A stretch of 64,000 bases of DNA from contig CAVOVB010000001.1 of NCBI GenBank assembly GCA_963699755.1, positions 1,760,105 to 1,824,104 on the forward strand, given 5' to 3'. This document shows positions 1 to 64,000 of the stretch, piece after piece (within the stretch, counting starts at the first letter, position 1; every line of letters begins with the position of its first letter). Source of the stretch: an uncultured delta proteobacterium (GTDB lineage Bacteria > Myxococcota_A > Polyangia > Polyangiales > Houyiibacteriaceae). The notes beneath the pieces were generated by a model, which was given only the letters and a program-made list of their open reading frames with translations, searched no databases and had not been told where the DNA came from. The position numbers and the translations under genes are program-made.

Positions 1-425
1 AGGCTCTCGACTGAATCGACCCAATCACCGAGCGGGAACTCGGGCGAGACACGAAGCTCGACCCGGCCCAGCGCAGGATTGATCGACATGAGGCCGGTCT
101 GTGTGCCCCCCTGTCGTCGGAAGAGCTCTTCGATCAGCCAAACGCACGCCGCGCAGTGAATTCCTTGGATGTCGAGCTCCACGCGCGTGACCCCGGGCTC
201 CGTCGCGCGCGCCTCCTCGATCAGCTCCAGCCACTTGTGATCGATCCGGCGAGATTCGAGATCTGCAGGAGGAAGGCCCGGTCCACGGCGCAGGTCGTAG
301 TATCGCGTGAGGCCCGCCTTGGTGAGGATTCCGTGGACGGCGCGGCAGCCACGACAGCAGTACGGAGCGAAGGTGTCGCTCGCCATCGGCTGCGCGCAGT
401 GGATGCAGCGCGGCACCGACGGCAT
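1..425 (-). CDS. heavy-metal (copper-type) P1B ATPase, N-terminal fragment running off the window edge
   Basis: Absent from the ORF track because there is no stop in the window. The reverse-strand ATG at 425 reads MPSVPRCIHCAQPMASDTFAPYCCRGCRAVHGIL..., followed by an HMA-like GIHCAACVWLIEE motif. This N-terminus is typical of CcoI/FixI-like ATPases. It lies 44 nt downstream of the preceding gene. Confidence 0.7.
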   Translation of the reverse strand, partial: MPSVPRCIHCAQPMASDTFAPYCCRGCRAVHGILTKAGLTRYYDLRRGPGLPPADLESRRIDHKWLELIEEARATEPGVTRVELDIQGIHCAACVWLIEELFRRQGGTQTGLMSINPALGRVELRVSPEFPLGDWVDSVES

Positions 426-469
426 CGACCGCCCGAGGGGAATTTCGCAATCCACTGGCTCCGGGGCAG

Positions 470-1198
470 TCACGGTGCGTGGGAATGCGGATGATGCGCG
501 TCGAGGCCGACTTCGTCCGCTCCCGGCGCATGACAGGAAGAGCTATCGCCCGTGCGCAAGGCGTGCACGGGACGAATCACGAACAGGATCGAACCGAGCG
601 CGAGGACGACGGCGAGGACGCGCGATGTCGTTGGACGCGGGCGTCGCGCGAATCTCTCGAAAAGCCAGGCCGCGCCCACCAGGCCCACGCCGCTCACCAC
701 CGCGAATGCAAGCATACTGAGCGAGCCGAGCGCGGTGGACCCGGTCGATGCAGCGATCAAGACCGCCGCCGCCAACGCCCCGCACGGAAGGAGCGCCGTG
801 CCGAGACCGACGAAAAAAGGATGGCGTCCGAGGCCTTCAAGCGCTCGGGCGACCAAAGTCGGCGCCTGCGCGTCTTGCTTTGTGCGTAGCGTGACCAAGG
901 GCTGGTTGGGCCTGCGCCAAAGGCGAAGCGCCGCCAAGCCGAGCCCGAGCGCCAACGACCAGCTCAAAAGCGCGCTGCCCCATGCATGAGGAAGGCTAAC
1001 CGCCGTCGCGCCCCCGATGGTGCCGGCCACTGCGCCCAGCAGCGAGTAGCTGAGGAAGCGGCCGAGCTGGTAGCGGGCTTGCCCGGACGCTCCTGGCTTC
1101 CCACTGCACGCGTATGCAGCCAGGGGCCCGCACATCGCCGTGCAATGCGGAACCGATGCGAGGCCTGCGGCGGCCCCGGCAATTACCGCCGTCCACAT
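470..1198 (-). CDS. polytopic membrane protein, DsbD_2 / TauE-SafE-like family
   Basis: 242-aa hydrophobic ORF with VPHCTAMCGPL and LLPCGAL motifs typical of the DsbD_2 transmembrane family. That family often precedes P1B ATPases. Confidence 0.6.
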   Translation of the reverse strand: MWTAVIAGAAAGLASVPHCTAMCGPLAAYACSGKPGASGQARYQLGRFLSYSLLGAVAGTIGGATAVSLPHAWGSALLSWSLALGLGLAALRLWRRPNQPLVTLRTKQDAQAPTLVARALEGLGRHPFFVGLGTALLPCGALAAAVLIAASTGSTALGSLSMLAFAVVSGVGLVGAAWLFERFARRPRPTTSRVLAVVLALGSILFVIRPVHALRTGDSSSCHAPGADEVGLDAHHPHSHAP

Positions 1199-1359
1199 AC
1201 GCTCGCTCTAGGGTCGATCCTTGAAGGGGTCACGCTACAACTCGCCTGTCGCCATGCGGGGGTCACTTATAGCCGAATCCGCGGATATTGCGCGCCGTTC
1301 GTTCGGGCACCGAGGAAATACGATGGATCGTGGGTCAGCGGGTGCTATCCCCATGACCG

Positions 1360-2211
1360 ATGGGCTCCGCACAACGCAAGATGGTCCCAAGAGAGCACGG
1401 CGCCTACGCGGAGCTGCTGTTCCCGATCGTCTCCGTTCTTCTGGGTGGAGCCCCCACGACCTCGACCTGGCTCCTCGCGATTGGCGCGATTGGTGCGTTC
1501 CTCGCAAACGAGCCTCTCCTGGTCCTGTTCGGGCAGCGGGGCACCCGCATGCAGCGCGAAGAGAGCGACCGCGCCAAACGGGCCTTACTGATTTTCTCGC
1601 TGCTGGCGCTCGGCGCGGGCATCACGGGACTCGTGCTCGCGTCGACACAGGTCCAATACGCCATCCTCGTGCCTCTCTTGCTTGGTGTCACCCTCGTGCT
1701 TCTGGCCATCCAGGGGCTCGAGCGCAGCATGTTTGGAGAAGCCTTGGCAGCGGTCACGCTTTCCTCGATTGCGATACCCCTGGGCCTTTCCGCGGGCTTG
1801 GGGCGCACCGCGACGATCTCCGTTGCGCTGCTCTGGCTCACGGCCTCCCTGTTGGGGACCGCCGCGGTGCGGCTGACCGTCGCACGCACAAAGGCCAAGA
1901 CCGACGAAGACCGTCGGCGCGTGGCTTTCAAGCGGTTCGTCCTGATTTTGGTCTGCGCTGTGGCCATCGTCGTTGGGGTGATGGGGCTCAGCGGGACCCG
2001 GGCTGGGCTCTCGATTCTCGCGGCGGCGATGCCCGTGGCGCTCGTCGTCCTAGTGGTGGCTGCCCTTCGGCCGACCGCTCGCCGGCTTCGTCTCATGGGC
2101 TGGAGCCTCGTCGCCGCAAATCTTTGTTCGTTGATAGCGGTGGTCACCACGCTAAAGATCCTTCAGGATTTCAATGCGGTCGAACCGACCCTACCGTTCC
2201 CCATGTTCTAG
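1360..2211 (+). CDS. YwiC-like membrane protein
   Basis: 283-aa polytopic ORF with an N-terminal PREHGAYAELLFPIV motif resembling the YwiC-like family. The start could instead be the internal Met at 1381. Confidence 0.5.
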   Translation: MGSAQRKMVPREHGAYAELLFPIVSVLLGGAPTTSTWLLAIGAIGAFLANEPLLVLFGQRGTRMQREESDRAKRALLIFSLLALGAGITGLVLASTQVQYAILVPLLLGVTLVLLAIQGLERSMFGEALAAVTLSSIAIPLGLSAGLGRTATISVALLWLTASLLGTAAVRLTVARTKAKTDEDRRRVAFKRFVLILVCAVAIVVGVMGLSGTRAGLSILAAAMPVALVVLVVAALRPTARRLRLMGWSLVAANLCSLIAVVTTLKILQDFNAVEPTLPFPMF

Positions 2212-2244
2212 CTCGGTCGCGGACGACCCTGAGAGGAGAAGCTT

Positions 2245-2661
2245 GTGCTCGTAAAAGACATCATGACCGAAAACCCCGCGACGGCGACGGAGCTCATGTC
2301 GGTCGCCGAAGCGCTGGGGTTGCTCTATGAGCTCGATGTCCGGCACCTTCCGGTGGTCCGGGGGCGCGAGCTCGTCGGCATCATCAGCGACCGGGACCTT
2401 CGAAGTTTTTCTGGCGCCCCGGACGACGAAGCGATGGAGGCTGTCGAGGGCGCGCGTTCGGCGAACGTCGGCAACTTCATGAACACCAGCACCGTCAAGG
2501 TCGATCCCGAGACCAACGTTCGTGAAGTGTTGGAGCTGATGCTCTTACATCGCGTGGGCGCGATTCCGGTGGCCGATCTCGACACTGGCGACCTGCTCGG
2601 AATCGTGAGCTACATCGACCTGTTGCGTGTGCTCCAGGAGACCTTGGACCCCGGCGCGTGA
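2245..2661 (+). CDS. CBS-pair domain protein
   Basis: 138-aa ORF with two CBS repeats: VKDIMTENPATA...HLPVV..LVGIISDRDL and VGNFMNT...VGAIPVAD..LLGIVSYIDLL. Confidence 0.8.
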   Translation: MLVKDIMTENPATATELMSVAEALGLLYELDVRHLPVVRGRELVGIISDRDLRSFSGAPDDEAMEAVEGARSANVGNFMNTSTVKVDPETNVREVLELMLLHRVGAIPVADLDTGDLLGIVSYIDLLRVLQETLDPGA

Positions 2662-2674
2662 AGCTTAGCCCCCG

Positions 2675-3196
2675 CTAGTTCAGAGATGGGTCGTTCACTG
2701 GCCGAAAGGTGACTGCATAGTCGCCGGCGCATCGACCTTGAACAGACAAAGTCCCGGTCATCGTTTGCTCAGCCGGGGAGACCGTGAGGACGTTGCCTTC
2801 CGCTTGGATGCCCACCTCTTCGGCGGAGTCGTCCTCGTAGCAGAAGCCCTGCTCGTCCCTCACCGGCAACCACCAGCCACCACGAAGATAGAGCTGGTTG
2901 TCGCAGAGACGGCCCTCCAAACGATACTCCTCGTCGACGACGATACTCACCTCGTTGCCATTCTGGCTGAACGCCCAATTCAGGGCGCAGGCCTCGAACT
3001 CGTCGTTGGGCATCGCATCGGCGCAACCCGCTGTACGAATTGTGACCGTGCCTTGGTCGAACCAGAGCGTGCCATTCAAGTCGGCGACGGGAGCTTCGTC
3101 ACACGCTGGCAACACTCCCGTTCCCGGGATGAAATAGATCTCCTCTTTGCAGCTCCCCAATGCAACAAGAACGCAGAGGCAAACGAAGAAACGCAT
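2675..3196 (-). CDS. hypothetical lipoprotein
   Basis: 173-aa ORF. N-terminus MRFFVCLCVLVALGSC has a signal peptide and a lipobox-like LGSC. Cys-rich and acidic, with no recognisable family. Confidence 0.5.
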   Translation of the reverse strand: MRFFVCLCVLVALGSCKEEIYFIPGTGVLPACDEAPVADLNGTLWFDQGTVTIRTAGCADAMPNDEFEACALNWAFSQNGNEVSIVVDEEYRLEGRLCDNQLYLRGGWWLPVRDEQGFCYEDDSAEEVGIQAEGNVLTVSPAEQTMTGTLSVQGRCAGDYAVTFRPVNDPSLN

Positions 3197-3309
3197 GACC
3201 CCTTCTTACCATGATTGCGGAGCGCACACAGCTGCCCAAGAGACGCATGTTTTGCGCCTCGTTTCGCACTTCACGCACCGGGATTCTGGGCTAGACTCCG
3301 CCCACTCGA

Positions 3310-4659
3310 ATGCACGTTCGCATCCGCAGAGGCCTAAACATCCCCATTTTGGGAACACCCGAGCAACGCATCGAAGATGCAAACGCGGTCGGCTGGGTTG
3401 CGTTGGTCGCCATGGACTTCGTCGGCCTGCAGCCTCGACTAAAGGTGGATGTCGGTGACCGCGTCCGCCTTGGGCAACCCTTGCTCATCGACAAGAACAA
3501 CCCGGAAGTGATGTTCACCTCGCCCGGCTGCGGGGAAATCGTTGCGATCCATCGCGGAGCTCGGAGGTCACTTCAATCGGTCGTCGTTCGCTTGGAAGGC
3601 GACGAAGCAGAGGTTTTCCCCTCGCATGAGCGCTCCATGCTCAGCCAGATCGATCGCAACGCGGTGCGAGCAGTCCTGCAGTCGTCCGGCCTCTGGACCG
3701 CGTTGCGCACGCGGCCGTTTGGAAAGGTTCCCAGCGCGCACGCGTCACCGCATTCGATCTTCGTCACGGCCGTCGACACGAACCCGCTCGCCGGCGACCC
3801 ACGTCTGGTCATCGCAGAGCGCGCTCAGGAGTTTCACGATGGCGTGGCCGTGCTCAGCCGGCTCACCGACGGCAAGGTCCACGTTTGTCACGCGCCAGGG
3901 CACGGCTTCGAGCTTCCGAACCTCGAATCGGTGAGCTTGGCGACGTTCGAGGGCCCGCACCCCGCCGGCCTGCCCGGGACCCATATCCATTTCCTCGATC
4001 CCGTGAGCGAGAACAAGAGCGTTTGGTACCTCGGCTACCAAGACGTGATCGCGATTGGCTCGCTATTCACCACGGGCCGACTCCGCACCGAGCGCGTGAT
4101 CGCGTTGGGGGGGCCTTTGGTGAAGAGGCCACGTCTGCTGCGCACACGCATGGGCGCAAGCACCGAGGATCTCTTGAACGGAGAGATCGACGCGGGCGAA
4201 TGCCGCGTGATCTCGGGTTCGATTCTGGGTGGACGACGAGCAGCGGGGCACGCACGGTATCTCGGCCCGTATGACGTGCAGCTGAGCGTGCTCGCTGAGG
4301 ACCGAACCCGTCGCTTCCTCGGCTGGATCGCGCCCGGTTCCGATCGATACTCCGCGATCCGCGCCTTCGTCGCCTCGCTGCGTCCTCAGCGCTACCGCTT
4401 TCCGCTCAGCACCAGTCAGAACGGCAGCCCCCGTGCGATGATTCCCATTGGCAACTTCGAGAAAGTCATGCCGCTCGATATTCTGCCCGCGCCGTTGTTG
4501 AAGGCGCTCATCGTCGAAGATACGGAAACCGCCAAAGCGCTCGGCTGCCTCGAGCTCGAAGAAGAAGACCTCGCGCTCTGCTCGTTCGTCTGCTGCAGCA
4601 AGTACGAGTACGGCGAGTTTCTTCGAGCAAACCTAAACCTGATCGAGAAGAACGGCTGA
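3310..4659 (+). CDS. nqrA: Na+-translocating NADH:quinone oxidoreductase subunit A
   Basis: 449 aa. N-terminus MHVRIRRGLNIPILGTPEQ is NqrA-like. First of six abutting or overlapping co-directional nqr genes. Confidence 0.93.
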   Translation: MHVRIRRGLNIPILGTPEQRIEDANAVGWVALVAMDFVGLQPRLKVDVGDRVRLGQPLLIDKNNPEVMFTSPGCGEIVAIHRGARRSLQSVVVRLEGDEAEVFPSHERSMLSQIDRNAVRAVLQSSGLWTALRTRPFGKVPSAHASPHSIFVTAVDTNPLAGDPRLVIAERAQEFHDGVAVLSRLTDGKVHVCHAPGHGFELPNLESVSLATFEGPHPAGLPGTHIHFLDPVSENKSVWYLGYQDVIAIGSLFTTGRLRTERVIALGGPLVKRPRLLRTRMGASTEDLLNGEIDAGECRVISGSILGGRRAAGHARYLGPYDVQLSVLAEDRTRRFLGWIAPGSDRYSAIRAFVASLRPQRYRFPLSTSQNGSPRAMIPIGNFEKVMPLDILPAPLLKALIVEDTETAKALGCLELEEEDLALCSFVCCSKYEYGEFLRANLNLIEKNG

Positions 4660-5873
4660 TGCGCCCACTGCGAAAGCTCCTCGACAAAGTCGAGCCCCAC
4701 TTTGAAAAGGGCGGGCGCCTCGAGAGCTTTCAGGCGATCTACGAGATGCTCGACACACTCTTCTACTCGCCTCCGGACGTGTCGCGCCATGCACCGCACG
4801 TGCGCGACGCGATCGATCTCAAGCGTGTCATGGGCCTGGTCGTCGTCGGGGTTTTGCCCTGCGCGCTTTTCGGCATGTGGAACACGGGCCACCAGGCCAA
4901 CCTCGCGATCGAGCAGCTCGGCTTGCCCGCGCCGAGCGACTGGCGAGGCGCTCTGATGGCCGCGATCGGAATCGGACACGACCCGCAGAGCGTCAGCGCC
5001 GCGACCTTCTATGGGCTGCTCTACTTCGTTCCGATCTACGCCGTCACCTTGGCGGCGGGCGGCGTATGGGAAGTCCTTTTCGCCGGCATTCGCAACCACG
5101 AGGTCAACGAAGGGTTTTTCGTGACTTCGATTCTCTACGCCCTGACCCTGCCCGCTACGACTCCCCTGTGGCAGGTGGCCATTGGAATTTCGTTTGGCGT
5201 CGTCATGGCGAAGGAGGTCTTTGGCGGGACGGGCAAGAACTTCATGAACCCTGCGCTCGCCGGCCGGGCGTTCCTCTACTTCGCGTACCCCGTCGAGATG
5301 TCCGGCGAGTCGGTCTGGACACCCCCGATCGACGTGATCACCGGCGCGACGCCACTCGCAATCGGCGCCGAGAGCGGCATCGCAGGCATCGTCGATCAGG
5401 GCGTCACGTGGATGGATGCGTTTGTCGGAAGCATCCAGGGCTCGCTTGGCGAGACTTCAGCCCTCGCGTGCCTCCTCGGCGGCGTCTTCATCGTGTACAC
5501 CGGGGTGGCCTCATGGCGGATCATCGCGGGAGTCATGTTGGGCATGTTTGCCACGGCCATGCTCTTCAACGCGGTCGGCTCCGACTCGAATCCGATGTTC
5601 GCCATGCCCTGGTACTGGCATCTCGTCCTCGGCGGCTTCGCGTTCGGAATGGTGTTCATGGCGACCGACCCGGTCAGCGCCTGCGTCACCAACCCCGGCC
5701 GCTGGGTCTTCGGGGTTCTGATCGGAGCGATCACCGTCGTCATTCGCGTGGTCAACATCGCGTTCCCGGAGGGAATCATGCTTGCGATCCTCTTCGCCAA
5801 CGTCTTTGCGCCCACCATCGACCACTTCGTCGTGCGGGCCAACGTCACCAGGAGGTTGCGCCGAAGTGCCTGA
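4659..5873 (+). CDS. nqrB: Na+-NQR subunit B
   Basis: 404-aa polytopic ORF with GKNFMNPALAGRAF and the FMN-attachment-like ITGATPL motif. The start overlaps the nqrA stop by 1 nt. Confidence 0.93.
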   Translation: MRPLRKLLDKVEPHFEKGGRLESFQAIYEMLDTLFYSPPDVSRHAPHVRDAIDLKRVMGLVVVGVLPCALFGMWNTGHQANLAIEQLGLPAPSDWRGALMAAIGIGHDPQSVSAATFYGLLYFVPIYAVTLAAGGVWEVLFAGIRNHEVNEGFFVTSILYALTLPATTPLWQVAIGISFGVVMAKEVFGGTGKNFMNPALAGRAFLYFAYPVEMSGESVWTPPIDVITGATPLAIGAESGIAGIVDQGVTWMDAFVGSIQGSLGETSALACLLGGVFIVYTGVASWRIIAGVMLGMFATAMLFNAVGSDSNPMFAMPWYWHLVLGGFAFGMVFMATDPVSACVTNPGRWVFGVLIGAITVVIRVVNIAFPEGIMLAILFANVFAPTIDHFVVRANVTRRLRRSA

Positions 5874-6666
5874 TCCTTCCCAAGCATCCGGCGCCAAGAC
5901 GGACACGGTCGCTCGGACCCTGCTCGTCGCGCTTTTCGTCAGCCTGCTTTGCTCGTCTCTGGTGGCCTCGGCCGCCATCCTGCTCAAGCCGCGACAGGTC
6001 GAGAACGCGATGGTCGAGATGCGACGAAACATCCTCGAGGTGGCAGGGCTCTGGGCTCCGGAGGCCGAGGTCGACGAGCTTTTCGAGAGCATCGAGCCAC
6101 GTGTCATCGACCTCGAAACCGGCGCCTACGCCGACGACATCATTGCGAACGACTACGATCCGGTGGAGGCCGCAAAGGATCCCGCCCAGAGCGTCGAGAT
6201 CCCCAGCGAGTTCGACGTGGCCAAGGTGGGGCGCCGCGCCAAGCATGCGCTTGTGTATCTCGTTCGCCGCGACGGCGAGATCAGCAGGATCATCCTCCCG
6301 ATTTCGGGCTACGGGCTCTGGTCGACTCTCTATGGCTTTCTCGCTCTCGAGGCCGATGGCAACACCGTTTCGGACATCGCGTTTTATGCGCATGGAGAGA
6401 CCCCGGGCCTTGGCGACTTCATCGTCAAGCCCGCGTGGCGTGAGCTCTGGCACGGCAAGCGGGCGTTCGATGATTCCGGTGCGCTCGCGCTTCGTGTCGT
6501 CAAGGGGCGCGTCTCTGCCGACGACCCGCTCGCCGACTACCACGTCGATGGGGTCTCCGGCGCGACGCTCACGGGGAACGGCGTCTCGAACATCATCAAG
6601 TACTGGCTCGGCGATCACGGCTATGGACCATTCCTCGAGCAGATCCAGGCAGGAGAAAGCCCATGA
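5866..6666 (+). CDS. nqrC: Na+-NQR subunit C
   Basis: The track ORF begins at 5782 inside nqrB. The in-frame GTG at 5866 gives an NqrC-like N-terminus ([27 protein letters not shown]). FMN-attachment motif [11 protein letters not shown] is present. Confidence 0.88.
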
Positions 6667-7325
6667 GCACCGCAACCAAGCGCGCTCTTCTGAAACCCAT
6701 CATTGATGACAACCCCGTCACCTTGCACGTGCTCGGCATCTGCTCGGCGCTCGCCGTGACCACGTCGCTCCTGCCGTCCCTCTACATGTGCGTTGCCCTC
6801 ACGGTGGTTGCCGCCTTGTCGAACGCGGCGGTCAGTGCGATTCGCCACATTCTTCCGAGCAGCATCCGCATCATCGTGCAGATGACGATCATCGCATCGC
6901 TGGTGATCGTCGTCGACGAGTCCTTGAAGGCGTTTGCGTTCGAGACGAGCCGGGAGCTTTCGGTCTTCGTGGGCCTGATCATCACGAACTGCATCGTCCT
7001 CGGCCGTACCGAGAGCTTCGCTTCGAAGAACCCGGTCGGCTTGAGCTTCCTCGACGGCATCGGGAACGGCCTCGGCTACAGCACGATTCTGATCCTCGTG
7101 GCGACGAGCCGCGAGCTCCTCGGCGCGGGGACGCTTCTCGGCTACACGATCTTCCCGAACGCGGCCGATGGCGGCTGGTACAAGCCCAACGGCATGATGC
7201 TCCTGCCTCCGAGCGCGTTCTTCGTGATCGGCCTGATCATCTGGGCTGTCCGGACTTGGAAGGCCGAGCAGGTCGAGAAGCCCGAGTTCCGGATTCACGA
7301 AGTGCATCGAACGGAGGCCTTGTGA
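6663..7325 (+). CDS. nqrD: Na+-NQR subunit D
   Basis: 220-aa polytopic ORF, NqrD/RnfE-like ([18 protein letters not shown]). Overlaps the nqrC stop. Confidence 0.93.
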
Positions 7326-7933
7326 TGGTCAGCTACGTCGAACTATTCATCAAGGCCGTCTTCGTCGAGAACCTCGCGCTTTCGTTCTTCCTCGGAATGT
7401 GCACGTTCCTCGCGGTCTCCAAGCGGATCGAAACCGCGTTCGGCCTCGGGGCGGCGGTGGTCGGGGTGCAGCTCATCACCGTTCCGGCAAACACGTTCCT
7501 TTACAACTATGTCCTCAAAGAGGGCGCGCTCGCATGGGCGGGGCTCCCGGACATCGACCTGAGCTTCCTCGGCCTGGTCACCTATATCGGCGTCATCGCC
7601 GCGATGGTGCAAATCCTCGAGATGGTGCTCGACAAGTATTTTCCGAGGCTCTTCCATGCGCTCGGCATCTACCTGCCTTTGATCACGGTGAACTGCGCGA
7701 TCCTCGGCGGCAGCCTGTTTTCAGTGAGTCGTGACTACACGATGGGCGAGAGCGTCGTGTACGGAGTTGGGAGCGGATTTGGCTGGGCCTTGGCTCTGGT
7801 CGCGCTTGCGGGCATTCGGGAAAAGCTCAAGTACAGCGACGTGCCCGCGGGCCTCCAAGGCCTCGGGATCACCTTCATCATCGTCGGTCTGATGTCTTTG
7901 GGCTTCATGGCCTTTGCAGGGATTCAACTCTAG
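7325..7933 (+). CDS. nqrE: Na+-NQR subunit E
   Basis: The internal ATG at 7325 of track ORF 6788..7933 gives [33 protein letters not shown] (NqrE/RnfA-like, 202 aa). TGATG overlap with nqrD. Confidence 0.92.
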
Positions 7934-7945
7934 GAGGACAGGAGC

Positions 7946-9172
7946 GTGGCACTGCAAATCGTTCTGGCCGTCGCCGTCTTCACGGGCATCGTCGTCTCTC
8001 TGTCGGCGCTGATTTTAGCCGCGCGCTCGAAGCTCGTCGAAACCGGCGGCGTCCACATGCTGGTCAACGGCGACAAGGACTTCGAGGTATCCGCGGGCGC
8101 AAAGCTCTTGGTTGCCTTGGCGAAGACCGGCCTCTACCTGCCCGCAGGCTGCGGCGGCAAAGGGACTTGCGGTCAGTGCAGGGTGAAGGTTCTCCATGGG
8201 GGAGGTCCGTTGCTTCCCACCGAAGAGTCGATGGTCTCACGCAATGAGGCGTCGCAGCACGTCCGGCTCGCCTGTCAGGTTTCGGTTCGAGAAGACATCC
8301 GCGTGGAAATCCCCGAGGAGGTCTTTGGTGTTCGGAAGTGGGAGTGCGAAGTGCGATCGACCCACGGCCTCAGCACCTTCATCAAAGAGATTTGCCTGGA
8401 GCTTCCGGCCGGCGAAGAGGTGCCGTTTCGGGCGGGCGGCTACATCCAGGTCGAGTGCCCGCCGTACGAGGCGAAGTTCTCCGATTTCGACATCGAGGGG
8501 GCGTACCGTGACACCTGGGATGAGTATAAGCTCTGGCGGTTCGAAGCGGGCTGCAAGGCCGAGACAACCCGCGCCTACTCGATGGCCAACTACCCGGAGG
8601 AAACCGGAATTATCCTCCTCAACATCGGCATCGCCCTGCCACCGCCGGGCGCGGGGCCGAATGTGCGGCCGGGCATCGTCTCGTCTTATCTGTTCAGCCT
8701 GAAGCCTGGAGACAAAGTCACGATCGCCGGACCCTACGGAGAGTTCTTCGCGAGGGAAACCGAAAACGAGATGGTGTTCATTGGGGGAGGCACGGGCATG
8801 GCGCCACTTCGGTCGCACATCTTCGATCAGCTCAAGCGCCTCAACACCCAGCGCAAGATTTCGTTCTGGTTCGGCGTTCGAAGCAAGCGCGACCTTTTCT
8901 ATCACGAAGCGTTCCAGCGCCTGGCCGACGAGCACCCAAACTTCACCTACGTGGCGGCTCTTTCGGAGCCGAGAGACGACGACGGCTGGGAGGGCCCGAC
9001 AGGCTTCATTCACCAGGTGGCGTACGACATGCACCTTCGTGATCACAAAGCCCCCGAGGACTGCGAATATTACATGTGCGGTCCACCCTTGATGATCTCT
9101 GCGGTTCAAGCGATGCTCAGGGATCTCGGTGTTCCCGAGGAAAGCGTCATGTTCGACGATTTTGGGAGTTGA
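7946..9172 (+). CDS. nqrF: Na+-NQR subunit F
   Basis: 408 aa with an N-terminal TM helix, a 2Fe-2S motif CGGKGTCGQC and an FAD/NAD(H) module (RAYSMANYP, GGGTGMAP). Confidence 0.93.
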   Translation: MALQIVLAVAVFTGIVVSLSALILAARSKLVETGGVHMLVNGDKDFEVSAGAKLLVALAKTGLYLPAGCGGKGTCGQCRVKVLHGGGPLLPTEESMVSRNEASQHVRLACQVSVREDIRVEIPEEVFGVRKWECEVRSTHGLSTFIKEICLELPAGEEVPFRAGGYIQVECPPYEAKFSDFDIEGAYRDTWDEYKLWRFEAGCKAETTRAYSMANYPEETGIILLNIGIALPPPGAGPNVRPGIVSSYLFSLKPGDKVTIAGPYGEFFARETENEMVFIGGGTGMAPLRSHIFDQLKRLNTQRKISFWFGVRSKRDLFYHEAFQRLADEHPNFTYVAALSEPRDDDGWEGPTGFIHQVAYDMHLRDHKAPEDCEYYMCGPPLMISAVQAMLRDLGVPEESVMFDDFGS

Positions 9173-9176
9173 AGGG

Positions 9177-9359
9177 ATGACCTATGTGCTCAGCTTCTTC
9201 GTGTTCGCGCTGGCCCTGAGCGGCTTGAGCGCCGGGCTGCTCCTCGGCAGGGGCGGGATTCGCGGCACATGTGGCGGGCTCAACAACCCCGACGGAACGG
9301 GATGCGGGGCCTGCGGCCGAGCTGCAAGCGGTGACTGTCCGAGGAAACGAGACGCATGA
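9177..9359 (+). CDS. nqrM: (Na+)-NQR maturation protein NqrM
   Basis: The internal ATG at 9177 of track ORF 9129..9359 gives a 60-aa protein with one TM helix and then GTCGGLNNPDGTGCGACG. Position directly after nqrF and the Cys pattern match the NqrM/DUF539 family. Confidence 0.75.
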   Translation: MTYVLSFFVFALALSGLSAGLLLGRGGIRGTCGGLNNPDGTGCGACGRAASGDCPRKRDA

Positions 9360-9775
9360 GCCCGGTCAAAGAAATGCGGGTCCGTGACATCATGGTCAAA
9401 AAGCCCGTGGTCTTCACGAGCGACACCGATCTGCTCGACGCGGTTTCCATCTTGGTCGACAGGCGTATTACAGGAGCCCCTGTGGTCGACGCGCGCGGAA
9501 ACCTCATCGGCCTTCTCACCGAGCGTGACTTCTTGAGAGCCGCCCTGGTCGCCGGATATCACGGGGAGCGTGGAGGATGCGTCGGGGACTACATGTCTCG
9601 CGACGTCGAAGCCGTGAACGCGGACGACAGCCTACTCGACATCGCCACGCGCTTCGTCGAAACGAAACGCAGGCGGTACCCGGTCATCGAAGACAACCGG
9701 GTCGTCGGCGTGGTCGTGAGAAGAGACGTGCTGCGTGCCGTGATCCGCGCCTTTGATCTGCCTCCGTCGCGGTGA
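9356..9775 (+). CDS. CBS-pair domain protein
   Basis: 139 aa with VRDIMVKKPVV...ITGAPVVD..LIGLLTERDFL and VGDYMSRDV...RRYPVIED..VVGVVVRRDVL. ATGA overlap with the nqrM stop. Confidence 0.8.
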   Translation: MSPVKEMRVRDIMVKKPVVFTSDTDLLDAVSILVDRRITGAPVVDARGNLIGLLTERDFLRAALVAGYHGERGGCVGDYMSRDVEAVNADDSLLDIATRFVETKRRRYPVIEDNRVVGVVVRRDVLRAVIRAFDLPPSR

Positions 9776-9826
9776 ACAAATACGTATTGAAGGTGGTGTA
9801 AGACCCTGCCACAGTGCCTCCCGCCA

Positions 9827-10903
9827 ATGGACCCGGTTACTTCAGACGCGATCGATCTCATCGAAGTCGCCTACGACCTCGAGAAGTCGGACGCCGATTG
9901 GCTTTCTGGCCTGATGGACGCGGCGGCGCCGATGATCGATCAAGGCCATGGTATGTTTGGCTTTGCCTTCGTTCACGGGCCAGGCGGCGGAGGCCGAGAT
10001 GCGGTCATTCAGGACATGCAGCTCCGGTCGCTTCCGTCCGATTTCCAGGAGCGATTCATCGCTGCCACCCAAGCGCTGTCCCCCGAGTTCGTACGAGCGG
10101 TCACGCCTCCGGGCTATGCCGGGATCTGGAGCGAGATCGCACGCGATCATCCCAAAGAGCTGCAGGCTCTTCTCGAAAAGCTCGGCTGGGTGGACGTGTT
10201 TGGCATGACCGCGATCGACCCGGACGGCGTCGGAGTCGACATCAGCGCGCCGCTCCAGGAGACCATGAAGCTCAGCCGCAAGTCGCGGGAGCGCTGGCAG
10301 ATGCTCGGCGCCCACATCGCCTCCGCCTATCGTCTTCGTCGTGCGTTGATTCGTAGTGAAGGCGAATTGGACAACGATGCTCATGAGCTTCCGTTGGGCG
10401 CCGAGGCGGTGCTCGACGCACGTGATCTCCGTATCGTCGACGCCATCGGGCTTGCCAAGGACCGCAACGCCGGGGAGATCTTGCGGAGGGCTGCGCGGCG
10501 TGTCGACAAAGCGCGCGGAACGCTACGCAAAGACGACCCGCGCAAAGCGCTGGAAACCTGGAAGGCGCTCGTGAGCGGACGTTGGAGCGTGGTGGACTGG
10601 TTCGACGGCGATGGTCGGCGCTTCGTGCTTGCGAAGCCCAATCCGCCGAAGGTGTTCGACCCTCGTGGGCTGAGCGAGCAGGAATGCCAGGTCGTCACCT
10701 ACGTTCTTCTCGGCGATACGAACAAGCTCATCGCTTATCGCCTCGGTCTGTCACAGGGTCGTGTCTCGGTCCTGCTGAAGTCCGCGATGCACAAGCTCGG
10801 TGCGAAGAGCAAGGCGCAGCTGGTTCAGAAGCTCGGGCCTCTCGGCGTTCCTACGTTCACGAACGGCGAGTGGGTGGCCGAGCTCGCGATCGCCGCGTCT
10901 TAG
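9827..10903 (+). CDS. LuxR-family transcriptional regulator (paralog 1)
   Basis: 358 aa. C-terminal LuxR/GerE HTH: LSEQECQVVTYVLLGDTNKLIAYRLGLSQGRVSVLLKSAMHKLG. The N-terminal domain is shared with the ORF at 13876..14901. Confidence 0.8.
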   Translation: MDPVTSDAIDLIEVAYDLEKSDADWLSGLMDAAAPMIDQGHGMFGFAFVHGPGGGGRDAVIQDMQLRSLPSDFQERFIAATQALSPEFVRAVTPPGYAGIWSEIARDHPKELQALLEKLGWVDVFGMTAIDPDGVGVDISAPLQETMKLSRKSRERWQMLGAHIASAYRLRRALIRSEGELDNDAHELPLGAEAVLDARDLRIVDAIGLAKDRNAGEILRRAARRVDKARGTLRKDDPRKALETWKALVSGRWSVVDWFDGDGRRFVLAKPNPPKVFDPRGLSEQECQVVTYVLLGDTNKLIAYRLGLSQGRVSVLLKSAMHKLGAKSKAQLVQKLGPLGVPTFTNGEWVAELAIAAS

Positions 10904-11706
10904 TCCTCGAGTGCTTGCCGTCCTCGGCGCTCAGCAGCGTCCATGCCCCAGGAAAGCAGGCCCGGAAACAAGCCGATGAAGCGGATCAACTTGCCGCGCG
11001 CATTGGGCACCAGAATTTCGCTGCGTGGGTCCCGAATTGCGTCGACGATGGCCGCCGCAACTTTCTCCGGAGCCATGGGTTTCTCGGTGAAGACGACGAC
11101 GCCGGCGCGGCGCTTTCGCATGCTCTCCAACATCGGTGTTTCAACGGCGTTTGGGCAGACCACCGTCCAATGAATCGGAGCGTGCCGGTGATCGAGCGCG
11201 CAGCTGTGGGTATAGGCGCGCACGGCGTGTTTGGTCGCACAATACGTCGCCAGCTCCGGGGCCGGCGCGAACGCTGCCATGCTGGCGACGTTGATCACGT
11301 GACCGCGTTGCCGCGCGAGGAATCGAGGCAGGATGGTGCGCACGCCATTCATCACACCGATGAGGTTCACTTCGACCGTCAGGCGGTCATCCTCGGCGGA
11401 CACCTGATCACAGGGCCCTGGCAGACAGATCCCCGCATTGTTGATCAGGACGTCGATCGGACCCCCTTGCTTTTCAGCGTCGTCGACGACTTTCTTCCAA
11501 GCCGTGAGGTCGCGTACGTCGAGGACGGCCGTCTCGATGCAGGGGAGCCCTTCGCGCAGCCGGAAAAGCGCTTCGATGTCGATGTCGACCGCAATCACAC
11601 GGTGGCCCGCCTCGACGCAAAGCCGCGCAATCGCGGCGCCGATGCCTTTGCCTGCGCCGGTGACGAGGGTTCGCTTCGGCGCTTCGTTCCTTGCTGCCTG
11701 GCTCAT
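10900..11706 (-). CDS. SDR-family oxidoreductase
   Basis: TLVTGAGKGIGAAIA Rossmann motif and YCATKHAV catalytic YxxxK. Start placed at the Met forming an ATGA overlap with the upstream SDR stop; the track ORF extends to 11721. Confidence 0.85.
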   Translation of the reverse strand: MSQAARNEAPKRTLVTGAGKGIGAAIARLCVEAGHRVIAVDIDIEALFRLREGLPCIETAVLDVRDLTAWKKVVDDAEKQGGPIDVLINNAGICLPGPCDQVSAEDDRLTVEVNLIGVMNGVRTILPRFLARQRGHVINVASMAAFAPAPELATYCATKHAVRAYTHSCALDHRHAPIHWTVVCPNAVETPMLESMRKRRAGVVVFTEKPMAPEKVAAAIVDAIRDPRSEILVPNARGKLIRFIGLFPGLLSWGMDAAERRGRQALED

Positions 11707-12572
11707 GCCCATGGGCCCCACTTGTACATCTTCAGCAAGAGTCTGTCGGCCATTCGATCGGGTAGGGCGCCGAACATGCGCGCCGCGGTTCGCGCGCCCT
11801 TCGGGACGAAGTAGCGTGTCTTCGGGGACGGAGCCGTGGCTGCTTGGACCACGGCGTTGCCAACCTCCTCGGGAGAAACGGCGCTCTTGAGCTGATCGGT
11901 GACAAATGCATCCAAATCTTCCATCAGCTGTCGGTAAGGATTGCCCGGATCATTGCGCAGGTGTTGCCCAGCCGCCCGAGACTTGTCGAAGGTCGGGGTA
12001 TCGACGAAACCGGGCACGATCACGCTCAGTTTGATGTTCCAGGGCGAGAGCTCGAGCCGCATGCAGGCCGTGAGGGCTTCCATGCCGCCTTTGGTGGCGG
12101 CGTATGCCGACGCGAGCGGTGCGCCTACGTATCGGGTCAGCGAGCTGATGTTGATGATCCGCCCACCGCCCTGCTCGCGCATCGTCGGTGTCAGCTCCGC
12201 GATCAGTTGCATTCCCGAGAGCAGGTTCACATCGAACACATGCCGCATCCCTTCGCGATCCATCTGCTCGAGCGCGTAGGAAGGGCCGTATCCGGCGTTG
12301 TTGACCAGGACGTCTACCCGGCCAAACGCATCGAGCGCTCTTTGCACCAGCGCCGACGTCTGCTCGGCGTCGCTCAGGTCGGTGGGCACGCTCAGGGCCG
12401 TGCCTCCGTCTGCGCGGATGCGAGTGGCGAGTTGATCGAGCAGCTCTGCGCGGCGGGCGGCAACGACCACCGAATAGCCCGCTTTGGCCAGGCAATGCGC
12501 AGTCGCCTCACCAATGCCAGACGATGCGCCTGTGACGATCGCCACACGCAATGGGTTCTCTTTCTCGCTCAT
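11703..12572 (-). CDS. SDR-family oxidoreductase
   Basis: 289 aa with VAIVTGASSGIGEATA, NNAG and YAATKGGM motifs. Confidence 0.88.
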   Translation of the reverse strand: MSEKENPLRVAIVTGASSGIGEATAHCLAKAGYSVVVAARRAELLDQLATRIRADGGTALSVPTDLSDAEQTSALVQRALDAFGRVDVLVNNAGYGPSYALEQMDREGMRHVFDVNLLSGMQLIAELTPTMREQGGGRIINISSLTRYVGAPLASAYAATKGGMEALTACMRLELSPWNIKLSVIVPGFVDTPTFDKSRAAGQHLRNDPGNPYRQLMEDLDAFVTDQLKSAVSPEEVGNAVVQAATAPSPKTRYFVPKGARTAARMFGALPDRMADRLLLKMYKWGPWA

Positions 12573-12664
12573 TCGCTCTCCGAGTTTTGCCGCCTATGGA
12601 GGGGCGTGCTACTCGACGCAACGCGACGCGATGCCTGTAGCGCCTCCCCACCGAACCCGCATCG

Positions 12665-13867
12665 ATGCGCGTCCTCAACCGTGTGGGACCCGTCTTGGCG
12701 CCCGGATGGCCTTCGCTCGACCCCGACCGGATCATTCGCGCGGCGTCGGACGCTGCAGAATCCGAAGAAATCGGCGATCCACATTTCCTCGAGGCGATCC
12801 CGGTGTTTTTTGACGCCATCGCGCGCGAAGCCGACTTGAGTTGGCTCGGCCGCGTGATGTGTCGTCAGTCGCTGCTGGGCTTTCTCCAAAATCGATTCAG
12901 CGTCTACCGGCATCGCGCCGCATATCCCGAGCTCGCCGGGGTTCCGATCGAGCGTCCCCTCTTCATCGTGGGGTTCCCGCGCACGGGGACGACGATTCTC
13001 TTCAACCTGCTTGCCCAGGACCCTTCAAACCGGGTGCCGTTGGGTTGGGAGGTGCAATTCCCTGATCCGCCGCCACAAAGCGTGACGTACCGAAGCGACG
13101 CCCGCATCCCAAAAGCTCGCACGTATTTCGGTCACATGGATACGATGGCGCCGTCTCTCGCGTCGATCCACGAAGTGGGCGCGGAGCTTCCACAGGAATG
13201 CATGCCCATCCTTGCGCAAAGCATGCTCGGGCCTCAGTTCAACGTGACCTTCAACGTGCCGAGCTACCAAGCTTGGGTCGACGCGCAGAGTCACGCTCCC
13301 GCCTACAAGTTTCATCGGCACTACCTCGAACACCTGCAAAGCAGGCACATGAAGGACCGATGGGTGCTCAAGAGCCCGGTGCACCTGCGCTCGCTGGACG
13401 CCCTGCTCACCGAGTACCCCGACGCGCGGATCATTTTCACGCATCGCGACCCGGCGAAAACCGTTCCTTCGCTCGCAAGTCTCTTCTACGTCATTCGTGG
13501 AATGGCTAGCGATTCGGTCGATCCAATCGCGCTCGGGCAACAGCAGATGCACTGGTGGGCGGATTCGCTCGACCTGGCGACCGCAGTGCGGAAGAAGCGT
13601 GGGGACAAGTCCGAACAGTTCGTGGACATTCAGTTCGAAGAGGTGGTCGCCGACCCGGTTGCCTCCCTCGGGCGCGCCTACGATCAATTTGGCATGCCTT
13701 GGTCCAGCGACGTCGAACGGCGCATGCGCGCGTTTCTCGCGAATAATCCGCGTGGCAAGCACGGCTCGCACCAATACGCAATCGAAGACTTCGGCATGAC
13801 GCTCGGCCAGATTCGCCAGCGTTTCGAGGGCTACTGCGAGACCCACGACGTCCCGCTCGTCGTCTAG
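12665..13867 (+). CDS. sulfotransferase-family protein
   Basis: 400 aa. PAPS 5'-phosphosulfate-binding-loop-like FIVGFPRTGTTILFNLL, and a later RIIFTHRDPAKT (3'-PB-like) motif. Confidence 0.75.
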   Translation: MRVLNRVGPVLAPGWPSLDPDRIIRAASDAAESEEIGDPHFLEAIPVFFDAIAREADLSWLGRVMCRQSLLGFLQNRFSVYRHRAAYPELAGVPIERPLFIVGFPRTGTTILFNLLAQDPSNRVPLGWEVQFPDPPPQSVTYRSDARIPKARTYFGHMDTMAPSLASIHEVGAELPQECMPILAQSMLGPQFNVTFNVPSYQAWVDAQSHAPAYKFHRHYLEHLQSRHMKDRWVLKSPVHLRSLDALLTEYPDARIIFTHRDPAKTVPSLASLFYVIRGMASDSVDPIALGQQQMHWWADSLDLATAVRKKRGDKSEQFVDIQFEEVVADPVASLGRAYDQFGMPWSSDVERRMRAFLANNPRGKHGSHQYAIEDFGMTLGQIRQRFEGYCETHDVPLVV

Positions 13868-13875
13868 CGAAGGAT

Positions 13876-14901
13876 TTAGTCCAGCGCCTGGAAGTCACCC
13901 ATCCGCTTCACCAGCTGCGCGCGGGTACGAAGCCCCAGTTTGCGCATGGAGCTCCGGAGGAGCGTCGAAATACGAGACCTCGACAGGCCCAGGCGATAGG
14001 CGATCATCTTGTTGCTGTGGCCGAGCACCGCATAGGATACGACCTGGCGTTCGCGTTCGCTGAGGCCCCGCGGGTCGGTGACATCCGGCGAGTTCGGGAT
14101 CGCCAAGACAAACCGCCTCCGGTCGGTATCGAACCAGTCGACCATCGACCAGCGCCCCCGGACCAAGGCCCTCCAGATTTCGAGCGCATTGTCGGGATCG
14201 GTGTTTCGCATCTTTCCGCGCGCGCGATCCACCGCGACCGCCGCATCGCGGAGCCTCTTTGCGGTCGTTCGATTCCTTGCAGGCCCGACCGCATCGGTGA
14301 GCCGGAAGTTGCCGGCGTCGACGATTGCCTCGGCGTCGTGCGGCAAGGCTTGTTTGCTTTCTCGCTCCGCGTCTCCATCGGCAATCCCCTGCCGCAGTCG
14401 ATGTCCGGCTTCGACGTGCGCCGCGAGCATCTGCCACCGCTGCGCCTCTTGCTGTGGCAGCGTCGTGACTTCTGGGAGAGGTGCGACGACCGCCACGCCG
14501 ACGCCTCCCGGGTCGACCGCCGTCAGAAACAGCACGTCCTTGCAGTAGTCGACGTGCGAGATGTAGTGGGCGAGCTGCCCAGGGTCATCCTTGCAGTACT
14601 CCGACCCCGTCGTTGCGGCTCCGGGGCGCAGTTGCGTCCGGAGCAGCTCCGGATCGGTGGTCGACAGAGCACGCAGGTGCCGCTCGGCGAAGTCCTTGGG
14701 TCCCGACGCAACGTGCACGTCGCGGAGCTCCACCCCCCCTGCATCGGTAGGACGGCCATACTCGTAGCCCGCGACGCCGAGGCCGTGGTCGAGGATCGGT
14801 AGGCCGCGTTTCAGCAGCTTCGGAAGCCATTCCTGGTCGCTTTGCTCGAGGTCGTACGCGGCCTCGGTGAAGTCGATGATGGCCGAGGCTACGCGGTCCA
14901 T
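13876..14901 (-). CDS. LuxR-family transcriptional regulator (paralog 2)
   Basis: 341 aa. C-terminal HTH LSERERQVVSYAVLGHSNKMIAYRLGLSRSRISTLLRSSMRKLG. N-terminal AAYDLEQSDQEWL and central RWSMVDWFDTDRRRFVLAIPN blocks mirror paralog 1. Confidence 0.8.
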   Translation of the reverse strand: MDRVASAIIDFTEAAYDLEQSDQEWLPKLLKRGLPILDHGLGVAGYEYGRPTDAGGVELRDVHVASGPKDFAERHLRALSTTDPELLRTQLRPGAATTGSEYCKDDPGQLAHYISHVDYCKDVLFLTAVDPGGVGVAVVAPLPEVTTLPQQEAQRWQMLAAHVEAGHRLRQGIADGDAERESKQALPHDAEAIVDAGNFRLTDAVGPARNRTTAKRLRDAAVAVDRARGKMRNTDPDNALEIWRALVRGRWSMVDWFDTDRRRFVLAIPNSPDVTDPRGLSERERQVVSYAVLGHSNKMIAYRLGLSRSRISTLLRSSMRKLGLRTRAQLVKRMGDFQALD

Positions 14902-15070
14902 GCCTCAGCCTCCGGCTGCTTGGGGCCTGTTGAAGGAGGCCCACATTGACTTACAAGCATCTTCGCAGAATCGCGGAGACTGGCGGCACGGTCCATAAGT
15001 AATTGTTTGCCGCCCGCCTAGTTGTAGAACTGGAAGTTTGCGTTCCGGCTACATCTGGGCAGCACGGCAG

Positions 15071-15259
15071 TCAGCGCTCTTCTTGCTCGAAGGGATTCAG
15101 GAGCTCGTTGTCGTCGAGGCTCCAGGCCGCGGAGTCCGAAGTCTCGTAGAAGGTCGTGATATCAACGTCAGCGATGCGGGGGAAGATGTCCTCCCAGGGG
15201 TCCACGAGCGGGTCGCTCCCCAGCAGCGAAACCCAAGCCATCATCGCGAGCGCGGTCAC
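15071..15259 (-). CDS. small acidic hypothetical protein
   Basis: 62-aa ORF with good GC3 bias, a GTG start and an AGGAGGAAGG-like RBS a few nt upstream. No recognisable family. Confidence 0.4.
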   Translation of the reverse strand: MTALAMMAWVSLLGSDPLVDPWEDIFPRIADVDITTFYETSDSAAWSLDDNELLNPFEQEER

Positions 15260-15359
15260 AGTGGCCTTCCTCCTATCCTTTTCAGGGTAGCGTCTCGACC
15301 GCTGAACGCCTGTATGAAACCTCGCAGTTCGTGCGGAAAGAGATGCCCGAAGGTTGCGG

Positions 15360-15431
15360 AGCGGGCGACGGGATTCGAACCCGCGACAACCTGCTTGGGA
15401 AGCAGGAACTCTACCACTGAGTTACACCCGC
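15360..15431 (-). tRNA. tRNA-Gly (anticodon CCC)
   Basis: The reverse strand reads GCGGGTG TA ACTC AGTGGTA GAGT T CCTGC TTCCCAA GCAGG ... GCGGG TTCGAAT CCCGT CGCCCGC T. This is a canonical cloverleaf with a TTCGAAT T-loop and CCC in the anticodon loop. CCA is not encoded. Confidence 0.9.
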
Positions 15432-15513
15432 AAAGAGGTGGAAGAACTAGCCCTGCTTGCTCGAGCCGTCAAGCAAGGGCGCCGCGGGGACGGAGCCCTC
15501 ACCCGGCGGTCGT

Positions 15514-16338
15514 CTAAGGGGTGTGAACGAGCGGCAGTCCGTTCGAGCCAACGGGAATGTAGACTGTCGTGTGGTTTGGCGCGCTCGCCATGCTGCGCTG
15601 GGCTTGGATCGCTTCGTGCTGCAGGTAATTCGGAGTCAGTGTCGCGTTGATGATCTTTTGCGCTGCGGCAATGCCCTTGGCTTCTTCGACTCGGATTTCC
15701 GCGTCGCGCTGCGCGATCTCCCGCTGTGTTTGCTTTTCTTCGAGCAGCTGCTTCGCTGCGAGCTTCTTTTCGACCGCTTGCGAGACCACTGCCGGGTAGT
15801 CGATGTTACCAACCGCCAGCCGAACGACCTCGAACGGCGCGTTCTCTAGGTACGCGCCCACGGCAGCTTCGATCGAGGTTGCGATATCGTCGCGCTCCGA
15901 CTTGAGCTCGCGGCTCGAGTACTCCTGGACGGATTGACGCACGATGGTTCGAAACGGTTCTTTGACGAATCGCTCGTACCATTGTGGTCCGCCGAATGCC
16001 TCCACGACCGACCGAACCTGGCCCTGTTGGACCTTCATCACGGCGTGGACGTCGAACGCTACGTTGAGGTCGTCCTTGACGAGGATGCTGAACTGCTCGG
16101 TATAGGTGGTGGGCCGCGTGTCGATGTTAATGCTTCGGTTCCGAAACGCGCTGATCCCGTAGTTCCCCGGGCCCTGCACGACGCCACGGAAGCCGCCCTC
16201 GCCGATGATGCGCGGTTCTTCGAAGACGTAGCCTTCATGGCCCGCCGGGGCATGCGGGTTCGTACAGGCGACGAGTCCGAGCGTGGCAGCCATCACGGAG
16301 GTGAGTCCGATGATGAGGGTGATGATGATGCGGCGCAT
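15514..16338 (-). CDS. SPFH/Band-7 (prohibitin-like) lipoprotein
   Basis: 274 aa. Signal peptide plus lipobox (LGLVAC), then an SPFH-like core and a coiled-coil tail (KKLAAKQLLEEKQTQREIAQRDAEIRVEEAKG). Confidence 0.8.
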   Translation of the reverse strand: MRRIIITLIIGLTSVMAATLGLVACTNPHAPAGHEGYVFEEPRIIGEGGFRGVVQGPGNYGISAFRNRSINIDTRPTTYTEQFSILVKDDLNVAFDVHAVMKVQQGQVRSVVEAFGGPQWYERFVKEPFRTIVRQSVQEYSSRELKSERDDIATSIEAAVGAYLENAPFEVVRLAVGNIDYPAVVSQAVEKKLAAKQLLEEKQTQREIAQRDAEIRVEEAKGIAAAQKIINATLTPNYLQHEAIQAQRSMASAPNHTTVYIPVGSNGLPLVHTP

Positions 16339-16461
16339 GATGACCTCCTTGATTGCTGTGCTCTTGATTTCTTATATCATAAAGCATAAGTTTATATATA
16401 CAAGCATATGTTTGTACTTTTGTATATTTTGGTGTACAAGTGCACAAATCCGGAGGGACGC
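16339..16461. promoter_or_regulatory. AT-rich divergent intergenic region with TTGTAC-N16-GTACAA inverted repeat
   Basis: 123 bp between the divergent SPFH and RHH genes. It is strikingly AT-rich for this window (..tatatcataaagcataagtttatatatacaagcatatgtttgtacttttgtatattttggtgtacaag..). Repeat arms are at 16412-16417 and 16434-16439. Confidence 0.5.
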
Positions 16462-16755
16462 ATGACCGAGGAGTTTCGACGCATCAGCCTGATGATCCGG
16501 GAGGATCAGCACGTTCGGCTTCTGGAGCTCGGCGTAAACATGAGTGGGCTCGTTCGCAGCCTGATCGACGATCACCTGAGCGAATCGAAGATTACACTCG
16601 CCGTCTCCGAAGAGACGTCACACCTGTACCAGCAGATCGTCTCGCATTCGGGCAGCACGGACGCCGACATCGAGCCCTACCTGCGCGCGGCACTCAAGAG
16701 AATGCTCAAAGATCGGATCGCCCAAATGGAAAAGCTCCACCGCTCGATCAAATAG
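16462..16755 (+). CDS. ribbon-helix-helix (CopG-like) small protein
   Basis: Internal ATG at 16462 preceded by GGAGGGA. 97 aa: MTEEFRRISLMIREDQHVRLLELGVNMSGLVRSLIDDHL has a beta-strand/helix/helix pattern typical of RHH DNA binders. Confidence 0.6.
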   Translation: MTEEFRRISLMIREDQHVRLLELGVNMSGLVRSLIDDHLSESKITLAVSEETSHLYQQIVSHSGSTDADIEPYLRAALKRMLKDRIAQMEKLHRSIK

Positions 16756-16764
16756 AGACGCTCG

Positions 16765-19118
16765 ATGAGATTCTGGCTTTGCTTCATTTTGGGTTTCGCT
16801 GCGTTTGCGGCGGTGGCGCTGGCCCAGGATGTGCTGGCGCCCAAGGTGAAGTCGCTCCCTGGCATCGAGGTGCCAGCTGGCGTGGAGACGCCGGAGTCAG
16901 GTCTCGTGCGGGTCATGGTGCGTATTGATCCAGACGGGAAGGGAGTCGTAGAGAAATGCGACGCTGGCCGCGCGCTTTGCGATCTGGCGATCGAGGCGAT
17001 TCGGCAGGCGGAGTTCGAGCCCGCGACCCGCGACGAAACCCCGGTGCCGTCGGAGATCAGCGTCGAGCTTCGCGTGAGGAAACCGGTCGCCGAGGAAGCT
17101 CCCGGAAGGGGCTTCTGCAGAAACTTTGCTCGAACCCGAGAGGATCGAAGTCGAAAAGGAGCTGGTCTTCTCCGAAACCGCCGAGGTGGACGCGCGTGTG
17201 CAGGTGCCGATCAGGCTGGAGCTCGATGGAGTCCGAAGTATCCCCGGGACCTTTGGCGAGCCGTTTCGAATTCTCGAGATGATGCCGGGCACCGTGCCGG
17301 TCGCCAACGGCCAACCCTACGTTTACGTTCGTGGCGCCCCGCCGTCGGGGACGGTCTATCTTTACGACGACATTCCGGTTCCTTTGCTGTTTCACTCCGC
17401 CCTTGGCCCCGCGACGCTGCACTCGGGTCTCATCGGCGGGATCGAGCTCTACTCCGGCGCGGCACCCGCTCGCTACGGGCGAAGTACCGGTGGTGTCGTG
17501 GCTGGGACGGCTCGCGGAATTCCAAGCGATAGAGTCCATGGGGAAGCCGAGCTTCGCGCGATCGACGTTTCTGCCCTGCTCAACGTTCCGATGCCCAAAG
17601 AGGGATCGATGACGTTTGCGGGCCAGTACGGCTTTCCGAACCTCTTGCTCGGCGCGATCGGTGTCGATGCCGACGTGAACTACTGGGACTACCAGTACCG
17701 CACCGGCGTTGCGATGAGCTCTCGATCACGCTTCGAGATGGTCGCGTTTGGCGGCAGGGACAATTCGGTCTTCGACGCCAGCAATGCCCAAGAACGGCTC
17801 GGCTTCGACCTCCAGTTTCACCGGGCTGAAGCCCGCTTCATCGGAAAGCTCGAGAAATGGGACTTCGTCGGAACGATGCTCTACGGATACGACTTCTCCA
17901 ATGTCGAAGATGCTTCGCTCAGCGCGGTCTCCAACGCGGGCGCGAACATTCATCGGTTTGGACCGAGGTTCTGGGCGACCTACGGTGCCCCCAAAGTGCA
18001 GGTCCGGGTCGGTGGGGACCTCGAGGGCCTCTTCGGTCCGGCGGATTGCACCGAAACCGGCGAAATCGGTGAGCTGCCGACGATCCCGAGCGTATCGACC
18101 CCATGTGACCGTGAATTCGCGCAGCAAGATCGACGAGTCATCGCTGGCGCGTTCGTCGATGCAAATCTGTCGCTGGTCCCGTGGTTGGATCTTTCGCTCG
18201 GCGTCCGCGCGGATATGTGGAGCACCGGTGGCTTCCGGAACGCGGCGGTCAATCCACGCGCTCGAGCGACGTTTCACGCGTACGAAGTCGCGGACATCTT
18301 CGTTGGATGGGGGCTTGGCGCCAGGCCCGCGACCTTTGCGATTCCACTCCCTGGGCTTGGTGACGTGCCTCTGGAGGCCGGCCTCCAGTACGCCAACCAG
18401 ACCGAGGGCGGAGTTCGATTTTACCTGCCACACGACCTCACGTTTGAAACGCGCGGCTATCTCAACATCTATCGGGACCTTCGCTTCGTCGACATCTTCA
18501 CCAATCCGCAGATCACCGGCAGGCACCCCTCAGAATCCCTTCCCCGCCGGCACGATCGACGACTCCGCGGACGGGAAGAGCTACGGCTTGGAAGTGCTGC
18601 TTCAACGTCCATTCGAGGTCGGATTTTCCACCCTCGTGAGTTATACACTTGGCTTCAGCGACCTCACCGCCACAGGCGCGTTGCTCGACGGAAGCACACA
18701 GTCCTTCGATTACACCCCGTCTTACGACGTTCGCCACGTCATGAATGGTGTGCTCGCCTGGAGAGCCAAGTTTGGTCTCATGATCAGCGCGCGCGTGTTT
18801 GCCAGGTCAGGCCGAGCGGAAGGGTGGCTCTGGCTGGACCAGGCAGGCGCCATTCAGCAGTACGTGCAGCGCGTCCCCTGGTTCGTGCGGCTCGACGCGA
18901 AGATCGCCTACGAATGGGCTAAGCCCGACCGACGCATGCGCGTGGCGCTCGAGTGGATCAACATCACCCAGGCGCGGGACGCTCAAGAGATCGACTCGTC
19001 GGTCATGACGGCGCCTCCGCAGTGCCAGTGGCGTGTCGGCGTTCCGGACCAGCCGTGCCCGATCCGGTTTACGACCGCCATCTGGTTTCCGAACCTCTCG
19101 TTTCGTGCGGTTTTCTGA
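16765..19118 (+). pseudogene. TonB-dependent receptor-like outer-membrane protein with N-terminal TonB-C-like domain, frame-disrupted twice
   Basis: Three consecutive track ORFs (16765, 17126, 17748) in frames 1, 2, 0 together read as one protein. It has a signal peptide, a TonB_C-like domain, a plug (IPGTFGEPFRILEMMPG, YVRGAPPSG), a barrel and a terminal ...NLSFRAVF. Frame changes fall at the CCC run near 17101-17104 and the CCCC run near 18542-18545. Confidence 0.7.
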
Positions 19119-19124
19119 GACAGC

Positions 19125-21345
19125 TCAGCGCTCTGCGACACCGATGCCGGACCAATGCCCGGTGTCGAGCGCGCCGGCGGCCGGTGTCACATCCACCAAG
19201 AAGCCGGTGAGGTTCGCCATGCCGGAGACCCGCTCGAGCTTGTCGGGGCCGTCCGCAGCGAGGAGGTTGACGTTGACGCCGGTCGTCTTGCTTGCCACGC
19301 CCATCTTGCTGTCCTGATGGCCCCAGCCGTGCGGTAAAGCGACCGAACCCGGCATTAGCTCCGAGAGAAGCTTCACCGGGACGCGAACCGCGCCCGTTTC
19401 GGTCGACACGTCGGCCAGGTCGCCCTCGGCCAGCCCCGCGCGAGCCGCGTCCTCGGGGTGCATGTACAGATGATTCGTCCCGCGTTCTCGCGAAACGAAC
19501 TCGTCGATGTTGTGGGTCCACGAATTGTGCGTGGTGATGGCACGCTTGGTGATGAGCTTGAGCTTGTCTTTGGTGTCGAGCTCGAGCTGAAAATCGGCTT
19601 CGAGCTTTTGCGCCTGTGTTACGAACACGTTCGGGTGCGAGGTGCACCTTTTTATCGCCGTGAATGACACGCTTGCCGAGGAAACTACCCGGGTCGTGCT
19701 GGGGTCGTAAGCGTCCGTGCTTTTCCTTCAAGAGCTTCTTGAAGCTGCCTTGTTTCGTCGCGCGGAGCAGGCCCGAGAGCAGGAGCTCTTGTGGGATCGA
19801 AGGCTGCTTTCCCCGTTTGCCGAGCGAGCTCAGCGTTTTGGCGGCTTCGAAGGTTCGCTGGGCGGCCGCGGAGCCCCACAAATTGACCCCACTTGCTTTG
19901 GCGATGTCCACGTAGATGCTGGCCTCGTCGCGCTGCTCCCCTTGAGGGGGAACGACGGCGCGTGTCGCCTGCAGATACGGCTTCATTTGAAGCCCGAGCA
20001 TCAGGGGGAAGACGAAGGGAAGGTCCGGCCTCTGAAATGGTGAAGTGCAGGGAAGGACGTGGGTGGCGACCGATGCCGTCTCGCTCGGCTGAATGTCGAG
20101 GACGACGAGCAGCTCCAACTCTTTGAAGGCATCGCGAAGGCGTTCGGAGTTCGCCATGGTGATCAAGGGATTGCCGCCGGTGACGAAAAGGGCTTTGATT
20201 TGCCGGTCACCAGGGGTGAGGATTTCGTCCGCCAAGATTCCGCCGGGCATCGAATCGTTGACCGACTGGAACTTACCAATGCGGCTCTGTTTTTCGCTCA
20301 AGAGCACGCCGGTCTTTTTGCCAAAGGCGGCAAAATCGATGATACCGGTGCTCACGAGCGTCCCGCCCTTGCGGTCGAGGTTACCGGAGATCGCATTGAT
20401 GCATTCCTGCAACCAGAACGCGAGCGAACCGTTGGTGCCCATGTTGACGCCGGTCGAACAGTAGAGCGCCGCGCCGTTGGCTTCGCGGTAGGCACGCACC
20501 AATTTGCGCAGCGTATCGGCCGGAATGCGCGTGACTTCGGCGGTGCGCTCGGGAGGCCAGGCTTCTGCGACGCGGCAGAGCTCGTCGAAGCCGGTCATGT
20601 GCTCGTCGATTCGCGCGCGATCGATTTCGGCGGTCGCCAGGAACTCGTGCAGAAACGACAGATAGAAGAATACGTCGGTGTTCGGACGGATGAACACGTG
20701 CTCACCGGCGACTTTCGCCGTCTCGGTGCGGCGCGGATCGACGACGAAGATCTTTGCACCGCGGGACTCGATCTCTTTGAGACGCCGAATTGGGTTCGAC
20801 ACCTGAAGGAAGCTCCACTTCGAGATGGCCGGATTCGCGCCGACGATGATCAGGCAGTCGAGGTTCTCGAGGTCTGGGAACGGTTGGGTGAACGGAAATC
20901 CGTAGACCTCGCGGGCAACCGAAAACTTGTTTGCGCAATCTTGTGTCGCCGATGAAAACATGCTGGCCGAGCCCACGCCCTGCATGAAGCCCTGCGCAAA
21001 GACAGGGTGCAGCACACCGAAGCCGGCCGCCGTGCCGACGTACATCGCAATGCTGTCACTGCCGTGATTGTCGATCAGCTCGCGAACCTTGGTGCCGATA
21101 CTGCCGAGCGCGTCGTCCCAGCTCACACGCTGAAGCTCACCGTCGACTCGCTGCATCGGGTAGAGCAGACGGTCGGGCGTGTCGTACATCTGATGCTGCT
21201 TGAGCCCCTTGAGGCATCCGAATCCTCGCGTCGCGACGTGGTCGTCGTCGGGCTTGATGTCGACGACCCGGTCGCCCTCCACCGTGACTTCGAGCCCGCA
21301 AAGGGCCTCGCAAATCCGGCAAAACGTCTGCACTGTCTCGGCCAT
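19125..21345 (-). pseudogene. molybdopterin-dependent oxidoreductase (MopB superfamily), frame-disrupted once
   Basis: N-terminal Fe-S motif FCRICEALCG with a molybdopterin oxidoreductase body in track ORF 19069..21345. The C-terminal molybdopterin-dinucleotide-binding domain (LYMHPEDAARAGLAEGDLADVSTETGAVRV) is in ORF 19125..19670. The join (..KKVHLAP / NVFVTQAQKLEA..) is at a CCC run on the coding strand near 19633-19635. Confidence 0.78.
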
Positions 21346-21366
21346 GATCAGCCGAGTCTATAGGGC

Positions 21367-23556
21367 CTAGTCTTGGTGGATCAACTCGTCGAAGGCCCGA
21401 TTGACGTCGTCCATGGATTCTAGGAGCAAATCGTCGCCAGAGCTCTCGCGTGGGCCGCCAAGACGCTCCAAACGCTGATCGACCTCTCGGTATCGTGGCT
21501 CCCGCTGGAAAGTGTACTGATAATGCAAACGCGCCTGGTCGGTCAGTCCACTGGCTTCGCAGGCCATGCCGAGCTCGTAGTGCAAGCCCACGGACTCGGC
21601 CGCGGTCTTCTCCGGACTTTCGAGACCGGATTGGAAGGCTTCGATCGCGTCGCGGGGCTGACCCTCTTCCATGTAGATGAGGCCGATCATCGTCCAGCAG
21701 AGGCAGCGTCGCCGCGGATCGGACATGGCTACCTGGAACTCTCGCCGTGCGTCGGCGTGCAGGCCCATCTCTTTGTAGGCGATGCCGAGGTCGAAGTGTG
21801 TGTCGCTGTCGTCGTCAGCCACCTGCTCGGCAACGCCCGCCTTGAACTGCTCGAAGACGGTTTCGACGTCAATCATCTCGGAGCCATCGTCGAGCGGCGC
21901 AAGCTCGGAGACTTCGGCAAGCTCCTCGGCGAGCTTCTCCGCGAAGTCGAAGCCCTCGTCGCCCGGTTCCAGCTCCTCGTACTCGAGCTCCACATCTGGC
22001 GCGTCCGATATCGAATGTGCCGGAGCCGAAGGCTGGATGAGTGGCTGCGCGACTGCCGAGATTCCCGAAGAGGCGGCCGCGAGCGCTTCGATTTCGCGCG
22101 CTTTGTCGAGCACGAGTGGATGGTCGGGCAGGGTCAGCTGAAGCTCGCTCACAATCGCGCGCGCCTGTGTGAATAGGCCGTCGACCAAATAGGAATCGGC
22201 GAGCTCCAGCGTCTGCTCCATCAGGCTCGGGGCAAGTGCACCGGTGGCTGGAGCGACCTGGGTGCTCAGCAGCGGAAGCGCCAGGAACTCCGAATAGCTC
22301 ATCGGGGATGTGGTTTGCATCGGGATCACACGCGCCCCGGTTGGCGTGCGCGGGGCCGATGGCACCGACGGGTAGGACCCTCCCAAGTCGGTAGGCTCCT
22401 CGGAGAGCGCCGGCAACGAACCGGTCATCGTGCTTCCTTCTTCGATGTCCTCGTCGACATACATGATGCCCGAGGTACCGGTCAGGCTGGAAGCATCACT
22501 GAGGCCGGTCGCGTCGCTCACGCTCGATACGGCGTTCAGGCTAACCGACCTGCCGCTCAGCTGGGAACCATTGCTCAGCTGTGCGGCCGAAACCGAGCTG
22601 GAAGGCCTCGTGGGCGGACGCGCCGCGCTCGAAGGAATGAAGTGTTGTCCCGAGGCCGACGCTGTCTTCTGCAACGCTGCCTGTGCCTCTTGATCGTTTG
22701 GATTGAGCTGCAGAATGCGGTGCAATGCGCTCATGCGCTCCTGAGGCCGATGCGCCTCCCGGTGAATGCGTGCGATTTCGCGATAGACGCTGATGGCCTT
22801 GTCGGTCTGCGACAGCATCAAGAAGGCCTCTGCGAGCAGCGAAAGGGTCGAAACGTCACGTGGATCGGCCTTGAAGCAGATTTGCAGCTTAGCGAGCGCG
22901 CGCTTGGGATCGCGACGCTCGATGTACGTTTCCGCAAGCTCCCGTGCGACTTGGACGTCGTTGCTGCGGTGATACAGCAGCCGCTCAGCGACTTTGAGAT
23001 AGTCCTCGAGTCGGCCTTGCTCTTTCAATAGCAACGCGCCTTGTTCGAACTCGTTTGCGGCGTCTTGCGTCCGGCCCGCTCTCGAAAGAGCCTCGGCGTA
23101 CTTGATTCGAACGGGAATGTGCTCCGGATCGATGTCGACGATCTTGCCCAGCATCACCAGGGCTTGCTCGGTGTCCCCTGCGCGCGCGAAGGCGTTTGAC
23201 ACGTCTTCGAACACGCTCATGGCGTCGCTCACCAATTGCAGCTGCTCATACATTTCGCCGAGCCGCACTTGGGCGTCGAGTCGCGAAGGGTCGAGTTTCA
23301 GGATCTGCTTGTAGACTGCGATGGCCTTCAGAAAGAAGCCCTGCGCAGCGTAGTGTGTCGCGACGATTTCGTACGTCTTGATCGCCGTGCCGCGGTTGCC
23401 GGCGCGCACGTGCAGATCGCCAATCTTCAGCAGGGAACGAACGTCGCGCTTATCCGCAGCCACCAGCTTCTGGTACTGCGCGATAGCCTTGTCGTATTGG
23501 CCGCGCGACTGGTACTTCCGCGCCGCGTCCAAGACCTTATTCCTGTTAATAGCCAA
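21367..23556 (-). CDS. TPR-repeat protein
   Basis: 729 aa. Multiple TPR-like repeats at both ends (YDKAIAQYQKLV, FLKAIAVYKQILKLDP, ...) flank a Ser/Pro-rich low-complexity linker. Confidence 0.8.
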   Translation of the reverse strand: MAINRNKVLDAARKYQSRGQYDKAIAQYQKLVAADKRDVRSLLKIGDLHVRAGNRGTAIKTYEIVATHYAAQGFFLKAIAVYKQILKLDPSRLDAQVRLGEMYEQLQLVSDAMSVFEDVSNAFARAGDTEQALVMLGKIVDIDPEHIPVRIKYAEALSRAGRTQDAANEFEQGALLLKEQGRLEDYLKVAERLLYHRSNDVQVARELAETYIERRDPKRALAKLQICFKADPRDVSTLSLLAEAFLMLSQTDKAISVYREIARIHREAHRPQERMSALHRILQLNPNDQEAQAALQKTASASGQHFIPSSAARPPTRPSSSVSAAQLSNGSQLSGRSVSLNAVSSVSDATGLSDASSLTGTSGIMYVDEDIEEGSTMTGSLPALSEEPTDLGGSYPSVPSAPRTPTGARVIPMQTTSPMSYSEFLALPLLSTQVAPATGALAPSLMEQTLELADSYLVDGLFTQARAIVSELQLTLPDHPLVLDKAREIEALAAASSGISAVAQPLIQPSAPAHSISDAPDVELEYEELEPGDEGFDFAEKLAEELAEVSELAPLDDGSEMIDVETVFEQFKAGVAEQVADDDSDTHFDLGIAYKEMGLHADARREFQVAMSDPRRRCLCWTMIGLIYMEEGQPRDAIEAFQSGLESPEKTAAESVGLHYELGMACEASGLTDQARLHYQYTFQREPRYREVDQRLERLGGPRESSGDDLLLESMDDVNRAFDELIHQD

Positions 23557-23632
23557 AGCCCCTGCTAAGCCCCCGTGCGTTCAGTACACCCACACAAGTC
23601 TACTAATGCCGCACGGGCTCGGTCAACATGCA

Positions 23633-24967
23633 CTAGGAACGAAGCTCATCGAGGAATTTCGTGGAGATCCGGCCTTCCTCGAAGGCGGGGTGCTCCAGAA
23701 TCCTTTGGTGAAGTGGGATGTTGGTGCGAATCCCTCCGATGATCGTCTCGCTGAGCGCTCGCCGCATCTTGGCGATTGCCTGCATACGTGTCGGTGCATG
23801 TACGATGAGCTTCGCGACCAAAGGGTCATAGTGCGGCGGCACGCGCCCCCCGCCATAAATACCGCTATCGACCCGCACCCCGGTTCCGCCGGCCATGTGA
23901 AGCTCGGTGATGACGCCTGGCGAAGGCGCGAAGGTGTCCGGATCTTCGGCATTGATTCGGCACTCGATCGCGTGGCCGCGCGGAGTGAGCGGCTGGGCTG
24001 GGAGCTCCAGAGGCTGACCGTCGGCGATGCGAATCTGCTCGTTGACCAAGTCGATGCCCATGACGAGCTCGGTCACCGGATGCTCGACTTGGATGCGCGG
24101 GTTCATTTCGAGGAACGTCAGCTCGCCGCCCTCGTCGAGCAGGAACTCGAGCGTCCCGGCCGACAGGTAGCCGACTTCGCTCATCGCGCGGCGCACGGTG
24201 GCCGACATATCCCTCCGCATCTCTTCGGTTAGCGCCACGCTCGGAGCCTCTTCTAGGATCTTTTGATGGCGCCGTTGGATCGAACACTCGCGCTCGCCCA
24301 ACACATGGATGTTGCCTTGTTTGTCCCCGAGGATCTGAAACTCGATGTGTCTCGGGCGTTCGAGGTACTTCTCGAAGTACAGGGCGTCGTTCCCAAACGC
24401 GGCCCTCGATTCGGCGCGAGCAGTTTCAAACACCGCGCGCAGCGCTTCTCTCGACTCCACCACGTGCATCCCGCGGCCACCACCACCACCCGAGGCTTTG
24501 AGGAGCACCGGGAAGCCCAGCCCCTCTGCTTTTCGAACCGCGTCTTCGATGTCCTCGATGACCTCGGTCCCATCGAGCGTTGGAAGGCCGAGCGACTTCG
24601 CCAATGCTCGAGCGCTCACTTTGTCGCCCCAGAGCCGAATCTGTTCGGGAAGCGGCCCGATGAACTCGAGGCCGCACTGCGCGCAGGTTTCGGCGAATTC
24701 GGGGTTCTCCGAGAGGAACCCGTAGCCCGGATGAACCGCATCGGCTCCCGTGATTTCAGCCGCCGCAATGATCGCAGGAATGTGCAGATAGCTTCGGCTG
24801 GGGTCCGCTGGACCGATGCAAATGGCTTCGTCCGCCAGCCGGGTGTGCAATGCATCGGCGTCGATTTCGCTGTGCACGGCGACGGTGCGTAGACCGAGCT
24901 CGCGACAGGTACGGATCACGCGAAGCGCGATCTCCCCTCGATTTGCGATGAGGACTTTCTCAAACAC
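23633..24967 (-). CDS. accC: acetyl-CoA carboxylase biotin carboxylase subunit
   Basis: The GTG at 24967 gives VFEKVLIANRGEIALRVIRTCRELG..., an ATP-grasp body through the C-terminus. It lies 2 nt after the accB stop. The track ORF start at 25102 is an upstream artefact. Confidence 0.93.
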   Translation of the reverse strand: MFEKVLIANRGEIALRVIRTCRELGLRTVAVHSEIDADALHTRLADEAICIGPADPSRSYLHIPAIIAAAEITGADAVHPGYGFLSENPEFAETCAQCGLEFIGPLPEQIRLWGDKVSARALAKSLGLPTLDGTEVIEDIEDAVRKAEGLGFPVLLKASGGGGGRGMHVVESREALRAVFETARAESRAAFGNDALYFEKYLERPRHIEFQILGDKQGNIHVLGERECSIQRRHQKILEEAPSVALTEEMRRDMSATVRRAMSEVGYLSAGTLEFLLDEGGELTFLEMNPRIQVEHPVTELVMGIDLVNEQIRIADGQPLELPAQPLTPRGHAIECRINAEDPDTFAPSPGVITELHMAGGTGVRVDSGIYGGGRVPPHYDPLVAKLIVHAPTRMQAIAKMRRALSETIIGGIRTNIPLHQRILEHPAFEEGRISTKFLDELRS

Positions 24968-24969
24968 CC

Positions 24970-25422
<453 letters not shown>

Positions 25423-25445
25423 GGTGTTCCCCGGCGGCGGTTTGA

Positions 25446-25901
25446 TCAGCCGGCAGCGTTCAGATAGTCGATTAGTGCGCGAAGGCCAAGCGCGTAGCTG
25501 TTCTTTCCAAAGCCAATCACAGAACCAATACACACCGCGGCGGTGACGGACTGATGACGAAACGATTCGCGCGCTGCGGTGTTTGAAATGTGCACTTCGA
25601 CTACCGGCAGGCCAGTGGCCGAGATTCCGTCACGCAAGGACACGGAGGTGTGTGTGAGCCCCCCAGGATTGATCACGACGCCATCGAAGGAATCGCGCGC
25701 ATCATGCAGCCAATCGATTAGCTCGCCTTCTTGATTCGACTGACGGCATTCGATCTTGGCGCCGAGGTCCTTGCCGAGCTTTTTGAGCGCCTTCTCGATG
25801 TCGGCGAGCGTCGTAGCGCCATAGACGTCGGGCTCGCGAGTCCCCAACAGGTTCAGGTTGGGCCCGTTGAGGACCAAGACGCGTTTGACCGAAGCCGCCA
25901 T
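25446..25901 (-). CDS. aroQ: type II 3-dehydroquinate dehydratase
   Basis: The internal ATG at 25901 gives MAASVKRVLVLNGPNLNLLGTREPDVYG... with GVVINPGGLTHTSVSLRD. Confidence 0.9.
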   Translation of the reverse strand: MAASVKRVLVLNGPNLNLLGTREPDVYGATTLADIEKALKKLGKDLGAKIECRQSNQEGELIDWLHDARDSFDGVVINPGGLTHTSVSLRDGISATGLPVVEVHISNTAARESFRHQSVTAAVCIGSVIGFGKNSYALGLRALIDYLNAAG

Positions 25902-25905
25902 GGCG

Positions 25906-26262
25906 TCAGAGGTTTTCGAGCAACTTCGGTGCACTCGTTCGGAGCAGGAAGCGCGCCTTGCCGACGTTCCCGCCAGGCGCAACAGCGAGCGCCACGAAAT
26001 ACTCGTCCGTGAGCATGCGGACGACGGTCGTGAGCCGCTCGGTCTGCACCGAAACCTCGCTCGTCCCGCCGGTGTCGAGCATCTCGCCTGCTCGTTGAAC
26101 GCCCTTGAGGACGACGCTGTACTCCATGCCAACGGCCTCGATGTCGAACGGTCCGTCACCCTTGGAATATTGGTCGATCGCGATCCCGTCCGACGCCATC
26201 AGCAGCCCGGCCACTCCGCCATCGGTTCGATCGACGAGGTCTTGCAGTATCTCTTTGAACAT
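25906..26262 (-). CDS. Roadblock/LC7 (MglB-like) domain protein
   Basis: MFKEILQDLVDRTDGGVAGLLMASDGIAIDQY... is typical of Roadblock/LC7. An alternative GTG start lies at 26289. The stop is 4 nt before the aroQ start. Confidence 0.7.
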   Translation of the reverse strand: MFKEILQDLVDRTDGGVAGLLMASDGIAIDQYSKGDGPFDIEAVGMEYSVVLKGVQRAGEMLDTGGTSEVSVQTERLTTVVRMLTDEYFVALAVAPGGNVGKARFLLRTSAPKLLENL

Positions 26263-26335
26263 CGGTCCTCCGATGCGCAATTTCCGCACGGACCGCCCTT
26301 CCGGTCAAGTATCGCGTCGAGCGATCGGCGGTGTG

Positions 26336-27721
26336 CTAGCCGGCGTGGATCAGCTCGACGGTGAGGCCGCCGCCTTCGGTATCTCGGAGCTCGAGGCGAA
26401 GGCCATGGCGGTTGGCGACATCGCTGGCGATATGAAGCCCAAGTCCCATCCCGTGCGGGTGCCGGGTTCGTGCTTCACTACCGCGGAACGAGGGCTCTAC
26501 GACCCTCTCACGATCCGCGTGAGAAATGCCCGGGCCGTCGTCGACCACCCGGAGCGCCCATCTGTCCGCGGATCCTTCGAGGATGACCGCCACGTGACCA
26601 TTGGCTCGGTTGTAGCGAATCGCGTTCTGAACGATGTTGCCCAGCGCCTGCTCGAGCAGGGTGAGGTCGCCGGGGAACTCGATCGCGGTCTCGGGCACTG
26701 CGAGGTCAAGCCCGATTTGCTTGCGCTTCGCGATGGGTTGGTGCCTATCGACCACCCGCTCCACGAGACGGTTCAAGTCGATCGGGTCGCGATGGCTGAG
26801 CCCGTCGTTGGCTTCGAGGCGCGCGGCGGCGTTGAGGTTGTGAAGAAGCGAACCAAGGTACTGCGACTCCTCGAGGCTCGGGACGATCGCGTTGGCATCG
26901 AGCGCATCGCCGGCTTCGATCCTCTGCTGGAGGGACACCAGATGGCCCTGCAAGACGCTCAGCGGAAGCATCACGTCGTGGGTCGTGTTTGCGATGTAGT
27001 CGCGGAGCGCCGCTTCACGTTCACGTAGCGAAGCCAGCTGTGCTTGGATCGTCTGGCGGCTCTGCTCGAACGCTGCGCCGAGCTCGGCGATTTCGTCGTT
27101 GCCCTGGACGTGAATGGGCTCTTCGGAGTCGCTGCCGAGACTGCGGACCGAATCGGTGAGCTGGCGCACACGGCCCACGATCGGGCCCGCGGCAAAGAGC
27201 GCAACCAAGATCACCACGAGCGCTACGAGAAATGCGGGCATCAGCACCGCGCCCGAAAACCAACGAGGCGGCCCTTTGGAGCGCATGAGCAAGACCGAGC
27301 AAGGGCCCTCGGTCCAGGGCATTCGAACCGCGACTTCCGTGCGGCGCTGACCGGGCGAGCGGTCAGTCGCAACCTCGCTCCCCGTTTCGAGTTGCTTTGC
27401 TAGCGCCGACGGGAATGCGGGACTCTCGGGATTGGCGCTCACGAAATTCGCGTCGTACGCGAAGACCCGGTGCCGTGGGAGTGCCTGGTGCGGAGGCCCC
27501 GGCGGCCGTCGAAGCCGCCGCGCACCTCTTTCGCCAGGCCAACGTTCCGGGTTGGCTTCGCATCGCTCTCGTCCACCGGATTCCATGCGGTGCACAGCGG
27601 CTTCGGCTAGCGCATCCACCCGCATCTGCGACTGCCAACGCGACTGCGCCCAACCGAGCAGCACCAGCAATGAAATCGCCGCCAGGCCGAGGGTCAGAGC
27701 CAATCGCGCCCGAAGCTTCAT
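26336..27721 (-). CDS. sensor histidine kinase
   Basis: Two TM segments, a HAMP-like linker, an H-box (NTTHDVMLPL) and HATPase boxes (NAIRYNRANGHV, DDGPGI, GMGLGLHI). Start placed at the Met that makes an ATGA overlap with the response-regulator stop. Confidence 0.85.
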   Translation of the reverse strand: MKLRARLALTLGLAAISLLVLLGWAQSRWQSQMRVDALAEAAVHRMESGGRERCEANPERWPGERGARRLRRPPGPPHQALPRHRVFAYDANFVSANPESPAFPSALAKQLETGSEVATDRSPGQRRTEVAVRMPWTEGPCSVLLMRSKGPPRWFSGAVLMPAFLVALVVILVALFAAGPIVGRVRQLTDSVRSLGSDSEEPIHVQGNDEIAELGAAFEQSRQTIQAQLASLREREAALRDYIANTTHDVMLPLSVLQGHLVSLQQRIEAGDALDANAIVPSLEESQYLGSLLHNLNAAARLEANDGLSHRDPIDLNRLVERVVDRHQPIAKRKQIGLDLAVPETAIEFPGDLTLLEQALGNIVQNAIRYNRANGHVAVILEGSADRWALRVVDDGPGISHADRERVVEPSFRGSEARTRHPHGMGLGLHIASDVANRHGLRLELRDTEGGGLTVELIHAG

Positions 27722-28386
27722 GCGCCTCCCGATAGCCGGTAACCGATGCCCCACACGGTTTCGAGCTGAATCGCGTCCTTGCCGAGCTTGCTCCGGAGCC
27801 GTGAGATGTGGACGTCGAGTGTCCGTCGGCTCCCGTCTTGCGCCGGATCGAGCGCGGCGTCGACCAAGGCTTCCCGGGTGACCGCCGAACCTTTTCTTCT
27901 CGCGAGGAGCGCGAGAATCTCGAACTCCACGGGCGTCAGCGAAAGGCTTCCCGCCGCGTTGCTGACTTCGCGGCGCTCGAGGTCGACTTGAATGGCTCCA
28001 ACGACCAGACGTTTGGTTCCTACCAGATTCGGCCGGCGCAAACAGGCTTGGATGCGCGCGACGAGCTCTTCGGGGAAAAACGGTTTGGTTACGTAGTCGT
28101 CGGCGCCGAGCTTGAGCCCGCGAATCTTGTCCGCCGTGTCGTCTCGCGCACTCAAGATCAGAACCGGAACTTCCGACTTCACCCGGTAGCGCTTGAGCAA
28201 GTCCATCCCGTAGGTGCCGGGCAACATCAGGTCGAGGACGATGACGCGGTAGTCGTCGGGGTCGAGGTCTCGCGCGGCGTCGCCGTCCTGTACCCAGTGG
28301 GGGTCGAACCCTGCTTGCGAAAGAGTCTGTACCACTTGCTGACCAAGGGCGACGTCATCTTCCACGAGCAGGATTCGATTGGACAC
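27718..28386 (-). CDS. OmpR/PhoB-family response regulator
   Basis: 222 aa. Receiver domain (ILLVEDD..., VILDLMLPG) and a winged-helix output (LTPVEFEILALLARR...WGIGYRL). Confidence 0.9.
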   Translation of the reverse strand: MSNRILLVEDDVALGQQVVQTLSQAGFDPHWVQDGDAARDLDPDDYRVIVLDLMLPGTYGMDLLKRYRVKSEVPVLILSARDDTADKIRGLKLGADDYVTKPFFPEELVARIQACLRRPNLVGTKRLVVGAIQVDLERREVSNAAGSLSLTPVEFEILALLARRKGSAVTREALVDAALDPAQDGSRRTLDVHISRLRSKLGKDAIQLETVWGIGYRLSGGA

Positions 28387-28398
28387 CGAGTTCTCCAG

Positions 28399-28839
28399 TT
28401 AGTTCCGGTCTTGAGAATGATGACGCTCGAAGCGCTCTTCCATTCGCGCGACCTTGTGCTCTCGCTTCAGCAATCGAAGTGCCTCGCGCTGCTCACAACT
28501 GAGGTTCGCATAGATTTGGTCCTCGGTCGCGAAACGAAGATCTTTCATGGCCGTGAACTTCTCTTTGCTGCGCGGCATGTCCCGGATCTCCTTACGCTGC
28601 GCCTGCGCCCGCTCCATGATGGCGCGGATGCTCGCCTCCTGCGCGTCGTTCAGGTCGAGCCGTTGGGTCATTTCGGTCAGATGCTCTTCCGTCTTTTCAG
28701 GTGACCAGGGCCCTCGTTCGCCGTGGGGGCCTCCGTGAGGGCCTCCGTGCGCGAACGCAACGCCTCCGACGGTCAGCGCGATTGCTGTGACGCCCCCCAG
28801 CAGGGCGGCGACGATGGTTGCTTTGTTGATGAACTTCAT
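28399..28839 (-). CDS. periplasmic Spy/CpxP-like protein
   Basis: 146 aa. Signal peptide, helical and charged, with LTxxQ-like motifs (LDLNDAQEASI, LSCEQREAL). Sits directly upstream of the two-component pair. Confidence 0.6.
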   Translation of the reverse strand: MKFINKATIVAALLGGVTAIALTVGGVAFAHGGPHGGPHGERGPWSPEKTEEHLTEMTQRLDLNDAQEASIRAIMERAQAQRKEIRDMPRSKEKFTAMKDLRFATEDQIYANLSCEQREALRLLKREHKVARMEERFERHHSQDRN

Positions 28840-28945
28840 GAGTTTCCCTTTCTCGGAGGTTCCACCTCCTCATGAAGTAAAGGACTCGAACCTTACGCGA
28901 GTCTTAACGCGGGCAGATTTTCTGCTTTTCCGCTAGTTTTGGCCG

Positions 28946-29674
28946 GTGGCCCGCTCTTTTCTCGTTCTCGATATCGAAACCGTTCCCGATCCGGACCTCG
29001 TCTGGGATGCGGCCGTCGGCGGCTTTCCACCTGCGCCGTTCCATCAAGTGGTCGCACTCGGGGTCCTGTGGCTCGACGGGAACTACGAGCTCCAGAAGCT
29101 CGGCGCGTTTGGAGGCGAAGAAGATGCACCGCCCGATGAGTCGAAGGTATTGCAAGAGTTTGCCGATTTCATCGGAAAGCGGCACCCGACCATGGTGAGC
29201 TTCAACGGGCGGCGCTTTGATCTGCCCGTCCTCGCCAATCGCATGCTGAAGCACGGTGTGCCGTTCCCCGCGTACTACGCAGGGCGCAGCGGGGGCGCCG
29301 ACTATCGCTATCGTTACAGCGATGAAGGTCACATGGACTTGGCCGACGTGCTCACGGACTACGGCGCGAGCCGCATGCCAAGCCTGGGCGCGCTTGCGCA
29401 ACTGGTCGGCATGCCGGGCAAAATGGAAGTCGACGGCTCGAAAGTTCAGAGCATGTTCGAGCACGGCCGCTACGCAGAGATTCGCGACTACTGCCTACAC
29501 GACGTCGTTCAAACGACCTTCGTGTTTCTCCGCTCCGAGCTCTTGCGAGGCCGCTTGAGCCAGTCCGACTACCGCGAGCGGGCCACGGCGCTCTGGGACG
29601 CGCTCGAAAAAGACCAGCGCGTCATCGCCGTCCTCGAGCGCGCCAACAAGCCCCTAGCCCTCCTAAACGACTAG
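28946..29674 (+). CDS. standalone 3'-5' exonuclease, PolB-exonuclease-like / RNase H fold
   Basis: 242 aa with FLVLDIETVPD (Exo I), SFNGRRFDLPVL (Exo II) and YCLHDVVQT (Exo III-like). Confidence 0.65.
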   Translation: MARSFLVLDIETVPDPDLVWDAAVGGFPPAPFHQVVALGVLWLDGNYELQKLGAFGGEEDAPPDESKVLQEFADFIGKRHPTMVSFNGRRFDLPVLANRMLKHGVPFPAYYAGRSGGADYRYRYSDEGHMDLADVLTDYGASRMPSLGALAQLVGMPGKMEVDGSKVQSMFEHGRYAEIRDYCLHDVVQTTFVFLRSELLRGRLSQSDYRERATALWDALEKDQRVIAVLERANKPLALLND

Positions 29675-29738
29675 AAAAGGGGACAGTCCCCTTTTTCAAT
29701 GGGTTAACCCTTCTGAAAAGGGGACTGTCCCCTTTTTC
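29675..29738. repeat. two copies of a 21-bp perfect palindrome flanking a GGGTTAACCC palindrome
   Basis: aaaaggggacAgtcccctttt near 29675-29698 and aaaaggggacTgtcccctttt near 29715-29738, each with 10-bp arms. gggttaaccc lies at 29701-29710. The element starts immediately after the exonuclease stop. Confidence 0.7.
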
Positions 29739-29842
29739 TCTTTTCGTCACTCCGTTAAGAGCTTCGTAAGGTCTGGCGTCGTCCGAGTGGGTGAACCGTG
29801 GGGGAAGCCCCGCAACCACTCCCGAAAAGACGAGGAATCAAC

Positions 29843-30502
29843 ATGCGATATCTACTTCACATTGGGCTCTTTGTATTGGCGCTCACGGCCGTAACCCAGG
29901 CCAGTGCGGACGACGACAGCGACTCCCGTCGCGGAAAGAAAGTCATCGTCACCTATGATGACGCTCCCCGCCAGGTTCGGCCCGTTCGCACGAGCTTCGA
30001 ACCGTCACGGGCTGTTTACGACCAGCGAAGGACGGTTCACCACACACCCCAGGCCACCCACTTCGCGCGTCGTGCCTACTCCGATCAGCGGGAGGACCTC
30101 GAACAGATCGTTCGGATCAGCGAACGTTGGCAGCAGGCCACCGCCCGTAGAAACGTGGACGCACAATGGAAGGTCAATCGTCGGCTCGACGCCTGGCTCG
30201 AGGGCGAGATTCGCGAATCCGTTCGCGATCCCGGTAACCAACGCTACTCGCAACGGGTTCGTCTGCTCCGTAACGAGCTTCTATCGCTCGAACGAAGCCG
30301 TTATCGCGGGCGTGGCCACTACGAGCGCGGTTCCCACGGTCGCGGTCACGGCGGTCGTGGTCACGGCGGTCGTGGTCACGGCGGCTATTTCGTGAAGAAG
30401 GCGAGCATTCTGAACGAGCTGGTGCAGTTGTCCGAGCGACAGGTGCAACGGGCTGAAGCAAACCTTCGCTACCCCCAGCGGCTTTCGTTCGCCCGTCGCT
30501 GA
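29843..30502 (+). CDS. secreted hypothetical protein with His/Gly/Arg tandem repeat
   Basis: The internal ATG at 29843 gives the signal peptide MRYLLHIGLFVLALTAVTQASA. Arg-rich helical body; GRGHG GRGHG GRGHG is encoded by a 15-bp tandem repeat near 30338-30385. Confidence 0.5.
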   Translation: MRYLLHIGLFVLALTAVTQASADDDSDSRRGKKVIVTYDDAPRQVRPVRTSFEPSRAVYDQRRTVHHTPQATHFARRAYSDQREDLEQIVRISERWQQATARRNVDAQWKVNRRLDAWLEGEIRESVRDPGNQRYSQRVRLLRNELLSLERSRYRGRGHYERGSHGRGHGGRGHGGRGHGGYFVKKASILNELVQLSERQVQRAEANLRYPQRLSFARR

Positions 30503-30561
30503 GCAACCGAACCCATGAACTCGCAAGCGCCTCGGCAGTTGCCGGGGCGCTTCCTTTTTAA

Positions 30562-30891
30562 CTATCCGCCAAATGCGGCCCGTTCCTCTTCGAGCGCCCG
30601 TTCGATGTTTCCACAGACGATTTCGCAGAGCTTGAACACCGCCGGATCCGAAACCGAGTAGTAGGCCGAGTTCCCCCGCTTCTCGCGCTTGACCAAGCGG
30701 TGCGCGAGCAGGGTGCTCAGGTGTTTGGAGACATTGGGCTGGGTGCTGCCCGTCGCCTCCACCAGGGCGGTCACCGTGCGCGGCCCGTTCGCCAGCTCGT
30801 TCAGGATCTGCAGCCGAAGCGGGACCCCGAGGATGCGGAACCGGGTCGCGACCGAGTCCAGGTTCTGGATGTTTAGAGCGGTCTTAGGCAT
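30562..30891 (-). CDS. ArsR/SmtB-family transcriptional regulator
   Basis: 109 aa with LRLQILNELANGPRTVTALVEATGSTQPNVSKHLSTLLAHRLVKREKRG, a typical ArsR winged HTH. Confidence 0.85.
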   Translation of the reverse strand: MPKTALNIQNLDSVATRFRILGVPLRLQILNELANGPRTVTALVEATGSTQPNVSKHLSTLLAHRLVKREKRGNSAYYSVSDPAVFKLCEIVCGNIERALEEERAAFGG

Positions 30892-30936
30892 CGCCTACCT
30901 TCTATAGCTCCATTTCTAGGAAAAATCACTGCTTGA

Positions 30937-30960
30937 CTATATGCTTATGTGGTCATATAG
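30937..30960. promoter_or_regulatory. candidate operator: CTATATG-N10-CATATAG inverted repeat
   Basis: Perfect 7-bp arms in the 106-bp divergent region between the ArsR gene and the RND gene. Confidence 0.35.
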
Positions 30961-30997
30961 GTGGGGTTCGAGTTCAGTCCCAGTTCAAACGGAGCGG

Positions 30998-33622
30998 ATG
31001 TCCATGAAGCGAAAGATTCTCGATTTCCCAATTCAGCACGCGCGCCTGGTCTTCGTTGGCCTGGCCGTGCTGACCATCGGCCTCGGTGCCGCCATTCCCT
31101 CGATCCAGGTCGATACCGATCCGGAGAACATGCTCTCGGAGGACGATCCGGCCCGCGTCTTTCACAACGAGACCAAAGAGGAGTTCGACCTTCACGACCT
31201 AATCGTCGTGGGCGTCGTGAACGAGTCCGAGCCCGAGGGGGTCTTCAACCCCGAATCGCTCGGCCGCATTCACGAGCTCAACGAGCGATTGAAGTCGATC
31301 GACGGTGTCATCGCACGTGACGTTCTTGGACCCTCGACGATGGACAACATCGAGCAAGCAGGGCCCGGAACCATTCGCTTCGAATGGTTGATGGAGCAAG
31401 CCCCCAAGACACCCGAGGAGGCGCTCGCGATCAAGGAGGCCGCCCTTCGGCTGCCCATGCTTCGCGGCACCGTGGTCTCCGAAGATGGCGACAGCGTCGC
31501 GCTCTACGTTCCGATCGAGAGCAAGGATCAAAGCCACCGGATCTCCGAAGAGATCGAAGCGATCATCGCCGGCTTTGGCGACAACACCGACGAGTTCTAC
31601 ATCACCGGCCTTCCGGTCGCCGAGGACACCTTCGGCGTCGAGATGTTCAAGCAGATGGCTGTTTCCGCGCCGCTTGCCGCTCTGGTGATCCTTTTGTTGA
31701 TGTGGTGGTTCTTCCGTTCGTTCGCCTTGGTCTTGTCGCCGATGATCGTCGCCATCACCACGGTGACCATCACGATGGGCGCGCTCATCGCGAGCGGGTT
31801 CACCGTGCACATCATGAGCTCGATGATCCCGATCTTCCTGATGCCCATCGCGGTCGTCGATTCGGTTCACCTGCTTTCGGAGTTTGTCGATATCTACCCG
31901 AAGACCGGCGATCGAAAGGTCGCGATCAAAGAGGTCGTCGGGCACCTGTTCGCGCCGATGCTCTACACGTCGCTGACATCGGCCGCCGGTTTCCTCTCCC
32001 TCACGCTGACGCCGATTCCGCCCGTTCGTGTTTTTGGCGTATTCGTTGCGATGGGCATCGGGATTGCATTCGTCTTGACGATTCTCTTCGTACCCGCCTA
32101 CATCGCTGCGCTGCCCGAGAAGCGCTTGGCGGCACTGCTCTCGGCCAAGCGTAATGCCAGCGAGGGCGGGTTGCTGGGTCGCGTCGTCGAAGCTCTGGGC
32201 GCAAAAAGCCTTCGCTTCGCCAAGCCGATTCTCATCGTGACGGTCGCGGCGATCGCGATCAGCGGCTACGGCATTTCGCAGATCAACATCAATGACAACC
32301 CAGTTCGTTGGTTCAAGCCTTCCCACAAGATCCGGGTGGCCGACAGGGTGCTCAACCAAGAGCTTGCCGGAACGTACACCGCCTTCCTCATCATGAAGCA
32401 GGATACGGATGCGAAGGCCGAGATCGTCGCGGCCGGTGACAAGGCCCTCGAAGGCGCCAGCGACGCCGTGCGCACGCGCTGGGACGTCGTCAAATCAGAC
32501 GCGGAAACCGCGGGTAAGGAAGAGACGACGAATGTCTCCGACGCCTTAATCGAAGCGACCTCCGATCTGGTGTTCGACACGAGCGGCGAAGAGTCGGAGC
32601 AGTGGCAGGCGGTGCAAACGGCGCTTGAAGAGGCACAGACGGCCAGCAAGACCTTCCAGAATCCGGAGCATCTCGCTTACATCGAGCGACTCCAAGAGGC
32701 AGCGGAGGCACTGCCTCTCGTCGGCAAGACGAGCTCGATCGCCGACGTCGTGAAGACCGTCTACCGCGAGCTGATCAGCGGAAAAGACGAAGATTTCCGT
32801 ATCCCGGGCTCGACCGAGGGCGTTGCGCAGACGCTCCTTCAGTTCCAGTCGTCACACCGACCGAACGATCTCTGGCACCTGGTGAGCCCCGACTACCGTG
32901 AAAGCGCGATCTGGGTGCAACTCAGGAGCGGTGACAACCAGGACATGATGTCGGTCAAGACCGACCTCGATGCCTTCCTTGCGGCCGACCCACCGCCTGA
33001 GGGCCTTCACGCCCAATGGGCCGGTCTCACGTTTCTCAATACGGTTTGGCAGGAGGAAATGGTCGGCGGGATGCTGGAGAGCTTGATGGGGGCGTTCGTC
33101 ATCGTCTTCTTGATGATGGTGATCCTGTTCCGGTCGCCGGTGTACGGCGCGCTGGCGATGGTCCCGCTCACGATCACCATCGTGTTTACGTACGGACTGA
33201 TCGGTCTCGTGGGCAAGGACTACGACATGCCTGTCGCTGTCTTGTCATCGTTGACGCTTGGCCTCTCGGTCGACTTCGCCATTCATTTTCTCGAGCGTGC
33301 TCGCGCCATCCAGGGGGAGACCGGTGACTGGCGCGAGACGATGTCGCGCATGTTCCAAGAGCCGGGGAGGGCGATCATGCGCAATGCAATCGTCATCGCC
33401 ATCGGCTTCCTTCCGCTGCTAGCAGCGCCGCTCGTTCCCTACAACACCGTGGGCTTCCTGATGGCCGCCATCATGGCCGTCTCGAGCGTCGTCACGGTGA
33501 TTTTACTGCCCTCGATCATGATGCAAATCCAAAACCGGCTGTCCCCGAAGAAGGAAAGGGCGGCAACGAACGGGGACGAACCATCAGCGCCTCTCGCGAC
33601 CAACAAGGAGCAAACAGCATGA
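30998..33622 (+). CDS. RND-superfamily transporter, MMPL-like
   Basis: Start at the internal Met (MSMKRKILDF...). Two six-TM bundles are separated by large soluble domains, with repeated RND-like TM blocks (GLPVAEDTF..., LSVDFAIHFLERA). Confidence 0.82.
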   Translation: MSMKRKILDFPIQHARLVFVGLAVLTIGLGAAIPSIQVDTDPENMLSEDDPARVFHNETKEEFDLHDLIVVGVVNESEPEGVFNPESLGRIHELNERLKSIDGVIARDVLGPSTMDNIEQAGPGTIRFEWLMEQAPKTPEEALAIKEAALRLPMLRGTVVSEDGDSVALYVPIESKDQSHRISEEIEAIIAGFGDNTDEFYITGLPVAEDTFGVEMFKQMAVSAPLAALVILLLMWWFFRSFALVLSPMIVAITTVTITMGALIASGFTVHIMSSMIPIFLMPIAVVDSVHLLSEFVDIYPKTGDRKVAIKEVVGHLFAPMLYTSLTSAAGFLSLTLTPIPPVRVFGVFVAMGIGIAFVLTILFVPAYIAALPEKRLAALLSAKRNASEGGLLGRVVEALGAKSLRFAKPILIVTVAAIAISGYGISQININDNPVRWFKPSHKIRVADRVLNQELAGTYTAFLIMKQDTDAKAEIVAAGDKALEGASDAVRTRWDVVKSDAETAGKEETTNVSDALIEATSDLVFDTSGEESEQWQAVQTALEEAQTASKTFQNPEHLAYIERLQEAAEALPLVGKTSSIADVVKTVYRELISGKDEDFRIPGSTEGVAQTLLQFQSSHRPNDLWHLVSPDYRESAIWVQLRSGDNQDMMSVKTDLDAFLAADPPPEGLHAQWAGLTFLNTVWQEEMVGGMLESLMGAFVIVFLMMVILFRSPVYGALAMVPLTITIVFTYGLIGLVGKDYDMPVAVLSSLTLGLSVDFAIHFLERARAIQGETGDWRETMSRMFQEPGRAIMRNAIVIAIGFLPLLAAPLVPYNTVGFLMAAIMAVSSVVTVILLPSIMMQIQNRLSPKKERAATNGDEPSAPLATNKEQTA

Positions 33623-34428
33623 AGACCCTCACCAAGACCTGGCTAGCGGCCATTGCCGCAGCGATTCTTCTCTCGACCCCGGCGATATCTGCCGAGGCGG
33701 GAGACCTGAAGGACGCGAGCCAAATCGTAAATCGCACCAACAACGCTCAGTATTACGCGGCGAACGATGGGCGAGCGCTGGTTCGCATGAAGATCGTCGA
33801 CAGCAAAGGGCGCTCCCAGCGAAGGCAGTTTGCGGTCCTTCGGCGTGACCTGAAGGACGGCGGCGACCAGAACTACCTCGTCGTCTTCGACCAGCCGGCT
33901 GATGTTCGAAACACGGCGTTCTTGGTGAAGAAGCACGCGAACAAAGACGACGATCGTTGGCTTTATCTCCCGGGTCTCGATCTCGTCAAACGAATCGCCG
34001 CGAGTGATGAGCGCACGAGCTTCGTTGGCACGCACTTCTTCTACGAAGACATCTCCGGGCGGCATCCGGACGAAGACAAGCACGAGCTTCTCGAAACGAC
34101 GGACACCGAGTACGTGGTGAAGAGCACGCCCAAGAGCAGCAAGGGTGTGGAGTTCGCGCACTACACGCTGCGCATCAACAAGAAGACGTTCCTGCCCAGT
34201 ACGATCGAGTACGTAAATGCGCAGGGCAAAATCTACCGGCGCATCGAAACCGCCAAGGTGGACACCGTACAAGGGAAGCCGACCATTACGCGCCTCAAGG
34301 TCAGTGACCTGGAGTCGGGTGGATATACGCTGAGCGACGTCAGCAATGTGAGTTACGACCTGGGGATCCCCGACGACATCTTCGTCGAGGGTTCTCTACG
34401 CAACCCGCCCGTGAAGTGGCTTCGCTGA
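33619..34428 (+). CDS. LolA-like outer-membrane lipoprotein-sorting family protein
   Basis: 269 aa. Signal peptide; ...RWLYLPGLDLVKRIAASDERTSFVGTHFFYEDI is typical of the LolA-like family found with RND/MMPL genes. ATGA overlap with the RND stop. Confidence 0.7.
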   Translation: MKTLTKTWLAAIAAAILLSTPAISAEAGDLKDASQIVNRTNNAQYYAANDGRALVRMKIVDSKGRSQRRQFAVLRRDLKDGGDQNYLVVFDQPADVRNTAFLVKKHANKDDDRWLYLPGLDLVKRIAASDERTSFVGTHFFYEDISGRHPDEDKHELLETTDTEYVVKSTPKSSKGVEFAHYTLRINKKTFLPSTIEYVNAQGKIYRRIETAKVDTVQGKPTITRLKVSDLESGGYTLSDVSNVSYDLGIPDDIFVEGSLRNPPVKWLR

Positions 34429-34463
34429 GCCCAGCTCGACGACGGGCATGAGGGAGTAGCGAC

Positions 34464-35984
34464 ATGGAACCGACGATTTGTCGAACGAAGCGGTGCCGCG
34501 CTGGCGTCCCATCGCTGAGGTGCTTGGCGGTTGCCTCGTTTGTGTTCGCAGCTCTCGCGTTGGCCTCCGTGGCGTTCGCCCAAGCCGAGGAGACCCTCGA
34601 AGCGGAGGCCGAAGGACCGTTCGATGCAGCGGCAAGCGCAGAGAGTCCCGAAGAGCTGGCTGGCGACGTCGAATCCAACGAAGAGGCCGGCGACGACGAG
34701 GATTGGGGTGAGTTCGACGACTGGGACGAGGAGAATGGCGGCGATTCCGGCGGCAAATCCGGTGGCAAAGCTTGGGACTTTCAGATCGGCGGCTTCGTCG
34801 AAGGTCTCATCGCACCGCGCGTGGTCCGAAGCAGCGCCAGCGCCAATGAGCTGGTCGCGAACGAGGCGCGCTTTCGGCTGAACCTCGACGCCACCCACGA
34901 AATCGTTAGCGCGCGATTTCGGGGTGACGTCTTCGCGGATGCCGTCGACCGCCGGATTTGGTTCGACATTCGAGACGCGTCGATCTTCGTCCGTGGCGGA
35001 AGTTGGTTCAGCATGCGGTTTGGCCGACAGGTGCTCACCTGGGGAACGGGCGACTTCCTTTTCTTGAATGACCTCTTTCCGAAGGACTTCAACTCCTTCT
35101 TCATCGGTCGCGCAGACGAATACCTCAAGGCGCCGTCCAACTCGGTGCAGACGACGTTCATGATGAACAAAGTCGGATTGGACTTGATCTGGACCCCGAT
35201 TTTCGAGCCGGATCGCTTCATCAACGGGCAGCGTCTGTCGTTCTTCAATCCGCTGGTCGGAGAGATCATCGGCGATCGATCTCTGCTCACACCGATCGAT
35301 CCGGTGTACCCGGAGCAGCGACTGCGAAACGGAACGGTGCACGGCCGTCTTTACGGCACGGCAGGCGCGGTCGAGCTCGCTGCCTATGGCTATGTCGGCT
35401 ATTGGATGCAGCCGAATGCCCTTGCGCTGACCGACCCGGTGGACCCGAACACCATCGTGGGGGTGACCTACGCGCGTCTGGCGGTTTACGGCGCGAGCCT
35501 ACGCACGCCCCTGTTTGGCGGTCTCTTCAACGTCGAGGGCGCATTCTACGACTCGTACAAGGACCGGGCGGGGACGACTCCTTCGACCCCGAATTCGCAG
35601 TTCCGAGGACTGGTGGGCTATGAGCGCGAGCTCTTCCCCAAGTTCCAAATGGGCTTGCAGTACTATCTCGAGTACACGCTCAAGTACGACGAGCTGATCG
35701 CGCGCTCGTTCTGGGCTCAATACGAGCAGCACGAATTCCGGCATCTGATCACGCTGCGGCTGAACCAGCTCCTGGTCATGGACAAGCTCGAGCTCTCGCT
35801 CTTCGTGTTCTTCTCGCCGGACGAGCTCGACACCTACATTCGGCCGCGCATCGCCTACAAAATCGTCGAGCCCCTGGCGATGGTCGTTGGCGCGAACCTC
35901 ATGTTCGGACGCGACGACTACACCTTCTTTGGCCAGCTTCAAGAGAACACGAACGTGTACGCGAGGCTTCGTTACTCGTTCTGA
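34464..35984 (+). CDS. putative outer-membrane beta-barrel protein (DUF1302-like context)
   Basis: 506 aa. Signal peptide, acidic low-complexity N-region, alternating beta-strand-like pattern and a C-terminal ...YARLRYSF aromatic terminus. Confidence 0.55.
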   Translation: MEPTICRTKRCRAGVPSLRCLAVASFVFAALALASVAFAQAEETLEAEAEGPFDAAASAESPEELAGDVESNEEAGDDEDWGEFDDWDEENGGDSGGKSGGKAWDFQIGGFVEGLIAPRVVRSSASANELVANEARFRLNLDATHEIVSARFRGDVFADAVDRRIWFDIRDASIFVRGGSWFSMRFGRQVLTWGTGDFLFLNDLFPKDFNSFFIGRADEYLKAPSNSVQTTFMMNKVGLDLIWTPIFEPDRFINGQRLSFFNPLVGEIIGDRSLLTPIDPVYPEQRLRNGTVHGRLYGTAGAVELAAYGYVGYWMQPNALALTDPVDPNTIVGVTYARLAVYGASLRTPLFGGLFNVEGAFYDSYKDRAGTTPSTPNSQFRGLVGYERELFPKFQMGLQYYLEYTLKYDELIARSFWAQYEQHEFRHLITLRLNQLLVMDKLELSLFVFFSPDELDTYIRPRIAYKIVEPLAMVVGANLMFGRDDYTFFGQLQENTNVYARLRYSF

Positions 35985-36010
35985 GATTTCAAAACGAAAG
36001 GAACACCGTC

Positions 36011-36211
36011 ATGAACATCGACAAATTGGTTTTTCGAGTTGCAGGGATCATGGTCATAGCCGGCGTGATTCTCGCCTACAGTCACCACATCGCCTGGCTC
36101 ATTCTGCCGGCATTCGTCGGCCTGAACATGTTTCAGGCCTCGTTTACCGGCTTCTGCCCGATGGCGACGATTGCCAAGCGTTTCGGGATGAACGAAGGCA
36201 AAGCGTTCTAA
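36011..36211 (+). CDS. DUF2892 (YgaP-like) small membrane protein
   Basis: 66 aa with two TM helices and FVGLNMFQASFTGFCPMATI, the hallmark of DUF2892. Confidence 0.7.
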   Translation: MNIDKLVFRVAGIMVIAGVILAYSHHIAWLILPAFVGLNMFQASFTGFCPMATIAKRFGMNEGKAF

Positions 36212-36232
36212 CCTGACGACGTCGCGCGATCG

Positions 36233-38155
36233 CTAGTGTCGGCCGTCCGCGTGACAGCTGAGGCAGAAATTCGCGGGCGCGGCGCCCGCCGGATAGTTGT
36301 TCACCTCACGGTGCTTCGCGTCCATCCGGGAACGCGTGTGCTCGCCGTCGTGGCAGCCGACACAGTCGGCGTTCTCACCGCCCACCGGCGAGCCGAGCGC
36401 CGCGTTGTGGCAAGATGCGCAGTCGTTTCGGTATCTCGAGTGCGCTCCTGATTGGATCCGGAAAGCGTTCTCGGGGTGGGTCCCACCGGAGGCGGGAGTC
36501 CAGGCCGCCGTCGTGTGGCAACTCAGGCAGTCGCCGGTGGCGGGGTGCGTTGGCGTCGCGGGGCGCTGCGATTCGTGACAGTCATAGCAGCGCGTTGGCT
36601 CCGGAACATGTGCGAACGTTGCCGGAGTCCAGGTCGGATACGAGTGATGACAGCTGGCACACTCGGGGTCGTACGTTTGCGCATGAAATGGGGTGTTCGA
36701 CCTGGGCTCGTTTGCGTGACAGCCAATGCAAGCGGCCGGAAGCGGCGTGTGCGGCGCGACTGGATCGGCGAGTGCCCAGTCGTTCACGACGTGACAGCCG
36801 GCACAGTCCCCAAGCCCCGCGGCCGATTGATGCGTTGGCGTCGCGGGTCTCAGATCACTGTGGCACGCGTTGCAGGCGTTCGGGATCGGCGCGTGCAAGA
36901 AATCAGCCGGCGTCCAACCCGGGTATTGATGGTGACAGCGGGCGCACTCGGGCTGGGCGATCTGGGTGTGGAAGATCGTAGTCTGTCGCGGCTCGTTTTG
37001 GTGACAGGACACGCAAGACGCCGGAAGCGGCGTGTGGAGCGCGACCGGGTCGGCTGTAGCCCAGCTGGTGTGACGATGTGGCAGGAGGCGCAATCGCCCT
37101 GGCTCGCCGCGGTTTGGTGCGTGGCCGTGTTGGGTCTCTGATCGGAGTGACAGTCTACGCAGGTGCCAGGCACTGGCGCGTGGAGGAAATCAGCCGGTGT
37201 CCAACCTGGATATTCATGATGGCAGCTGGCGCACTCGGCGTCGAAGACCTGGGCGTGGAAGATCGTCGGTTGTCGCGGCTCGCTTTGGTGACACGTCAGG
37301 CAGGATGCCGGGAGCGGTGCGTGAAGCGTGGCCGCGTCGGTGACGGCCCAGTCGTCCACGACGTGGCAGCGGGCACAGTCCGCGAGGCCCGCGGCCGATT
37401 GATGCGTTGGCGTCGCGGGTCGCAGATCGCTGTGGCATGCGTTGCAGGCGCTGGGCACTGGCGCGTGTAGAAAGTCTGCTGGTGTCCAACCCGGGTAGCT
37501 CCGGTGGCAGCTGGCGCATTCGGCCTCGAACACCTGAGTGTGGAAGATGTTCTGCGGTTGCGGGTCGTCTTGGTGACAGGTCAGGCAGGATGCCGGAAGT
37601 GGCGTGTGCAGCTCCGCCGGGTCGGTGAGGGTCCAGTCGGTGACGATATGACACGAGGCGCAGTCGCCCAGTCCTTGCGGGGATTGGTGCGTGGGCGTGT
37701 CAGGTCTTCCATCCGCGTGACAGTCTAGGCAGGTGCGCGGCACCGGCGCGTGGAGGAAGTTCGCCTGTGTCCAATCCGGATAGCTCCGGTGACAGCTGGC
37801 GCACTCGGTCTCGACAATTTGCGGCATGGAAGCTCGTCTGTGGTCGCGTCTCGTTTTCGTGACACGTCACGCACGATGCCGGAAGCGGCGTATGAATTGT
37901 GGTGGAGACCGCGGGGATCCACTCGCGTTCGGTGTGGCAATCCTGGCATGTGCTCGGGAGGGAGTCGTGCGGTGGGTTGATCGCTGCCTTGAGGTCCGCC
38001 GCGTGACACGTGACGCATTCGGCTTGACGGACCGTTCGCCGGCTCATGCTCGATGCTGCCGGCCCCACTGCATCGCCACGCCCATCGATACGGCTGGCGC
38101 TGATTGCGACGGCCGCCGCAATGTGACCAGACAGGCGACGGCAGTTAACCCTCAT
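36233..38155 (-). pseudogene. 25-haem c-type cytochrome with five tandem four-haem modules, frame-disrupted twice
   Basis: Track ORFs 37700..38155, 36850..37827 and 36233..37093 join into a single 1923-nt reading unit with 3+11+11 CxxCH motifs. Breaks lie near 37823-37825 (..TSFH / AQIVETECASCH) and near 37064-37069 (..CASCHIVT / SWATADPVALH). The first and last segments share a frame. Confidence 0.78.
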
Positions 38156-38313
38156 GGCGTATATGATAAGCCGATCAATTCACCCTGTCAGGTTAATTCA
38201 GCGGCCGCGTGAGACCGCAGCCTAGAGGCCAAAATAGCCTCAAAAACCTTTTCTTTCCAGGATGTTAGTAGCCTTGCCAAACCGGGGGACCCGCTACCGG
38301 GGTCCGATCTAGG

Positions 38314-39038
38314 ATGCTACCTTTCGAGGAATCCATGATCCTTCCCGGCCGAGCGGCAATACGAGCTCTGATCTTCGGAGCGTCGGGCGCGGTGCTGCTC
38401 AGCGGAGCGTGCACCGGCGGGACGCAGGACCACGATCGTCTGCAGGTTCGAGGCGCCGATTGCATCGTCTGTCATTCCGACGATGTTCAGCATGCGCTTG
38501 AACCCACCTCATGAAGGGCTTCCCGGACACCTGCGGAACCTGCCACGGTCAAGAAGCCTGGTCGCCTGCCGCGTTCACGCACACCTGGCCGCTCGTCGGC
38601 GCGCACGAGATGCTCGCCTGCAGCGCATGCCACGTCGGGGATCCACCGGTCTACCAAGGCACGCCCACACTCTGCGTCGGCTGCCATCAGGACGATTACG
38701 ACAACAGCCCCTTCCCAGGTCACGCCGACTTCCCAACGACCTGCGAGAACTGCCACACGACGACCGCCTGGACGCCCGCGGTTGGGGGTACACACCCCGA
38801 GAACGCGTTCCCGATTCAAAATGGCGCACACTCTCCCTATCGCGACGATTGCGTGTCCTGCCACAACCCGGATCTTGGCTCACCCGTGAATGGAGAAAAC
38901 GCGGACTGCGTCGGCTGTCACGACGGCGAGCACACGCGAGCCTCGATGGATCCCAAGCATCGCGAAGAGCCCGATTATCCACAGGGTGCGGCGCCGCCCA
39001 ACTTCTGCTTGGATTGTCACGCGGACGGTCGCAACTAG
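38314..39038 (+). pseudogene. octahaem c-type cytochrome lipoprotein, frame-disrupted twice
   Basis: Signal peptide plus lipobox (AVLLSGAC) and CIVCH in ORF 38314..38514. LNPPHEGLP appears in the frame of ORF 38483. DTCGTCH... and six more CxxCH are in ORF 38511..39038. Breaks lie near 38496-38500 and at the CCC run near 38522-38525. The junction sequence parallels AINPPHDSLPSTCQDCH in the divergent 25-haem gene. Confidence 0.72.
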
Positions 39039-47177: not shown

Positions 47178-48303
47178 GCAATCCCCCGCGATGCGAGTCG
47201 TCGATCGCTTCGTCGATCACGGTGCGCCGCTTTCCTTCCGGGACCTGTGCGCACGCGTGCTCGAGCAGGAGCATGACTATCTGATCCTCGACCTCGACAA
47301 GACCACTCATCTGGGCCGCAACCTCGGCGAGCTCCTCGCATGGGAGCTGTGCGCCTATGAAGCCTACGGCGAGTCGGCAACAGGGACTTCGGCACGCCGC
47401 TGGTTTGGCGGTCGCTTGCTTCTCGATTGGTCGCAGCCGTTGAAGCTTGCTCAATACCTAGCGGCTGGCGCGCGAAGGTGGGCATGGTCAGGGATCTATT
47501 ACCTCGTCTGGGGCAAGCTGGCTTCGCGCATCCCTGCGCTTCGGCGCCTTGCCTACAGTCGATTCGGTCCCGAGCCCACGACTGTGGTACAGCGTCGCCC
47601 TCAGATGGTCGCGCTCACTCATCTAGCGACGGCGGACGAGCCGCTGCTTCACGACCTCGCCCGCAGAGTCTGGCGCCGTCACGTTTCGGATCAGGTGATC
47701 GATCGTGAGGACCTCGATTGGGTTCGGAGTTGCTCCCCTGGAATCGAGATCCTATTGAGTAGCGCTTCGCCAAAAGCCATGTTGGATGTGGCGGTCGAGG
47801 AGCTCGGGGCCGACGGAGCGACGTACTCCAGCGTAGAACGTGTCAATAGCGGGAGGGCCAAGATTGCCCGGCTGTGCGAGACCCATCCCCGTGTTTTCGA
47901 TCCGGACGTCAAGGTCCTAGCCATCACGGACACGAGCTACGGGGAAGACCATTGTTGGACCGAACACTTCGCGTGTGTCATCGATGTCAACAGCCCAACA
48001 CCCTTTCCGCCCATCGTCACGGACGCGTCGCCGACTCGGGAAGTGCACTCGGCGATTCTTCTGACCCACGAGGAGCGACGCCGTCGAAGCAACGGAGATG
48101 AGGGCTATCTCGATGCTCGACGGCGAGACCGTCGACCGAGAGCGCCGCTCGAGCTCGATCGGGATGCTCTAGGCGTACGCCTCGACGCGCTCTTGGACGG
48201 GATCAACCGTCTCTCGAGGCGTGTGCCGAATCCTCCGCGGCGATGGGAAATCGCCTACGCGCGAACCATGCTCACCGAAGCTTCAAGGGCCATGCTGACC
48301 TGA
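47170..48303 (+). CDS. HAD-superfamily-like hypothetical protein
   Basis: 377 aa. YLILDLDKTTH resembles HAD motif I (DxDxT), and a later LAITDTSYGEDHCW resembles motif IV. Otherwise unassignable. Confidence 0.45.
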   Translation: MREQSPAMRVVDRFVDHGAPLSFRDLCARVLEQEHDYLILDLDKTTHLGRNLGELLAWELCAYEAYGESATGTSARRWFGGRLLLDWSQPLKLAQYLAAGARRWAWSGIYYLVWGKLASRIPALRRLAYSRFGPEPTTVVQRRPQMVALTHLATADEPLLHDLARRVWRRHVSDQVIDREDLDWVRSCSPGIEILLSSASPKAMLDVAVEELGADGATYSSVERVNSGRAKIARLCETHPRVFDPDVKVLAITDTSYGEDHCWTEHFACVIDVNSPTPFPPIVTDASPTREVHSAILLTHEERRRRSNGDEGYLDARRRDRRPRAPLELDRDALGVRLDALLDGINRLSRRVPNPPRRWEIAYARTMLTEASRAMLT

Positions 48304-48386
48304 GCAAGCGGTCCGGGGCTCCGGCGCTTGCGGCGGCGGCCACGGGCCAAGAGCCCAGAAGTCGGTGTTTCTGCTATAAAGTACGG

Positions 48387-49061
48387 GTGCGTCGACTTTC
48401 TTGGGTTTGCTTGGGCCTGGCTGCGGTTGGGGTTCTCGGAGTCTTCACGATTCCCGACCCCGTGCTCGCGCAAGACCCTAACGAAATCGAGGTCATCAGC
48501 GAGCCACCGGAGCAGGCCGAGCCGGCACCGCAGGTGGAGCCTCTGCCGCAGGAGGAGCCGCCCGAGGAGCTCCCTCCAGCACCGCCTCTGCCGGAGCTCG
48601 AGAAGCCCAAAGAACCGCTCGGCCACCTTCGTGTAGGTGGCGGTATTGGCTTGGGCTTTGCCAATGATCTCATTGCGGTCGGCCTGTCACCCCAAGTTTC
48701 GTACATCTTCAAGAAGATCGTCGAGCCCGGGGTTTCGATTCGCTACGAGTTCACCAGGGATAGGGTCCCCATCGAACCCATCACCTGGCATACCTATGGC
48801 TCCTCGCTCTTCGTTCGGGTCTTTCCGATCCAACAGCTTTTCCTCCTCGTCGAAGGCGAGGTCATCAATACCGGTCGGAAACAAGCCGGCATCCGTTTCC
48901 CTCGGAAGACGTATGGAAACTTACTGCTCGGCGGGGGATTCATGATCGGCGTTGCCAAAGGCGTGTTCATTGCGACGTCCATCAAAGTTCCCGTCTTGAG
49001 AAACCCGTTCTACCCCACCGCCTTCCCGATCATCTCGGTCGGTGGCGGCTACGGGTTCTAA
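48387..49061 (+). CDS. small putative outer-membrane beta-barrel protein
   Basis: The GTG at 48387 gives a signal peptide (RRLSWVCLGLAAVGVLGVF..VLAQ), a Pro/Glu-rich linker, strand-like repeats and a C-terminal ..SVGGGYGF. Confidence 0.5.
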   Translation: MRRLSWVCLGLAAVGVLGVFTIPDPVLAQDPNEIEVISEPPEQAEPAPQVEPLPQEEPPEELPPAPPLPELEKPKEPLGHLRVGGGIGLGFANDLIAVGLSPQVSYIFKKIVEPGVSIRYEFTRDRVPIEPITWHTYGSSLFVRVFPIQQLFLLVEGEVINTGRKQAGIRFPRKTYGNLLLGGGFMIGVAKGVFIATSIKVPVLRNPFYPTAFPIISVGGGYGF

Positions 49062-49074
49062 AGACGGGTTCTAA

Positions 49075-50205
49075 CTAGGGGGCGCCGTCAAAGAGGTCTT
49101 GGAAGCCGCTGGGCTCGTGTCGGCCGAACACGAGGGTTTCGAGGATGCCGATCCCGGTCTTGTCGCCCATCTTCGCGCGCACGACGTTGTGCACGTGGAT
49201 GGAGCAGTACTCGTCGGGCTCCACCTCATCGAGCTTCCAGCTTTCGTAGCCGATCTCGAGCTCATCTCGCCAAACCGCGTGACCCCACTCGGGGTGCTGG
49301 TAGCCGATGCCCATCATCTGGAACCGGAAAATCGGCTCGAGCTCGATCTCGAGCTTCGTGCCGTCGCGCTTCACGAAGCCGAGGCTCGCGCTTTCGGGCC
49401 ACCGAGTCCCGCTGCGCCATTTGATCGCATGGGTTGCCGAGGCCATGACCTCCTCGTCTGCTTCGACCAGGTCGCTCGGAACCTCTTCGCCTGCGCCGTA
49501 GGTCTTGACCATCGACGCAGAGAGCTCCTGCGCGTGGCCGTCCGGCATTTGGCGTGTGAGAAAGTGCGTGCAGAAACCGTCGAAGTGAATGGGCGACCAG
49601 ATCCAATAAACCGCCGGGTCGGTCGTCAGCCTGCTCGGCGCACCTTCTTCATACTCGCCGACTGGCCGCATGCCCCAGGACTTGTCCCGGAGGCCGATGA
49701 CCTCGCTGCGCTTGACGTCGAAGCGTCGGCCCTTGATCGAGAAGTAGCCCTCCCAGGTCCCCAACTGCGTGAAGCGTTGGGTGTCCATGATGAGCCGGTT
49801 CCCGTCGTACATGAGGTTTTTGGGTTCTTGGACCGGGGGCGCCTTCGCGTGAAAGGTCAGGTCGCATTCGACCTCGGTTTCGTTCGGATCGATGCGCAAT
49901 CGGATTCGCCGCATGGGCTGGAGCACCTCGACTCTGAGCGGCCCCGCGCTCGAGTCCATGGGGTTGTCGGCGATGCGGCGCGATGCGTGAAACGAATGCT
50001 GAACGCCATCGACGGCCACGCTGAAGTGCGCGTCCTGAACGAAGCGATTCGGGTACCGTCCAAAGCCAGCCTCGAACAAGAACGTCCCGGACTTGTCGAA
50101 ACCGTTGAACCAGTAGCGGTCATACGCATTGCGATTGACGATGCCCGGTTGGTTGATCGGAAATGCGGCCTGGTGAATCAGGTAGTCGTCGAAATCGGTA
50201 ATCAT
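49075..50205 (-). CDS. conserved-looking hypothetical protein
   Basis: 376-aa ORF with good coding bias and no motif I can name. It lies 13 nt downstream of, and co-directional with, the CoA-transferase gene. Confidence 0.55.
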   Translation of the reverse strand: MITDFDDYLIHQAAFPINQPGIVNRNAYDRYWFNGFDKSGTFLFEAGFGRYPNRFVQDAHFSVAVDGVQHSFHASRRIADNPMDSSAGPLRVEVLQPMRRIRLRIDPNETEVECDLTFHAKAPPVQEPKNLMYDGNRLIMDTQRFTQLGTWEGYFSIKGRRFDVKRSEVIGLRDKSWGMRPVGEYEEGAPSRLTTDPAVYWIWSPIHFDGFCTHFLTRQMPDGHAQELSASMVKTYGAGEEVPSDLVEADEEVMASATHAIKWRSGTRWPESASLGFVKRDGTKLEIELEPIFRFQMMGIGYQHPEWGHAVWRDELEIGYESWKLDEVEPDEYCSIHVHNVVRAKMGDKTGIGILETLVFGRHEPSGFQDLFDGAP

Positions 50206-50218
50206 CTCGGCTTCCTAG

Positions 50219-51325
50219 CTACGGCAGCGTGACTCCACAGGCACGCAGAATCTCTTCGGTGTCGGCGCCTCGTTCCCTGGCTGGCGTGGGGTCGGCGGGC
50301 TTGGTTCGGGAAAAGCGCGGCGCCGCGACGGCGTGTTTGATGCCGTCGATTTCGACGAACGAACGCCGCGCGACGTGGTGCTCGTGCTCGAACGCCTCGG
50401 CCGCCGCGAGCACCGGCGCGAAGCAGGCGTCGCTGCCTTCGAAGACCTCGCACCATTCGTCACGGGTCTTCTGACGGAAGACTTCTTCGAGCGTCGGTCG
50501 GAGCTCGTTCCACTTGGCAGGGTTCAAGTGCGCACCCACGGCGGGCGCGCTGTCGGCGAGACCGAGCTTGTCGATGAGCTCTTTGTAGAACTGCGGCTCG
50601 AGGGCGCCGATTGATACGTACTTGCCGTCGCTGGTCTCGTAGACGTCGTAGAAGGCGGCACCCGAGTCGAGCAGGTTCTCGCCGCGCTTGTCGGACCAAA
50701 AACCCTGCTGCATGCCCGCGTAGATGCTGGCCATCAGTGCGGCGACGCCGTCGACCATCGCCGCGTCGACGACTTGCCCCTGCCCGGACTTGTTGGCTTC
50801 GAGGAGTGCGGCGACCACGCCAAACGCCAACAGCAAACCGCCGCCGCCGAAATCACCGACCAGGTTCAAGGGAATCGTGGGCCGTTCGCCTTTGCGGCCG
50901 ATGGCGTGCAGGGCACCCGCCAAGGAGATGTAATTGATGTCGTGTCCCGCCCGTTTTGCCCAGGGGCCTTCTTGGCCCCAGCCCGTCATGCGCCCGAACA
51001 CGAGCCGGGGGTTTGCTTCCATACAGACATCAGGACCAATCCCGAGCCGCTCCATGACCCCAGGTCGAAAACCTTCGATTAGCGCGTCGGCGGTCCCGAC
51101 GAGCTTCAGAAGCGCCGCTTTGTGCGCAGGGCTTTTCAAATCGAGGGTGATGCTCTTCTTGCCGCGGCTCATGACGTCGAAGCTCGCTTGTAAAAAAGAT
51201 GGCTCCGGCCGGCCAACGCGAATGACTTCGGCGCCCAGGTCCGACAACAACATCCCGGCAAAGGGGCACGGACCGATGCCTTCGATTTCAATGATTCGAA
51301 TTCCGTCGAGTGGACCCATCTTCAA
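50219..51325 (-). CDS. family III CoA-transferase (CaiB/BaiF / alpha-methylacyl-CoA racemase-like)
   Basis: 368 aa. GIRIIEIEGIGPCPFAGMLLSDLGAEVIRV and the overall layout are typical of the family. Confidence 0.88.
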   Translation of the reverse strand: MKMGPLDGIRIIEIEGIGPCPFAGMLLSDLGAEVIRVGRPEPSFLQASFDVMSRGKKSITLDLKSPAHKAALLKLVGTADALIEGFRPGVMERLGIGPDVCMEANPRLVFGRMTGWGQEGPWAKRAGHDINYISLAGALHAIGRKGERPTIPLNLVGDFGGGGLLLAFGVVAALLEANKSGQGQVVDAAMVDGVAALMASIYAGMQQGFWSDKRGENLLDSGAAFYDVYETSDGKYVSIGALEPQFYKELIDKLGLADSAPAVGAHLNPAKWNELRPTLEEVFRQKTRDEWCEVFEGSDACFAPVLAAAEAFEHEHHVARRSFVEIDGIKHAVAAPRFSRTKPADPTPARERGADTEEILRACGVTLP

Positions 51326-52398
51326 AGCTCCGATAGTGCGCGTCGCAAGGTGATCGATGCGAGGTTCTCGTAGTCGAACTCGTTCTCTTCATCAATGATT
51401 TCAATCTGCTTCATGTACTGCCCAACACGCGCCATGTTCATCGAGAAACGCGTGAGGGCCAAAATGAAGTAGTAGTCGAAGTTGGCCGCGCTGTGGCCCG
51501 TTGCTTGCTTCCATCGCGTGATCGATTCGTCCTTGCCGGGAAAGCCGGGGAGGCGCTCGAGCTCGAGGCCCTCGCTGAAGCAGCGGTCGGAGGCGAGCCA
51601 CCAGGCGAGGTCCTGGACGGGGTCGCCGAGCCTCACCATCTCCCAATCGAGCACCGCAACGCATTCGACGCCGTCGAAGATCTGGTTCGCGAGTCGCGAG
51701 TCACCCCAGCACAGCGCGACCGGTTGCGCATCAGGCTTGCTCGCTTCGAGGTATTCGAGCGCCCTGGCGATGTCCGGGTGCCGCGAGGCCTCCATGCCCC
51801 AGCGAAAGTACTCCTGCCAGTAGTCGAGCTGCTGATCGAGCAGCGTTTCGCCGCGCTTGGGCTCGGCCAGAAAATCGAATCCCAGGGCCTGCCAGTTCAA
51901 GCGATGGACCCCGCACATGGCCTCGAAGCCGTTCCACCAAATCGCGGTTCGCTCGTCTTCGGAGGTCTCCTCCGCGATCCAGCCCTCGTCGTGCATCGGT
52001 GGATTGTCGGTGGGGATGCGTCCTTCGACGCGCGTCATCACATAGAACGGCACGCCGAGGACCGACTTGTCCGCCTCGAACCAACGCACGACAGGGACCG
52101 GAACGTCGGTGTTCTCGAGAAGCTGCAGCACCTTCGCCTGGAGCCCGACGTCGTAGTACGGAAACATCACGTACTCTTCGGGCTCCAGCCTCGCGACCAA
52201 GCCCTCGCGAATCTCAACCCCTTCCTTCGGGTAGACGAGATCGAACAGTAGGGTGTCGCTCGAGAAACCCGTGCTCAGCGGTGAGTCGAGATCCTCGATG
52301 CGAATGGCCTCTGCGGGCACCGAGAGCTTGGGGGCAAGCCACGCCTTCAACGCGCTCGCGGTTTGCTCGAGATCTCGCTCTTCATCTGCAAAGGCCAT
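51322..52398 (-). CDS. phosphotransferase (APH/choline-kinase-like) family protein
   Basis: 358 aa. LCWGDSRLANQIF (catalytic-loop-like) and VLDWEMVRLGDPVQDLAW motifs. Confidence 0.82.
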   Translation of the reverse strand: MAFADEERDLEQTASALKAWLAPKLSVPAEAIRIEDLDSPLSTGFSSDTLLFDLVYPKEGVEIREGLVARLEPEEYVMFPYYDVGLQAKVLQLLENTDVPVPVVRWFEADKSVLGVPFYVMTRVEGRIPTDNPPMHDEGWIAEETSEDERTAIWWNGFEAMCGVHRLNWQALGFDFLAEPKRGETLLDQQLDYWQEYFRWGMEASRHPDIARALEYLEASKPDAQPVALCWGDSRLANQIFDGVECVAVLDWEMVRLGDPVQDLAWWLASDRCFSEGLELERLPGFPGKDESITRWKQATGHSAANFDYYFILALTRFSMNMARVGQYMKQIEIIDEENEFDYENLASITLRRALSEL

Positions 52399-52495
52399 TG
52401 CCTACCTCGTGCGCATTTGACTCGCTGCGTGGCTCTGTCATTTACGTCATTCCGCTGCAGGGGTCGAGTCCCAGCGGCGAGCAACCGGGCTGACG

Positions 52496-53713
52496 ATGAC
52501 CTCTTCCACGTTGAATGACCCGCTGAGGCTGCCCTGCGGAGCCGTGCTTCCAAACCGCATCGCGAAGGCGGCGATGAGCGAGCACTTGGCGTCGCCGAAG
52601 CAGTCGCCAACTCGTGGACTCGTTCGACTTTACGAGCGCTGGTCTGCCGGCGGTGCCGGCTTGTTGATCACCGGCAACGTCATGATCGACAGGGCGCACC
52701 TCGAGGCGGTTCGCAACGTCGCCGTCGGAGCCGACTCGAACATCGAGCGATTCCGCGTGTGGTCGGAGGCCGGCACGGGCCATGGCAACCATCTCTGGAT
52801 GCAGCTCAACCATCCGGGCCGTCAGACGCCTCGGCACCTCAACCCCCACCCAGGCGCGCCTTCGGCAGTCGAGCCGGTCAATCTATTTCGTCGCGCCAAG
52901 GCGTTTGGCAAGCCACACGCCATGGATGAAGCGGAGATCGGGCAGGCGATTCGGAGCTTTGCCAGTGCGGCGGCGTTCGCAAAGGCCGCGGGCTTTACCG
53001 GGGTACAAGTGCACGGCGCACACGGCTATTTGGTGAGTCAGTTTCTGTCGCCGCTGACCAACCAGCGTTCGGATCGCTGGGGCGGCGCGCTCGAAAACCG
53101 TGCCCGCTTTGCCCGCACCGTGCTGGGCAAAATCCGCACCGAGGTCGGTGATGACTTCCCAATCGGAATCAAGCTCAACTCGGCGGACTTTCAGCGCGGT
53201 GGCTTTACCGAAGAAGAGTCGATGCGCGTGCTCGGTATGCTCCAAGAAGATGGAATCGATCTCGTGGAGATTTCTGGCGGCAGCTACGAGTCCCGCGTCA
53301 TGCTCGGCAAGGTAGAAGACGAGCGCGAAGCGTTTTTCCTCGACTACGCAAAGAAGGCGCGCTCCGAAGTCGACATTCCCATGATGGTCACCGGCGGCTT
53401 CCGCGCTCGATCGATCATGGTCGACGCGCTTGCAACGGGCGCGCTCGATATCGTTGGCATGGCCCGGCCGTTCACAAATGACCCGAGCGTGGCGCGAGAC
53501 TTGCTCGACGGGCGCACCGAACGCGCCGCCGATCCTCCGGTCATGCCCGGGCTCGGCCGGCTGGGTGGCACCTCCGAGGCGATGATGAGCGTCGCTCAGA
53601 TGGGGCTGATGGCGCAGGGCAAGAGCCCGACCTTGCGTTTCGGCGGCCTGGGCGCGGTCCTCGGTGCTCTGGTGCAAGAGAGCGCCGACCTCTTCAAGCC
53701 CAAGCGTTCCTGA
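52496..53713 (+). CDS. NADH:flavin oxidoreductase, Old Yellow Enzyme family
   Basis: 405 aa. GAGLLITGNVMID, HPGRQ and GFTGVQVHGAHGYLVSQFLSP motifs. Confidence 0.88.
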   Translation: MTSSTLNDPLRLPCGAVLPNRIAKAAMSEHLASPKQSPTRGLVRLYERWSAGGAGLLITGNVMIDRAHLEAVRNVAVGADSNIERFRVWSEAGTGHGNHLWMQLNHPGRQTPRHLNPHPGAPSAVEPVNLFRRAKAFGKPHAMDEAEIGQAIRSFASAAAFAKAAGFTGVQVHGAHGYLVSQFLSPLTNQRSDRWGGALENRARFARTVLGKIRTEVGDDFPIGIKLNSADFQRGGFTEEESMRVLGMLQEDGIDLVEISGGSYESRVMLGKVEDEREAFFLDYAKKARSEVDIPMMVTGGFRARSIMVDALATGALDIVGMARPFTNDPSVARDLLDGRTERAADPPVMPGLGRLGGTSEAMMSVAQMGLMAQGKSPTLRFGGLGAVLGALVQESADLFKPKRS

Positions 53714-53736
53714 GGCCCCCGTCGCGACGGTAGGAC

Positions 53737-53751
53737 GCGCAAAATTTGCGC
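53737..53751. promoter_or_regulatory. palindrome GCGCAAA-A-TTTGCGC upstream of norC
   Basis: Perfect 7-bp arms about 120 bp upstream of the norC start. The binding factor is unknown. Confidence 0.3.
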
Positions 53752-53869
53752 CACGCACGACCGGGCGCCGGTCGGCCTTGCAGTTTCGGTCGCCCCCAGT
53801 AGCATCCCGCCCAATCGTCTGGAGACCGGGGTCTCTGAAGAAGCATTCGCCAATCTTTGAGGAGAGGAG

Positions 53870-54571
53870 GTGACGATGCTGTCTAAGTCCGCTGCGCGCG
53901 CGTTCTTTTTGTCTGGAACGTTACTTTTCAGCGCGGTTTTCATTTGGCTCACGGTCGACACGTTCCAACGCATCCCAGCTCAGACCAACTCGGATGAACT
54001 GACCGAATCGGTGGCACGCGGGAAGCAGCTCTGGGAGGAGAACAACTGCATGGGCTGTCACACGCTGCTCGGTGAGGGGGCGTACTACGCGCCCGAGCTG
54101 ACGCGTGTGTACGACCGTCGTGGGCCAGCCTTCATCGCTCAGATGCTCCGGGACCCCGAAGCAGTCTACCCAGGGCAGCGTCGGATGGTGAAGTACGACT
54201 TCAGCGAAGCCCAGATCGACGACATGAACGCGTTCTTCGAGTGGATCGGCCGGATGGACCTCAACGGCTTTCCTCCGAAACCCACAATCGGTTTGGCGGG
54301 AGCGGCTCCCATCCCCATCCCGGGCGGCGAGCGACCGGAGATCTTCTCTCAGGTGTGCACGGCATGTCACTCCCTCGGCGGGATTGGCGGCGCCATTGGG
54401 CCACCACTCGACTTCGTGGGCGACCGCTTCGATCGAGGCTACCTGATGAGGTGGATCACCGATCCGCAAGCGGTCAAGCCCGGCACGACGATGCCGACGC
54501 TCGCGCTCACCGAGCAGCAACGCAATGAAGTCGTCATCTTTCTCTCCAAGCAACGCGAGGGCGGGCTATGA
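53870..54571 (+). CDS. norC: nitric-oxide reductase subunit C with extra C-terminal monohaem cytochrome c domain
   Basis: NorC-like N-terminus (LSKSAARAFFLSGTLLFSAVFIWLTV) and CMGCH. A second CTACH plus TTMP Met-ligand region lies in residues ~150-233. Strong GGAGAGGAGG RBS. Confidence 0.8.
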   Translation: MTMLSKSAARAFFLSGTLLFSAVFIWLTVDTFQRIPAQTNSDELTESVARGKQLWEENNCMGCHTLLGEGAYYAPELTRVYDRRGPAFIAQMLRDPEAVYPGQRRMVKYDFSEAQIDDMNAFFEWIGRMDLNGFPPKPTIGLAGAAPIPIPGGERPEIFSQVCTACHSLGGIGGAIGPPLDFVGDRFDRGYLMRWITDPQAVKPGTTMPTLALTEQQRNEVVIFLSKQREGGL

Positions 54572-55935
54572 AGTACGAATCGCAAAAAGTCGCGTACTGG
54601 TTTTTCGCGACCTGCATGCTCTTGCTGAGCTTGCAGCTGGTTTACGGTTTCATCATGGCATTTGCACACGTTGGCTACGACGGGCTGCATCCCTGGGTTC
54701 CCTTCAACGTCGCGCGCGCCTCGCACAACAATCTCTTGGTCATGTGGCTCTTGGCGGGCTTCATGGGCGCCGCGTACTACATCATTCCGGATGAGTGTGA
54801 GCGGCCGCTCTACTGGCCCAAGCTCGCGTACGTGCAGTTGATCGCGTTCGTGATCGTCGGCGTGACTGCGATCATCGGTTTCCACTTCAACTGGTGGGAG
54901 GGGCGCAAGTTCCTCGAGATTCCGCGTCCGCTCGACTACCTCGTCGTCGTCGACGTGCTTTTGTTCGTCGCCAACATCGGCATGACCATTTGGAAGGCCC
55001 CCAAGATGACCACGACTTCGATCGTGCTCTTCTTCGGTCTCCTGATGGCGGCCGTCCTCTACCTGCCGGGGATGATCCCGACCGACCACCAGACACACGA
55101 TGCGTTCTGGCGCTGGTGGGTCGTTCACCTCTGGGTCGAAGGCGTCTGGGAGCTCATCATGGGCGGCATTCTTGCGTATCTGTTGATCCGGCTCACCGGC
55201 GTCGACCGCGAGATCGTCGAGAAGTGGCTCTATGTCATCGTCGGCTTCACGTTCTTGTCGGGCATACTCGGCACGGGGCACCACTACTACTTCATCGGCA
55301 CGCCGAACTACTGGCTCTGGGTCGGCGGCATCTTCAGCGCCCTCGAGCCGCTCGCGTTCCTAGGCATGGCGATTTACGGCCTCGCACTGGCGAAGAAGGG
55401 CGGTCGAAACCATCCAAATCGAATCGCTTTGTTCTGGACGGTGGGTACCTGCGTCATGTCGTTCGTTGGAGCCGGCTTCCTCGGCATCGCACACACGCTT
55501 CCGCAGGTGAACCTGTACACGCACGGCACACTGGTGACGGCGATGCACGGTCACATGGCCTTCTGGGGCGCCTACGCGATGTTGGTCCTGGCCATCATCA
55601 CCTACGCTATGCCGCAGCTGACCGGTCGCAAGCTCTTCGATACACCGAGCGCGACCTATGCGTTTTGGTCGGCCAACATCGGCATGACTGCCATGACGGT
55701 CGCGTTCGGCATTGCCGGCGTGGCCCAGGTCTACCTCGAGCGTCGCGCGGGCATGGAGTTCCTCGACGTTCAGCGCGAGCTCCAGGTCCACTTCATTGGG
55801 CTCATCTTGGCGGCGACTCTCTTCACGTCGGGCATCCTCGCGTTCATCTACAATTTCATTCGCTACGGTTGGCCGGTAGGTGACGTCGAAGAGCCCATCC
55901 CCACGGGCACCAGGGCAGCGGTCCCGGCGGAATGA
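54568..55935 (+). CDS. norB: nitric-oxide reductase subunit B (haem-copper oxidase superfamily)
   Basis: 455 aa, 12-TM-like, with conserved His clusters (HLWVEG, GTGHHYYF, AMHGHMAFWGAY). ATGA overlap with norC. Confidence 0.9.
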   Translation: MKYESQKVAYWFFATCMLLLSLQLVYGFIMAFAHVGYDGLHPWVPFNVARASHNNLLVMWLLAGFMGAAYYIIPDECERPLYWPKLAYVQLIAFVIVGVTAIIGFHFNWWEGRKFLEIPRPLDYLVVVDVLLFVANIGMTIWKAPKMTTTSIVLFFGLLMAAVLYLPGMIPTDHQTHDAFWRWWVVHLWVEGVWELIMGGILAYLLIRLTGVDREIVEKWLYVIVGFTFLSGILGTGHHYYFIGTPNYWLWVGGIFSALEPLAFLGMAIYGLALAKKGGRNHPNRIALFWTVGTCVMSFVGAGFLGIAHTLPQVNLYTHGTLVTAMHGHMAFWGAYAMLVLAIITYAMPQLTGRKLFDTPSATYAFWSANIGMTAMTVAFGIAGVAQVYLERRAGMEFLDVQRELQVHFIGLILAATLFTSGILAFIYNFIRYGWPVGDVEEPIPTGTRAAVPAE

Positions 55936-56711
55936 GGGCGACCCCGCCCTGGTATCGTCCCGTCGGCCGAGAGGTCGAGCTCTTCGAGCACGCTCATCGC
56001 CAAAGGCTACCGCTTTTGCTCGCCGGGCCGACCGGCTGTGGCAAGACGCGGTTCGTCGAGGCGATGGCGGCCCAACTCGACTTGCCCCTGATCACAGTGG
56101 CCTGCCACGACGAGACCTCGTCGATCGATTTGGTCGGACGCTTCTTGATCAGGGGCGCCGAAACGGTTTGGCAAGACGGCCCAGTCACCCGGGCGGTGCG
56201 AGCGGGCGCCGTTCTCTACCTCGACGAGATCATCGAGGCGCGAGAGGACGTGATTGTGGTCCTACACTCGCTCACCGATCATCGGCGCGAGCTCTACATC
56301 GACCGGCTGGACGAAACCTTGTTCGCCCCTGAGGGTTTCATGGTCGTCGCCAGCTTCAATCCAGGCTATGCGCGGGGCTTCAAAGAGCTCCGGCCGTCGA
56401 CCCGGCAGCGCTTCGTCGTGCAGCGGTTCTCGTATCCCGAAGCGAGGGTCGAAACCGAGATCGTGGCGCACGAAGCCAAGCTCGAAGACGGCCCGGCCAA
56501 GCGACTCGTCGAGTTTGCGAGCAAGGTGCGCGCCATGGAGGAGCTCCAACTCGCGGAGACGGTCTCGACTCGACTGCTGGTGACGGCCGGCAAGCTGATC
56601 GCGAGCGGCGTGGCGCCCCGGGTTGCCTGCAACGCAGCGGTCGTGCAACCGATCACCGATGACCGTGCCCAGTTGGAGGCCTTGCAGGATTTGGCCAACC
56701 TGATGTTCTGA
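55932..56711 (+). CDS. norQ: NorQ/CbbQ MoxR-type AAA+ ATPase
   Basis: 259 aa with Walker A GPTGCGKT and Walker B VLYLDEI. Confidence 0.9.
   Translation: MRATPPWYRPVGREVELFEHAHRQRLPLLLAGPTGCGKTRFVEAMAAQLDLPLITVACHDETSSIDLVGRFLIRGAETVWQDGPVTRAVRAGAVLYLDEIIEAREDVIVVLHSLTDHRRELYIDRLDETLFAPEGFMVVASFNPGYARGFKELRPSTRQRFVVQRFSYPEARVETEIVAHEAKLEDGPAKRLVEFASKVRAMEELQLAETVSTRLLVTAGKLIASGVAPRVACNAAVVQPITDDRAQLEALQDLANLMF

Positions 56712-64000: not shown

Follow-up and report, generated by a model that had tools for sequence, protein, structure and literature searches.

The cytochrome gene on the minus strand at 38155-36233 of the window (the whole 64,000-nucleotide stretch of an uncultured Polyangiales genome that was analyzed) encodes 25 CxxCH motifs once its frame breaks are read through. 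We consider it likely that the intact gene specifies an exported, lipid-anchored c-type cytochrome wire, whose haems form an MtrA-like chain extending a PCC3-like conduit, and that the frame breaks are artefactual. Electron transport across the bacterial envelope is the role ascribed to long haem wires made of a single chain; to our knowledge, few of them have been studied, and we know of no structure at this length. The family is already known (doubled-CXXCH electron wires), and this gene is a further example of it, with the window copy one module short of the norm among its relatives.

The 25 CxxCH motifs are laid out as a two-haem N-terminal cap, five four-haem modules of 95 amino acids (285 bp) and a three-haem C-terminal cap. 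From the first motif onwards the spacings run 23/25/23/24 five times over and 20/36/19/33 thereafter, with the modules beginning at the third CxxCH, and both the count and the spacing confirm the 25 haems, the two-haem N-terminal part, the five modules and the trihaem tail described in an earlier sequence-only reading of this locus. The exact 95-aa period claimed in that reading is equally clear in the DNA: Tandem Repeats Finder reports a 285-bp period with 4.1 copies and 73% matches at 36735-37896, and the base autocorrelation reaches 0.68 at lag 285, compared with 0.24 at lags 284 and 286. The reading also quoted two nucleotide blocks as reused. One of them, ccggcatcctgcctgac-tgtcaccaa, does occur twice, 285 nt apart (37596 and 37311), whereas the other, gagtgcgccagctgccac, has no exact occurrence, and in its place stands GAGTGCGCCAGCTGTCAC, which is found once. 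At the protein level, modules 1-4 are 64-76% identical among themselves, and module 5 shares 51-58% identity with the other modules.

The assembled gene (36233..38155) falls into three long ORFs, at 37700-38155, 36850-37827 and 36233-37093. The earlier reading already included frame repair, but beyond the two breaks between these ORFs there are three more, making five sites with six extra bases (~38092, ~38073, 38035-38038, 37822 and 37069-37072), and without these bases the gene encodes 638 amino acids with 25 CxxCH. The three N-terminal breaks total three bases and thereby hide the lipobox cysteine, which is recovered when the three extra bases are dropped; the signal peptide and lipobox (...SVSMGVA-C-SG..., 38070..38155, on the minus strand like the other features of this gene) are legible only without the extra bases at ~38092 and ~38073. 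A signal peptide and a lipobox cysteine are present in all orthologs, with [LIVM]xG[AGV]GC at the lipobox position. The N-terminal two-haem cap (CVTCH and CQDCH, 37898..38042) is itself a doubled-CXXCH unit, common to the 379-aa family and the neighbouring 8-haem paralog, and the C-terminal three-haem cap (HPENAF...NFCLSCHADGRH, 36236..36478) also occurs in the divergent paralog at 38511-39038 and in hundreds of longer cytochromes.

Each 95-aa module is an A/B super-module of two diverged two-haem units of 47/48 amino acids, and the N-terminal cap and five modules together comprise eleven such alternating 47/48-aa units with the pattern HxPxPxxCxxCH-x10-H-x8-CxxCH-x4-W. Across 55 two-module segments, 8/8 CxxCH motifs and eight further histidines are invariant, and the whole protein contains only three methionines. 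An additional invariant histidine thus accompanies every haem site, and the 25 haems are therefore probably all low-spin electron carriers with bis-His ligation.

Two family models place the gene among known proteins. Pfam PF09699 (Paired_CXXCH_1) matches in four stretches with 109.6 bits, above its cut-off of 20.6, and TIGR01905 with 33.7 bits, above its cut-off of 25.2; judged by these scores, the gene belongs to the multihaem c-type cytochromes with doubled-CXXCH units. Giant cytochromes rich in Thr/Ser, the longest with 3592 amino acids, also contain the module, at 30–38% identity. When a profile of the module was compared with the PDB, the best solved match was MtrA (6R2Q_A; E = 1e-6, 166 residues, eight CxxCH aligned), with NrfB, Hmc and STC ranking behind it, and a phmmer search of the intact ortholog P0002 against the PDB gave no match. 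The MtrA/DmsE family proper (NCBIfam TIGR03508) was rejected, with a score of 117.9 bits below the cut-off of 192.2 and with 25 haems rather than 10; on the evidence of these profiles, the protein resembles MtrA without being one. A gene for an MtrB/PioB-type porin was not found beside the cytochrome gene, where the adjacent genes encode a YgaP-like 66-aa protein and the 8-haem paralog. AlphaFold2 returned no usable structure for the full six-module ortholog (18 sequences, pLDDT 33), and for two modules, modelled from 55 stacked module pairs, it reached a pLDDT of 57 and a pTM of 0.35, with no matches when Foldseek then compared the model with the PDB.

The number of modules differs among relatives, while the CxxCH spacing remains unchanged. 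An uninterrupted ortholog with six modules and 29 CxxCH in one ORF is present in nine Polyangiales/Myxococcales MAGs (L006-L013 and L016; 69-84% identity in the best tblastn segment), P0001 has four modules (21 CxxCH), and P0002/L001 has three (17 CxxCH), with P0002 occurring on six contigs. The copy-number change anticipated from the DNA repeats is thus borne out by complete orthologs with six, four or three modules, and by the window copy, which equals that of L006 without module 2. The modules group by position in a maximum-likelihood module tree, and therefore, as read from this tree, six modules are the ancestral state of the clade and whole modules have been lost. Accordingly numbered, module 1 of the window (37612..37897, with the extra base at 37822 inside) corresponds to position 1 of the six-module orthologs, module 2 (37327..37611) to position 3 by the module tree, module 3 (37040..37326, with two extra bases, AC, at 37069-37072) to position 4, module 4 (36755..37039), whose amino-acid sequence is identical to that of module 5 in L006, to position 5, and the terminal module 5 (36479..36754), which is 3 aa shorter, to position 6. 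Between the window, P0001 and P0002, identity of the terminal module is 76-85%. The norm for the clade is six modules with 29 haems, and a copy with five modules and 25 haems departs from it.

The closest relative is L006, with flanks 97% identical to the window and 97-98% nucleotide identity over the 3' 1.4 kb of the cytochrome gene. Exactly one 285-nt module, at position 2 of L006, is absent from the window at the junction 37602..37611, and the breakpoint lies inside conserved module-boundary sequence. It is possible, although we lean against it, that the organism really has a six-module, 29-haem gene and that one 285-bp module was dropped in assembly or consensus. L006 has six modules, all public contigs that reach 37608 (from runs X1, X2, X3, X32 and X7) depart from the window there and proceed into module-2-like sequence, and the same 5 kb is rich in other probable consensus errors. 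However, DNA identity between modules 1-4 is only 71-80% and the longest exact repeat within the gene is 34 nt, and therefore collapse by an assembler is unlikely; for a short-read assembler, repeat collapse was rejected on the length of that repeat. Three- and four-module variants also exist naturally on independent contigs (six for P0002), and a breakpoint in conserved boundary sequence is what real recombination would give. Both the broken frame and the count of 25 haems characterize this assembly rather than the family to which the gene belongs.

Wire length changes by whole four-haem modules, probably through recombination in the conserved module-boundary sequence. We raise, tentatively, the idea that the module array is a length dial, in which 29-, 25-, 21- and 17-haem versions arose within one Polyangiales clade via independent loss of positionally orthologous modules, with the docking caps fixed. 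Provided that the variants work and are under selection, the number of modules would tune the distance (or charge) bridged by the wire; envelope width, mineral contact distance and partner spacing are candidate pressures, and boundary recombination would do the tuning. Such a natural allelic series would make the relation of wire length to function directly testable, and the 17/21/25/29-haem series, with its identical end caps and clear module correspondence, is convenient for studying the effects of length on electron transfer, folding and maturation.

A divergently transcribed neighbour of the cytochrome gene (38314..39038, plus strand) encodes a lipoprotein paralog with eight haems, which has both terminal caps in common with it; this gene is broken by extra bases at ~38496 and ~38519, and its intact product in L001 is 243 aa long. 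The rest of a PCC3-like cluster, recognized by comparison with relatives, occupies 39035..43415, and synteny of the cytochrome gene with this cytochrome/flavoprotein/membrane-protein cluster is conserved in most relatives. The membrane protein in L001 (307 aa) and L006 carries two WX3HX13H motifs and TGIAG, i.e., the PCC3/PCC4 signature, whereas that of the window keeps only the first WX3HX13H motif. The window lacks 1507 nt at 40601/40602 and, with them, the 20-haem cytochrome (545 aa in L001, and found by tblastn in L008 and L009), and the window flavoprotein is without its 2x[4Fe-4S] head, 503 nt being missing at 40098/40099. Nine extra bases between 41549 and 42147 affect the 10-haem cytochrome and the adjoining gene for a 558-aa secreted protein ending in ...TWRPSW. 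This putative porin has no match in Pfam or the PDB; it is the only porin candidate there and lies ~5 kb from the cytochrome gene. The cytochrome gene itself is located outside the four-gene core, past the flavoprotein and the 8-haem paralog, and has its own divergent promoter region. It does not occupy the canonical slot of the PCC3 extracellular cytochrome, though it is repeat-rich and predicted to be lipid-anchored.

In addition to the six extra bases in the cytochrome gene, ten further extra bases and the two larger gaps interrupt the neighbouring cytochrome genes. None of the extra bases was seen in L006, in the other relatives or in Logan contigs of the eight short-read runs covering the sites, and in the comparison with L006 the cytochrome gene has a dN/dS of 0.19 and the flanking MMPL gene one of 0.18. 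Because the extra bases are absent from relatives and runs and dN/dS is as in flanking genes, the six bases and the ten in neighbouring genes are probably consensus errors of the assembly, not biology. At 62% GC, a GC3 frame plot of the window had too much noise for frameshift density to be read from it. Programmed frameshifting was rejected, since the breaks are absent from relatives, vary in sign and context, and are present in neighbouring genes too. Against an artefactual origin, the extra bases are clustered within 5 kb and are exclusively insertions.

In this strain, the extra bases and the absence of one module might instead be genuine. The cluster would then be a recently inactivated pseudogene cluster that has lost its electron conduit, with true mutations behind the extra bases, the absent module and both gaps (503 nt and 1507 nt). 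The span 37069-42147 contains every one of the 16 small indel events as well as the two larger gaps; compared with L006, the left flank (10.5 kb) is free of them, and in the right flank (3.3 kb) none changes the frame. The gaps are clean-edged and remove essentials, namely the ferredoxin head, the second haem-b motif and the entire 20-haem cytochrome, and the relative L016 likewise lacks part of the cluster. By contrast, every CxxCH and distal histidine of the cytochrome is intact and its dN/dS equals that of flanking genes, and therefore any inactivation would have to be very recent. Further, 16 small insertions stand against zero small deletions, most of the inserted bases interrupt runs (GGGGGG to GGGCGGG; GCC-CAA to GCCGCAA), unlike replication slippage, and among contigs from nine runs, none has an extra base and none bridges the junctions of the window. 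On balance we regard true decay as rather unlikely and favour assembly error; a 5-kb patch of insertion-only errors can imitate gene decay.

We hypothesize that the haems of the intact protein are stacked in one continuous MtrA-like chain, which would be ~20 nm long when scaled from MtrA. The protein most likely extends the PCC3-like trans-envelope electron conduit encoded next door, the parts of which would be an Fe-S flavoprotein anchored in the membrane, a membrane protein that probably binds two haems b, the 20-haem and 10-haem cytochromes and the secreted putative porin, and the wire would take electrons through the periplasm or over the surface of the cell. Haem ligation, the linear arrangement of the haems, the place of the protein in the cell and its part in electron transfer are inferred from motif conservation, the MtrA match and gene context. 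None of the RNA runs searched for the cytochrome gene contains it. The nanowire-like or long-range electron transfer suggested from haem density in the sequence-only reading fits the invariant histidines, the MtrA match and the PCC3-like neighbours as far as long range is concerned, but a polymerising filament of the OmcS type finds no support: identity with OmcS, OmcE or OmcZ was rejected, since sequence searches of the PDB matched none of them, even with E values as high as 1 allowed.

An electron-store (capacitor) role has been proposed for Geobacter GSU1996-type polymers, and the protein might similarly serve as a periplasmic electron store or buffer rather than as part of a conduit, with module number setting charge capacity and not reach. 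Many haems, presumably bis-His, without a catalytic-looking site would suit such a store, as would a module number that varies while the caps stay, and the gene is transcribed apart from the IMP/20-haem/10-haem/porin string. However, the lipid anchor, together with the conservation of both terminal caps, points to docking partners that are fixed; most relatives keep the gene next to the PCC3-like cluster; and storage and conduit roles are not mutually exclusive. We therefore think it improbable that the protein is a store instead of a conduit component.

The nearest counterparts are the 29-haem orthologs (L006-L013 and L016), which agree with the window gene in their caps, haem spacing, lipobox and neighbouring genes but have one extra module and are uninterrupted. 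GSU1996, GSU0592 and GSU2210 of Geobacter sulfurreducens are likewise single polypeptides of concatenated small haem modules, for which an elongated haem chain is proposed. These repeat c7-type three-haem domains, whereas the protein described here repeats doubled-CXXCH two-haem units in which all distal ligands would be histidine. One haem per Geobacter c7-type domain is His-Met ligated. A GSU1996-type c7 polymer was also rejected on the NF043011 cytochrome c7 model (19.4 bits, below the cut-off of 120) and on the two-haem units and four-haem super-modules. For the monomeric nanowire cytochromes of Geobacter, modular growth and pruning is an accepted evolutionary mode (PMC11492766).

The MtrA match, 6R2Q, is the Shewanella Mtr complex, in which MtrA has 10 bis-His haems over 80 Å and was apparently built through duplication of smaller haem units (PMC7198977). 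MtrA and the present family share such apparent duplication, little secondary structure, ~25-30 residues per haem and, as predicted here, bis-His haems; the window family differs in its 25-29 rather than 10 haems, its lipid anchor, its regular A/B super-repeat and its lack of an adjoining MtrB-type porin gene. PCC3 is a bioinformatic proposal described in Proteobacteria, and comprises a periplasmic multihaem cytochrome with a median of 21 haems, a gene for an outer-membrane beta-barrel porin beside a cytochrome gene, a repeat-rich extracellular multihaem cytochrome, and a conserved inner-membrane protein of ~300 aa that has 5 TM helices, two WX3HX13H motifs and SGxxG; PCC3 cytochromes are described as haem-bearing repeats forming a wire (He et al., 2017; PMC5566968). 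Although the cluster here is in Polyangiales rather than Proteobacteria, and its 558-aa protein is only a putative porin, the intact cluster of the relatives resembles PCC3 in its ~300-aa membrane protein with the two WX3HX13H motifs and (S/T)GxxG, and it also contains a ~20-haem cytochrome and a secreted ~560-aa protein.

The tandem arrangement of multi-haem modules is confirmed. The cytochrome gene (36233-38155, minus strand) is a single gene that the assembly breaks up into three long ORFs, spread over two frames and containing 3, 11, and 11 CxxCH motifs in their own frames. Read across the frame breaks, the protein has 25 CxxCH with spacings of 23/25/23/24 repeated five times and then 20/36/19/33, and this spacing bears out the layout proposed in the sequence-only reading, i.e., a two-haem part at the N-terminus, then five four-haem modules of 95 aa, and finally a three-haem tail. 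The expected 285-bp periodicity was recovered by Tandem Repeats Finder (36735-37896, 4.1 copies, 73% matches) and by base autocorrelation, which is 0.68 at lag 285 vs. 0.24 at lags 284 and 286. Of two DNA blocks thought to be reused, one recurs exactly, 285 nt apart, while the other does not occur in exact form.

Each 95-aa module is a pair of diverged units of 47 and 48 amino acids. The two-haem unit follows the pattern HxPxPxxCxxCH-x10-H-x8-CxxCH-x4-W and is assigned to Pfam Paired_CXXCH_1 (109.6 bits, cut-off 20.6). Since the N-terminal part is one further unit of this kind, the cytochrome comprises eleven two-haem units and a C-terminal cap. Across 55 aligned two-module segments, taken from the window and its orthologs, all eight CxxCH and eight further histidines are invariant, and therefore a separate candidate distal His exists for each haem; Met occurs only three times in the whole protein.

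Eleven close orthologs, from Polyangiales/Myxococcales MAGs, were identified across species-representative genomes. In nine of them no contig end truncates the gene on its 3' side, and each of these nine has one uninterrupted ORF with 29 CxxCH, equivalent to six modules with the spacing seen in the window. Shorter forms occur among metagenome proteins, with 21 CxxCH and four modules in P0001, and 17 CxxCH and three modules in P0002, the latter on six independent contigs. In a maximum-likelihood tree of 66 modules, clustering is mainly by position rather than by genome, and six modules are therefore the ancestral state; the modules of the window correspond to positions 1, 3, 4, 5, and 6, those of P0001 to positions 1, 2, 3, and 6, and those of P0002 to positions 3, 5, and 6. 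Copy-number change, to which the locus had been considered prone, is therefore real in this family.

The five-module state of the window itself may be either a genuine allele or an error of assembly. In a global alignment with the closest relative, L006, the window has a 285-nt gap at 37602/37603, and contigs assembled from five public short-read runs (X1, X2, X3, X7, and X32) diverge from the window at 37608 into sequence matching the end of L006 module 2. DNA identity among the modules reaches only 71-80%, and no exact repeat within the gene exceeds 34 nt, which argues against simple repeat collapse.

In contigs of four sediment metagenomes, which share 95-99% identity with the window, bases are missing exactly at the frame breaks: two window bases at ~37068 and one base each at 37822, ~38036, ~38073, and ~38092 in the cytochrome gene. 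The contigs also lack one base each at ~38496 and ~38519, the two extra bases that break the divergent 8-haem lipoprotein gene (38314-39038, plus strand), whose intact form in a relative (L001) is 243 aa long. In four further runs the extra bases are likewise absent wherever contigs cover the frame-break sites, and nine additional extra bases occur in the window from 41549 to 42147. L006 is a MAG labelled "uncultured delta proteobacterium" with 97.3% identity to the window over an 11.6 kb flank, and the uncompensated small indels between the two are without exception extra window bases. Relative to L006 and all public contigs, there are 16 small insertion events (17 bases), all within 37069-42147, about 5 kb of cytochrome-cluster genes, and no accompanying small deletions; the 10.5 kb to the left of this region contain no uncompensated small indels relative to L006. 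Most of the inserted bases break up G/C runs instead of lengthening them (GGGGGG to GGGCGGG; GCC-CAA to GCCGCAA). Without its six extra bases, the cytochrome gene encodes 638 amino acids; a signal peptide with lipobox (...SVSMGVA-C-SG) becomes readable and is almost the same as in L006. Its dN/dS vs. L006 is 0.19 (dS 0.097), alongside 0.18 for the flanking MMPL gene and 0.085 for the flavoprotein gene, giving no sign of relaxed selection on the cytochrome. Taken together, the frame-breaking extra bases are probably consensus errors, because they comprise insertions with no small deletion, come with no substitutional decay, and are unsupported in any other data set.

Two larger stretches present in L006 and all population contigs are absent from the window as assembled. 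The gap of 503 nt at 40098/40099 removes the flavoprotein's 2x[4Fe-4S] (ferredoxin) head along with the beginning of the membrane protein, and that of 1507 nt at 40601/40602 removes the second WX3HX13H (haem-b) motif of the membrane protein and the entire 20-haem cytochrome.

Variation was also seen elsewhere along the window. At 36209-36210, high-depth contigs from X1-X3 exit the window just past the YgaP-like stop and continue into unrelated sequence; many co-occurring strains therefore lack the cytochrome gene or have something else there. Contigs from X2 and X4 skip ~580-604 nt around a TetR gene (46163-46768), which suggests a population variant without this stretch. At 30358, 15 extra window bases relative to L006 amount to one more GRGHG-type 15-bp repeat unit in a secreted His/Gly-rich protein.

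Gene order around the cytochrome is conserved in relatives over twelve genes, which encode, in order, an ArsR regulator, an MMPL pump, a LolA-like protein, a 539-aa protein, a YgaP-like 66-aa protein, the multi-module cytochrome, the divergent 8-haem lipoprotein, a membrane-anchored 2x[4Fe-4S] flavoprotein, a 307-aa membrane protein, a 20-haem cytochrome, a 10-haem cytochrome, and a secreted 558-aa protein that is a putative porin. The 8-haem paralog shares its N- and C-terminal caps with the multi-module cytochrome, around a different middle unit (HxWPLxGAH...PPVYxGTP type). In some relatives, as at L007:8614-9858, the 29-haem gene adjoins, on the same strand, a gene for a 14-haem partner of ~379 aa, in which three ~72-aa three-haem units lie between the caps also seen in the 29-haem protein; the caps are thus common to two different kinds of repeat array. 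Another relative (L016) retains the 29-haem gene along with a portion of the flavoprotein gene, directly followed by a TetR/hydrolase operon, and appears to be without the membrane protein, the 20-haem and 10-haem cytochromes, and the putative porin.

Searches for RNA evidence of the cytochrome gene found none, and its predicted structures were of too low quality for use. A phmmer search with a 250-aa piece from the window against 1.84 billion representatives returned 1455 matches with E below 1e-3. Among them are giant cytochromes rich in Thr/Ser, which reach 3592 aa and align over as many as 20 stretches with 30-38% identity; the four-haem module is widespread. The sequence-only reading had likened the regularly spaced haems to those of nanowire-like or long-range electron-transfer cytochromes, and this interpretation is supported as far as testable.

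The cytochrome belongs to an already known kind. That multihaem cytochromes grow and are pruned by modules is established (PMC11492766); new here are the positional orthology of modules, the repeated loss of whole modules, and the evidence against a biological origin of the frame breaks. In a profile search with the two-module alignment, MtrA (6R2Q chain A) matched with E = 1e-6 and eight CxxCH in register, followed by NrfB, Hmc, and STC. However, the cytochrome scores below the cut-off of the NCBIfam DmsE/MtrA model, and is therefore similar to MtrA in build but outside its family. In the MtrCAB structure (6R2Q), the ten bis-His haems of MtrA extend over 80 Å (PMC7198977), and by scaling from MtrA the 25 haems would span ~20 nm. 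The 307-aa membrane protein has two WX3HX13H motifs with TGxxG in between, a signature given for the inner-membrane protein of the proposed porin-cytochrome clusters PCC3 and PCC4; the PCC3 cytochromes are described as consisting of repeats that bear haems and suggest a wire (He et al., 2017; PMC5566968). In our case, however, the multi-module cytochrome gene sits outside the four-gene core and the 558-aa porin is only putative, and therefore we refer to the cluster as PCC3-like, with the cytochrome as a candidate extension of its conduit.
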